Source: Octopus sinensis (Eukaryota). Taken from it: a DNA stretch of 64,000 nucleotides. The translations under genes were made by a program, and so were the position numbers. The notes beneath the pieces were generated by a model, which ran no database searches, was not told where the DNA came from, and saw only the letters and a list, made by a program, of their open reading frames with translations. Shown here one piece after another: positions 1 to 64,000 of the stretch (positions are counted from its first letter, which is position 1; each line of letters starts with the position of its first letter). The stretch is taken from contig NC_043009.1 in the NCBI RefSeq assembly GCF_006345805.1, positions 47,678,001 to 47,742,000 on the forward strand. Direction: 5' to 3'.

Positions 1-182
1 AACAATACACACTGCTCTATGATGTTTTAATAATTCTGCTATCAAGTGTGTCTTCACGATGATGGCAGCAAACAAGCCATGAAGATTGCATCAGAGAGGG
101 GGGAGAGTCTCTATGAGGTTGTTCAACTTGCTAAAAGCAATATCCTATCTTTTGTTTTTTTCATCCTTTGGACTGTGGTATA

Positions 183-630
183 AAGAAGAGGAAGAGGAGG
201 GGAAGGGGAAGGAAGAGAAAGCAGAGGAAGAGGAGGAAAGGGAGGAGGGAGAGGAAGATGGGAAGGAGGATGAAGATGAGAAGGAAGGAGAGGGGAGAAG
301 AAGAGGAGGAAGACGGGGAGGAGGAGTATGAAGATTAGGAGAAAGGGGAGGGGGAGAAGCAGAAGGAAAGGAAAACAGGAGGAAGGGGAGGGGGAAAAGC
401 AGAAGGAAAGGAAGACAGGAGGAGGGAGAACGGGAATAGGAAGAGGAGGAGGAGGCAGAAGAGGAAGAGGAGGAGGCAGAAGAGGAAGAGGAGGAAGCAG
501 AGGAAGAAGGAAGAGGAAGCAGAGGAAGAAGGAAGAGGAAGCAGAGGAAGAAGGAAGAGGAAGCAGAGGAAGAAGGAAGAGGAAGCAGAGGAAGAAGGAA
601 GAGGAAGCAGAAGAAGAAGAAGAAGAAGAA
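183..630. repeat. GA-rich purine low-complexity tract with GAGGAAGCAGAGGAAGAAGGAA-type tandem units
   Basis: Almost pure A/G sequence; the E/G/R-rich and S-rich ORFs here are translations of the repeat. Confidence 0.95.
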
Positions 631-1193
631 AATATACTGCTTTAAAAAAGGAAAAAAAGTTGTATATAGTATTACATGATGTATAAAAAAGTCAGGGTGC
701 TCACAGCTAAAATACTGTTTGATCATAGGATTGCTTGATGAGGGCTGAGCTGGTGTTAAACAGCAATAGTGTATCCAAGAAGAATGACACCTGATTTAAC
801 TATGATCTATTTTTTTGCTTTAAAGCATTTCAAAACAAGTAAATCTAGAATTGTGTACAATGACCTCGAGATCAGTAAATCTGGTCCTGCCTACAATAAT
901 ATGTTTTTTGGTTTAACGCTCTGATGATTCTGTTTTCCTGATGAATGACATTATTTATACAAGCATTAATCACAATCATTAGTAATCAGCATTGTCATCA
1001 ATGCAAAAGAAGCAAATACTTGCTACCTTCTTTTGGCCATAGGTTCATTGGAAACTGATTCTAGTATTGATTAGAGCTGGTGCAATTAACATTTTTCTAG
1101 CTAGATACATTATCTAGGATTTACCACAGTGGTAACACATGTGGCTGGAGAAATGATAATAAGAATGAATATGAACAGAGAAGAGAGAACTAA

Positions 1194-1398
1194 GGCGGAG
1201 GTGTGGCTGTGTGGTAAGAAGCTTGCTTCTCAACCACATGGTTCCAGGTTCAGTCCCACTGCATGGCACCTTGGGCAAGTGCCTTCTACTATAGCCTCAG
1301 CCTGACGAAAAGCCTAGTAAGTGGATTTGGTAAACAGAAACTGAAAGAAGCCCATCATGTGTGTATGTGTATATATATATATATACATATATATATAC

Positions 1399-1447
<49 letters not shown>

Positions 1448-1628
1448 ATATATATAAGAGAAAAGAATCTATCAGAAAGGAACTCTATCTCTCTTAAAAA
1501 AATATCTTTTGATAAGCATAACAAATGCGCAACCGGTAAAAAGAACTTTCACCTAATTAAATACACTCTCCCTTACTTAAATTATTTTGTCAGCATTTTC
1601 TTCATTTCCTTTTTATATATATATATAA

Positions 1629-1680
<52 letters not shown>

Positions 1681-1890
1681 TTTTGTGTTTGTGTTTGTCC
1701 CCCCATCACTATTTGACAACTGGTGTTGTTGTGTTTGCATCCTCATAACTTAGCGGCTCAGCAAAAGACATTGATAGAATAAGTACTAGGCTTAAGAAAT
1801 AAGTCCTGGGGTTGATTTGTTCGACTAAAAACCCTTCAAGACAGTGCTCCAGAATGGCTGCAGCCAAATGAGTGAAGCAGGTAAAAGAAT
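1194..1890 (+). mobile_element. SINE family A (tRNA-derived head, CORE-like motif, internal microsatellite), with a ~160-bp insert in its (TA)n
   Basis: Head GGCTGTGTGGTAAG..GGTTCAGTCCC (pol III A/B box-like), GGCACCTTGGGCAAGT, 3' GTAAAAGA tail; matches many other copies in the window. Confidence 0.9.
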
Positions 1891-2298
1891 ACCTACAAAC
1901 AAACAAAAGAAAATGTCCAGTGGACTACAATGAGTTTTACATGTTTTAAGTTATGACTTCAGATAGGAAGAAGCAATCAAAAGCAATATAAAGACAGACA
2001 GACTGAGAAATTCTATCATATTGTAAACATGGGTGTGTGGTTAAGAAGGTCACCATGTGTTTCAGGTTCAATCCCACTGCATTGCCTCTTAGGTATGTGT
2101 CTTTTATTGTAGCTTCATGACTGGAATTTGGAAGACAAGATCTTTGCAGAAACTAGATATCACCCCTCCTCACACTCTCTCCCCCCTCTCTCTCATACAC
2201 ACATTAACTTTTACAAGGAGAAGGTTGACAGTAACTTCAAAGTTTTGGCTTGCTCACCTTCATCAAACATAATACATACATATGTATGTAAATATGTG

Positions 2299-2529
2299 TT
2301 TCTTTATTACCCACAAGGGGCTAAACATAGAGGGGACAAACAAGGACAGACAAATGGATTAAGTCGATTACATCGACCCCAGTGCATAACTGGTACTTAA
2401 TTTATCAACCCCGAAAGGATGAAAGGCAAAGTCGACCTCGGTGGAATTGGAACTCAGAACGTAGCTGCAGACGAAATACGGCTACACATTTCGCCCGGCG
2501 TGCTAATGATTCTGCCAGCTCATTGCCTT
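2299..2529 (-). mobile_element. SINE family B, full length
   Basis: Reverse complement of the GGCGAGCTGGCAGAA..GAGTTCAAATTCC..GCCTTTCATCCTTTCGGGGTCGATAAA..AAAGAAA consensus; flanked by a direct repeat ATATGTATGTAAATATG (2280-2296 / 2534-2550). Confidence 0.9.
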
Positions 2530-3384
2530 TTAAATATGTATGTAAATATGAGTTTGTTCATGTATGTGTTTAGTTTTTGTGATTCATATGGTACTATTTA
2601 AAAAGAAATTGTGTTGCATGTTAAAGAAAATCAATGATGAACTAAAAATCACAACTTTGCAATTTGATAAAATATTGATGGAATAACAAAATGGAAATAG
2701 CATTGATTGGTGGTCTGCATGACAAGGCTTAATCAAAGGCTAAGCAACATATCTAAGAGATACAAGTGGTTACTGCATGGCATTTAATGAAAAGACAGAA
2801 GTAGTTGATCATAATGCAAGGATTGCAAAATGTTAACAAATAAAAAAGAAGATACTATTACATGTAGCATTATCATTTGTGCTGCCATATATGAAATGTA
2901 TGTAAATATTGATTTCATACACAGGAACAAGCCTTCCATGGGGAGATGGATACAGTCAATTAAATCACCGCAAGAAAAGATTGACTGGTACTTTAATATT
3001 TTATTAGCCTCAGGAAATGACCATACCAGGATGTGAACTCAGAATGCATAAGAGTTGTAACTAAATACAGCTCAGATATAACTGAATGAAATATATAGGT
3101 ATGGAAACATAAGCTGAAATGATTTTACAAAAGAATGATTATAACATGGGATATGAATTGTCAGCTTCTGACAGCAACCTTGCAATCATAAGGAATAAGT
3201 CCTGAACTTCATAATTCCTTAAGGATATTTTAATGAGGAGTTCTGAAAGCCAAATCATGATGGGCTCTCACTCTTATTTTGAATTTCTATTACTGAGAAA
3301 ATTGCTTGACAGGTATAAAATTATGATTTTATATGTTACACATGACATGAATACTGAAGAGATGTTATGAACCAAAGAGGAATC

Positions 3385-3740
3385 TTCATCATCATCATCA
3401 TCATCATCGTTTAACGTCCGTTTTCTGCACTAGCACAGGTTCTGCACCATTATGTGTTCTGCAAGAAATAGCAACTAAATCTTTCTCAAATCATGGCTTT
3501 CAATGTATATTGGCAATGGACATAATCAATCATCATTTGACATGTTTTTCATGCTGGCATGGGTTGGACAGTTTGAATGGAGCTGACAAGCCGGAGAACT
3601 GCACTAGGCTCCAGTCATCTGTTGTGGCTTGGTTTCTACAGCTGGATACCCTTCCTAACACCAATCACTTTACAGAGTGTACTGGGTGTTCTTTACATGG
3701 TACTAGCACAGGTGCATTTTATGTGGCACTGGCAACTGCA
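3385..3740 (-). mobile_element. Family D retroposon fragments, (GAT)n tail
   Basis: (CAT)n-CGTTTAACGTCCG and CATGCTGGCATGGGTTGGAC..GCTGGATACCCTTCCTAAC, shared with 23775-24140 and 51398-51567. Confidence 0.75.
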
Positions 3741-4754
3741 GGGTTGCCAAGTATCTCACAAGACAATGACCTCTTAATTGAGAGAGGTTGTAGAACTGAG
3801 GGAAGTGGCTGTGTGGTGAAAATCCAATATTTTTTGAATGAAGTCCACCAAATTAAAAGCTCTTTATCAAAAATTCAGTGAACTTGTAATTGGTTTCTCA
3901 GAAAACTGTAACTGATGCTACTATTGTTTGCAAACTGAGGTATAAAATAGACAGAATAAAAAGAAAGAATATGAGAACCTTATAAAACATTACAAAAAAT
4001 AACTATATTCCTCCTGTCAATAAGTGTTCTTCCTAATCTATTAAAACTGATGGATGCCATATACATATTTATAAATATAATGTATTTCTATATCTATACA
4101 TATATACACATTTTTGTATTTATGTGCATTGTGTTTATGTGTGTGTCTGTGCCTTTTATACCACAACTGCAGTTAAACATAATCTAAGCTTCACTTCACA
4201 ATACACTGTTCATGGAATGAATAATCCACCACCCAACAAGAAGCAATAAATATACTGAATCACTGCTTCAGAAATAATGTGAAACACCTCCACCATGTGA
4301 ACGTGATGCCTACAATCTTTTCAGTCCATAATGCTGTAGAATGAACAATATATATTTTGAAAGATCTTTTATCTGTGTGTCTCACAACAGGATTTCAAAC
4401 ATTGTCCACAAAGATCACTAGAAGTCAACAAAGAAGAAAATCTCTAAGGTAAACTAGCTCTTTATGCAAGACAATGAAATAAAACTGAAACATTTCTTTG
4501 TCAACAATACGAAATATATGCATTAAACATATCCCAGAAAAAGACAACTAAAGTTTTTTTTTAATTTTTCACAGGATGGGTTTGTTTTTATGAGACATTA
4601 AAGAACAAATTACTTAAAGCAAATAAACAAACTAAAACTAAAACAAAGGAATCCTGTAAGAATGTCTTTCACAGGAATCAGAAATAAAAGAAAATATTCT
4701 GATAAAGAGGAGGAAGCCATACAGAAAACCACAAAGGTTAAAAAAAACTGTTGT

Positions 4755-5175
4755 CTTATTTCTTTATTGCCCACAAGGGGCTAAACATAGATGGGACAGT
4801 CAAGGACAGACAAAGGTATTAAGTCAATTAGATCGACCCCAGTGCGTAACTGGTATTTAATTTATCGACCCCGAAAGGATGAAAGGCAAAGTCAACCTCG
4901 GCGGAATTTGAACTCAGAACGTAATGGCAGATGAAATACCCATTTCTTTATTACCCACAAGGGGTTAAACATAGAAGGGACAAACAAGGACAGACATAGG
5001 TATTAAGTCGATTACATCGACCCCAGTGCGTAACTGGTAATTTATCGACCCCGAAAGGATGAAAGGTGAAGTCGACCTCGGCGGAATTTGAACTCACAAC
5101 GTAACGGCAGACGAAATACCGCTAAGCATTTCGCCCGATGTGCTAACGTTTCTGCCAGCTCTAAGCATTTTGCAC
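4755..5175 (-). mobile_element. Nested SINE B (one copy inserted in another at the GGTATTTC site)
   Basis: Two B bodies joined at 4940/4941; a remnant of the outer 5' end (CTAAGCATTTTG) follows at 5161. Confidence 0.85.
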
Positions 5176-5288
5176 AGTGACTTGAGGCATGGAGCAAACT
5201 GAGGAGTTGCCAAGGGAACTTATAGACTTAGGAACCCATTTCTGATCTATATAAGCTGTGGTTTGCTGTTAATATAGAGGACCCAGTG

Positions 5289-5610
5289 TGTGAAGGTGTA
5301 TAGCTTAGTGGTTACGGTATTCAGCTTATGATTCTACTGTCAAGAGTTCAATTCCCAGTGATGCATTGTGACCTTGAGCAAGACACTTTATTTCAAGTTG
5401 TTCCAGTCCACACATCTGGCAAAAACGAGTAGTACCTGTATTCCAAAGGGCCAGCCTTGCCACACTCTGTGTCATGCTGAATCTCCTTGAGAATTACTTT
5501 AAGGGTGCATGTATCTGTGGAGTGCTCGGCCACATGCATGTTAACTTCAAAAGCAGGCAGTTCTGAAGATCGGTTCAACTGGAAACCTCATTGTGATAAC
5601 CAATGGAATT
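5289..5610 (+). mobile_element. SINE family C (tRNA-derived)
   Basis: GTGAAGGTGTATAGCTTAGTGGTTA..GAGTTCAATTCCC..CCTTGAGCAAGACACTT; homologous to 34744-35090 and 55281-55615. Confidence 0.8.
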
Positions 5611-6573
5611 CCAATACAGAACCCAGTAGATTTATTTGCTTGGGGACCTATAATGATGTGGAGATGGCCCTGCACCAACCCTCAAGCGTTCTACAGTTTA
5701 GCAAAAAAAAAAAAAAAAAGGAAACTTTAGTACAATATAAAATAGGGTTATTGTTTGAAGGTGGTGGGGATCATTGATTGTAAATCCACTCAGTATCTAA
5801 CTGTAGAGAGAGTGAGATACTAAATGAACACATCTCTTGGATCTGAGTTCAAACCTATCCTAGATGATTTTATTCCTCATTTCACAGGGGTTGATAAATA
5901 TATACTAGTAATATATTATGCTACATTCAATAAACTATATCCTAGCATTAGAAAAATTGACTCTGTATCAATAATAACATTTAATTGAATTTTTGTAATA
6001 TAAAATACTGGACTGGATTCTTGAATGCAAATAATTCAATGGAAGCTGTTGTTAATTTAGATCTTACCGAGGTATACTCTACCTATCATTCTTATTGAAC
6101 AGCATGTATTTCAATCAACTCTATTCTTCTTCAAATAAGTATTGATCATACCATATAATCAAAAGAATTCAATATTTGTAAATCCTAAAACTATAAGGAT
6201 ATGAAAACATGGAATGATGATGTGTTAGAGTGGGAGAAAAAGAGAGTAAATATCATATTTACCAATTTACCATGACCAAATTAATCTAGTGAAATATATT
6301 AATGTTTTCCAACTTACTGTAATGGTAGATATAAAATTGAAACTCCTCTTAGAAATTAATAAATTCCTTTATTATTTTATTTTATTCTTATAAAAATTTT
6401 TCTTCTGTTTTTGCTTTTCTTTTGTTGGTGGTGATGATGGATGGATAACAGCAAGGTAAAATATCCAAAGTATTTTTAATCTATTCAGAAATATATACAT
6501 ATATATATATATAATATATATATATACATATATATACATGTATATATACATATATATATTACATACATACATA

Positions 6574-6604
<31 letters not shown>

Positions 6605-6605
6605 G

Positions 6606-6687
6606 ATTTTTGACTATTTATTAAATTTTATGTATTGATTAAGTCTTTCCTTGTTTGTTTTGCAAAATAGTGGTTTTGTCTCAAATA

Positions 6688-6690
<3 letters not shown>
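6606..6690 (-). mobile_element. ~85-bp repeat fragment embedded in (TA)n; second copy in opposite orientation at 41147-41230
   Basis: TTAAATTTTATGTATTGATTAAGTCTTTCCTTGTTTGTTTTGCAAAATAGTGGTTTTGTCTC is the reverse complement of 41151-41213. Confidence 0.8.
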
Positions 6691-6753
<63 letters not shown>

Positions 6754-7515
6754 TATATACACACACACATATATATACATAGATATATATACATATATAT
6801 ATAAAGTAGGAGCTGAATCGCACAGTTGTTTCCAATTAAAATTGTGAAGTGAGGAATAGAGAGATGAAGAGATAATTTCATACTATATTGAGAAAAATTA
6901 ATAATCTTGGAATAAAACTCTATTAGGAAAAGCTGCTGGACAGAATTAGGTGAATGAGTAGGCAACTATTACGTGTGAAAGTAAGAGTTAAGTGAAGTAA
7001 CAATTTAGTTGGTATGGTTTTGTTTAATCAGTTACTAATGAGGCCTATTAGAAACTGGAGCAATATATTACATATTCACCTCTGGGTTACTTTCGCTAAA
7101 AAGTCTACTCATTATAGACAGAGGTACCTTTAAGACATTTCAGGTTTATTAACTCACACTGAAATTTCAGTGTTAGATAACTTTAGAGACAACAGGTAGC
7201 AGTTTTGACTGATTGATTACAGGAATGGGAAATATATCAAAACTAAACTACTAACTAGGCACTGAACTAACTCAACATTGCAACCCAAGCTTTATACTCA
7301 CTGACTAAATAATTGCACTTGTAAGATAAACACTGTGGTTTCATCACATAGGAGATAAAAATTAGTGTGAATAAATTTATATACACATACACCCACACAT
7401 TTGTATGGGTATATTAAGTTTCAAATATTTAAAAATAATTTATGTGAATAAATTTTTATACACATACACTGAAACATCTGAATGAATATGTAAAGTTGAA
7501 AATATTTTTAAAAGT

Positions 7516-7526
7516 ACATGTATGTA

Positions 7527-7579
<53 letters not shown>

Positions 7580-7817
7580 ATGTATGTATGTATGTATGTG
7601 TGTGTGTGTGTATGTATGTATGTTGTATGTATGATGTATGTATGTATGTATGTATGTATGTATGTATGTATGTATGTGAGTATGTATGTATGTAGGTATG
7701 TATGCATGAATGAATGTATATATGTATATATGTATAGATGTATGTATATGTGTATGTATGTGTGTGTATGAATATATGTATATGTATATATATGTGTATG
7801 TTGAACTACAATACTCT

Positions 7818-7863
<46 letters not shown>
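7516..7863. repeat. Compound (TATG)n/(TG)n/(TA)n microsatellite
   Basis: Directly visible. Confidence 0.95.
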
Positions 7864-7869
<6 letters not shown>

Positions 7870-8087
7870 TTATCTCTCCTGGTACTGTATGAACATTTAA
7901 TGTGGTTTTAGAGTCAAGTTTTGGCTGCTATTTCCAGCATGATGGTATCTCTCAGATACCCTAAATTATAATTTTGATAATAATTATTACCTTTGAAGGT
8001 TTTTATTCCAATGCTGGCCACTTGATAAGATCGGTATTTAAATAATGATCTTATCCTTATTTATATAAATATATACATATACATATA

Positions 8088-8443
8088 CTCTCTTTTACTC
8101 TCTTTTACTTGCTTCAGTCATTTGACTGCGGCCATGCTGGAGCACCGCCTTTAATCGAGAAACTCGACCACGGGACTTATTCTTTGTAAGCCCAGTACTT
8201 ATTCTATCGGTCTCTTTTGCCGAATCACTAAGTGACGGGGACATAAACACATAAAAATACACGCACATATATATATATATATATACGATGGGCTTCTTTC
8301 AGTTTCCGTCTACCAAATCACAAGGCTTTGGTCGGCCCAAGGCTATAGTAGAAGACACTTGCCCAAGGTGCCACGCAGTGGGACTGAACCCGGAACCATG
8401 TGATTGGTAAGCAAGCTACTTACCACACAGCCACTCCTGCGCC

Positions 8444-8445
<2 letters not shown>
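8088..8445 (-). mobile_element. SINE family A, near full length
   Basis: Reverse complement of the family A consensus, including head CTTACCACACAGCCACTCCTGCGCCT. Confidence 0.9.
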
Positions 8446-8485
<40 letters not shown>

Positions 8486-9106
8486 TGTACTTGCATAGCA
8501 AGTGATTTGATCTAAGATTGTGTGCTGGAACGAAAACAATTGCAGCGTGGAAGGTGTTTGTAAGCCATTTAAGAAACACACAAAAGCCGTTCAATCCACT
8601 TCAACATTTAAGTTTAATTTGTCAAAATATTTTTACAAACACCTTCCACGCTGCAATTGTATAAATATACATAAATATATATATAGTATTAATCAGTAGT
8701 TAGAGATTAACAATATAATATAAATACACACACACACACCAACACAATATACAATAAAAATGAGTATACCATCTGTAAGGTTGACATAATTGACTACCCC
8801 ACCACCACCACCACCACTAAAATTACTGGCCTTGTGTCGAAATTTGAAATCGTTATTAGATATGTCCTACAAAATAAAAGTGTAGGACAGGAAAATCAGG
8901 GGGATTTGAGTGTTTTTCTAGCTGGTCATTAGAAATACAAGAGAAAGATTACTTCTAAGCAGTTCCTACCAATTATGCACACACCCTTCCAATGTTCTGA
9001 CATATTTATAATTTTCAGAACATCATCTCACAGAAATTGAAACAGCAAATAAATCAAAATCTTCATTAGCCCCTGAAAAACATACTGGAATGCACAGCAT
9101 AAATAA

Positions 9107-9410
9107 TACTATAGCCTCGGGCCGATCAAAGCCTTGTGAGTGGATTTGGTAGACGGAAACTGAAAGAAGCCCGTCATATATGTGTGTGTGTGTGCGTTTG
9201 TGTGTCTGTTTGTCCCCCCACCCCAACATCGCTTGACAATCGATGCTGGTGTGTATACGTCCCCGTAACTTAGCGGTTCAGCAAAAGAGACGATAGAATA
9301 AATACTAGGCTTACAAAGAATAAGTCCTGGGGTTGATTTGCTCGATTAAAGGCAGTGCTCCAGCATAGCCACAGTCAAATGACTGAAACAACTAAATGAG
9401 AGTAAAAGAG
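9107..9410 (+). mobile_element. SINE family A, 5'-truncated
   Basis: TACTATAGCCTCGGGCCGATCAAAGCCTTGTGAGTGG..GTAAAAGAG. Confidence 0.85.
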
Positions 9411-9515
9411 TGAAAAAAAGTATAGTAAATCAAAAAGAAATTAAGAAAAAAACAAAAACACGAAGATGTGGTAAATGCAAAGTATTAGCAGATGCTCGGG
9501 GAAGGAAGGAAAGGT

Positions 9516-9551
9516 GGTTTTACATTTCAATCAAAGCTCTTCATCAGGAAC
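9516..9551 (-). ncRNA. Minimal hammerhead ribozyme-like motif within a ~180-bp repeat (9460-9630)
   Basis: Minus strand CC-CTGATGA-AGAGCTTTGATT-GAAA-TGTA-AAACC; same repeat family as 21560-21735; stems partly decayed. Confidence 0.5.
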
Positions 9552-9862
9552 AAGAGATGGAGGAAAGTCCAAGACAAAAAGGAAGATGGACGAAAAAAAA
9601 ACGCCAACAATTCACATGTGGTTACATTGGATTCTGTATCTTCACATGAAAGCATTGAACAAAAACTAGGGACTATCAACTGTTGCTACCCTAAAGCTCT
9701 ACTGTAATGATTATGCCCTTTCCTTTTACAGAATGTTAGCCCTCTGAAATTCCTTTCCTGCTTATGTTTTTCCTAGATACACCAACTTGCAATCATTCAT
9801 TATCTTACCATTTTTGCAAAAATCCAATGGGTGCCATCTCTTTGCCTTCATCCCTTTCTACA

Positions 9863-10086
9863 AGGCAGAATCGTTAGTACGCCGGACGAAATGCTTACCT
9901 GTATTTCGTCTGCCGTTACGTTCTGTGTTCGAATTCCGCTGACGTCGACTTTGCCTTTCATCCTTTTGGGGTCGATAAATTAAGTACCAGTTACGCACTG
10001 GGGTCGATGTAATCGACTTAATCCGTTTGTCTGTCCTTGTTTGTCCCCCTCTATGTTTAGCCCCTTGTGGGCAATAAAGAAATAAG
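9863..10086 (+). mobile_element. SINE family B
   Basis: Consensus body, tail CAATAAAGAAATAAG. Confidence 0.9.
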
Positions 10087-11131
10087 AATTGTCCAAATCC
10101 AGATGCTAATCACAATATGCTTTTTAGAGGCAAGAGAACCCAAGTAGGTAGCAGTTTTATTTTCTACTTTCCTTAAGGTACTCAGCTACTGCAAAAATAT
10201 TTATTATTGAATACCATGTATATTTGTAGACATAACTAAGAGACAGAAAGAAAGTAACACAGAAGTAAATATTAATTTGGGTAAAGTAGAAGTGCTTGTA
10301 TGAGTTGTCCAAGTGAAGTCGTCATCAGCTTATTGAAATGCTGTACATAGCAACGAGATTACTGCTTTAGCTTTATTGTTCCACCTTAACTACGTAACAC
10401 TTGATCTTTACAACAAGCTTTATCATTACAACTCCTTTTGTGCTTACAATTTACTCTACTAGATTTCAAACAGCAAAGAGAGAAAGTCGATCTTAGTTTA
10501 ATATTATCTTAACTGAAAGCTAACTCATTACTTCCTTCCAAAGCAATCCAGCAGAACAGACAGAAAAAGAACCAACAACAACAACACAAAATGAAAACAA
10601 TTTGCAATCCTTAATAACAACGAGAGATCAATAAGAGATCCTCACAGTTGTTCAATTAATAGCTGTGTACAGAAAAGCAAATAAGCATGATACTATTTAA
10701 ACCATTTAGATAAGTGACTCCCAAATAACAATACATGGTGACACACAGATGAGCTGCAAGATGTTGCTAGGTGCTGCACAAAAAAAAAAAAACCTATGAA
10801 AATATCAAAAAAAAACCCTACATTTCTGAAAAATGTGTAAAACAAAAAAAAAAGCAAAAAAAAACCCAGAAACTCTTAATATAAAGTCATGGTAACTTTG
10901 CTTTATTTACTGAAGGAAGTAAGTACTTGAAAATAAAAAAAAAATTCTCTAGTTTAAATTGCTTGTATTTATAGGCTAAAATACAATAAATAAATACAAT
11001 TTTTAATATATATTTAAAAAAAAAATTTCATGCACAAATTACACCAAAATATTCTTATTTGCTCTGAAGTGTGTCAAAAATGAACAAAAAATAGCAGATG
11101 TTGATGGGCCTGGATATTTTTCTTCATATCT

Positions 11132-11191
<60 letters not shown>

Positions 11192-11340
11192 TGACAGAAT
11201 ATAGAAGAAACATGAAGGTATTCTAGGATAAAAATGTAGACAGTTGGATAGTTTAGTGATGTACTAATATGGGTCATTTGGCTGATAAATAGGTCATATA
11301 AACTTTTTGTAGGCTACAGTGTCATCTGAGTATATATGTA

Positions 11341-11423
<83 letters not shown>

Positions 11424-11544
11424 TATAGGAAACTCAATAATAACAGACTAAGTGCAAGACACCAGGAATTAGGAAGCCATTAAATTGTACATTTTATTGA
11501 CCGCATTAACTTTTTTATTATAATTTGAGTCAAATAGGTTTAAG

Positions 11545-11642
11545 CAAGGCTGTGTGGTAAGAAGTTTACTTCCCAAATAAATGGTTCTGTGTTCAGTCCC
11601 AATGAGTGGCACCTGAAGTAAATGTCTTCCACTATAACTCCT

Positions 11643-11682
<40 letters not shown>

Positions 11683-12070
11683 GAGGACATTATTACACAT
11701 AAATGCCACACGCTAGGAGGGACTTTCAAAGTCATTACTACCAAAAATAAACGAATCGTACTGAATGCAGCTCTCGAAGCAAGACATTTAAAAACAGAAT
11801 TTAGTTCCAGATCACCTGTGATTTCGCAATTAACGTATTATCTACGTCTTTGTTCATCAGTGAAATGAATTCAAAACATATCAAGAATGAACAAAACCAA
11901 CATACCCGGCAGAACCAAACAGATAACCGTCGCCTCCATTATATATATATATATATATATATATATCAATGAGTGTGTATCTGAGTTTGTCCCCACTGCT
12001 TGACAACCAATGATGGTCTGTTCACAAACTTTTAACTTAGCAGTTCAGCATAAGACATTGTAAAATAGGA
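11545..12070 (+). mobile_element. SINE family A split by a ~260-bp insertion (11680-11940) inside its (TA)n
   Basis: Head at 11545-11645; 3' half (TTTGTCCCC..TTGACAACC..AACTTAGCAGTTCAGCA) resumes after 11965. Confidence 0.75.
11805..11865 (-). ncRNA. Type I hammerhead ribozyme
   Basis: Minus strand TTTCA-CTGATGA-ACAA..ACGTA..TACGT..TTGC-GAAA-TCAC-AG-GTGA-TC-TGGAA: intact CUGAUGA and GAAA cores, stems I, II and III all pair, AUC cleavage triplet. Confidence 0.75.
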
Positions 12071-12074
12071 ATCA

Positions 12075-12112
12075 AAGGGGTCCACAGGCAAAAAAATAGT
12101 TGAGAGACACTG
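12075..12112. mobile_element. hAT (Charlie-like) terminal fragment
   Basis: GTTGAGAGACACTG end followed by CCCTAGAG, similar to the TIR and target of the MITE at 47585. Confidence 0.45.
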
Positions 12113-12649
12113 CCCTAGAGCTTCTTTCTACCAATATCAAAATAGGGGTTATGCATTGCTGGTATAAATAATGTTAATTTATCACTTTCAGAAGAGAATC
12201 AAAGATAACTGCATTTAGTGTAGTCAAGAAACATCATATTAACCACTGTTTCCCTAATACCATGAACAGTAATTCCACATAGTAGCTAATACAATAACTT
12301 GTTGCCACTCTGCCTGCTAGAAATAGCAGCCAAATTTCTCTCAGATTACAGATTACCATCTTAAAAAGACGTACACATCAGATGAAGTGGCTAAAGTTTC
12401 ACTGTATCTTGGAAAAAAGTGGGATAGTCACATAGAAAGCTTCAATAATGACGGAAATAGGTTAGGGTATGCAGAGAATGGTACTCTCCTACTTGTCAGC
12501 TCATACAAGGGTGGGTGCTTTTAATGTTTAACCCCATTCCTTTCTAATCGCAGGCTTATGGACCTTAGCACACCCTTGGCACTAAAACCTATCTTCCTCA
12601 CTATTTTCAGCCGTGTGTACTTAACTGTAACTGAGTTGGAATTAAAGAA

Positions 12650-12892
12650 CTGACACTGTCGTCGGTTATGACAATGAATGTTCCAGTTGATATGATCAAT
12701 GGAAAAGCCTACTCTTGATATTAATGTACATAGGCACAAGCATGGCTGTGCAGTAAGAAGCTTGCTTCCCAACCACATGGTTCTGGGTTCAGTCCCACTG
12801 CATGGAACCTGGGGCAAATGTCTTTTTCTATAGCCTCAGGCTGACCAAAGCCTTGTGAATAGTTTTAGTAGACAGAAACTGAAAGAAGCATG

Positions 12893-12930
<38 letters not shown>

Positions 12931-13872
12931 ATATATATATATATATAGATATATACATGTATATATATATATATATATATTTAAAGGGCTAAAAAACCAC
13001 TATGTGGTCAGCCACTTCTAGCATATGGCTGACCAAATAATGGTTTTTTAACCCTTTAAATATACACATGTATTAGAATTTTCTCTGATTCTTCAGATTT
13101 TTGTATGCTAGGCTACTGATTTTAAATTGATCTTAATTAAATTAACATTCAAGTTATCTCCTTCATTATTTAAATATATATATATATACACACATACACA
13201 CATCATCATCGTTTAACATCTGCCTTCCATGCTGGCATGGGTGGGACAGCTTAACAGGATCTGGCCAGGCAGAAGCCTGCACCAGACCTCTGTGACTGGT
13301 TTGGCAGGATTTTTTACAGCTGGATGTGCTTCCTAACATCAACCACCCAACAGAGTGGAACTATATATATGTATATAAATATATGTGTATACTTATATGT
13401 ATAATGTATATATTTGTGTGTGTGTTAGTGGTTGTGCCCCCCCCCCATCGCCTGACAACAGGTGTTGGTGTGTTTACACCCCTGTAACTTAGCAGTGCAA
13501 CAAAAGAGGCTTATAGAAAATAACTCCTGGGATCGATTTCTTCAACTAAAAACCCTTTAAAGTGGTGCTTCAGCATAACCACAGTCAAATGACTGAAACG
13601 AGTAAAAGAATAAGAGAATAAAAGAAAAGTGGCTGAGCACTCCACAGACACATGTGCCGTTTACATAGTTCACAGGGAGATTCAACCTGACACAGAATGT
13701 GACAAAACTGGCCCTTTGAAATACAGATCCTACTCATTTTTGCCATCTGAGTAGAACGGAGCAATTTGGAAAATAAAGTGTCTTGTCCAAAGACACAATA
13801 CACCGGGTATTGAACTCATGACCTTATGATCATGAGTTGGATACCCTAACCACCAAGCCACATGCCTTCACG
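12650..13872 (-). mobile_element. SINE C interrupted by SINE A (12731-13626, +), itself carrying a hairpin insert and a family D fragment (13200-13360)
   Basis: C sequence ..GATATTAATGTACA / AGTGGCTGAGCACTCC.. is collinear with the uninterrupted copy at 27108-27422. Confidence 0.8.
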
Positions 13873-13885
13873 AGCTGGAGTTTAA

Positions 13886-14106
13886 CCCTTTAGCATTTAA
13901 ACCAGCCATATCCGGCCAAAAGTATTCTGCCTGTTTTATGTTCAGCATGGCCAGATCTGGTCTCTCACACCAACCCTACAACATAATTTTAAAAATTAAC
14001 AACTACCTCATCAAAATCTCATAATTACAAGATAATGCATGATTAGTTCAAAACAATATGGATAAAAAAGGATTAATTTTGGCAGAATAATGTGAACACT
14101 AAAGGG
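13886..14106. mobile_element. piggyBac-type MITE
   Basis: TTAA-CCCTTTAG...CTAAAGGG-TTAA; second copy in opposite orientation at 25809-26028. Confidence 0.85.
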
Positions 14107-14745
14107 TTAACAATACCAAAATAAACAATTGCTAAGATAGGGTGTATAGTAGAGTCCTTGACCAAACTGAAGTATGGCATATCTTGCACACAGCTAGGGT
14201 TACTTCCAGGTATTCAGTTAATACCTTTATGGAACAAGTCTGCTTAAGCTGAGCTGATAAAGACTATTCTTTGCTAACAAGAATAGCAACAATAACAAAT
14301 TCTTCAAATATTCTGTAAATTAGAGTATTCATAGAGAATTGTATAATAAATGTAAGATTGGTAAAAACAAAACAAAAAAACAACTCGTTAAAAATAAAAG
14401 ATAAATTCTTGAGATAATTGCCAAGTGCATGACCACATAGAGAACTGATAAAATGTCAGCTCATCATCATTATCATCATCGTCACTTCCATCACCACCAC
14501 CACCACTACCACCATCACCATCAACACAATATTCATGATTGTCAATGAGGGAGTGTCAAAGTGGTTGTTTGACCCGGTTAAAACAGAAGCTGAATTTCCA
14601 AGAAATCATACCCAACTAACTTGAACTAATGTGACAGAATGGTCATAGCTACACTGTCTTCGACAATGGGTCTCTTCAATCAGGGGATGACTTAGAACTA
14701 AACAACAACAATAACAAAATGATTATCATAATCATCATCCTCAAC

Positions 14746-14777
<32 letters not shown>

Positions 14778-14880
14778 CCATCACCAATTATTTTAGCATG
14801 TTTTTCCATGCTAGAATGGGTTACACACACACACAAGTATATGTGTATACACAGATGCACACACACATACATGTTATACA

Positions 14881-14913
<33 letters not shown>

Positions 14914-15357
14914 CATATGCTCAAAGAGAATCAATTAGCATCCTTGTGAATGTTAGCATCAATATTTAATAGGTGTCAGATTATGGGATCGATTATTGAA
15001 TTAATTAACAACGAGTAAACATTGTTATGCATTCAATTATTAATAGCGTGCAAGAACTTTGGTTCAATGTTAGCCAATTAACAATCAGAGGGAACAACTA
15101 GCACAGCAAAAAATCCTATCCCTAATTAAAAACAAAACATGTGTTCTGGTATTTTAAGACAATTATAGTTTTTTACTTTGATCTGTTTAGCTATTAGCTT
15201 TATCAATGCCATTCTCTGATATAATGTTGGAGAATCATTTACCATTCCAGAGATACGGGACAATTATTTTTACAAAGGGAAAAGGAGTGCTTTATATGGT
15301 TGCTTGATCTTTTAGAAATATCAACTAAATCTCCCTGGAATCATATTTTAATATCTT

Positions 15358-15724
15358 AACAAGGGCACTCAGAGTGTGCAAACCTCCACCAAGGCAACAC
15401 CAATGTCCTCTCAATGATTAGCCAGAGATGACTTTTAAAATGAGAATATCTGAAATAAATTTGATTGCTCTCACAAACGAGAATACTAAAAATGAACCCA
15501 ACCGCTTTCAAAAATTGATTAAAAGAAAAACAAAAAAATAATCCAGAATCCTTGTTTAGTACTGGATCAATCCGAAAATCTAATCAGCTCATGCCAGTCA
15601 TGAGACCAAACATCCCTGAAAGTTTCATCTGAATCCATCCAACGGTTCTTGAGAATATCTTGTCCATGGACAAACAAACATGACTGAAAACAATACCTCT
15701 GCCTTCGCTAAGGCAGAAGTAATA
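15358..15724 (+). mobile_element. Non-autonomous Helentron/DINE-like element
   Basis: Starts AACAAG; subterminal ACCTCCACCAAGGC; internal GAATCCATCCAACGGTTCTTGAGA and (CAAA)n; 3' hairpin CTCTGCCTT-CGCT-AAGGCAGAAG before TAATAA. Confidence 0.65.
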
Positions 15725-16289
15725 AAGAAGTCTCTGTTTGATAATGTAGTCCTTGATATACAAAACAAAAGAATGGTCCTAACTGAACACTCTTGATCAT
15801 AAGACTGCTCAATAGAGTTTGACATAAAGGGTGTCTCTACTGGTTGCTTAAGATGCAAGAAGTAGCAACCAAATATTCTATCAATTACACTTTATCACCT
15901 TAAGAATGATGGCATCAAATTGTACATTGACGAAGTAATATTAAATACATGACACCAGAATAGTTTTGACTTTGAGTTTGCTCAATTATGGCCGACCAGT
16001 AATTAAGCATTATTTCCACCCACAGCTTGAAAATGCTTCCCTAATGGGATCGACTAAGACTGAAGCATGACTGAAATTACTCCTGTACTATTGAAATTCA
16101 GATTTATTCTCCACTATATTCTGTATGTGATTTTAAATTCTAAGGCTATCCCCATGATTTTCTTGATCAGAATTACTCATTTACATAAAGCTTTTTCTCA
16201 TCCTTTGACTGTGGCATTTTTTAATAAACATATCTAAGCCTCAAGTGGCATCCTTGAGAATATCTCCATAGACAGTCATTTTCTTAATA

Positions 16290-16782
16290 GAAGACCTGCC
16301 AAACCAAGTGAGATTGTAGCCATGGTTGATGCATAAACAGCACCCCTCAAATGTTGGGTGATACACCATGCTTGAGAAGAACTGTCAAGCCAAGTGAAAT
16401 CATATTTGCGGCTGACGCCAGTGTTGTATCACTGGCACCTATGCCAGTGGTATGTAAAAAGCATCGTTCGAATATTGGGCCTCAGAGAGGGAGTGACAGG
16501 TGACCAAGACCTTTGGCAATATACTGTGCTATGAGATTGTAGTTGTGGCAGATGCTGGCATTACATAAATGGTACCCATGCTGGTGGCACGTAAAAAGCA
16601 CCCACTACACTTTTGGAGTGGTTGGCATTAGGAAGGGCATACAGCCATAGAAACCATACCAAATAAAATTGGAACCTGGTGCAGTACCCCAGCTTATGAG
16701 TTTTCAGTCAAACTGTTCAACCCATGCCAGCATGAAAAACAGATGTTAAATGACGATGATAATGATGATGATGATGATGATG
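16290..16782 (+). mobile_element. Family D retroposon, long copy with internal tandem units and (GAT)n tail
   Basis: GGCACGTAAAAAGCACCCACTACAC..GGAAGGGCAT..CCCATGCCAGCATG..(GAT)n. Confidence 0.8.
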
Positions 16783-17009
16783 AGACTGAATCAAAAAAGA
16801 TCTGAGTGGGAAGATTTCAAAAGGAGAGAAACACATAACATTAATTATAGAAGTTATTAGATCTAAATAGCTTATTAGATAAATATAATCAGTAAAGCAA
16901 ATAGGTTTCATAGACAATCATAAGTAATTTCAGCTTTATTAAAGTATTTAATAATTGTTAACCGGTTCTAATAATATGACCACCACTACATTATATCTCT
17001 TTATTGTTT

Positions 17010-17400
17010 ATTCTTTTACTTGTTTAAGTCATTTGACTGCAGAAGAAATCAATCCAAAGACTAATTCTTTCCACGGAAATCGACTCCAGGACTTATTCTT
17101 TGTAAGCCTAGTATTTACTCTATCGGACTCTTTTGTGGAACTGCTAAGTTATGGAGATGTAAACACACCAACATCGGTTGTTAAGTGATGGTTGGGGTAC
17201 AAACACAGACACATAAATACACACACACACACATATATATATGTATATATGTATATACATATATATACAAAGGGCTTCTTTTCAGTTTCCATCTACCAAA
17301 TCCACTCACAAAGCTTTGGTCAGCCCGAGGCTGTAGTAGGAGATACTTGCCCAAGCTTCCATGCAGTGGGACTAAACCTGGAACCTTGTAGTTGGGAAGC
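17010..17400 (-). mobile_element. SINE family A
   Basis: Reverse complement of consensus. Confidence 0.85.
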
Positions 17401-18534
17401 CTGTAGAGAAAACCGGGAAAAAAAATGCCCAAGTTTTTGTATATTTTTTTTGGTTCCCTGATCGGTGTTAGTTGAACAAATAACTTTATATCATTGTATA
17501 TGTATGGTCAGTAAATTCTTTTTTGTGTTTTTTTACTTTCTACTATAAGCACAAGGCCTGAAATTTGCTGGACAGAGCTAGTTGATTACATCAACTACAC
17601 TGCTCAACTGGTACTTAATTGTAATAACCCAAAAAGGATGAAAGGTAAAGTGGACTTTGACAACTTTTGTATTCTGATTGCAAAACTGGAAGAAATACTT
17701 CTAAGCATTTTATTTCATTGCAGTTATGATTCTGTCAGCTTGCCCATATAATGCTTTCTCCAGACATTTTGCAACCTACTTAATCTGCAAAATGTTATTC
17801 TCGGTTCATGGTCTGTTTTCCCTCAAACTCAGAACATCTTTAGGCATTTACACACTCATACTTCATAAATTGATTGCTCAAATAATAATGTTAATGCACA
17901 AGTGATCTTATTAATTTTCAAACTTTCATCTTTTACTTGTTTCAATCATTGGATTGCAGCCATGCCGGGCACAGCTTTCAAGAGTTTAATCAAACAACTG
18001 GCCTCCAGTAAATTTTTTTTTTTTTGGATTGGGGTACTTATACTGTTGTTTTTTTTGCTGTACTGCTAAGTTACAGGGACATAAAAAACCATAAAAAACC
18101 AACACCAGTTGTGAAGCAGTGGTAGGAGAACAAACGCAAACACACACATTCAAGGTGGTGGGGAGATAGACACAGAGAAGATAAAAAGAAAGAAAAACCT
18201 TAAGGTCTATGAAAACTCTCAAATAATATTAGTAATTAATATTTAACAGATATTGTCGAATTATGTCACTGACTAGGATGCAGACATGTTACAAAAATTT
18301 TGACACCTCAAAAAATAAATGAAAAATTAGATATAACAAAATAGTAATTAAATATAAATCAAATTTAATTGTGTGTTCATAATGGGTTAAGATGACACTT
18401 TCATAATGTAATTGCCAGCTTGATATATTTTTCTGTAATCATTGCAGACAATCTGTGCTTCCATCATCACTGAACAGCATTAAGTCCCAGAAATAGGGAT
18501 GTAGCACATTTTATATTTTCTACGTAAAGATAAT

Positions 18535-18810
18535 AGGTACAGGTATGGCTGAGTGGTAAGATGCTTACTTCCCAACCACATGGTTCTATCTTCGATCCCA
18601 CTGTGTGGCACCTTGGGCAAGAGTCTTCTACTACAGCCCTGGGCTGACCAAAGCCTTCAGAGTGGATTTGGTAGGAGAGGAAACTGAAAGAAGCCTGTTG
18701 TATGTATATAAGCATATATGTATATATGTGTGTGTTTGTCTGTCTGTCTCCAACCACTGCTTGGCAACCAGTGTTGCTTTGTTTACATCCTCATAACTGA
18801 TTGATTTAGC
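18535..18810 (+). mobile_element. SINE family A, 3'-truncated
   Basis: Consensus head and body; abuts the Gypsy remnant. Confidence 0.8.
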
Positions 18811-18835
18811 AAAAACTGAAAGAAGCCTATCATGT

Positions 18836-18866
<31 letters not shown>

Positions 18867-20290
18867 TATGTGTTACAAGCATTTTTAGGCTTGGTAAACT
18901 ACTATCAAGTATATATCTCGAACATACACAACACAAGGGCTCCACTAAACGAGCTGTTAAGAAAAGATGCCTAATGGTTTGGGTCAGAAAAATGCCAGAA
19001 GGCATTTGAAGAACTAAAAAGCATGTTATCTTCAGACTTATTGCTTACACACTTCAATCCAAAGTTGGAAATGATACTGGCAACAGATGTTAGTGAGTAT
19101 GGGATAGGTGGTATACAAATGTGAAGATGGCAGTCAAAAGGACATAGCTCATGTGTCAAGGATGTTATTTCAAGTGGAAAAAAAATTATAGCCAAATTGA
19201 AAAAGAGGCATTGGTGATTATATTTGGCATGAAAAAGTTCCATAGATTTATACATGGTAGATGGTTCAGACTACAAACAGACCATCGCCTGTTGCTAACG
19301 ATTTATGGATCCAAGAAAATAATCCCAGTACATACAGCAGACATGTTCCAGCGATGGGGCACTATACTTCTAAACTACAACTACACAATGGAATATTTAC
19401 CTTTGGAAAAGCTAGGACATGCTGACTGCCTATCCAGGTTAATACTCAGAAATGGTCAACTATTTAAAGATACAGTAATAGCAGCCCTAAGAGCCTAAGG
19501 GGGAAATTAAACATATAATGTGCAACATTGTACAAGAGTTACCAATAACTCTGGAGGAGATAAAGAGATATGCATCAAAAGAGAAGTTCATTAATAAAAC
19601 AAAACAAAAACTCTGTTGTCAGCTAAAGAAAACAAAAATAAGTTTGGTAAGAACAGCAACAGGTAAACATGTATTCAACATGCGATGGTGTGCTGCTGTA
19701 TGGCCAAATGGTAGTGATACCTGTGACTTTACAAAAAAGAATGTTGAAAGAATTCCATATTGGACATCCAGGGATTGCAAGAATGAAAGCACTTATGTGC
19801 AGTTGTGTGTATTGGCCAAAGATGGACAAGGAAGTTGAAAACATGGTAAAAGGCTGCAGAGGATGTATGCTGGCAGCGAAATTGCCTACTCAAAAATGGG
19901 AAACTTGGCCAGAAATAAATCCATGGTCAAAACTACATATCAATTTTGTGGGTTAGTTAAATGGTTATTACTACTTAGTAGTAGTTGATGGTTTTACAAA
20001 ATGACTGGAAATCGTTAAGTGCAAAAGACCAACCTCCAAGTTGGTAGTAAATTTTTTGAACAAATTATTTACAAGATTTGGCATCCCAGACGTGATTGTA
20101 TCTGATAATGGAACACGATTTGTGTCTAGTGAATTTAGAAAATTCTGCAAAAACATAAAACATTAGTGCTTTACCATCCCAGATCAAATGGACAGGCAGA
20201 GCGTTTTGTGGACATTTTAAAAAGAGCTTTGAGAAAAGCAAACAAAGAAGTCACAGACGAAGTTGCTCTGTAGTAATTCCTAAGGGTATA

Positions 20291-20521
20291 AGGCGGCGAG
20301 CTGGCAGAAACATTAGTGCGCCGGGCGAAATGCGTAGCCGTATTCGTCTGCCGCTACGTTCTGAGTTCAAATTCCGCCGAGGTCGACTTTGCCTTTCATC
20401 CTTTCGGGGTCGATAAATTAAGTACCAGTTACGCACTGGGGTCGATGTAATCGACTTAATCCGTTTGTCTGTCCTTGTTTGTCTTCTCTGTGTTTGGCCC
20501 CTTGTGGGTAGTAAAGAAATA
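20291..20521 (+). mobile_element. SINE family B inserted in Gypsy integrase
   Basis: Full-length consensus, TSD GGTATA (20285-20290 / 20522-20527). Confidence 0.92.
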
Positions 20522-20844
20522 GGTATACAGGGTGATATTGAACCCCAATACATCAGCAGGAAGCTCACTAACAGAGCTGATGTTCACAAGGAAAGTGAAA
20601 TCAGTTTTTCATAAACTGTTACCTGAGGAAGAATGAAAATGTACCAGGGAAAGACAACCGAAATTTTTTTGAAATTGGTGATAAGATGTAGATGAGGTCA
20701 TATAAAAAACGGAAAACAGTACTGGGAAGAAAGTAAAATTACAAAGTACATAGGAAAAATGATGCACGGAATTAAAAGTAGAAAAAGTATTGAAAAAAAG
20801 ACAGAAACCAATTGAAGAAAAGATTCATAGAAAATGAACCTGAC

Positions 20845-21075
20845 AGGCGAGCTGGCAGAAATGTTAGCATGCCAGGCGAAATGCTTAGCGGTATTTCGTC
20901 CGCCGCTACGCTCTGAGTTCAAATTCTGCTGAGGTCGACTTTGCCTTTCATCCTTTTGGAGTCGATAATTTGAGTACCAGTCACACACTGGGGTCGATGT
21001 AATCGACTTAATCCCTTTGTCTGACCTTGTTTGTCCTCTCTATGTTTAGCCCCTTGTGGGCAATAAAGAAATAAG
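20845..21075 (+). mobile_element. SINE family B inserted in Gypsy 3' region
   Basis: Full-length consensus; imperfect TSD AGAAAATGAAyCwGrCAG. Confidence 0.9.
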
Positions 21076-21508
21076 AAAATGAATCAGGCAGATTGGAAGA
21101 ACCTTTGGAATGGCTGTATGACACATTCCATGTACCAACACTGTTACAGGTGGCTGAACCCATGCGTACAAGAGGAAGAAAAAGGAAGAACACAGAGTTC
21201 CTACAAATAGATGTCAAAAAGAAAAAAATATTAAGTTGGTTAAAAGAAATGTTAAAAAGGGAGGAAGGGCGAATAAAGTAAAATAAAATTACTTGCTTCC
21301 CAAAGAAAAAAAAAAAAACTAAAAGGGGGAGATGTTGCACTGAAAATTCTAGAAATATTTGCAGAGTTATTATATAGCAAAACAGGAATCTGGAAATTTT
21401 TTTGTATTATTTATTCACCGTTACACGTGTTTCATTTGCTAATAGGAATCATGTGTAATGGTGAATAAATGATATCAAAAAGTTTCCCAAATTCCTGTTT
21501 TGTTGTGT

Positions 21509-21539
<31 letters not shown>

Positions 21540-21627
21540 AGTGAAAACACAGAGAGAAAACAACAATGTGAGGATGTGGAACAAGCATAGTGTTATTGGA
21601 CGCTCAGGAAAGGAAAGAAAGAAGGAG

Positions 21628-21665
21628 GATTTAACATTTCGAGTGGAGCTCTTCGTCAGAAACAT
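21628..21665 (-). ncRNA. Minimal hammerhead ribozyme-like motif within a repeat (21560-21735), probable Penelope-like pLTR
   Basis: Minus strand GTTT-CTGACGA-AGAGCTCCACTC-GAAA-TGTT-AAATCC; core intact, stem III loopless/palindromic type. Confidence 0.55.
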
Positions 21666-21943
21666 AGGAAAAGGTAAGATCCAAGGAAGGGAAGACGGAG
21701 GAAAAAAAATCGCCAATGGTACACACACGGTCATATATTTAGAGTATGCAAACTGGTAGCTCTCATCTGAAGCACTAGAGTGGATGGGTATATAAATGGA
21801 TTGGTTACTTGTTTCTTTGTGATTGGTCCAGTGATGTAGAGCCCTCTCATGAGAGTGCAATAAGGGTTGAAAATTTTATAAAGGCTTTTCATAATTTTTT
21901 TTCAATGTATGCAGGGAAAGGTAAATTCAACATTTTTGCATGT

Positions 21944-21980
<37 letters not shown>

Positions 21981-22116
21981 ACACACATATCATTATCATC
22001 ATCATCATCATCATCATCATCATTATCATCATTTAATGTTCGCCATCCATGCTGGCATTGGTTGGATGGTTTGACAGGAGCTGGCCAGACAGAAAACAAC
22101 ACCATATTTCTTTGTC

Positions 22117-22168
<52 letters not shown>

Positions 22169-22509
22169 GGTGTGAATGACTGCTGTACAATTTCAGCCTA
22201 CCAAATTTCACCCAAGGCTTATAATCAACTTAATCCAAGGCTGTAGATAAAAACATTTAGTCAGGGTACTCTGGCTTTGTAGTTACACAATTCATTTCAC
22301 AAACTCACTGGGATTGATCCTGATATGCCATTACATTCAGATCTTGAAGTCAGAATGATAGCAATTCAAAAAATTAATAAAATGAAAGCAGAAAAAAAAA
22401 AGAGAAGCAAACATAACAAAGTCAGCTAGTGTAACTTTAAACTAATACAACTTTACCAAGAAGTCTAAGAAGGCAACTTCTCTCTTGTCCATAATATAAT
22501 AAGTACACC

Positions 22510-22890
22510 TTTTTCTTTTATTTGTTTCAGTCATTTGACTGCGGCCATGCTGGAGCACCACCTTTAGTCGAGCAAATTGATCCCAGGACTTATTCTTTGT
22601 AAGTCTAGTACTTATTCTATCGGTCTTTCTTGCAAAACCGCTAAGTGACGTAAATGTAAACATACCAGCATCAGTTGTCAAGCGATGTTGGGGGGACAAA
22701 CACAGACACATAAACATATATATATACACGACAGGCTTCTTTCAGTTTCCGTCTACCAAATCTACTCACAAGGCTTTGGTTGGCCTGAGGCTATAGTAGA
22801 AGACACTTGCCCAAGATGCCATGCAGTGGGACTGAACCCGGAACCATGTGGTTTGTACGAAAGCTAACTTACCACACAGCCAGTCCTGTG
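22510..22890 (-). mobile_element. SINE family A, full length
   Basis: Reverse complement of consensus. Confidence 0.9.
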
Positions 22891-23774
22891 TCAATAAGAT
22901 GCAGAAGAGAAAATAATTATGTTCAGGTATGTTGTATGATTGTCAGTATTTCTAATAGCACATGTTCTTCATGGACAAAACAAAGTACTCAATACACACA
23001 TTTGTCAAATGCAACATGTAATGGAGTTTATGATACTCAGGATTTCCAGAGTACTTTTATCAGTCAGCGCACATGGACACACAAACATAAACACACACAC
23101 ACAGACACACACAGATTCATACCCTTTATTCAGCAGTAGTATATAACAGAGAAGTATGAAGAATAAACAGATAGAGGATGAATTAAGAATGCAGGCTGAG
23201 AGCCAACATGTTTCTATTAGATCTACAACATTAGATAAGATGATGAATTTATTCTTGAATGTCATTGTCAAAATCTGACAGATAATTAAGCAACATTCAT
23301 TGATATATTACTATAATGGATAATAGGAAGTTGATAAATAAAGATAAAGTTATGACTGACACTTAGTTTAGGGAGTGAGGGAAGGAGGGGGGGGGAATGA
23401 GATATATGAAGAGCATTATAAAAAGATAAGAGAGGCGAAAAATGAAACACAAGTCTGAATGGTGCCAAAAGACATCTACAAAGTAATTCAATAAAATAAT
23501 TTTGCGATTATTTCCAGAGAAAATTTATCTGGAGTTTACAGAATGACATAAAAGTAAGGGAAAATATGAGACACCAGGTTGGATGATGGCTCTAAAGTGA
23601 ATAAGGAAAATAATTTTTATCTTTTACTTGTTTCTGTCACTGGACTGCTGCCATGCTGGGGCACTGCCTTGCAGGGATTAGTTGAGCAAATCAACACCAG
23701 TGGTTATTCAGTTATTTTAAGGTCTGGTATTTTATTCTAATTTCGAGAATCGATTCTGATTCTCGAAATCGATT

Positions 23775-24140
23775 GCCGGTGGCACGTAAGAGAATCATCC
23801 GAACGTGGCCGTTGCCAGCGCCGCCCCGACTGGCCTTGTGCCGGTGGCATGTAAAAAGCACCATCCATTCATGGCCGTTGCCAGCCTCACCTGGTCCCCG
23901 TGTTGGTGGCACGTAAAAAGCACCATCCGATCGTGGCCGTTTGCCAGCCTCATCTGGCACGTAAAAAGCACCCACTACACTCATGGAGTGGTTGACATTA
24001 GGAAGGGCATCCAGACGTAGAAACATTGCCAGATCAGACTGGGCCTGGTGCAGCCTTCTGGCTTCCCAGACCCCAGTTGAACCGTCCAACTCACGCTAGC
24101 ATGGAAAGCGGACGCTAAACGATGATGATGAAGATGATGA
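23775..24140 (+). mobile_element. Family D retroposon with ~55-bp internal tandem repeats, inserted in a minus-strand SINE A (23620-24420)
   Basis: Four units of GGCACGTAAAAAGCACC..GGCCGTTGCCAGC; tail GGACGCTAAAC(GAT)n. Confidence 0.85.
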
Positions 24141-24642
24141 TGGCCACTCTTAAGAGCTGTTTTCTTAAAGGCTGTAAACAAACCAGCACTGGTTGTCAAG
24201 CATTGGGGGGGATGGGAGGAAACAAACACAAACTCATAAGCATTCACACACAAACACACACATACATGATGGGCTTCCACACAGTTTCTGTCCACCAGAT
24301 CCATTTACAAAGCATTGGTCAGTTTGAAGCTATAATACAAGACACTTGCCCAAGGTACTGCACAATGGGATTGAACCCAAAACCTTGTAGCTACAAAGTT
24401 AGCTTCTTAACGACACAGCTACATAGTAAATCTTTAGTGAAATTTATTTGAATTTTAAAAAGAAATATCTCAAATTATTATTATAAATAAGATGAAATAA
24501 AACAAAGCAATTACCATTTGTATGATATTGGTGGCTACTAATTAGTTCATTAATAAATGATATTAATTGTTTAGTTGTGTAGAATAATAGAAATGGTTTG
24601 AGCAAGAGAATACTAAAGGTAAACAGTAGTAGTAGTAGTAGT

Positions 24643-24695
<53 letters not shown>

Positions 24696-24778
24696 CAGCA
24701 GCAGCAGCAGTAATAGGTTTCATCAAAATGACAATATATGCCCTCTAAACAAAAAGTGCCCTCCTGCTTAAGGAGTGA

Positions 24779-24830
<52 letters not shown>

Positions 24831-25307
24831 GTGCGTGCGTGTGTGTGTGTGTGTGTGTAAACTACAATAAAATCAATTTAAAATCAGAATTCCCAATTTC
24901 AAATAAAATCACATTAATTATTTATGTGACAAAGAAATTAAATTGAAATGAATATTTATAACAGTTGCTGAGAGTCAATATAAGTTTAGTGAGTTTATTC
25001 TTTGATTCATCGACACAATACTTGTTAAGAATGTAGAATTAAGAAGGGAAAATAAGCCTTAAAACCTTCAATGCACTTTATTCTCTTTAGAAATTTCCAT
25101 GTGACACAAAAACACCAAGACACTATTGATTTCTTTGGTGAGTCTTAAAGAATAATTCTGTTTATTTGTTCCAACACATGAAAGGAAAATGTATAAATGA
25201 GAGATAAATTAAAACTAAAGGTATAAATTTAAATGCCACCTGTATTTTTAATGTTTAGAAGAAGATAATTGGCTAAACTTTGGAAACCTAGTGAAATTTC
25301 ATCCAAA

Positions 25308-25474
25308 TAGGCGCAGGAGTGGCTGTGTGGTAAGTAGCTTGCTAACCAACCACATGGTTCCGGGTTCAGTCCCACTGTGTGGCATCTTGGGCAAGTGTCT
25401 TCTGCTATAGCCCCGGGCCGACCAATGCCTTGTGAGTGGATTTGGTAGATGGAAACTGAAAGAAGCCTGTCGTA

Positions 25475-25508
<34 letters not shown>

Positions 25509-25742
25509 AGTGTGTGTGTATATGTTTGTGTGTCTGTGTTTGTCCCCCTAGCATTGCTTGACAACCGATGCTGGTGTGTTTACGTCCCCGTCACTTAGCA
25601 GTTCGGCAAAAGAGACCGATAGAATAAGTACTGGGCTTACAAAGAATAAGTCCTGGGGTCAATTTGCTCGACTAAAGGCGGTGCTCCAGCATGGCCGCAG
25701 TCAAATGACTGAAACAAGTAAAAGAGTAAAAGAGAAAAGAGT
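25308..25742 (+). mobile_element. SINE family A, full length, young
   Basis: CpG-rich near-consensus copy with (GTAAAAGA)n tail. Confidence 0.93.
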
Positions 25743-25808
25743 AATAGTTTATACTCTGACTGACAGGAATGTATTACCAATTTCTTCAAAAGAATAGTTT
25801 TGGTTTAA

Positions 25809-26028
25809 CCTTTTAGCATTTAGATTCCCCAGTCAAATGTAATGCTTTTTTATTCACATTGTTTTGAATTAATCATGCATTGTCTTGTTGCTTCAAGTTT
25901 CTGATGTTGTGGTTGTTTATTTTTAGAATGACATTGTTTGGTAAGTGTGAGAAGCTGGATCTGGCTGTTTTGAACATAAAACCAATAGAATACGTGGGCC
26001 GGATATGGCTGGTTTAAATGCTAAAGAG
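25809..26028. mobile_element. piggyBac-type MITE (same family as 13886-14106)
   Basis: TTAA-CCTTTTAGCATT...AATGCTAAAGAG; internal sequence is the reverse complement of the 13.9-kb copy. Confidence 0.75.
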
Positions 26029-26292
26029 CTAAATACTATAGGATAATCATGGTTTGCAAAGCAACTCTTTTCTAATATCTTTTATCTTTATCATTTTATT
26101 TGTTTCAGTCATTGGATTACAGCCATGCTGGAGCACTGCCTTCAAAAGTTTAGTTGAACAAATCAGCTGCAGTACTTATATTTTTTAAAGTCTGGCACTT
26201 ATTCTATCAGTCTCTTTTGAGGAACTGCTAAGTTATGGGGACATAAACAAACCAATACTAATTGTCAAATGATGAGAGAGACAAACACAAAG

Positions 26293-26330
<38 letters not shown>

Positions 26331-26694
26331 ACACGATGAGTGCCCCATCTTATGTGAGGGTAGCCATTTCACATTCAACCTGATTGTTCTGATTTACTTT
26401 TATCCTTGCATGAGCCTTGCATCAATCACCATAGGATTTTATAGAATACAAAACGAATCAGGAACTGATATGATAAAGAGACATCTGTATGTCATTGGAA
26501 TCAAATGACAAAAGCTTGTACAACACTTTTGCCTCTCTCTCAATCACCATAGTAAATTCAAACATTGAAAGATAACTGGTAGTATTTTGGCTGCAAGTTT
26601 TACATCGGAGTATCTAACTCCTGAAAGAGCTACCTTCTCCATGGCTTTGTCAAAAATAACAGGAACCTCTTCTGTTTCTAGAAAATCTATTTCA

Positions 26695-26913
26695 CCCTTT
26701 CATTACCATATCTATTGAGATGCTTTGTGTTTCTTTCAATTCTTTTAAATATAACAAAGGATTTAATAAAATAACTTCGTTATCATTAAGCTAGTGTTGG
26801 GAACATAAATTGGGAATAAGGTTTGGTGGAAGATTTTAATTCAAAACTTATGAAAACAAGACATTCGTACTACAGAGCCACAGGTGGTTTCAGCTGAGTT
26901 GGTAACAAAAGGG
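26695..26913. mobile_element. Second piggyBac-type MITE family
   Basis: CCCTTTCATTACC...GGTAACAAAAGGG-TTAA; partial copy at 39044-39125. Confidence 0.7.
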
Positions 26914-27107
26914 TTAAGTCATAGATAGGACAGTGACAGGTCCTACCATTCAATTTTAGAATGGATCTGGGAGTAATGATAATTAAGGGGTGAGGCCACA
27001 CTCCCCACAACTGCAGGACTCCAGAATTGGAGCCTCATCACTAGAGGCAGCATACTGTCATACCCAGGTCATGTATCCATGCGCACTTACATGCATATAT
27101 ACATAAC

Positions 27108-27422
27108 TGACACTCCGTTGGTTATGATGACAAGGATTCCAGTTGATCCAATCAATGGAAAAGCCTGCTCCTGAAATTAACATGCAAGTGGTTGGGCACC
27201 AGAGGCACACATATCCTTAATGTACTTCTCAAGGAGATTCAGTGTGACACAGAATGTAATAAAGCTGGTCCTTTGAATTACAGGTACAACTTATTTTTGA
27301 GTAGACTGGAGCAATGTGGAAATAAGTGTCTTCCTCAAGAACACAACTTGTTGCCAGGAATTGAACTCACAACCTTATGATTGTGACCAGATTACCCTAA
27401 CCACTAAGCTATGCATCTTCAT
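27108..27422 (-). mobile_element. SINE family C
   Basis: Reverse complement of family C, head ACCCTAACCACTAAGCTATGC. Confidence 0.8.
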
Positions 27423-28016
27423 ATACATACATACACACATACATACATATAACACACCACACACACACAATGGGCTTCCACACAGTTTCTGTCAACCAAA
27501 TTTACTCATAAGACATTGGTAAGCCTGGGGATATAGTAGAAGACACTTAATCAAGATGCTGTACAGTGAGGCTGCAAAGCAAGCATTGTACCCACACATC
27601 CAGGCCTGCATCTGCAATATTTTTAATGTTTTTCTTGCATTTTGGCATTTAGCTCATTATTGAAGAATCTGATTGGTAGATGTGAGGTAAATTTATGAAT
27701 AAAACTGCTAGTTGAAAAAAAAAAAACTGTCACCTTTGTCTTTATGAGCTCCCAATATATAAAAATGATTGCACGGTACAAATACACAGAATGTTTAAAA
27801 TATAAAACAGTTTTCTAAGATACATGAAAGCTCTTCTGCAAGATTCCAGAATGAAGTACTCCGATCTATATAAAATAGCTATGAGGAAATATCTAAAGTT
27901 ACCATTATTAGTGATGTCATGTCACTAAAGAACAGGTCTTTGGGTTTGCTTATGCAACATTCCAAGCAATAACATTATTTAAAGCTCTTCACATGCATGC
28001 ATACACACACACACAC

Positions 28017-28058
<42 letters not shown>

Positions 28059-28624
28059 ATTTTGATGCAAACAGAAAAATAAATAGAACTTCAGGTATGA
28101 GTATAAGTATATCTTTATTAATATTTAGCAGAAGCAACAGAGTGACTCAAGATCTGAGAGTTTCATACATTGGCACCTATTTAGTGCCAAAGCACAAAAC
28201 TCTCAGACCTTGAGTCACAATATATTTATATTTATATTTATATTTATGTATATATATCAAATGAAGTTTAAAAAGAAGAGGATTTTATTCAGCCAGAGTT
28301 TTAAGAAGACGCAGGAAATGAAAGGTGCTTAGCATCTTAATCGCACAAAATCTTTTAAGTTAAAATTTTACGTTGTACAACAATGTAATTTATAGACCAA
28401 TAGAATATGTCAAACTGTAAGTATACAAGTTACATTCAAAATTATGAATTTTTAGGAAATTTAAGTAAAAAAAATAACTATTGGTGAGAATATTAAGGGT
28501 TAATAAAGAGATTAAATATTCAAGTATTTTTTATATATGCATCTTCAATTATATGCAAGCATGTATACACAGACACTTTATCACACAATTACACTGTTCC
28601 ATTTTTAATATAATGACAATAATT

Positions 28625-28976
28625 TGTGTGTGTGTGTGTGTGTGTGTGCATATATGTCATTTTCCCTGTGCATATTTTTTTGTTGTTAAATACATTGAAT
28701 TTCTCAAAATTCTGCCAAAGGAGATTTTGATTTACTTGTCGTACATGAGGATTTACCTTGGATGTGTATTCTACTGATATTTACTGGTGACTAATTGTTG
28801 GATATTGGTAACCAAATTCTTTTAATATTGAGTGCTTTATTGATATCTGCCAGGATTTTTAAGTCCCCTTTTATCCTTCTTAATACATACATACATACAT
28901 GCTTTTACACATACACATAAATGCACACACACTTAACAAAATACACACACACACATACACACACGTGTATGTACAT

Positions 28977-29016
<40 letters not shown>

Positions 29017-29345
29017 ATATATGTCATTTTCCCTGTGCATATTTTTTTGTTGTTAAATACATTGAATTTCTCAAAATTCTGCCAAAGGAGATTTTGATTT
29101 ACTTGTCGTACATGAGGATTTACCTTGGATGTGTATTCTACTGATATTTACTGGTGACTAATTGTTGGATATTGGTAACCAAATTCTTTTAATATTGAGT
29201 GCTTTATTGATATCTGCCAGGATTTTTAAGTCCCCTTTTATCCTTCTTAATACATACATACATACATGCTTTTACACATACACATAAATGCACACACACT
29301 TAACAAAATACACACACACACACATACACACACGTGTATGTACAT

Positions 29346-29378
<33 letters not shown>
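28625..29378. repeat. Near-perfect tandem duplication, period ~367 bp, bounded by (TG)n
   Basis: 28649-28990 repeated from 29016 onward; differences only in microsatellite length. Confidence 0.95.
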
Positions 29379-29381
<3 letters not shown>

Positions 29382-29911
29382 AAAACTCAGAGTAGTGATG
29401 CAGGAAAGCTTCATATAAATCAATGAACTCTACTATATATATTTAAGTATTGAGTACTTTTTTCCATTGCTTGTAAATTCAGATGTACATTATATAACTA
29501 AGTATATTCTCTCTCTCTCACACACACATACACACACTCACACAATTCTAATTAAATGTGCAAAACTCGGAGTAGTGATGAAAGAAAGCTTCAAATTCAA
29601 ATAAATCAAGAAACTCTGCTACAAGCATTGAGTACTTTTTTCTTCTATTTGTAAATTCAAACATATATTATATAACTATGTGTATATGCATGTATGTGTA
29701 TATGCTTGTGCACAGGTATACATAAATGTAGGTGTATCCTTGTCGACATATAAAAATCCACATGTATTTATGTTTCTTACATCTAGAACAAACAAAAATA
29801 AATAAAATATACAGAAATTTTTTGCCATGGGCTCCAACAAGGGCATGCACAGCATCACAGCAACAGAACATATCTATGTTGATGTGTATACAGTGGGTAC
29901 CTTAGTCTCAC

Positions 29912-30169
29912 CTTTCTTCTATGTCACACCTTATGACTATCAACAATATACTTGTCAATTTTTAGTACTTGTATACATTGGTGGTAGTGGTGGTGGTGGA
30001 ATTTGTAGTAGTAGTAGTAGTAGTAGAAGTAGTAGTGTCATAACTATACTAAATCCTTCTGCTGTTATGATGCTTAATATTGATGGCTTTAGAAGCAATT
30101 AACACCAAAATATTGGCTGGAATTTTTTGGTGGTTGAGGTGGTGGTGGTGGTGTTGTTCATAGTGATAC
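29912..30169 (-). other. Candidate non-coding (5'UTR or lncRNA) exon
   Basis: Acceptor TTTTTTCATATTCATGATTCCGCTACAG|G at 30170; donor AAG|GTGAGA at 29911; no long ORF. Confidence 0.3.
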
Positions 30170-31019
30170 CTGTAGCGGAATCATGAATATGAAAAAATGA
30201 AAAAAATTCACCGACATTAATCTAAACAAACTATTTTTTCAATTCATTCGGTGGAAAATTCTTCTCTAAATATTTACTCTACTTCTTCAATTTTTTTTTT
30301 ATATCATATGTAATATATTTATTTTTTTGTTTGATTTTGGTAATTTGTTTTCTGTCTGATTAATTTTCAAAAGTAAGTGACATTTCTTTAAATATATAAA
30401 CAAAAATAAATAAACAATAACTAGAAACACGAAGAAATTGACAAGAAATGTAATGTAAATAATCTCCATGTGAAATGTCAAAAAGTCGAAAATAGAAAAT
30501 GACTTAAACGACAAAACTGATTGATTTTGTTAATTATCATCTGTCAGATAAGTGGAGCTATATAATAACATAAGCTGAAAATAAATCAACTTATTAATTA
30601 TCCATACAGTATATTCTTTGATAAATGAGTGATGTAAAACATGAAGGATTTAATTTCTTTTTTCTTTTTTGAGATTTATCAATTAATCCAATCTAAAAAT
30701 AACAACCAGCCCTACAAAAGCCAGTGAGTGACACATTAAACCGAAACCAGAGAAGAGAATAAAATAATATACTCACATAAATAAAAAAAAAAATGCGGTG
30801 GGTAAATAAAAAAAAAAGTTATCTCCTGCCAGTGAATGAAGTCTATCGGCACCTTTTAACCCGAACAGCAAAAAACATAAGGAAGTGAGATACTCAATAT
30901 CTATATAGAAGCAGCAGTAGCAGCAGTAAGAGTAGAAGAAGAAAGGGCAGCAGACATCTACAGTTGAAGCTGCACAAAGGAGACTGCTACTAATTCATCT
31001 TCATCACAACACACTAGGC

Positions 31020-31200
31020 ACTAAGAAAGTAGGCTGCAACAGCGTCACCGAAAGAAGTAGCAGTGTTTGAAATGACTTGTTCTTGGTAACAGTTCTGACG
31101 TTTTAAAAGGGATAGGTTGAAAGACGGACGTCACGTCGGAAGTAAACAGAATCAATGGAACAGACAAGCATTTTTCAGCTCTTGTAATCTCAGTTGATTT
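31020..31200. promoter_or_regulatory. Candidate pol II promoter (CRE/ATF-like GACGTCACGT, ETS CGGAAGT, forkhead GTAAACA)
   Basis: Overlapping motifs at 31127-31148, local CpG enrichment, TE-free flank, minus-strand donor GTGAGT at 30776. Confidence 0.45.
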
Positions 31201-31435
31201 CTGTTGCTGACATTGCTTTGACGCTACACTGATGGGTGACATAGCACTACTGTCAGTGTGTGTACGTGTGTGTGTGTGTGTGTGTGTGCATGTGTGTATG
31301 TGTGTATGATTATACGCAAGTGTTAAGTCTTTAAAAAAACATATACTTAAATGATGCGCACATGCATACACACACACATGCACGCATATATATATAGTTC
31401 AACACCCATGGAAAATGGACATTAAATTATGATCA

Positions 31436-31437
<2 letters not shown>

Positions 31438-31504
<67 letters not shown>

Positions 31505-31565
31505 TATATATGTATGTATATAAATGTGTTTATACACACACACACATGCACACACACACACACAC

Positions 31566-31599
<34 letters not shown>

Positions 31600-31745
31600 A
31601 GAGAGAGAGAGAGAGAAAGAGGGTGAGATGCATGCCTATATAGAAATACATGTGTGCGTTTATTGTCAAAAGTCTACTTGGAGTTTCATCCAGGACTGAG
31701 CAAAAAATAACAATAACAATAAAAATAATAATAATAATAATAATA

Positions 31746-31786
<41 letters not shown>

Positions 31787-31796
31787 AATAATAATA

Positions 31797-31847
<51 letters not shown>

Positions 31848-31882
31848 GTAATAATAATAATAATAATGATAATAATAATAAT
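31438..31882. repeat. Compound (TA)n, (CA)n, (GA)n, (TAA)n/(TGA)n microsatellites
   Basis: Directly visible. Confidence 0.95.
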
Positions 31883-32274
31883 GGTAAACATACTAATCCA
31901 TACTATCAAACATTTTTCAGTTCTGTATTAAATAATGTTCAAACTATGTAAAATAAATTTCTGATATGTAATATATGTTACAATTCTGATGCATGTGTTG
32001 CGTGTGTGTGAGAGAGAGAGTCCGGTGTTGGTGTGTTTACATCTTTGTAAATTAGCGATTCGGCAAAAGTGACTGATAGAATAAGTATCAGGCACAAGAA
32101 AAAAGTATTGGGGTCGATTAGTTCAATTATAATTCTTCAGGGTGGTGCCCCAGAATGGTCGCAATGTAATGACTGCAAAATGTAAAAGCATAAGAAAATA
32201 TGTATACAGATATAGATAGATACATAATAATGAATACATAAATATATATTCATATACAGACACATTTGTACATA

Positions 32275-32922
32275 AACACACACATGCACAGTCTCTCTTT
32301 CTCTCACTCTCTCACACACAGAGTCTCTCTCTATCACTCTCTCTGTCACATACACACAGTCTTTCTCTCTTTCTCACACACATACATGTCTCTCCATCAC
32401 TCTCTCTCTCACGCACATGCACACACAGAGTCTCTCTCTCTATCTCTCTCTGTCACATACAGAGTTTCTCTCTCTCTCTCTCTCTCTCTTACACACAGAG
32501 AGTCTCTCTCTCTCTTTCTCACACACATACATGTCTCTCCCTTGCTCTCACTAACTCCCTACACCTTGATCATCTTTTAATCCTACCTTTAAACACACAC
32601 ACACACACACATAGAAGCACATACACGCACACAGACACACACACAGTCTCTCTCTCACACACACACACATAGAAGCACATACACGCACACAGACACACAC
32701 ACAGTCTCTCTCTCACACACACACACATAGTCTTCCTCTATTTTATTCAGTCTCTCTCTCTCTCACACACACACACATCCCTCCCTCCCTCCCTCACTCT
32801 CTCTCTCTCTCACATGTCTCTCCCAAGCTTCCTCACAAACACACACACACACACAGTCTCTCTCTCATACACACATAGTCTGTCTCTCTCTGTCCACCCC
32901 TCTCTCTCTCTCAAACACACAG
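32275..32922. repeat. CT/CA low-complexity region with a 56-bp tandem unit (32594-32730)
   Basis: CACATAGAAGCACATACACGCACACAGACAC repeated twice. Confidence 0.85.
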
Positions 32923-33849
32923 ATAAAAGGAGTCTATAAGAAAGTTATTCATCTCATTCACTCGTTCAGAGGCACAACCACATTATCACAGCAGAACATG
33001 ATAAAACATTAAATTAGCCAGGTCCTTGCATTCAGTGAGGCGTGTTAGAAAATAGTTGCCAGTTTGGCTGTAATTGCTATTATTGCCACAATCATGTAAC
33101 ATTATCACAACCACTACCATGACCATATTAGCCGATGAAGGGAGCCTTTGTGTGGTGGAACAATTTGCTAGAAATAGCAGACAAAATTTTCTTCCACTCA
33201 CAATGCTGTTTTAGGAAAAGGACACATTAGATAATGTAGTCCGGATATCTGAGAACAGAGAGAAAGTTATGGTTTCAAATATTGCCTTATCAGGGCTGAC
33301 ATGGAGCTAAACAATATCGGCAACAACAACAATTACAAAGATGAAGCAAGCCTACTAATGGATGACAACAATTATAATAGGATGTTTTCATTATATAAAA
33401 GCAATCAATATGAACATGTACTACTGACACAATATCTATATAAGATGATGATACATTTATATATATAAATAGAAATATATATATAAATATATATGCACAT
33501 GTACACATACATACATACACACATACATATATTTATATAACATATACATGTATGGCGTGGCTGTGTGTTAAGAAGTTTGCTTCTCAATCACATGGTTCTG
33601 AGTTCAGTTCCACTGTGTGGCACCTTGAGCAAGTGTCTTTTCCTACAGCCTCAAGCTGATCACAGTTTGTCCTTGTGGTCCACAAGGACCTTGAACCCAC
33701 AAGAGAGACAGAGACAGGCAGAAACAAGGAAAATGCCACTTGTATTTGAAGACTATACAAATATTCTTTTAAAAAAACTTTTCTTTTAACTTTTCTAAAT
33801 TTAATTATTTAATTGTTACAGTTGAAAAAGTCTCAATGACTTTATATAT

Positions 33850-34255
33850 ATGCACAGGAGTGGCCGTGTGGTAAGTAATTTGCTTACCAACCACATGGTT
33901 CCGGGTTCAGTCCCACTGCATGACACCTTCTACTATAGACTTGGCCTGACCAAAGCCTCGTAAGTGGATTTGGTAGGCGAAAACTGAAAGAAGCCTGTCA
34001 TATATATATATATATTTATGTGTGTATATGTTTGTGTGTCTGTGTTTGCCCCCTTCCCACCACCACCACCAACATCGCTTGACAACTGATGTTTGTGTGT
34101 TTATGTCCCTGTAACTTAGCAGTTCGGCAAAAGAGACCAATAGAATATGTACTAGGTTTACGAAGAATAATTCTTGTGGGTTGATTTGCTTGACTAAAGG
34201 CGGTGCTCCAGCATGGCCACAGTCAAATGACTGAAACCAGTAAAAGAATAAAAGA
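33850..34255 (+). mobile_element. SINE family A, full length
   Basis: Consensus head, body and tail. Confidence 0.9.
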
Positions 34256-34743
34256 ACATATATATATGCACACACACTAACACATGTCATACATACAGAC
34301 ACACATATCAAATGAGCACAGACATGGCTGTGTGAGTAAGAAGTAAGAAGTTTGCTTCATGACTACATGTTTTCAAGTTCAATTCTACTCTTTAGCTATC
34401 GCCTCAGGTTACCCAATGCTTTCTGTAACTGAGAGAGTATGAAATCTCATCACCCCCCCCCACACACACACATTCCATGGTTTCGCTCAAGTGAAAGTGT
34501 GATATGAAGTTTTCATTCCTTGCTGACATTACAACCTGTTAACCCTTTTAGTGAGGAAAGCAGATATATCCACTTAAAATTTCCTTACCCTTAACTACAG
34601 AAAGTAGTTTTTACATACCAACGTCTCTTTTGTTGAGGAATATCGTGTTCAACACTATTTTCTGTTGAGATGTGAAGTTTATTGAGGCAACAACTTGACT
34701 TGTAGAAAAAAATCAGTTCTGGTTTTTTGGAAGACATTTGACA

Positions 34744-35090
34744 TGTGAAGATGCATAGCTCAGTGGTTAGAGTGTCAAGATCACAATCATGAAGTAGTGA
34801 GTTTGATTCCCAGACCAGGCTGTGTGTTGTGTTCTAGAGCAAGACACTTTATTTCACATTGCTGTAGTTCACTGAACTGTAGAAATGAGTTGCGATGTCA
34901 CTGGTACCAAGCTGTATCAGCATTTGCCTTTCCCTTGGATAACATCAGTGGCATGGAGAAGAGAGGCTGATATGCATGGGTGACTACTGGTTACCCATAA
35001 TCAACCTTGCTGAGACTTGTGCCTCGAAGAGGCTCTTTCTAGGTGCAATCCTAGAATGGTCATTCATTACTAAAGTGGGACTTTACCTTG
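34744..35090 (+). mobile_element. SINE family C variant
   Basis: tRNA-like head AGCTCAGTGGTTAGAGTG..GTTTGATTCCC; 3' part shared with 47950-48262. Confidence 0.8.
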
Positions 35091-35727
35091 TTTGACAAGA
35101 CTACTGAAATAACCATGAAATTTAATTTCACAGTTAAAGGGTTGGTCTGGGCTTTTAAAAACCAGTGCAATAAAGGATTATCTTACTTAATAAACAAGTA
35201 TAGGATTAGTGACAGGAAGAGTATGAGGCTGTAATTTCCTGCCTCAAACAAGAAGTCACTGTCCAACTCATGCTAGCAAGGAAAAGCAGCCATTAAATGA
35301 ACAGATAATACACACAAAACACGTGAATTCAAGGATGATCTGACAACATATACTATGCTCTCATTAATTAATTTAAGTGTTCATGCAATGGTGAGCACAT
35401 ATAGATGCTCCTCTCATTCAGGCTTTCCATCCATGCCTCAGTGGAACCTTCAGGATGTGACAACTGGAGAGAGTGAGAATTGCATATATTAGTGGGGGTG
35501 AGGGTGGGGTAGCATATTTCGATTTTTTATTGATCCCAAAAGGAAAAATTGACATCAATGGGATTAGAACTCATAATGCAGAGAGCTGGAACAAATATCA
35601 GAATGCATATTAACCAATGCTCTAATGATTCTGCCAAGTCTATAATCTGCATACATGCATACATACACACATACAAACATTCATATGTACGTACGTGCGT
35701 ACATATATATATATATGCAGGCCTGTA

Positions 35728-36947
35728 TCAGGTCATCCCATAAGTTCTATCCGATTTTACTTTTTTAAAAATTGAATGTAATTTAATAGTATTTTAGAAT
35801 GTCTAATGGAATTTAAAATTATTTTTATGCATTTGTGTACATTTAAACTAATTAAATATTATTTTACAGAATAATAGAATTAAAATTTCTTTGATTAAAA
35901 CCCTTTCTAACATGGAAGTATCCAAAGAGCATTTAAGGCACATAATGCTTTATGAGTAAAGAAAGGAAACTCTGCAGCCGAAGCAACTCAAATCATACAC
36001 TCAGTTTATGCGAAAGAATGCTTGAATGAAAGAACTTGCAGAAGATGGTTTGAAAACTTCAGAAATGGAGATTTCAGCCTTGAAGATGTAGATTGAACAG
36101 GACGTCCAGTTGAGTTTGATAAGCTCCTTGAGGCATTACTTGATGAAAATCCTGCATTATCAGTTGAAGAATTGGCAATAAAGCTTAGTTCAAACCATAC
36201 AACTGTTCATCGTCATCTTCAGCAACTTGGAAAGGTTCCTAAACTTGGAAAATGGGTGCCTCATGAATTGTCCGAAAGCAACAGCAAATCCCGAGTTGAC
36301 ATCTGCTCTTCTCTCCATTCTCACAAACTCATTTCACTCTTTTTGGATAGACTTGTGACTGGTGACGAAAAATGGATCTTCTATCGAAATGTTAAATGTC
36401 GTAAACAGTAGCTTGGTAAAAAGGAAAAAGCTCAACCACAACTGAGAAGGGAACTTCACGGAAAAAAAGGTTCTACTCTCTATCTGATGAAATTGCAAAG
36501 AAGTAATTCACTTTGAATGGTTACCACCTAAAGCAACAATCAATGCTCAACTCTACTGTAAGCAATTAGAGCGTTTGAACCAAGCTTTGAAGAAAAAGAG
36601 ACCCGCTTTAGTGAATTGAAAAGGAGTTATGTTTCATCAGGACAATGAGCAACCCCACACTGCAAAGATCACATCACAGAAGATCAAAGAGCTTGGTTGG
36701 GAAAAAATTCCTCATCCACCTAATTCTCCCGACCTTGCTCCTTCAGACTACCATTTGTTTCATAGTTACAGAATCATTTGGGGGACATAACTTTCGCAAG
36801 CCAGGAGAAGGTTGAAACAGACATTTCAGAGTCCTTTGCTTTGAAACCAAAAGAGTTTTACACTGATGGGATTAAAAAGCTTGTAAATAGATGGAAGGAA
36901 GTCATAGATAATCAGGGAAAGTACACTGATGATTAAATTTCAATTAA
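35728..36947 (+). mobile_element. mariner (DD34D) transposon, pseudogenised, right TIR missing
   Basis: TA-TCAGGTCATCCCATAAG left end; transposase from ATG 35912 with WVPHEL, VTGDEKW, HQDN and SPDLAPSDYHLF motifs; multiple stops and frameshifts. Confidence 0.92.
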
Positions 36948-38429
36948 ATGTATGTCTATGCAAGTGTGTGTTTGTGTGTAGCCTTGTATAGACATCATGT
37001 AATGATTGTAAATGAGCATCACTGTCATATAAGTATAAGTGATGTTGTTTGTTTCAAGTCAGCCATTGGAATATATTACCTTGCTATATTACATCTAGCT
37101 GTAGAAAAAAACTGTCTGAATGAATTCAATGTTACCCATGCAAGTATGGAAAAGTGGGCATTACGTGATGATGATGATGATGATGATGATGATGACGACG
37201 ATGACAACAATGATATTACATTTGTAAAATGCATATACTGCCTTTTGCTTACTGACCTTGTATTTTATTATTTCTGATACCTGAGACTGTAAATTGGTTT
37301 AGCTAACAACCATTGTTGAAACGACTACAATGAAATTTATTTAGTAATGAACGATGAATGTACATGCTACCAAAAGTTTGTCAGCTCACATATGACTCAT
37401 GGGTCAGAAGGAAATGTTTCCAGATAATCCTATAACAAAAGGTGGATCTCAAGGAATATTTTATGTCAATTGTTGGAAAGGTAAATATTTACATGTTCCA
37501 TTTTCTAAAAAATATGTTTGAAGACAAAACCAATAGACTTTATTTTCACTCATTTTGTTTGCCATGTCATCTTGAATTTCATGTGAGTAAACACAAAATT
37601 TCAAACTTCAAATCTCAACCATAAGAAATTATATGAAGACCATGAAAGGTTAAGAATCTTTTTTCATTTTGTCTGTTCATTTATTTTTAAGCTTTTTTTT
37701 TCTGGCTAACATGGGTTGGGTGAAAACATATTGGTGAAATATTGTTTCATAGCAAGATGACCCCCATCTCTCTGCCCTGCCCCCAGCTGCTATCTCTTAT
37801 TTGTTTTCCATGTAAATGATTTTATTTTGTTTTGCATGTCTTTGAAAGCACAGAACTACCAATTGAATTGCTGACAGGGAAATGACAACAGAAAACACCA
37901 GCTGTGGCACATGGAACTACAGAGTGTAAATATTTACATAGAGCCACATGTGTGTGTGTGCATACACACACACCCATGACAGTCTTTGTATAGATTCCAA
38001 GTATCAATTCACTCACAAAGCATTAGCTGGCCTGGGGCAATAGCAAACAATGACACTTGCCCAAGGTACTGCACAGAACACAGAACCATGTGGTTGTGAA
38101 ACAAATTTCTTAACTACACAGCCATACCAATATTTCATAGTCATGCCTCATAGCTGTACTTGCACCTATTTGTATTACAAAATAGAGTAGAAATTTCCAA
38201 TGCAGAAAAGATTCATGAGGACTTTTTTTATGCTAAAGTAAGAAAAAAAAAATTAAATATGACCTTAATTACAGGAATTTAGGCATAGGGTAAAAGAGGG
38301 CAATCAACAATGTTGCTTTGAATTTTTGGTAGAATTTATAAAGTAGGGTTATCAAAGAATTATTGTTAATAAAAGTACATTTATCAAAATGAAACACGTA
38401 AAATATTTTGATACAAGCATTGCTTTCTG

Positions 38430-38815
38430 CTATAAGCATAATGCTTGAAATTTGGGGGAGAGGACTAATTGATCACATCAACCCCAGTTGCTTGACTAGT
38501 ACTTCTTTTATTGACACTGAAAGGATGAAAAGTAAAGTTGACTTTGGTGGAATTTGAACTCAGAACATAAAGACATGAAATGCCACTAAACATTTTGTCT
38601 GGTGTGCTAACGATTGGTTTCAAATTCTGACACAAGGCCAGCAACTTTTTTTTTTGAGGTGGGGGTAAGTCTATTACATTGACCCCAGTACTCAACTGGT
38701 ACCTATTTTATTGACCCCCCCCCAAAAAAAAAGTATGTGAACTCAGAACATAAAGACAGAGGAAATGCTGCTAAATATTTTGCTCAGCGTGCTAACAATC
38801 TGCCAGCTTGCCCCC
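38430..38815 (-). mobile_element. Two tandem old SINE B-related copies
   Basis: AAGGATGAAAAGTAAAGTTGACTTTGGTGGAATTTGAACTCAGAAC; alternative 3' end. Confidence 0.7.
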
Positions 38816-38824
38816 TTAATTTTA

Positions 38825-39040
38825 TCCAAATATTACAAGATGTCTAGAAAAGCATCTGGAATAAAGCTAAAGAGACACTCCCAAGGGTGCAGAGGGGTCA
38901 TTTGAAAGAGAAGAGTAGAGTACATGATGACACAATTGATGCCAACTTAGCAGAAAAGATTGACACAAATTATTCACAAGATGAATCCTACTTCAGAAAA
39001 GCAGTGTTTTATGTTTTGACTAATAGTACTATTTCTGGCT
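38825..39040 (+). pseudogene. hAT transposase C-terminal fragment
   Basis: ESYFRKAVFYVLTNSTISGLT resembles the hAT FR..F...D..I..L..RF motif; cut by a piggyBac MITE. Confidence 0.5.
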
Positions 39041-40060
39041 TAACCCTTATGTTACCGTATTTATTTTGAGATGCTCTGTGTTTCTTTCAATTAATCTTAA
39101 ATATAACAAAGAATTTAGTAAAAATCTTCACAAGAAAACTTAATTGCATTCTCTGTAAGATAAATGCAATAAAGTCTTCCCTTGATGAGTTGCAGTGTAG
39201 AAGCGTCCAGTTGCACTTGAAACAGGCAATGCTGTGGTCCCAGACAACCACAACAGTGAAACAAATGATATAAGCATAATTTTATTATAATTTCTCCTAC
39301 ATTTGCTCTGCATATCATAGCCATTTGTACTCCCAAGTATAACAGTAACCAAACCACTACACTTGAAGCAAACTGGATGATAATAATTTAAGTGGAGCAT
39401 TAAATTTGATAGTAGTTGCACATCTAAATGTACATACAAGATAGTTAGTTAGTTAGTTAAGATATTTTATAATATTAACAATGGAAATTTTGCAGCAGAA
39501 ACATAATGTTTATTGTCAGTGCATAGTTTAAAAGCAAAGTTTGAAAAACTAGATCTGAAAGTTTTAGAATTGCCAAATTTATAGAATGATTACAAAGTTT
39601 ATGAAATGTTTTGTAATGTTTGAGAATATTGTTGATAATTTTAGCTACAATAGCAACCAGAGAAAATAGAAAGATCTTTTAGTAAACTCAAACAAACCAA
39701 AACTGTTCTGTGATCTATGAAGTCTTAACCCTGGTTTATTGATATAATAATAATGTGTATATTCAAGCATGGGCCTGAGATTAAGAAAGTCACTCTGCAA
39801 CCCCATGGTTTCGGGTTCAGTCCTGCTGTACAGCACCTTGGACAAGTGTTTTCTATTATAGCTCTGGTAAGTGAAGTTGGGAGATGGAAACTGTGTGGAA
39901 GTTTGTTGTGTGTGTATCTACATCATCATCATCTTTATGTCTGTCTTCCATGCTGACAAGGGTTAAATAGTTTGACAGGAGCTAGTGAGCCAGAGGATTG
40001 CACCAAGCTCTACTATCTGCTTTGGCATGGTTTTTATGGCCAAATTCCCTTCCTAACATC

Positions 40061-40106
<46 letters not shown>

Positions 40107-40252
40107 TATGAGTTAGAGGTTATGCAACCATCTAAGGGATAAATGTATCCATAGGCACTACTGGTGTATTACCTCACTATGTAATAGGCCTTGTTATAAG
40201 GTTAACAGTAGTTGGTAATTTAAATGGTAAAACCATGGTTTAATATATTCAG

Positions 40253-40943
40253 ATAAGAAAAGAAATGGAGCAACAATTAACAATTAGAAGTTGTATCAGT
40301 ATTACAAGGTCATACATAGTTTAATTGTAGTTCAAGAACATTTACAGCTGTTTCAGTTTGTTATATCGAAGTAAATTTGCATTTATCTCATACCATTTAA
40401 CAAACATTGTCAGAATAACTTAGAGTTTATCGGAGGAGTATAGATAAGAGTAAAAGAGAAATGACAAGAAAAAGAAGAAACGAGGAAAAAGTTTGTTAAG
40501 TCTTCAGGCTTACATTTTTCTGCCCTTTTGGGTTCCACATGTGTGTACATTTCTTCAATTAAATGAATGGAGCAATAAGTGGGAAAAATGACAAGTTGAC
40601 CGGCGGTATTAGTCGAAGGAGTTATACCAGGTAGTAATATCCTGTGTTGTTAATTGTAATATATAACCCTGTTTGTGACCACTAGATAAGACAAAATGAT
40701 TACAAATAATGCCCTTCTTTTTTCCTTTTTCTTTTATTTCCCTTTTTCTCCAATCTATACTCCTCTGATAAACTCTAAATCATTCTGACAATGTTTGTTA
40801 AATGGAATGAGGTAAATGCAAATTTACTTCTAAATAATGAACTGAAACAGCTGTAAATGTTCTTGAACTACAATTAAACTATGACCTTTTAATACCAATG
40901 ATCAACTTCTAATTGTTAATTGTTGCTCCATTTCTTTTCTTAT
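40253..40943. mobile_element. Fold-back element with ~200-bp inverted arms, each containing a decayed hammerhead motif (Penelope-like inverted pLTR)
   Basis: 40253-40456 is the reverse complement of 40745-40943; CATT-CTGACAA-T-GTTTGTTA..TAACAAAC-T-GAAA-CAGCTG-TA-AATG (composite of both arms); (TA)n on both sides. Confidence 0.7.
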
Positions 40944-42332
40944 TTGTATATATATATATACATATACATATATATATATATATATATAATAATGATAATA
41001 ATAATATGAGGGAATGTTATTTCAAACTTACAGGGAAAAATTCAATTTATATATATATATATATATATACACATACATATGTGTATGTATGCATGTATGT
41101 ATGTATGTATGCATGTATCTATATATATATATATATATATATATTAATTAGAGACAAAACCACTATTTTGCAAAACAAACAAGGAAAGACTTAATCAATA
41201 CATAAAATTTTAATAAAAAGTAAAAAATAAAAAGTAAAAAAAAGTAAAAAAAAGTATATATATATATAAATATATATCTATATATATATAAATATATATG
41301 TATATATATATACATAAATATATATCTATATATATATAAATATATATGTATGTATATATACATAAATATATATGTATGTATTTATATATATATATATATA
41401 CATATGTGTGTGTGTATTTGTACCTATATTTGACTCCCACCAACTGTTTTACAACTAGTGTTGGTTTATTTACATTCCTGTAACTTAGCAGTTCGGCAAA
41501 AGAGACTGATAGAATAAGTACCAAGCATTAAACATAAATAGTGGTGTTGATATGTTCATTCAACTAAAACCTTTAAAAGTGGTGGTGGCCCAGCATGGCT
41601 GCAGTCCAATGACTTGAAACAAGTACAAAAGATAAAAAGATACTGAATCAAGCATTGCCAGAGAAATTGATTTTGATAGAGTTGTGAGAAGTTTTTCAGA
41701 AAAAATAAACTCCAAAAACAAACAAACTAACAAGCAAAAAGCCTAAAAGCCAGTAAATCTCATTTCATTAGTTGATTAAGTTTGTTGCTGTTTTGTATGA
41801 CTTACGTTGTTATCTACTCATTGTGGTGTCCAGGGAATACAGTATTTACAAAAGTTAACCAGTGGTCATATTTAGATAGCTTGAGATTAGCCATTAAGTT
41901 CAATTATGCTTTTATAATCATCTACCGAAAGCTGTTTTTGTTCATATTTTGATGCCTTTTATCTTTTTATCTTTTACGTGTTTCAGTCATTGGACTGCAG
42001 CCACAATGGGGTACTGCTATGAAGAGTGTACTCAAACAAATTGATCCCCAGTACTTATATATATATATTTTAAAAATCTGGTAATTATTTTAGCAGGCTC
42101 TTTTGCCAAACTGCTAAGTTACTGGGACATAAACAAACCAATACCAGTAGGGGACAAACACAACACAAAGCCACAGCTGTTTGAAGTTTGCCCTGTTTTT
42201 ATAGGGAGTTCATGGCTCAAACTAGTATATGTTTTGAATAGATTTGATTGGTAGAGGATAGTCACATGACTGGTCTTAGAAATTTTTGTAGGTTTCCCAC
42301 TATGCCTGTGTGCCAGTATCAAGTGACTGTTT

Positions 42333-42563
42333 GGCGACGAGCTGGCAGAAACATTAGCACGCTGGGTAAAATGCGTAGCCGTATTTCGTCTGCCGTTACA
42401 TTCTGGGTTTAAATTCCGCCGAGGTCGACTTTGCCTTTCATCCTTTCGGGGTCGATAAATTAAGTACCAGTTACGCACTGGGGTCGATGTAATCGACTTT
42501 ATCCCTTTGTCTGTCCTTGTTTGTCCCTTCTATGTTTAGCCCCTTGAGGGCAATAAAGAAATA
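42333..42563 (+). mobile_element. SINE family B
   Basis: Full-length consensus, located inside a split minus-strand SINE A (41965-42955). Confidence 0.9.
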
Positions 42564-43149
42564 CATACATTAAGGCTGACACAGTTGACTGAACAAGTCC
42601 AAACAATCAATGTTCTGAATGTTTTCTGTCAAGTGTTTGTAGAGAAGAAACACATGGTTGAGTTTATGAACTTTTGTATGTTTCCCACTATGTCCTGTCC
42701 ATGTGTTAGTGTCACGTGACAGTATATTTTGCACCTAAAAAGAAGGCTGACACGCTTGAGTGAATATGTTTGGTTATAATAAAGGCACACACAGACACAC
42801 AATCTTCCTCACTGTTTCCATCTACTATATTCAGAAAGCATTGGTTGACCCAAGGCTATAGTAGGAACAGATTCTTTTCCAGGGAGCTATGCAGTGGGAC
42901 CAAACCTGAAAACATGTGGTTTCAAAGTGACCTTCTTAACCACACAGCCATGCAAGTACTTATACAATCATATTTTTCAACAAAGAAGGGAAAACTGCTA
43001 CATTAAATTTTCATATTATATACCATTATCTTTATACAAAAGATTTAATTGAAGATTTCTCCTCTGGGCTCAAATGAAGTCTTGTTCCATTTTGTAAAAT
43101 ATCTTTCCCCGAAGACTTGTACCGCTTTCACACACACAAGCAGAATATA

Positions 43150-43580
43150 GTCTGATACAAACAGAGAACTACTATAAAGTAGCAACAGTGGGATTGAGAA
43201 ATTCTTAGAAGCCAGGAGAAGGAAACTGATTAGTGCAACAAAGAAAAAAAAAAAAAAAAGAAAGGAAAAAGAAAATGTTTTACTCAATATATAAGGAAAG
43301 AATAAAGAAATAAAAAGCTAGAAACTTACTATACACTGCAGAAAAAAATTACAAGAACAAAGAGAGAAAAAAATGGATTTCCAAAATATACTTAAGAAAA
43401 TCAGAGAGAAAAACTATTCCATGACTAATACGCTACAAAATTCAACAGAGGGTAAGTAAACAAGAGTAAAATCCTACAGTGGCTCAAAAGTTCTGGGTTA
43501 AAATCAGAAACAAATTTGATTGTAGCAAATACTCAGGATCAATAATACCTAGCCACAAATAATTATTTATGCATAAAATC
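43150..43580 (+). pseudogene. R4/Dong-like non-LTR retrotransposon remnant
   Basis: QWLKSSGLKSETNLIVANTQDQ..ATNNY resembles the WL..G.LK.ETEG...AAQDQ...T.NY motif after the RT of R4/Dong elements. Confidence 0.55.
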
Positions 43581-43724
43581 ATTGGTTTTTTTTTTTTTTT
43601 TAACATCAATTTTTCCAAGCTTGGATAGATTGGATGGAATTTGTTGTGGAAGATTTTCTACAGTTGGATGCCCTTCTTGTTACTAAATCTCACCTGTTTC
43701 CAACCAAGGTAATATTTTATCCCG

Positions 43725-44142
43725 AGGCGGCGAACTGGCAGAATTGTTAGCATGCCGGGCAAAATGCTTAGTGGTATTTTGTTTGCCATTACGTTCTGAG
43801 TTCAAATCCCACTGAGGTTCACTTTGCCTTTCATCTTTCCGGGGTCGGTAAATTAAGTACCAGTTATGCACTGGGGTCGATATAATCGACTTAATCTGTT
43901 TGTCTATCCTTGTTTGTCCTCTCTGTGTTTAGCCCCTTTTGGGTAGTAAAGAAATAGGTATTTCGTCAGCCATTACATTTTCTGAGTTCAAATTCCGCCA
44001 AGGTCGACTTTGCCTTTCATCCTTTCGGGGTTGATTAAATAAGTACCAGTTACGCACTGGGGTCGATATAATCGACTTAATCCATTTGTCTGTCCTTGTT
44101 TGTCCTCTCTGTGTTTAGCCCCTTGTGGGTAGTAAAGAAATA
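43725..44142 (+). mobile_element. SINE B dimer (full unit plus a second unit starting at GGTATTTCG)
   Basis: Junction at 43957; whole dimer flanked by imperfect TSD AGGTAAyATTTT..CCCG. Confidence 0.88.
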
Positions 44143-44780
44143 GGTAACATTTTCCCCCGTGGTCAGACATATTTTCACTGGAGACTAAAAATAAAGGACA
44201 CAGCTTGCATCACAGTGACACTTGCTAACAACCACCACATGATGCCAAGGCAAAGAGACAATAATACAACACCTACACACACACATGCACATACACCCAA
44301 GTGCACATACACCCAAGTGCACACACACACACACATATGGAGAAGGGAAAATTTCATCCACTTCCATCTTTTCACTATCAAAGGTACATAATTTTGCTCT
44401 TTGCCCTCTTCTGGACTATCAATTGTGGGTAACGAAATACTGTTTGGTTTTACAACATTATCCCACCAACAGTTCTTTTCCTTGTAATGGTGGTGCATCT
44501 AAGAATTCCATCTGTCCTGTATTGAGGGAAGGTTAGCTGCTATATGAATGATGCACAGTATTTGAAATCACGAAAGAAGTGCTAATGCACTTGTTGTCAT
44601 TACAGTAGCTGTCTTCCAAATGACTTCCTTGATTATGAGTCATTTTCTTCCAATAATTGTTCACTAAACTGTTCACTTTTGTTTTCCTCTTGTGCATTCA
44701 GTCATGTGTTTTGTCTGTGTTTTTTTTTGAGGGGGGGTGTCGTTTTTTTGTTTCTTTTTGACCATTGTAGTGTTTAGTCA

Positions 44781-45180
44781 CCAATGGAAAAGTTCTTAAG
44801 CAGATCAGGCTGAAAATGTCGCTAGAAGCTAGGATCACCAAGCATAGATTGGCTGACATATTTCGGTCATATTATGCGGAGAAAATCCCTGGAGAAGGAC
44901 ATCATGCTCGGAATGGTCAGATTGGCTATGTCCATTCCGGTATCACTCTTGATGGTGTCAAGCCAGCGGGTTTTTGGTCGGCCTCTTCCTCTCTTGCCAC
45001 TGACCATCCCAAGCATGGAGGCTGACCAAGAACCCGCTGGCTTGACACCATCAAGAGTGATACCGGAATGGACATAGCCAATCTGAAAGAAGCGACCCAG
45101 GATAAAACTGACTGGAGGACACTGATCCAACGAGTAACCAAGAGTCGACTCCGACTGAGCGGATAAATGGATAGATGGAA
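44781..45180 (+). mobile_element. 5'-truncated RTE (BovB-like) LINE 3' end with internal inverted duplication
   Basis: SLEARITKHRL..FGHIMRRKSLEKDIMLGMV / SGKRGRGRPKTRWLDTIK..DWRTLIQRVTKSRLRL; TSD TGTTTAGTCA (44771-44780 / 45181-45190). Confidence 0.9.
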
Positions 45181-45391
45181 TGTTTAGTCATTTAGCATAA
45201 CTTATGTCGTCGAGATTTGGGATGTGAAAAAGTAATATATGTAAATAACAACACAGTCATGCTTGCACTTTTCTGATTCTAGAAACTCTTATAAAAGAAG
45301 CTTGGTTTTGCACAGGAGAAGGAGAATAGTGATCATCAGAAACACAAATGAAAGCCATATGAGAAATACCACTCACTCCGCTATTCTTCTA

Positions 45392-45782
45392 TTCTTTTAT
45401 TTGTTTCAGTCATTTGGCTGTGACCATGCTGGAGCACTGCATTTAGTCAAACAAATTGGCGCCAGGACTTATTCTTTGTAAGCCTAGTACTTATTCTATG
45501 TGTGTCTTTTGCTGAACTGCTAAGTTATGAAGACATAAACACACCATTGGCTGTCAAGCAATGGTGTGGGGACAAACACATACACACAAACATATACACA
45601 CATATATATACATATATGACGAGCTTCTTTCAGTTTCTGTCTACCAAATCCACTCACAAGGCTTTGGTCGGCCCGAGGCTATAGTAGAAGATACTTGCCA
45701 AGGTGCCACACAGTGGGACTGAAACCGGAACCATGTGGTTGGTAAGCAAGCTACTTACCACACAGTCACTCCTGCACCTATA
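45392..45782 (-). mobile_element. SINE family A, full length
   Basis: Reverse complement of consensus. Confidence 0.9.
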
Positions 45783-46104
45783 TGTATGGTTATAGTTCTT
45801 ACGCAAACCTGAAACTTAAGTAAGTTCAAGTCAAGAAGGGAATCTCAAACTGGTTGCTCAGTCAAATTCTTCATCACCAATATCAATATTAGCTTTATAT
45901 CTTTTACCTTTATGTTTTACTCATTTCAGTCATTGGAAAGTGGTCATGCTGCAGCATCACCTTGAAGGGTTCAGTCAAACAAATTGACCCCAGTCTCCTA
46001 CTTATCCTATTGGTTTCTTTCCATGAACTTGTAAGTTACTGGGATGTAAACCAATCAATACCAGTTGTCAAGTGGTAGCAGACAGGACAAACTGAAACAC
46101 AAAG

Positions 46105-46135
<31 letters not shown>

Positions 46136-46167
46136 CATACACACACACATATGCATATATCCATGGA

Positions 46168-46198
<31 letters not shown>

Positions 46199-46229
46199 AT
46201 TTATCCTACATTATATTCCTTTCTTTTCT

Positions 46230-46433
46230 TCTCTAAGAATAAGGCCTGAAATTTTGGTGGTGGGGGCCAGTCGATTAGATCGACCCCAGTATGCATGGTA
46301 CTTAATTTATTGACTCCAAAAGGATGAAAGGCAAAGTCAACCTCAGTGGAATTTGATCTCAGAACGTAAAGCCAGACAAAACACCACTAAGTATTTCACC
46401 TGGTGTGCTAACGTTTCTGCCAGCTCACCGCCT
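46230..46433 (-). mobile_element. Older SINE B-related copy with alternative 3' end
   Basis: Shared head and central domain; AGGCCTGAAATTT end also at 17555 and 56580. Confidence 0.8.
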
Positions 46434-46517
46434 TCTATCAGCTCACCTACATTATATTGGCACAGCTTGGTGCAACCCCCAAGAAACTGCTATTGCCAGT
46501 TGGTATCATTAGACAGT

Positions 46518-46750
46518 AGGCGGTGAGCTGGCAGAAACATTAGCACGCCGGGCGAAATGCTTTGTGGTATTTCGTCCGCCGCTGCGTTTTGAGTACAAAT
46601 TCCGCTGAGGTTGACTTTACCTTTCATCCTTTCGGGGTCGATAAATTAAGTACCAGTTACGCACTTCGGTCGATATAATCGACTTAATCCGTTTGTCTGT
46701 CATTGTTTGTCCTCTCTGTGTTTAGCCCCTTGTGGGTAGTAAAGAAATAG
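46518..46750 (+). mobile_element. SINE family B
   Basis: Full length; TSD GGTATCATTAGACwGTAG (from 46502 / from 46750). Confidence 0.92.
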
Positions 46751-47584
46751 GTATCATTAGACTGTAGCTGGCATAATAAAATAGGTGTTTTTACATACAT
46801 ACATACGTACATACATACATACATACATACATACATACAACATACATACATACAACATACATACATACATACATACATATACACACACACATACAACAAG
46901 CTTCCACACAGTTCCCAGTTACCAAATTCATGCACAAGGCATTGATCAATATGGGGCCAGAGTAGAAAACACTTGCCCAAGGTGTCACAAGGTGGAACTG
47001 AACTTGGAACTATATGGATGCAAAACAATCTTCTTAACCACACACCCATGCCTGCATCCATATACAAAAAAAAATAAAAGGAAGGAGCATATTGCATGAT
47101 ATAGTCCTAGACATACTTGAAAAAGGAAAATGTCATTTGACTGGCTTTGATCATAGTTCTGCTCAATCAGGGCTGATCTGAGGTTAGAGAACAAAAGCAG
47201 GAAAGGTCAATGATAAATGGTAGCTCCATATTTCAGAACCAGTGATCAACCTTTCAATATGGCTGAACAGTTTGACATTGAACTATTGATTGATTGATGA
47301 TCTATAGGTTTAAACCCTAATACAAACAAACATTGCAACACACCATGACATTATTCATCTCTGTCTGTTGATCTTTAGAAGGAGACTATTGTCATCACCA
47401 TCATCATCATGTTCACTGCTTATAACCACCACCACCAACAACAACAATATCCATAACCCATCATCATCATCATCATCATCATCATTCTCACCAGCGCCAA
47501 CACCTACACCACTATGCGCTATAAAAGCACATGGTGAAGGATCATTGACAGGGAAAGGAGACAAGAAGTGTGGAGAAGCTAGAT

Positions 47585-47843
47585 CAGTGGTTCTCAACCA
47601 TTTTTTTTACCTATGGATCCCTGTGATTCCTGTTTTACTCTGGTGGGCCCTCCTAATAATTCAATGTTAAAAAAAATCTTATTATATTTTTATAATTAAA
47701 TATTATTAGGAACTGTTTAAAAATAATTATCAAAACATTTTGTGTCTAGTAAAAGTACAACCAATTTATTGGAGATAAATTTGAACAACAAAAGTCTTAT
47801 ATGGACCCTTAAGGGCCATATTGACCACAGATAAGAACCACTG
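47585..47843. mobile_element. hAT/Charlie-type MITE
   Basis: TIRs CAGTGGTTCT / AGAACCACTG; 8-bp TSD AGCTAGAT / AGCTAGAA. Confidence 0.88.
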
Positions 47844-47949
47844 AGCTAGAATGAAACCAAAACAGCTGTAGAAAACTGATGGTTGGAGAGATCATACTGC
47901 AGCCTTATGTGCCTCGTAGCTCAGAAAGAACTAACTAATTATAGTTGTA

Positions 47950-48262
47950 ATGGGTAAAGACCCCCTTTGGTCAGGAATGACCAAGGGATTGCACCTAGAA
48001 AGTTACCCTCCAAGGCACAAGTCCAAGCAAGGTTGCTTGTGGAAGACCAGCAGTCCAGTTTCCCCTCTCCATGCCACTAATGTTATCAAAGGGAAAGGCA
48101 AAGGCCGATCAGTGACGTCGCAACTCATTTCTACAGTTCAGTGAACTGGAGCAACATGAAATAAGGTGTCTTGCTCAAGAACACAACACACAGCCCAGTT
48201 CTGAAATCGAACTCATAACCTCATTGTTGTGAGCCTGACACCCTAACCATTGAGCCATGTGT
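47950..48262 (-). mobile_element. SINE family C variant
   Basis: Reverse complement of 34744-35090. Confidence 0.8.
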
Positions 48263-49172
48263 CCATAGTTGAAGATACCTAAGATATCACAACATGGTTA
48301 AAACATAGGACTTCATGATGGCAAAGTAAATTTCCTAACCACACAGCTATGCCTGTTTGAACATATATAAAACACTCTAATAAATATAGAGTATGCTATG
48401 ATATTTTTAATCATAATACAGAAAAGAGCTATTTGGAAAACACTCACAACAACAGACACTCACATACATATACAGGATGCTCTACAACACTTTAATCATA
48501 TCACAAAGTAGCAACTTACAACAGATAGTTGAATTTAGTGCTATTACTTATGGTTTGTTATTACATTTGAAAATGAATATTAACTGTTTCTATATTTCTT
48601 ATTATTATGTCTGGACATCAACTGCTCTCTGTTAGGAGTTTATTGTTCAACAACTAATTCGTTTGTTCTAACCGTTATAAAGGCAAGTGCACTTTAAACG
48701 AATACCATTTGATGTCTACACATTCTTTTAGTAAATGGGTTCTGCCAATCAGTGAAGATTTTTTTCATAAGTACAATCTTCATTGTGAGCGGAATTGCTG
48801 CAAGGTGTACAAATAAACTAGAATAGAAGAAAAGAACTTATGTCTTCCAGTAATTTGGCTAAGAAAGAAGTACCGACAGACTCTTCCACAATGAGAAGTA
48901 ACGGGATAAAAGAGCAATTAATACATTTATTACCGTTATCATTGTTCTATGTATTGTTAGCATTCACTGTAAACAATGTTACTACCATCATCATCACCAT
49001 CACCATCATCATCATCATATCATCACAGATGTTTGAGTATATTTAGTAATAGCGTTAATAGTAAAGTGTACAATAATATTATTCAGTGTAACATTATTCA
49101 CGAGCAGGTAACTATCTATGATATTAGCAACATCACATTCCATGAAATGAACGTAGATTGTTATATAATGAC

Positions 49173-49270
49173 TTATTTTTGTGATTTATGCTTCAACGAA
49201 CGCACAGCCATTAGAAACTGCAAAACCATCAACTGTATGATCAGATTTATTATAGAGGACTTGTGGAAAC
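49173..49270 (-). CDS. Possible terminal coding exon of an unidentified host gene
   Basis: Acceptor TTTCACTCAATCAG|G; two frames stay open ~30 codons (GFHKSSIINLIIQLMVLQFLMAVRSLKHKSQK* or FPQVLYNKSDHTVDGFAVSNGCAFVEA*); followed by unique TE-free sequence with minus-strand AATAAA. No homology recognised. Confidence 0.2.
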
Positions 49271-49354
49271 CTGATTGAGTGAAACCCCTTAAATATTGGA
49301 AACTTGGTGAATTCAGTTGTTTCAATATTTGGTTAGACTTCTATCGTCACCCAA

Positions 49355-49785
49355 CAGGCATGGCTGTGTGGTAAGAAGCTTGCTTCTCAACCACATAGTT
49401 CTGGGTTCAGTCTCACTGCGTGACACCTGGTGCAGGTGACACCTTGAGCAAGTGTCTTTATCTATAGCTTTGGACTGACCAAAGACTTTTGAGGGGATTT
49501 GGTAGATGGAAATTGAAAGAAGACTCTCGTATGTGTGTGTGTGTGTATTTATGTATGTGTGTCTTTTGTCTGTGATTGTCCCCCACCCACAATCACTTGA
49601 CAATTGATGGTGGTGTGTTTATGTCCCCATAACTTAGCAGTTCAGCAAAAGAGACTGATAGAATAAATACTAGGTTTACTATGGATAAGTCCTGGAGTCG
49701 ATTTCTTCGACTAAAACCCTTTAAGGCAGTGCTCCAGTATGGCTGCAGTCAAAAGACTGAAACATGTAAAATAAAAGGAGAATAA
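49355..49785 (+). mobile_element. SINE family A, full length
   Basis: Consensus head, body and tail. Confidence 0.9.
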
Positions 49786-50184
49786 ATCAATCAATCAAAC
49801 TCCAAATTTTGTGTGGGGTGGGGACGGAGATGGGATTGTGGATGCACAACAAGAGATGCAACCTCTTCCTGCCATCTTCTGCAGTCATTCATTACCCAGC
49901 CTCGAATTTTCCTCCTATCTTCCTCCGTCTCTCTTCCTCTTCCTACAGCCCTTGTAAAATGTAGGAGAAAATAATTAAGTTACACACCAACTCTATCCAA
50001 GCCCACTCAACATGCCTTTTTCTTCATTCTCTCATCAATCCTCCAGTATCTCACATCACTGATTCTAAATTAAATACTTTTCCCAATAATTTCTTTCCAC
50101 AAATTGCAATCTGTAAGAATTCCTCTTCCTGCCCATAATTATTCTGTAAATGCTAACCTCTGGAACTTACCACCCAAATACTGA

Positions 50185-50627
50185 TTTCAAATTTTGACAC
50201 AAAGCCAATAATTTCAGGGGTGGGGTGGGGGTAAGTCTGATTACATTGACCCCCCCAGAGTTTAACTGGTACTTATTTTATCAATCCTAATAGGATGACA
50301 GGTAAAATTTGAACTCAGAATGTAAAGACAAACTGAATGCCTATTTCTTTATTACCCACAAGGGGCTAAACACAGAGGGGACAAACAAGGACAGACATAG
50401 GTATTAAGTCGATTACATCGACCCCAGTGTGTAACTGGTACTTAATTTATCGACCCCGAAAGGATGAAAGGCAAAGTCGACCACGGCGGAATTTGAACTC
50501 ACAACGTAACGCAGACGAAATACCGCTAAGCATTTCACCCGGCGTGCTAACATTTCTGCCAGCTCGCCGCTGCGAATACCACCTAAGCATTGCCTGGCAT
50601 GTTAACAATTTTGCTAGTTTGCTACCA
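50185..50627 (-). mobile_element. Young SINE B (50341-50570) nested in an old B-related copy
   Basis: Old copy interrupted at GAATGCC / GAATACC and resumes with CTAAGCAT. Confidence 0.85.
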
Positions 50628-51329
50628 TATACTACCCAAATACTGGTTTCAAATTTTAGCACCAGGCCAGCAATTTCGTGGAAGGAGTAAGTCAAATCAA
50701 CCCCAGTTTGGTTTGACATAAAGTCAATCTCAGGAGAATTTGAACTCATACTGTAAAGATGGACTAAATTCCCTCAAGCATTTTGCCCTTGCCAATTTAT
50801 ACTACCCAAGTATTAACATCATTGAACCCTCCAGTCTGTTAGGATCTACAAACATTATGAGTACTATCAGTTTTTTGGTAGCTACTTCATAAAAGTATAT
50901 GATTTGGAGTTTAGTTTAAGCATGATGATATCCAAGAAGTATACTCTTGTAAGGTTTCTCTCAACAATCAATCTCAGGTTAAGTATTTTATATGCTTTAC
51001 TTATTCATTTTTTCAGAGCTTCAGCCATGCATCTGCTCACAGTGTTTGAAATCATGAGGTACTCATCTCCCTACAGGTCCACTCAAATGTCATTAAAAGA
51101 GCTTGTCATTTTGTTCAGCAGGAACAAATCTATCAGTGTGTGTGTGCACACGCACGCAAACATGCAGGCATGCATGCATGTAAATACACACACAGAGAAA
51201 TACATGTGTATGAATATATCTTGGATTCAGTCCCACTGCAAGGAACTTTGGGCAAGTGTCTTCTACTAAAGCTCTGAGCTCACCCAACACTTGTGAGTGG
51301 ATTTAGAAGATGGAAACAGAAAGAAAACC

Positions 51330-51376
<47 letters not shown>

Positions 51377-51397
51377 TGTTTATACGTATGTATGTAC

Positions 51398-51567
51398 ATC
51401 ATCATCATCATCATCATCATCATCATTTAACGTCCGCTTTCCATGCTAGCATGGGTTGGACGGTTCAACTGGGGTCTGGGGAGCCCGAAAGCTGCACCAG
51501 TCCAGTCAGATCTGGCAGTGTTTCTACAGCTGGATGCCCTTCCTAACGCCAACCACTCCGAGAGTGT
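51398..51567 (-). mobile_element. Family D retroposon 3' end
   Basis: (CAT)n-TTAACGTCCGCTTTCCATGCTAGCATGGG..; flanked by TGTACAT. Confidence 0.85.
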
Positions 51568-52719
51568 ACATACATATATATATTCATTCATATATGAATA
51601 TATGTATGTATATATATCTAAGAATGGACAAATGAATATATGTGTGAGAGTGTGTGTGTGTGTGTGTGTGTTTATGTATACCCACCCAAATCTTGACATG
51701 ATGTGATGATTGTGAACAATGACATCCTTCACTGATACATATCAGCTATACACACTTACGCACACATGCACACACATACACACACATACACACATAAACA
51801 CACTCACACATCGGCATATACTAATTTAGTGATTTATATATAATTACACAACTTTGACTAAATAGGTAAAGCTTACAGACCATCCAAATAACTTTCAAGA
51901 CCTCTTAAACACTGGCACCAAAGCTATTAAGGAGGATCTCTGGTCACAGTCACTTATGTGTTGATAAAACAAAATAACATACATGAAACTGACAAATCTC
52001 ATATTTCAAATTCCTTGCAAATAATATAACAAAAACACATATATGACAATTAAAAAAAAAATCCTAACACAGAGTAACATTGAGAGAAAAGTACAAATAT
52101 AAGCAATCAAGCTAAAAATAGATGACAAAGAAGAATGTTCAGTCATGCATAAAACTTATGTAACTCTTAAGGACAGCAATGAAAAATTTCCTTTGTGGCC
52201 CTTTATGTAGACTTGTAGATGTATTATAAAGTGAACTGGGTATGATAAGTAAACATATTATAGAAAATAACCTAAAAATTAAACAAGCTGAAATTAAGTA
52301 TCATTGCAGTAATCATTAAGCAGTATGGTAAACAAAAGAATAACTTCACCAAATCTGACATGGAATTAAGGGCATCCAGCAGCAGAAACCATACCAAAAC
52401 AGACTGCAGACCTTAATGCAATCCTCTTGTCAGCTCCTTGTCAAACCACCCAATCCATGCCAATGTGGAATGTGGACATTACATGAAAATGATTATGATG
52501 ATGGTGGTGGTGGCAATGATGATTTTGCTCATCATAAAGCTCCTCTTCCAAAAATGTCCTTCATCATGTGTGCAAGTGGGGAACATAAAAATCACCACTA
52601 TTAGCAAGTAGCAAGACTAAAATGGATGCTGGGAAGTCACTTCTCTTTGATGATACCTTCTGGTTAATAACCCCCCCCCCAAAAAAAAAAATAAAAAAAA
52701 ACCAAAAAAAAAAAAGACC

Positions 52720-53373
52720 ATGATGAGTATTGAAAATTTAAAACTGAAGCAAATGCTTTGATTGTTAATTCTTATTTCAAAGCAAGTCGTAATTGGCTTA
52801 CACATTTTATGAATCGTCATTCTATCAGCCTCTCTTATGCAACCACTGTATGTCAACATCTGCCTAAAGACTATGAAGAAAAGCTTATTCAATTCCAACA
52901 ATATATGTTATAAATATGCTGAATACATGGCTAATCACAACCATGACATTACTGCTTCAGGCAAATTTCACATAACATAGAAACAGAAAAATATATATAT
53001 ATATATGTATATATATATAAAATTAAATAAAATAAAATAAAAACTTCCCTGCAACAAATTGTATCATGGATAAGAGAAGCATAGGACTTTATTGATTCTA
53101 AAATGATAGCGCAGAATTTCAAAAAAAAAAAAATATATGTATTATGACTGATGGATCACAAGATGATGCTATATGGGCAAAAAGAAATTGATGATGACGA
53201 AACAAATGTAAGTGAACAATGGATAGAAAGTGATTCCGATGTCTGATAACAGTGGATGATATTGATTGATTATAATAAATAAAGAAAAAAAAAATTTTAA
53301 AAACCCAAAATTACGATTTTACAAAAAAAAAAAATTAAGTTCTGGTAGATTTTACTTCAAGCAAAATTGTGTA
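52720..53373 (+). mobile_element. pogo-family (POGK-like) transposon remnant, internally deleted
   Basis: 52770-52913 reads YFKASRNWLTHFMNRHSISLSYATTVCQHLPKDYEEKLIQFQQY (CENP-B-type HTH); 53103-53180 reads MIAQNFKK..DGSQDDAIW (pogo C-terminal motif). Neither is in the ORF track. Confidence 0.8.
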
Positions 53374-53696
53374 TTAAATATGAATGTCTTTTCTGCTTGC
53401 TTCTTTTTTTTTAAAGCTGAAACAAACTATTGCATAGTGTACACAGGTTTATATGCTATGAATATGTATCTATGTGTGAGTACATATTTATATGTGCATG
53501 TATATGTGAGTGTGTATGAGTGTGTCTGCATATACACATACACACACACATGTATATATACATATAAAAATATATATACATGCATATAAATATATACGTA
53601 AATATATGCATATATATATATATGTATATACATATATGCATAGATATATGCATATATATATGTATGTGTGTGTTATATATATATATATATATATAC

Positions 53697-54100
53697 AGGT
53701 GCAGGAGTGGCTGTGTGGTAAGAAGCTTGCTTCCTAACCATATGATTCCAGGTTCAGTCCCACTATGTGGCACCTTGGGCAAGTGTCTTCTACTATAGCC
53801 TCAGGCCGACCAAAGCCTTGTGAGTGGATTTGGTAGATGGAAACTGAAAGAAGCTGTCGTATATATGTGTATATATGTCTATATATATATATGTATGTAT
53901 GTGTTTGTGTGTCTGTGTTTGTCCTCCCACCATCACTTGACAACCGATGCTAGTGTGTTTACATCCCCATAGCAGTTTGGCAAAAGAATTGATGGAATAA
54001 GTACTAGGCTTACAAAGAATAAGTCTTGGGGTCAATTTGCTTGACTGAAGGCAGTGCTCCAGCATGGCCGCAGTCAAATGACTGGAACAAGTAAAAACAA
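53697..54100 (+). mobile_element. SINE family A, full length
   Basis: Consensus head, body and tail. Confidence 0.9.
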
Positions 54101-55219
54101 AAAAAAATAGAAGAATATATATATGAATAAAAATGTGAGTGTGTGTGTGTGTGTATGCGTGTATATATATATATATATATATATATACGCTAAGATAAAG
54201 GAAAAGAGTTGACTGCATTAAAGGTAGCCAAGGGCTAGTTGGGAGAGTTAAAATGGCAACAGATTAAATTTAATACTCAAGAGCAGGAATGGTCCCTCCA
54301 CTGAGTTTGCATACAAGGCTTTGGTCAGCCCAAGAATTAAGGTAGAGAACATTTGACCATTGGTATTGCATAATGAGATCAAACTCCAAGCTATACATTT
54401 GTGAGCAGAACATTCTAACTACATAATGCAGTGAATTTTAATTTCTGACTGAGCACTTAATCCACTTGGCTACTTGCATTCACACGCCAACATTGAGTTA
54501 CGTATATCACAAATAATAAAAATTTGGCAGTAATTAGACCTTATAGATAACATAATACACCAATTAACGGACAAATTAGTTATAAATATTTTTCTACTGA
54601 AGAGCTCGATTCTCTAACAATTCACAGTGTATATATTGCACTGTTTGTGCGCGTGTGTATATGTGTGTATGTTTATGTCCATGAATGTGTACACACACAC
54701 ACATACACACCTATATCATATCTTTACAAATTTCACTCATTGAACTGTGGCCAAACTGGGGCACCACCTTGGAGGGTTTAGTCAAACAAATTGACCTAGG
54801 ACTTAATTGTTCAGGTCTCTTTTGTTGAATTGCAAAGGAGAGGGCAAACCAAACATTAACACAATGATAATCACATACATACAGAAGGAATGGTGGAAGG
54901 TGTTCTCAAACCAGTAACCTAACCTAGGCAAATGCTTTCAACCAAGTCAATTCCTCCACTAATAACACCTAAGGGACCAGATGATAATATTAAAAAGGAA
55001 AAAACTTACTTATCTACCCATTCACTCTAACTAATCTTCTATATTACTTCACTTATATTCACCTTCTTGTGACTTGAGAATATGGTCTGACACATTTTCT
55101 CTACCAAACATATGAAGGCGCTAATTGAACTTTATGAACATTACAAAATATTTTTTTAATGTTAAAATACCATAATAAAAATTGTGAAAACCAGATCATG
55201 TTTTAACTTTATTCAACTG

Positions 55220-55280
<61 letters not shown>

Positions 55281-55615
55281 GTGGAGGCACAATGGCCCAG
55301 TGGTTACGGTGGTGGAGTTGCAGTTGAAGGATCACGGTTTTGATTCCCAGACTGGGCGTTGTGAGTGTTTATTTAGTGGAAACATCTAAAGCTCCACGAG
55401 GCTCCAACAGGGGGTGGTGGCGAACTCTGTTGTACCTGTATTTCAAAGGGCCAGCTTTGTCACACTCTGTGTCATGCTGAATCTCCCCGAGCACTACGTT
55501 AAGGGTACACATGTCTGTGGAGTGCTCAGCCACTTGCATATTCATTTCATGAGTAGGCTGTTCCTTTGATCAGATCAACTGGAACTCTCATCGTTGCAAC
55601 TGATGGAGTGGTACG
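55281..55615 (+). mobile_element. SINE family C
   Basis: Head TGGCCCAGTGGTTA..GATTCCC; 3' half shared with 5440-5610. Confidence 0.8.
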
Positions 55616-55780
55616 ATATATATATATATATATATAATATACATATAAACAAACAAAAAGTCAGGATGGTCACAACTGGAATACCTTTTAGTCATAGATC
55701 TACATGTTTTGAGTAAGAGTTTGTAGACTAAAGCCTAAATATCAACAACAACATAATTCATACGCAACGCATATATGATG

Positions 55781-56001
55781 TACGATGGGGTGCTGAAAAG
55801 TTCCTGGCTTTCAGGGCATCACGAAAGGCTTGGTTGGGGGACAAACCTTCTGAGTTAATTTACAGGGCTTAGAAAAACTGAAGGACTACTGCAATAAGTG
55901 TGTGAATCGAAGACGGGAATATGTTGAACAAATTCATAATTATCTGCTCCTCCTGTGTTTTCTTTTAACCAAAGCCCGGAACTTTACAGTGCTCCCTCAT
56001 A
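55781..56001 (+). mobile_element. mariner-derived MITE (internal deletion derivative)
   Basis: TA-flanked ~30-bp imperfect TIRs (TACGATGGGGTGCTGAAAAGTTCCTGGCTTT / AAAGCCCGGAACTTTACAGTGCTCCCTCATA); internal GLEKLKDYCNKCVNRRREYVEQ resembles the mariner transposase C-terminus. Confidence 0.8.
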
Positions 56002-56519
56002 TACGTAAACATGTATATGTATGTATGCATGCATGTGTGTGTGTGTGTGTGTGAGTGTGTGCATGTTTGTGTGTGTTTCTAAATGCATTAAGATTTACCT
56101 TTGGTTTTCTGTGATAGTTGTTTTACCATAGAAAGAAAGACAGAGGATGAGGTGATTCTAATTTTTGCTAAGAAGGAAGATAAAATGATATCCAGCTACA
56201 GTAAATTCTCCTAGCACTATGTGTTAGTATTGGAAGTTTCACAACAATTGTGGATGGCTAAGCAATAAGAAAGATGCAGGCTTCATAATAGTATTGATTT
56301 TAGATTTCAGAATAGACTGCAATATACGGTGCCAAGTAGAATTCAATAAACAACCAACTATTGTCAGAAATTAAGAGTGGACTATGGACGTTTGTGCACC
56401 AACAACAATGTGACAAAGATTTCCAGTGTAACAGCAAAGGATTTCATCACTACTACTACTACTACTACTACTACAACCAAAACCACCACCACCACCACTA
56501 CTACTACAACCACTACTAC

Positions 56520-56559
<40 letters not shown>

Positions 56560-56881
56560 CCTTTCTGCTAAAAGCAGAAGGCCTGAAATTTGTGGGGAGG
56601 TGTATAGTCGATTACATTGACCACAGTACTCAACTGGTAATTATTTTATCAACTCGAAAAGGATGAAAGGAAAAGTAAACCTTGTTGGAATTTGAACTCA
56701 GAACATGAAGACAAAGAAAATATTGCAATGTATTTCGCTCAGTGTGCTAACAATTCTGTCAGCTTGCCACCTTGTCTCTTAGGGATAGCAAAGATTATCA
56801 GGAAGGTTCTAAACATTTGAAAGACAGCTGAAAACTTGGGTATAACTAAGGTTACAGGTAGTAACCTGCTGCCTACATAAA

Positions 56882-57135
56882 TTGGCACGTAAAAAGCACC
56901 AACCGATCATGACCGTTGCCAGCCTCTCCTGGCCCCTGTGCCAGTGGCACTTAAAAAGCACCCACTACACTCATGGAATGGTTGGCATTAGGAGAGGGCA
57001 TCCAGCTGTAGAAACACTGCCAGATCAGACTGGAGCCTGGTGCAGCCTCCTGGCTCCCCAGACACTAATCGAACCATCCAACCCATGCTGGCATGGAAAA
57101 CGGACGTTAAACGATGATGATGATAATGATGATGA
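56882..57135 (+). mobile_element. Family D retroposon
   Basis: GGCACGTAAAAAGCACC..GGACGTTAAAC(GAT)n. Confidence 0.85.
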
Positions 57136-57159
57136 ATAAGACCAAACCTGAGCCAAACA

Positions 57160-57455
57160 AGGGGTGCTATGTAAACTGACCCTTGAACAACAGGCTCTAG
57201 TGTACTTGGGACAAATATGTAGGCTGCCTCATGACAATGGCTCTTCTCTTCTTTGGTATTTCTCAAGACACTGCATTTTGCTCTGGCCTTTGCAAAGCTG
57301 CTCTCTATGACCTGGATGCAGTCTTGCTACATCACTCTCTGTGCTGTGAATTCCTCTTATCCAGTGAGTGTTTATCTTTGCTTGGATGGAGTTGGCATTT
57401 CAGTTGGTCTTTGGAATGCTTCCTGGAGGCACTTCTGTCTCTTTTGCTCACTGTA
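57160..57455 (-). pseudogene. Decayed RTE-type LINE C-terminus
   Basis: SKRDRSASRKHSKDQLKCQL (cf. G.R.RG.P.KR.KD.LK..L) and a degenerate zinc knuckle CPKYTRACCSRVSLHS; in-frame stops. Confidence 0.65.
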
Positions 57456-58114
57456 GAATACGTATAATTGTGCGTGTGTGTGTAAATGTGCATACGTATG
57501 CACCAACATAAATTTGATACTAAATAGTTGATACATTGTGCTTAGTAACTATTGACTTGCCATCAACCTTGCACCATTAAGTGAATGTGTTTAGTTCATA
57601 CTTGTTTAAGGCTAATCCTGATGAATTGCCATATAATAATGACACCGATCAGTTCAATCTTCATCCAAAGCTACTGAAATAAATCCCCCACGGGGCCTTA
57701 TTTCATAGCAAGAATAAATACATAGCTATGACACTTGGAATATATAGATATGACACTTGTATAATAAGTCTAAGCAACAAAAACAAAATAAAATGATTCT
57801 CTAGACTAAAAAATGGCTTTCATAATGTGTCTATACACTTCTATCAGAGATAATCTCATAGTTTAACATAAAGGGTAGAAAGGAGAAGATTTAATAATAG
57901 TTATGTTATAGAATAATATCAGATGATGCTAAAATTTAAGACAGTGTATTCGCATAAATATAACCAGAAATCATGGAAAATACAGAGATATTCTTAAATT
58001 AAAAACAAAAAGGTTCTTCCTACTTTCTCAATAAAGAATCAAATTGAATGAAACAGAAAATAATGAATTAGTGAAAAATGATATAACATAATAATAATGA
58101 ATTAGAAACCAATC

Positions 58115-59685
58115 ATAAGTTTTTATCAAAGTTGTTTTATATTCTATAATTTTCACAGACAATAAATACGAATTAATTGTTATTGTCTGAGATTTTGGTA
58201 TAATTTGAGAGGATAATACAAAAGTTATGGATGATTTAGTAATTTACTGCAAAACCCATGGCGGCCAAAATTATCAGAACGGTTGAAAAAATAACAAAAT
58301 AATCAAAAATGACAGAGAAAACTGGAATTATTCAATATTTAGTGTGAAGCCCTTTAGGTTCAATCACACTTTGACATCTTCGACTGCATGAGGAAATTAA
58401 ATTTTCAATTTCTTGCTAGGTGATCTTATTCCATTCTTCCTGAAGGGCATTCCATAATTGCTCGGTTGTTTTAGGATTTCTGGCTTTTGAACATTCTCCA
58501 AGAATATTCCACACATTTTCAATAGGATTGAAATCTGGGCTTTGAGCAGGCCAATCCATAATAATAACCTTTTCAGCCTTGAGGAAGTTCATGACCACCT
58601 TAGCCTTGTAACATGGGGCATTGTCCTGCATGAATATGGGTGGTCGCTTAGTTGAATTTCTCAGCACAGGCAAGACATGATCTTTTACAAGTTGTTTATA
58701 AACTCCTGCAATTACCTTTCCATGTAATCGCACCAAAGGGCCCACACCATCTCCAGATATCATCCCCCAAACAATGACACTTCCTCTACCGAATTTAACA
58801 CTAGTCTTAAGGCATTTAGGCGACAATTTTTCACCTACTTTTCAATGAACATATCTTTTCCCATCTGAGCCAAATAACATAAACTTCATCAAACTTTCAT
58901 CACTGAAATGCACCGTTTGCCATTTTTCTTGAGACCACAACACAAGTTCGGTTGCAAAGGTAAGACGACACTTTTTATTTTTGGAGCTGATCAGTGGCTT
59001 CACTGCTGGTGATCTTGCTTGTAGGTTATGTTCAACTAAACGATGAGACAAGTTTTTCCAGATAACATTTTCTTCAGTACAATGCTCATTTCCCGAGAGA
59101 CAGCAGCAGCAGTTTTAAATCTGTCCTTTTTAACCAAATTTACCATAGCACGATCTTTTCTCTTGGTCGTTTTTCTTGGCCTATCTGTAGACTTTCTTGC
59201 TTCACACGAACCACAATCATCAAAGACCTTAAGAATACCGTGAGCAACACTTTTTGACTTGTTAACAATCTTTGCAATAGACCCAATACTTAAATTATCC
59301 TTCTTTCGAAGCTTAATAATCTGCTGATGAATTGATAACAGAGTAAGTGGCATTATATTAACAAAGTACACTGCAGATATTCTTACTAATGTTTAGTAAA
59401 CGAACCGTCACGTAAACAAATTCAAAACATTAGGGTTCGCCGGTTAAATATACTAAAACATGGAGTAAAAGCACCCGTTCTGATCATTTTGGCCGCCATG
59501 GGTTTTGCAGTAAATCACTAAATCACTGTATTATCCTCTCAAATTACACCAAAATCTCAGACAATAACAATTAATATCGTATTAATTGTCTGTGAAAATT
59601 ATAGAATATAAAACAACTTTGATAAAAACTTATACCTACTTTTCTGGCGAAAACAATGCCGTTCTGAACATTTTGGCCGCAACTG
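58115..59685 (-). mobile_element. Tc1-family (DD34E) transposon with long IR/DR-type TIRs; transposase pseudogene 59353-58332
   Basis: HTH plus DRPRKTT, VHFSDES, FMQDNAPC, WPAQSPDFNPIENVW, GLHTKY*; TIR 59475-59685 ends AACTG-TA; opposite TIR 58115-58282 lacks its outer ~50 bp; frameshifts. Confidence 0.95.
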
Positions 59686-60358
59686 TATGTATGACTGCAT
59701 GTATATATGAATCTGGATGTGTGTGTGTGTGTGTGTGTGTGTGTGAGTGTGTGTGTGTGTGTGTGCATGTATATGTGTACATGTGTGAGGCCACCACTGC
59801 CACCATTGCCTTCCCCACCACCACCCCCACCACTACCACTGTCATCCTCATCGTATGTTCCCTTTCCGTGCTGGCATGGATACAACGGGTTCAACAAGTC
59901 AGGGGAACAGGTCTTGCTCCTATGCCTTATTATTTTATTAATTATATATATATATTCTATTAATTCATTATTTATTTATTTGAATACTCGTGTGTGTGTG
60001 TGTGTGTGTGTGTTAGTAAGTGAAAACAGATGTGGATACATGTATGTGTGGAGTGGGTGCATGTAGGTGCTTGAGTGTGAATGATATGTGTATGTATGCA
60101 TGTGTGTGTGAATGTAAGCAAACATATACAACCATTCACGCAAGCCATTTCACATTCATAACCTATTAAAATAGTGAGTTTTCAAAATTTATGTAATGTA
60201 ATCACATGACCATAACGGTATATTTCACAGCAATTTATTGATCCTCGTAGCATTAATATAGAGGCATCTCATAGTATTTTCTTTTAATCTTAGTTTGTAA
60301 GATGTTCCTGTTGAAGCATCTAATCTTTGGAGCAATTCCTGTATAAAAAATTTACATA

Positions 60359-60782
60359 TAGGTGCAGGAGTGGCTGTGTGGTAAGTAGCTTGTTTACCAA
60401 CCACATGGTTCTGGGTTCAGTCCCACTGCATGGCACCTTGGGCAAGTGTCTTCTACTATAGACTCAGGCCGACCAAAACCTTGTGAGTGGATTTGGTAGA
60501 CGGAAACTGAAAAGAAGCCCGTTGTATATATATATATATATATATATATGCATGTGTGTGTTTGTGTGTCTGTGTTTGTCCCCCTAGCATTGCTGGACAA
60601 CCGATGTTGGTGTGTTTATGTCCCCGTTACTTAGCGGTTCGGCAAAAGAGACCGATAGAATAAGTACTGGGCTTACAAAAAGAATAAGTCCCGGGGTCGA
60701 GTTGCTCGATTAAAGGCGGTGCTCCAGCATGGCCGCAGTCAAATGACTGAAACAAGTAAAAGAGTAAAAGAGAAAAGAGAGT
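60359..60782 (+). mobile_element. SINE family A, full length, young
   Basis: Near-consensus copy. Confidence 0.93.
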
Positions 60783-60874
60783 ATATGTTCTTTATATTTT
60801 TCAGTTTCCTTTTGAAAAATGTTTTGGCACAAGCATTTAAGTTCCTGAGAAATTCCTGTAGTTATTCAAAGCTA

Positions 60875-61233
60875 GGCACAAGTGTGGCTGTGTAGTAAGA
60901 AGCTTACTTCCCAACCACATGGTTCCGGGTTCAGTCCCACAGCATGGCACCTTGGGCATGTATTTTCTACTACCTTGTGGGTGGATTTGGTAGACAGAAA
61001 CTGAAAGAAGCCTGTTGTGCATATGTATGTATGTATGTCTTTGTGTCTGTGTTTGTCCTTCCAGCACTGTTTGATAACTAGTACTGGTGCTTTTACATCC
61101 CTATAATTTAGTAATTCAGCAAAAGTGACCAACAGAATAAGTACTAGGTTTTTAAAAAAATATAAGTACTGGTACTAATATATTCGACTGAAAATTCTTC
61201 AAGGCAGTGCCCCAGCATGGCCACAAGTAAAAG
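60875..61233 (+). mobile_element. SINE family A, older copy flanked by a ~90-bp direct repeat
   Basis: 60784-60874 is similar to 61234-61324. Confidence 0.85.
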
Positions 61234-61740
61234 ATATGTTCTTTATATTTTTCAGTTTACTTTTGGAAAATGCTTTGGCACAAGCAGCTAAGTTCTTGAG
61301 AAACTCCTGTAGTTATTCAAAGCTAATGAAAAACTAAATCATATATATACTCTGCTTTTCATCTTCAGCTTACTTTCATTTCTGAAACAAAGCTCAAACG
61401 CACACACACACACATGTACACACACATGCACGCGCTTACATTTGTGTGTCATAATTCGTTTGAAGCAATGTGGAACATGAAAAACAGTGATTTGGAAAGC
61501 CATGGCAATGCAGTTTGGAAAAGATTAGACGTAAAGAAAGAACAAAGACAAAACTTTTATCTTAAGGCATTAAATAATCCTAAATATGGTTTTGCTGAAC
61601 TCTGTGGATTATTAAATGTTTCAAGGTAAAAGTTTAGTCTTTTCTTCTTGTATTTAGTTTATTCCCAATACATCATTGTAGTTTTCCAAATCGCTGTTCA
61701 TTTATGTGTACATATGTGTATATATATGTATATATATATT

Positions 61741-61780
<40 letters not shown>

Positions 61781-61864
61781 TTATTGCTTTATCAACATTG
61801 AAACATTTAGGAGTAGTAATAGTAGTAATAATGATGTAATAATATAATAATAATAAATCCATAA

Positions 61865-61922
<58 letters not shown>

Positions 61923-61941
61923 ATATATATATATATATATT

Positions 61942-61983
<42 letters not shown>

Positions 61984-62947
61984 GTATACAAGGCAGCTCA
62001 ATTCTGTTATAATGCAAATGTTTAAAGAAATTATGGCATTTGAAATATTTAAACTACCAAGAATTGTCTTTAAAAAAAACATGTATTCCATTTTCTCCAT
62101 GCTACAAGTACAGAAGTGATTAATTTTTGCAAGAATTTTCCAGAATCTTTAAAAGCTGTAAATGCTTTGTTCAGTAGCAACTATGAATTTAAGTAGACCT
62201 TATGGTACATAAGCTGTTTTAATCTTGTTAAAACTGAGCTAATAATTATAAAATATTAATAAATGACATATACAATTTTTATACCACTATATTATTGTGC
62301 CTTGTTTTAGTGAGAGCTTTATATGATATTCATATTCAGAAGAATATTTAGGAAGAATAAGCTTTATCCTTAATTAATATCTACTTTCTCTAGCATAAGT
62401 AGAGTTTGTTTAGGCAGATTTTCTATGGCTGGATGCCCTTCCTGTTACCAAGCCTGAATTGTTTCCAAGCAAGATTAAAAGTTTCCCTTGCCAGATATGC
62501 TTTTCACAGAAAATTAGAAATGAACAATGTTGCTTAGTCTTCATTGGACTATTTGGTGAAGGGGTAAGCAGGCACAAACTTTGAAGTCACTGTCAACACT
62601 ATTTTTGCTAAAGAATAATAAATATGTTCTCTACAAAAAGTATTAAGTAATCGTTCAGTTTAATATAAAATTATTTTTATCATTATAAGACATACAAACA
62701 AACATTGATATATATATATATATATACATATATATATTTAGTATACCTCTAATTTGATTATCCCTTTTATTCGAAACCATATTTTATGATATCTTATATT
62801 TATCCACCTGTAATGAAGAGAATAGCTTTCTTTGTTGTTTTAAGATAAACTGTGTACTTCTACCCATATGATAATCTAATTCCATTATACATTCATTTTA
62901 GATTGTCTTTATCATGCCCTTCTAAACAATATGTTTAAAATATTATT

Positions 62948-63345
62948 ACTCTTTTACTTGTTTCAGTCATTTGACTGCAGCCATGCTGGAGCACCACCTT
63001 TAGTAGAGCAAATCAACCCAGGACTTATTCTTTGTAAGCCTAGTACTTATTCTATCAGTCTCTTTTGCCGAACAGCTAAGTTACAGGGATATAAACACAC
63101 CAGCATAGGTTGTCAAGCAATGTTGTGGAGGACAAACACAGACACACAAACACACACACATATATACATATGCATATATACGACGGCCTTCTTTCAGTTT
63201 CCATCTACCAAATCCACTCCCAAGGCTTTGGTCAGCCCGAGGCTATAGTAGAAGACACTTGCCCAAGGTGCCATGCAGTGGGACTGAACCAGGAACCATG
63301 TGGTTGGTAAGCAAGCTACTTACCACACAGCCACTCCTGCACCTA
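62948..63345 (-). mobile_element. SINE family A, full length
   Basis: Reverse complement of consensus. Confidence 0.92.
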
Positions 63346-63752
63346 TATTAAAAGTGTGTGGGAAAGCTGGTGTCAAAAAATATTTTTTCATATATATTAG
63401 GGTATCCCATTATTAGGTCTTAAGTTTAATTTCTATCCTTATTCTATATATTGATTTAATATTATAAATTTGCTAAGTTATAAATTACTACCTCTAAATC
63501 TTTGAATTCTTTAAATCTAATTTCCACCCCTAAAGTTTATATTACTTATCTCTTTTAGTTTTTCCTTATATTCCCCTTTAATTGATAATCTAAATAAGTA
63601 TTGACCACCCCTATCTGGTTTTATTCCAGTTACCACTCCTTCTCCATCAGACGTTTTCTTACTACCAACTTTGCAATCTACCCTTTTATGTAGATAAAGC
63701 TATATATATATACAGCTTAAATGATGATGATGATATGATGATATATGTATAT

Positions 63753-63807
<55 letters not shown>

Positions 63808-63825
63808 TATGTCAACTGTACTCTA

Positions 63826-63883
63826 GTTAATGGTGATAAATCAATTAAAGTCAGACAGTCTACTAGACTCCATTGTACTGGAA

Positions 63884-63941
<58 letters not shown>

Positions 63942-64000
63942 TTCCAGTACAATGGGAGTCTAGTAGACTGTCTGACTTTAATTGATTTATCACCATTAAC
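63826..64000. repeat. Near-perfect palindrome centred on (TA)n, running off the window end
   Basis: 63826-63885 is the reverse complement of 63940-64000 (one 1-nt indel); the spacer is itself self-complementary (TA)n. Confidence 0.95.

Follow-up and report, generated by a model that had tools for sequence, protein, structure and literature searches.

A hammerhead-bearing insert in an octopus TA microsatellite as a probable non-autonomous Penelope-like element

The minus-strand insert at 11683–11940 of the window, the 64,000-nt stretch of the Octopus sinensis genome analysed here, is a 5′-truncated copy of a non-coding repeat of about 490 nt with a covarying hammerhead ribozyme. The repeat family enters TA microsatellites in the pattern of Penelope-like elements (PLEs) and therefore is likely a non-autonomous PLE, or animal retrozyme, that uses a borrowed reverse transcriptase (RT) and GIY-YIG nuclease. 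It is not an autonomous PLE. Judged from its sequences, it appears to work like an animal non-LTR retrozyme and to insert like a PLE, and so to belong to the animal retrozyme or non-autonomous PLE class. The initial annotation had read the insert as a fragment of a non-coding, ribozyme-bearing retroelement landing in TA microsatellites, and the family, the insertion anatomy and the TA ends all bear this out.

The window copy comprises bases 228–485 of the ~485-nt unit of subfamily A. By homology it is 92–96% identical to the top-scoring copies, and its best matches share its 3′ end and extend 5′ past 11940. TA tracts lie on both sides as first annotated, at 11647–11682 by the 3′ end, where the tract opens with the unit's own AU-rich first bases as the putative priming site, and at 11940–11966 by the truncated 5′ end. 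Outside the tracts, one dispersed repeat, presumably a SINE, has its left half at 11548–11645 and its right half at 11974–12067 (both plus strand), which confirms that the insert splits a repeat. In 30 other left and right pairs of the genome, this host repeat runs unbroken across a TA tract of its own, and about 50 bp of it are gone here before the left tract, beside the element's 3′ end. Taken by itself, the window copy is ordinary.

The extended type I hammerhead motif occupies 11797–11872 of the minus strand and has the CUGANGA, GAAA and NUH core and three helices, being open at helix I. Every box, stem and triplet claimed initially was found in its place. Helix I pairs UUUCA (11865–11861) with UGGAA (11809–11805) and is followed by the core box CUGAUGA at 11854–11860, whose C3, G5, A6, G8 and A9 are invariant in 28/28 alignment rows chosen partly by core patterns. 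Helix II at 11826–11853 starts with A10.1 (11853) facing C11.1 (11826) in the place of G10.1-C11.1, then has three more pairs (CAA/UUG), an internal loop with an invariant A at 11830 and a six-pair distal stem (GACGUA/UACGUU) around the loop GAUAA. The stretch at 11810–11825 holds the GAAA box (11825–11822), the quasi-palindromic helix III UCAC-AG-GUGA within AUCAC-AG-GUGAU (11822–11811) and the AUC triplet (11812–11810), with the predicted cut between 11810 and 11809. Two further elements were absent from the initial annotation: the outer helix I of GAAU (11872–11869) with AUUC (11800–11797), and the bulged U1.7 at 11803, invariant in the 28-row alignment and predicted to make a tertiary contact with the loop-2 A (11830).

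Searching with hammerhead models, as had been advised, gave no match of the Rfam hammerhead models to the window region at the gathering score or at E≤10. The 91-nt ribozyme region folds no better than its shuffles (z −0.59), and the insert is also unremarkable (z −1.31). Hence, the case rests on the homologues. The pattern search advised with it was productive: a hammerhead pattern without a fixed helix III gave 890 genomic matches versus 12 in the control, one with helix III fixed gave 544 versus 0 in the reversed control and an earlier pattern gave 51 versus 0. Among the 100 matches listed of the 890, 97 are family members and 89 of these 97 keep four helix III pairs by an eye count.

Covariation was examined in 28 natural copies selected by hand and aligned, the rows being chosen partly by core patterns. 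The named structure is paired in 95.3% of the cells and 13 of its 25 pairs are changed on both sides, including all six of helix I and 7/10 of helix II across subfamilies. None of 500 shuffles reached the observed covariation, a control that relatedness of sequences alone can beat without structure, and slid controls were 24–41% paired. Helix I consists of six pairs, then the internal loop with U1.7 and then the outer helix, and helix II of four pairs followed by the internal loop with the 3′ A. Both bases are invariant in 28/28 rows; U1.7 and the loop-2 A are described as Hoogsteen contact partners in extended hammerheads (PMC11875169), so we infer the same tertiary contact here by analogy. 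The cleavage triplets are AUC, AUA and AUU across the subfamilies. Thus, instead of the single-copy sequence lacking stem covariation that would have spoken against a ribozyme, the family is multi-copy, its helices I and II covary and it supplies naturally covarying sequences of an extended hammerhead missed by Rfam.

The A·C at the base of helix II had been taken as a sign that this copy may be weakened, which the homologues do not support. It is present in 25 of 30 subfamily-A rows retrieved by homology alone, some of them arms or duplicates of one place, and also in the young subfamily I. The core is intact in 23 and broken in 7 of the same 30 rows. Therefore, the A·C is a subfamily trait rather than decay. 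In the 28-row alignment, positions 10.1/11.1 are G-C in 16 rows and A-U in 4, the other subfamilies having either of these. G10.1-C11.1 is described as highly conserved in hammerheads (PMC4209133), and we found no published measurement of an A·C effect at 10.1/11.1 in the accessible parts of the literature. The family has been amplified repeatedly with A·C replacing the conserved pair.

It is highly implausible that the resemblance to a hammerhead arose by chance, or that an ordinary dispersed repeat carries the dead remnant of one. The absent Rfam match, the two folding scores, the A·C and the broken cores would suit such a reading, but helices I and II undergo compensatory changes across subfamilies that are 74–83% identical, while the core and tertiary bases stay invariant. 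Moreover, families farther removed show this design as well. The window copy has rare or private changes, namely G-to-A where helix I ends distally, the loss of one base from the internal loop of helix II and one G-C changed to G·U in the 3′ hairpin, and its predicted fold is not the active form, with helix I and III probabilities near 0. Efficient cleavage by this copy alone is unlikely. It lacks a tail and carries a single ribozyme, and so probably gives rise to no further copies.

Helix III shows no covariation within subfamilies A–I, and other families carry other palindromes. Its middle is either AG or the perfectly palindromic AU. The predicted energy is +1.5 kcal/mol for the hairpin and −9.0 (AG) or −13.6 kcal/mol (AU) for the self-duplex. 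It is predicted to be unformed in 6/7 monomers tested (probability at most 0.02), in most cases owing to pairing between UCACAG and the CUGAUGA box, and helix I has a probability of 0.48 at most in six circular monomers. By these predictions, helix III would form only between two RNAs. The initial annotation had pointed out that hammerheads with a tiny stem III often cleave as dimers, a mode described in PMC4209133 and PMC7229834, and the predicted energies agree with it.

A copy-number search, also advised initially, revealed a multi-copy family. The insert had 2306 genome candidates at first look, 40 of which were scored and gave 45 matches of 92–98% besides itself. The copies share the 3′ end and reach 5′ beyond the window copy, and some continue into the unit's own start. 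The closed unit is 485 nt in subfamily A and 474–499 nt in the family with a GC content of 33–34%. There are about nine subfamilies (A–G, I and variants, labels being our own), and those compared are 74–83% identical to A, distant members being undersampled in a copy set obtained by patterns and homology. Copies are 98–99% similar in the young subfamily I and ~95% in A. An older relative, family H (L104, L198–L227), has a unit of ~418 nt, 210 candidates, 71–84% identity, an extra base after A9 and, in many copies, helix III UCAC-G-GUGA.

Nine natural monomers from cut site to cut site, 418–499 nt long and one of them with helix II deleted, close without an ORF. Their longest sense frames are 39–91 codons, and no RT or GIY-YIG ORF contiguous with the unit was found in the loci read. 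The predicted circle is stabler than shuffles in 8/9 of them (z −2.0 to −4.9). Opposite the element, on the plus strand of the window insert (11680–11940), an antisense frame stays open over 100–150 codons in subfamilies A and C and in part of the I copies; it has 134 codons in one subfamily-A monomer and 102–129 in four C/I monomers (shuffle P 0.003–0.02). As a coding frame it was rejected, given pN/pS of 0.76–0.99 between subfamilies, many frameshifting indels and stops, and no Pfam match. No RNA run was listed as containing the family. Contigs of three presumed-RNA runs and one unlabelled run do contain family sequence, with strand, ends and level unreadable there, and were set aside as evidence of expression. 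These contigs are labelled with two organisms (X1, X2 and X5, A; X17, C), so the family may be shared among related species, and one such run may be the window's own source.

For insertion anatomy, 91 insertions from loci L001–L112 with three loci left out were mapped on the subfamily-A unit, after duplicates and insertions near locus edges were dropped. A few segmental duplicates remain among them, and the loci were chosen for a high score or an early place in a listing, not at random, a bias favouring junction ends. The insertions are 214–973 bp long, 54/91 cross the unit junction and 34/91 have an inverted 5′ arm. The initial annotation had raised a tandem arrangement, which stands in part: partial tandems reach about two units, but none of the loci examined showed three or more units in a row. 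Tandem copies carry two consecutive hammerheads, whereas the window copy is solo. Target-site duplications, expected to exceed 4 bp for retrozymes, are masked by the TA tracts.

The outer 3′ ends are fixed at two places, the unit junction and the end of a tail about 130 nt beyond it. Among 125 such ends, 64 lie at the junction (u477–485), 49 at u96–137 and 12 elsewhere. Within u96–137, 39 are at u121–137 and 10 at u96–107, the latter likely being tails of diverged subfamilies cut short by BLAST. TA adjoins 111/125 of the 3′ ends versus an 11% background, and the 5′ ends are scattered. In 26/34 inverted insertions one end is a junction and the other a tail, none having two of a kind, and in 7/8 of those tested no other copy resembles an arm more closely than its partner arm does. 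No outer 3′ end falls at the cut site (u358; 0/125 at u350–366). The cut site lies within most copies and at the end of none, which points to a circle, or to an uncut more-than-unit RNA, as the likely template, with priming at an internal position.

These features are those described for PLE insertions, namely partial tandems, an inverted 5′-truncated copy, a tail at one end and a preference for TA (PMC8557442), and a circular-template model has been proposed for such elements (PMC4209133, PMC7229834). A route for the octopus family could begin with transcription of two-unit source loci. Paired hammerheads would then cut with helix III formed between two ribozymes, a lone ribozyme being held off by the UCACAG-CUGAUGA pairing, a step that we moderately favour. 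The monomers would plausibly be ligated into circles, or else the more-than-unit RNA would be used directly. Next, a Neptune-type enzyme would nick (TA)n and the freed 3′ end would, with fairly good confidence, prime at either AU-rich site and not at the cut site. The synthesis would halt prematurely, and in many cases the opposite strand would be primed as well, leaving the inverted arm.

Neptune-like PLEs with the linker CxxPxCxxC, RT and GIY-YIG are present in the genome, and those read end in TA tracts. One such family has open 780-aa frames, and another has copies that are 99% identical. In the search for the helper, 150 of the 5029 GIY-YIG candidates were scored and loci or longer stretches, 50 in all, were read; none of these 50 showed an autonomous PLE sharing sequence with the unit. 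The initial annotation had advised a check for linkage to RT and GIY-YIG ORFs, and in the loci read no contiguous copy emerged; an ORF-linked copy was likewise missing from the GIY-YIG loci, family H and the L170 element described below. With no shared PLE sequence found, the helper is therefore deduced from the target and the anatomy only.

The copies could instead be truncated pseudo-LTR ends of an unsampled autonomous PLE and not a self-contained unit, which we regard as unlikely. Their anatomy is that of PLE insertions, most PLE copies are reported as 5′-truncated and the search covered only the candidates and loci counted above. Against this, the 3′ end runs directly into the unit start in the 54 junction-crossing insertions, and the ORF-less monomers close on themselves. 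PLE proteins near the copies are on the other strand or are separated by TA tracts or other DNA, and the three autonomous PLE families read carry different, minimal hammerhead-like motifs. The sole direct fusion of the unit with a PLE, at L031, is best explained by a younger PLE in the unit's TA end. A template-switch chimera that would name the helper was considered for this fusion and rejected, the preferred account being that a member of a PLE family with 99% identity inserted there afterwards.

Alternatively, a non-autonomous unit may owe its movement to a LINE that targets microsatellites or to rolling-circle copying of DNA, and the hammerhead would then serve RNA processing only. This appears improbable, even though no sequence link to any PLE sampled was found, and 5′ truncation and inversion arise with LINEs as well. 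LINEs were also left open as helpers in PMC7229834. However, the family is devoid of poly(A) or a LINE-like 3′ end, the PLEs sampled in the genome end in the same TA tracts, and terminal redundancy, the one-end tail and TA targeting are described as PLE hallmarks. Non-autonomous use of PLE enzymes remains the preferred reading.

The unit junction appears to be a structured domain. RNAalifold on 19 junction-spanning copies gave a 7-pair helix, P1, that joins u452–458 to the tail; its 5′ strand is at 11709–11715 (minus strand) and its partner is in the tail that the window copy lacks. The fifth P1 pair is A-U in 8/8 pattern-picked family H copies versus G-C in A–I. P1 has a probability of 0.79–1.0 in 5/6 circular monomers and 0.17 in one, and its formation requires a tandem or circular RNA. 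A second, covarying 3′ hairpin, P2, lies at 11685–11707 (minus strand) just before the fixed 3′ end, and 3/8 of its pairs change on both sides. A role of P1 in priming is speculation.

More tentatively, the unit might be a minimal telomerase-RNA-like template for the Penelope RT. Its three-helix domain, which requires an intact unit junction to form, would load the enzyme and set the two (TA)n priming sites, and the helix III switch would silence a lone ribozyme and pair two RNAs. One dimer would then prime both DNA ends, giving head-to-head insertions tailed at one end. We hold this for a rather remote prospect.

Compared with the animal non-LTR retrozymes as described in PMC7229834 (Cervera and de la Pena 2020) and a 2026 preprint (Li, Clavereau and Pollet, 10.64898/2026.07.22.740005), the octopus family likewise has a non-coding low-GC unit with one type I hammerhead each, head-to-tail copies and co-occurrence with PLEs. 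Its unit is slightly longer, 474–499 nt versus the 150–450 nt reported. Unlike classic retrozymes arrayed as 2- to 62-mers, it is dispersed, mostly below two units, with inverted arms, a tail and strong TA targeting. The preprint proposes that retrozymes are non-autonomous PLEs and reports cleavage by 1/9 of the retrozyme dimers tested. In Xenopus, 24/57 retrozyme families are reported to match known elements, nearly all PLEs, whereas no PLE pseudo-LTR match was found in the 50 loci or stretches read here.

The pseudo-LTR hammerheads of Neptune-clade EN+ PLEs are described as type I near the 3′ end with a palindromic helix III (PMC4209133; PMC8557442), as in the octopus family, and these PLEs share its partial tandem, inverted 5′-truncated copy, one-end tail and (TA)n targets. 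The (TA)n preference is a trait of Neptune and Naiad PLEs that the octopus 3′ ends reproduce. Unlike autonomous EN+ PLEs, the unit carries neither RT nor GIY-YIG ORF, and unlike the minimal PLE hammerheads described, its ribozyme is extended (6-bp helix I, internal loop, outer helix, U1.7 and loop-2 A). Subfamilies A–I also lack the extra base between A9 and 10.1 that is reported for PLE hammerheads and occurs in family H. The tail is ~130 nt versus 30–40 nt given for PLEs.

The Athena/Terminon elements are described to have a structured 3′ region and a hammerhead near a target-complementary stretch (PMC6431247), which is comparable to the arrangement presumed here for the AU-rich sites. Terminons are, however, reported to target telomeric overhangs with no nuclease, whereas the octopus family targets internal (TA)n and would prime ~130 and 260 nt away from the cut site. 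No prior description of the family was found in the literature, while Repbase, Dfam and the supplements of PMC13282606 and the 2026 preprint may list it. The accessible main text of PMC13282606, a curated octopus repeat paper, makes no mention of ribozymes. The family bears on how animal retrozymes move and on why PLE insertions show partial tandems, inversions and a tail on one side. Since a single genome contains hundreds of its short fixed-end insertions, together with subfamilies and candidate helpers of young age, it offers a compact test system.

Several other elements were noticed. A very young Neptune-like PLE family (L031:1139–3956, L164–L177) has 936 candidates, 99% identity and TA-tract ends, and is a candidate helper. 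Another PLE family (L143–L147) has the open 780-aa RT/GIY-YIG frame, an upstream 479-aa frame that overlaps it in two copies and a hammerhead-like motif with a U3-A8 core variant. A further non-coding hammerhead family in TA tracts (L160:6401–7146, L144:5603–6004, L069:2475–2836) shares the design of ours but little of its sequence; it has A-U at 10.1/11.1, an AG/AA internal loop, the palindromic helix III UCGG-U-CCGA, a junction end with a ~100-nt tail and an inverted arm. A young repeat (L170:365–630, L228–L257) has 892 candidates of 93–98%, a minimal hammerhead, a junction end like that of the retrozyme family, a ~65-nt tail and inverted copies in TA tracts, and no linked ORF was seen within 1.5 kb. 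A hammerhead-like motif with a long helix II and a palindromic CAUAUG at helix III is found at L148:7522–7637 (minus strand).

In the window, no host gene was recognised among the 20 of 39 open frames scanned, which gave transposon domains and one sub-threshold match only. The domains include an RT RNase H fragment at 19148–19495 (plus strand) and a DDE_3 transposase fragment at 58419–58841 (minus strand). The sub-threshold match is to Capsid_N near a simple repeat at 31048–31398 (minus strand) and probably is chance. A recent tandem duplication of 367 bp with 99% identity lies at 28625–29378.
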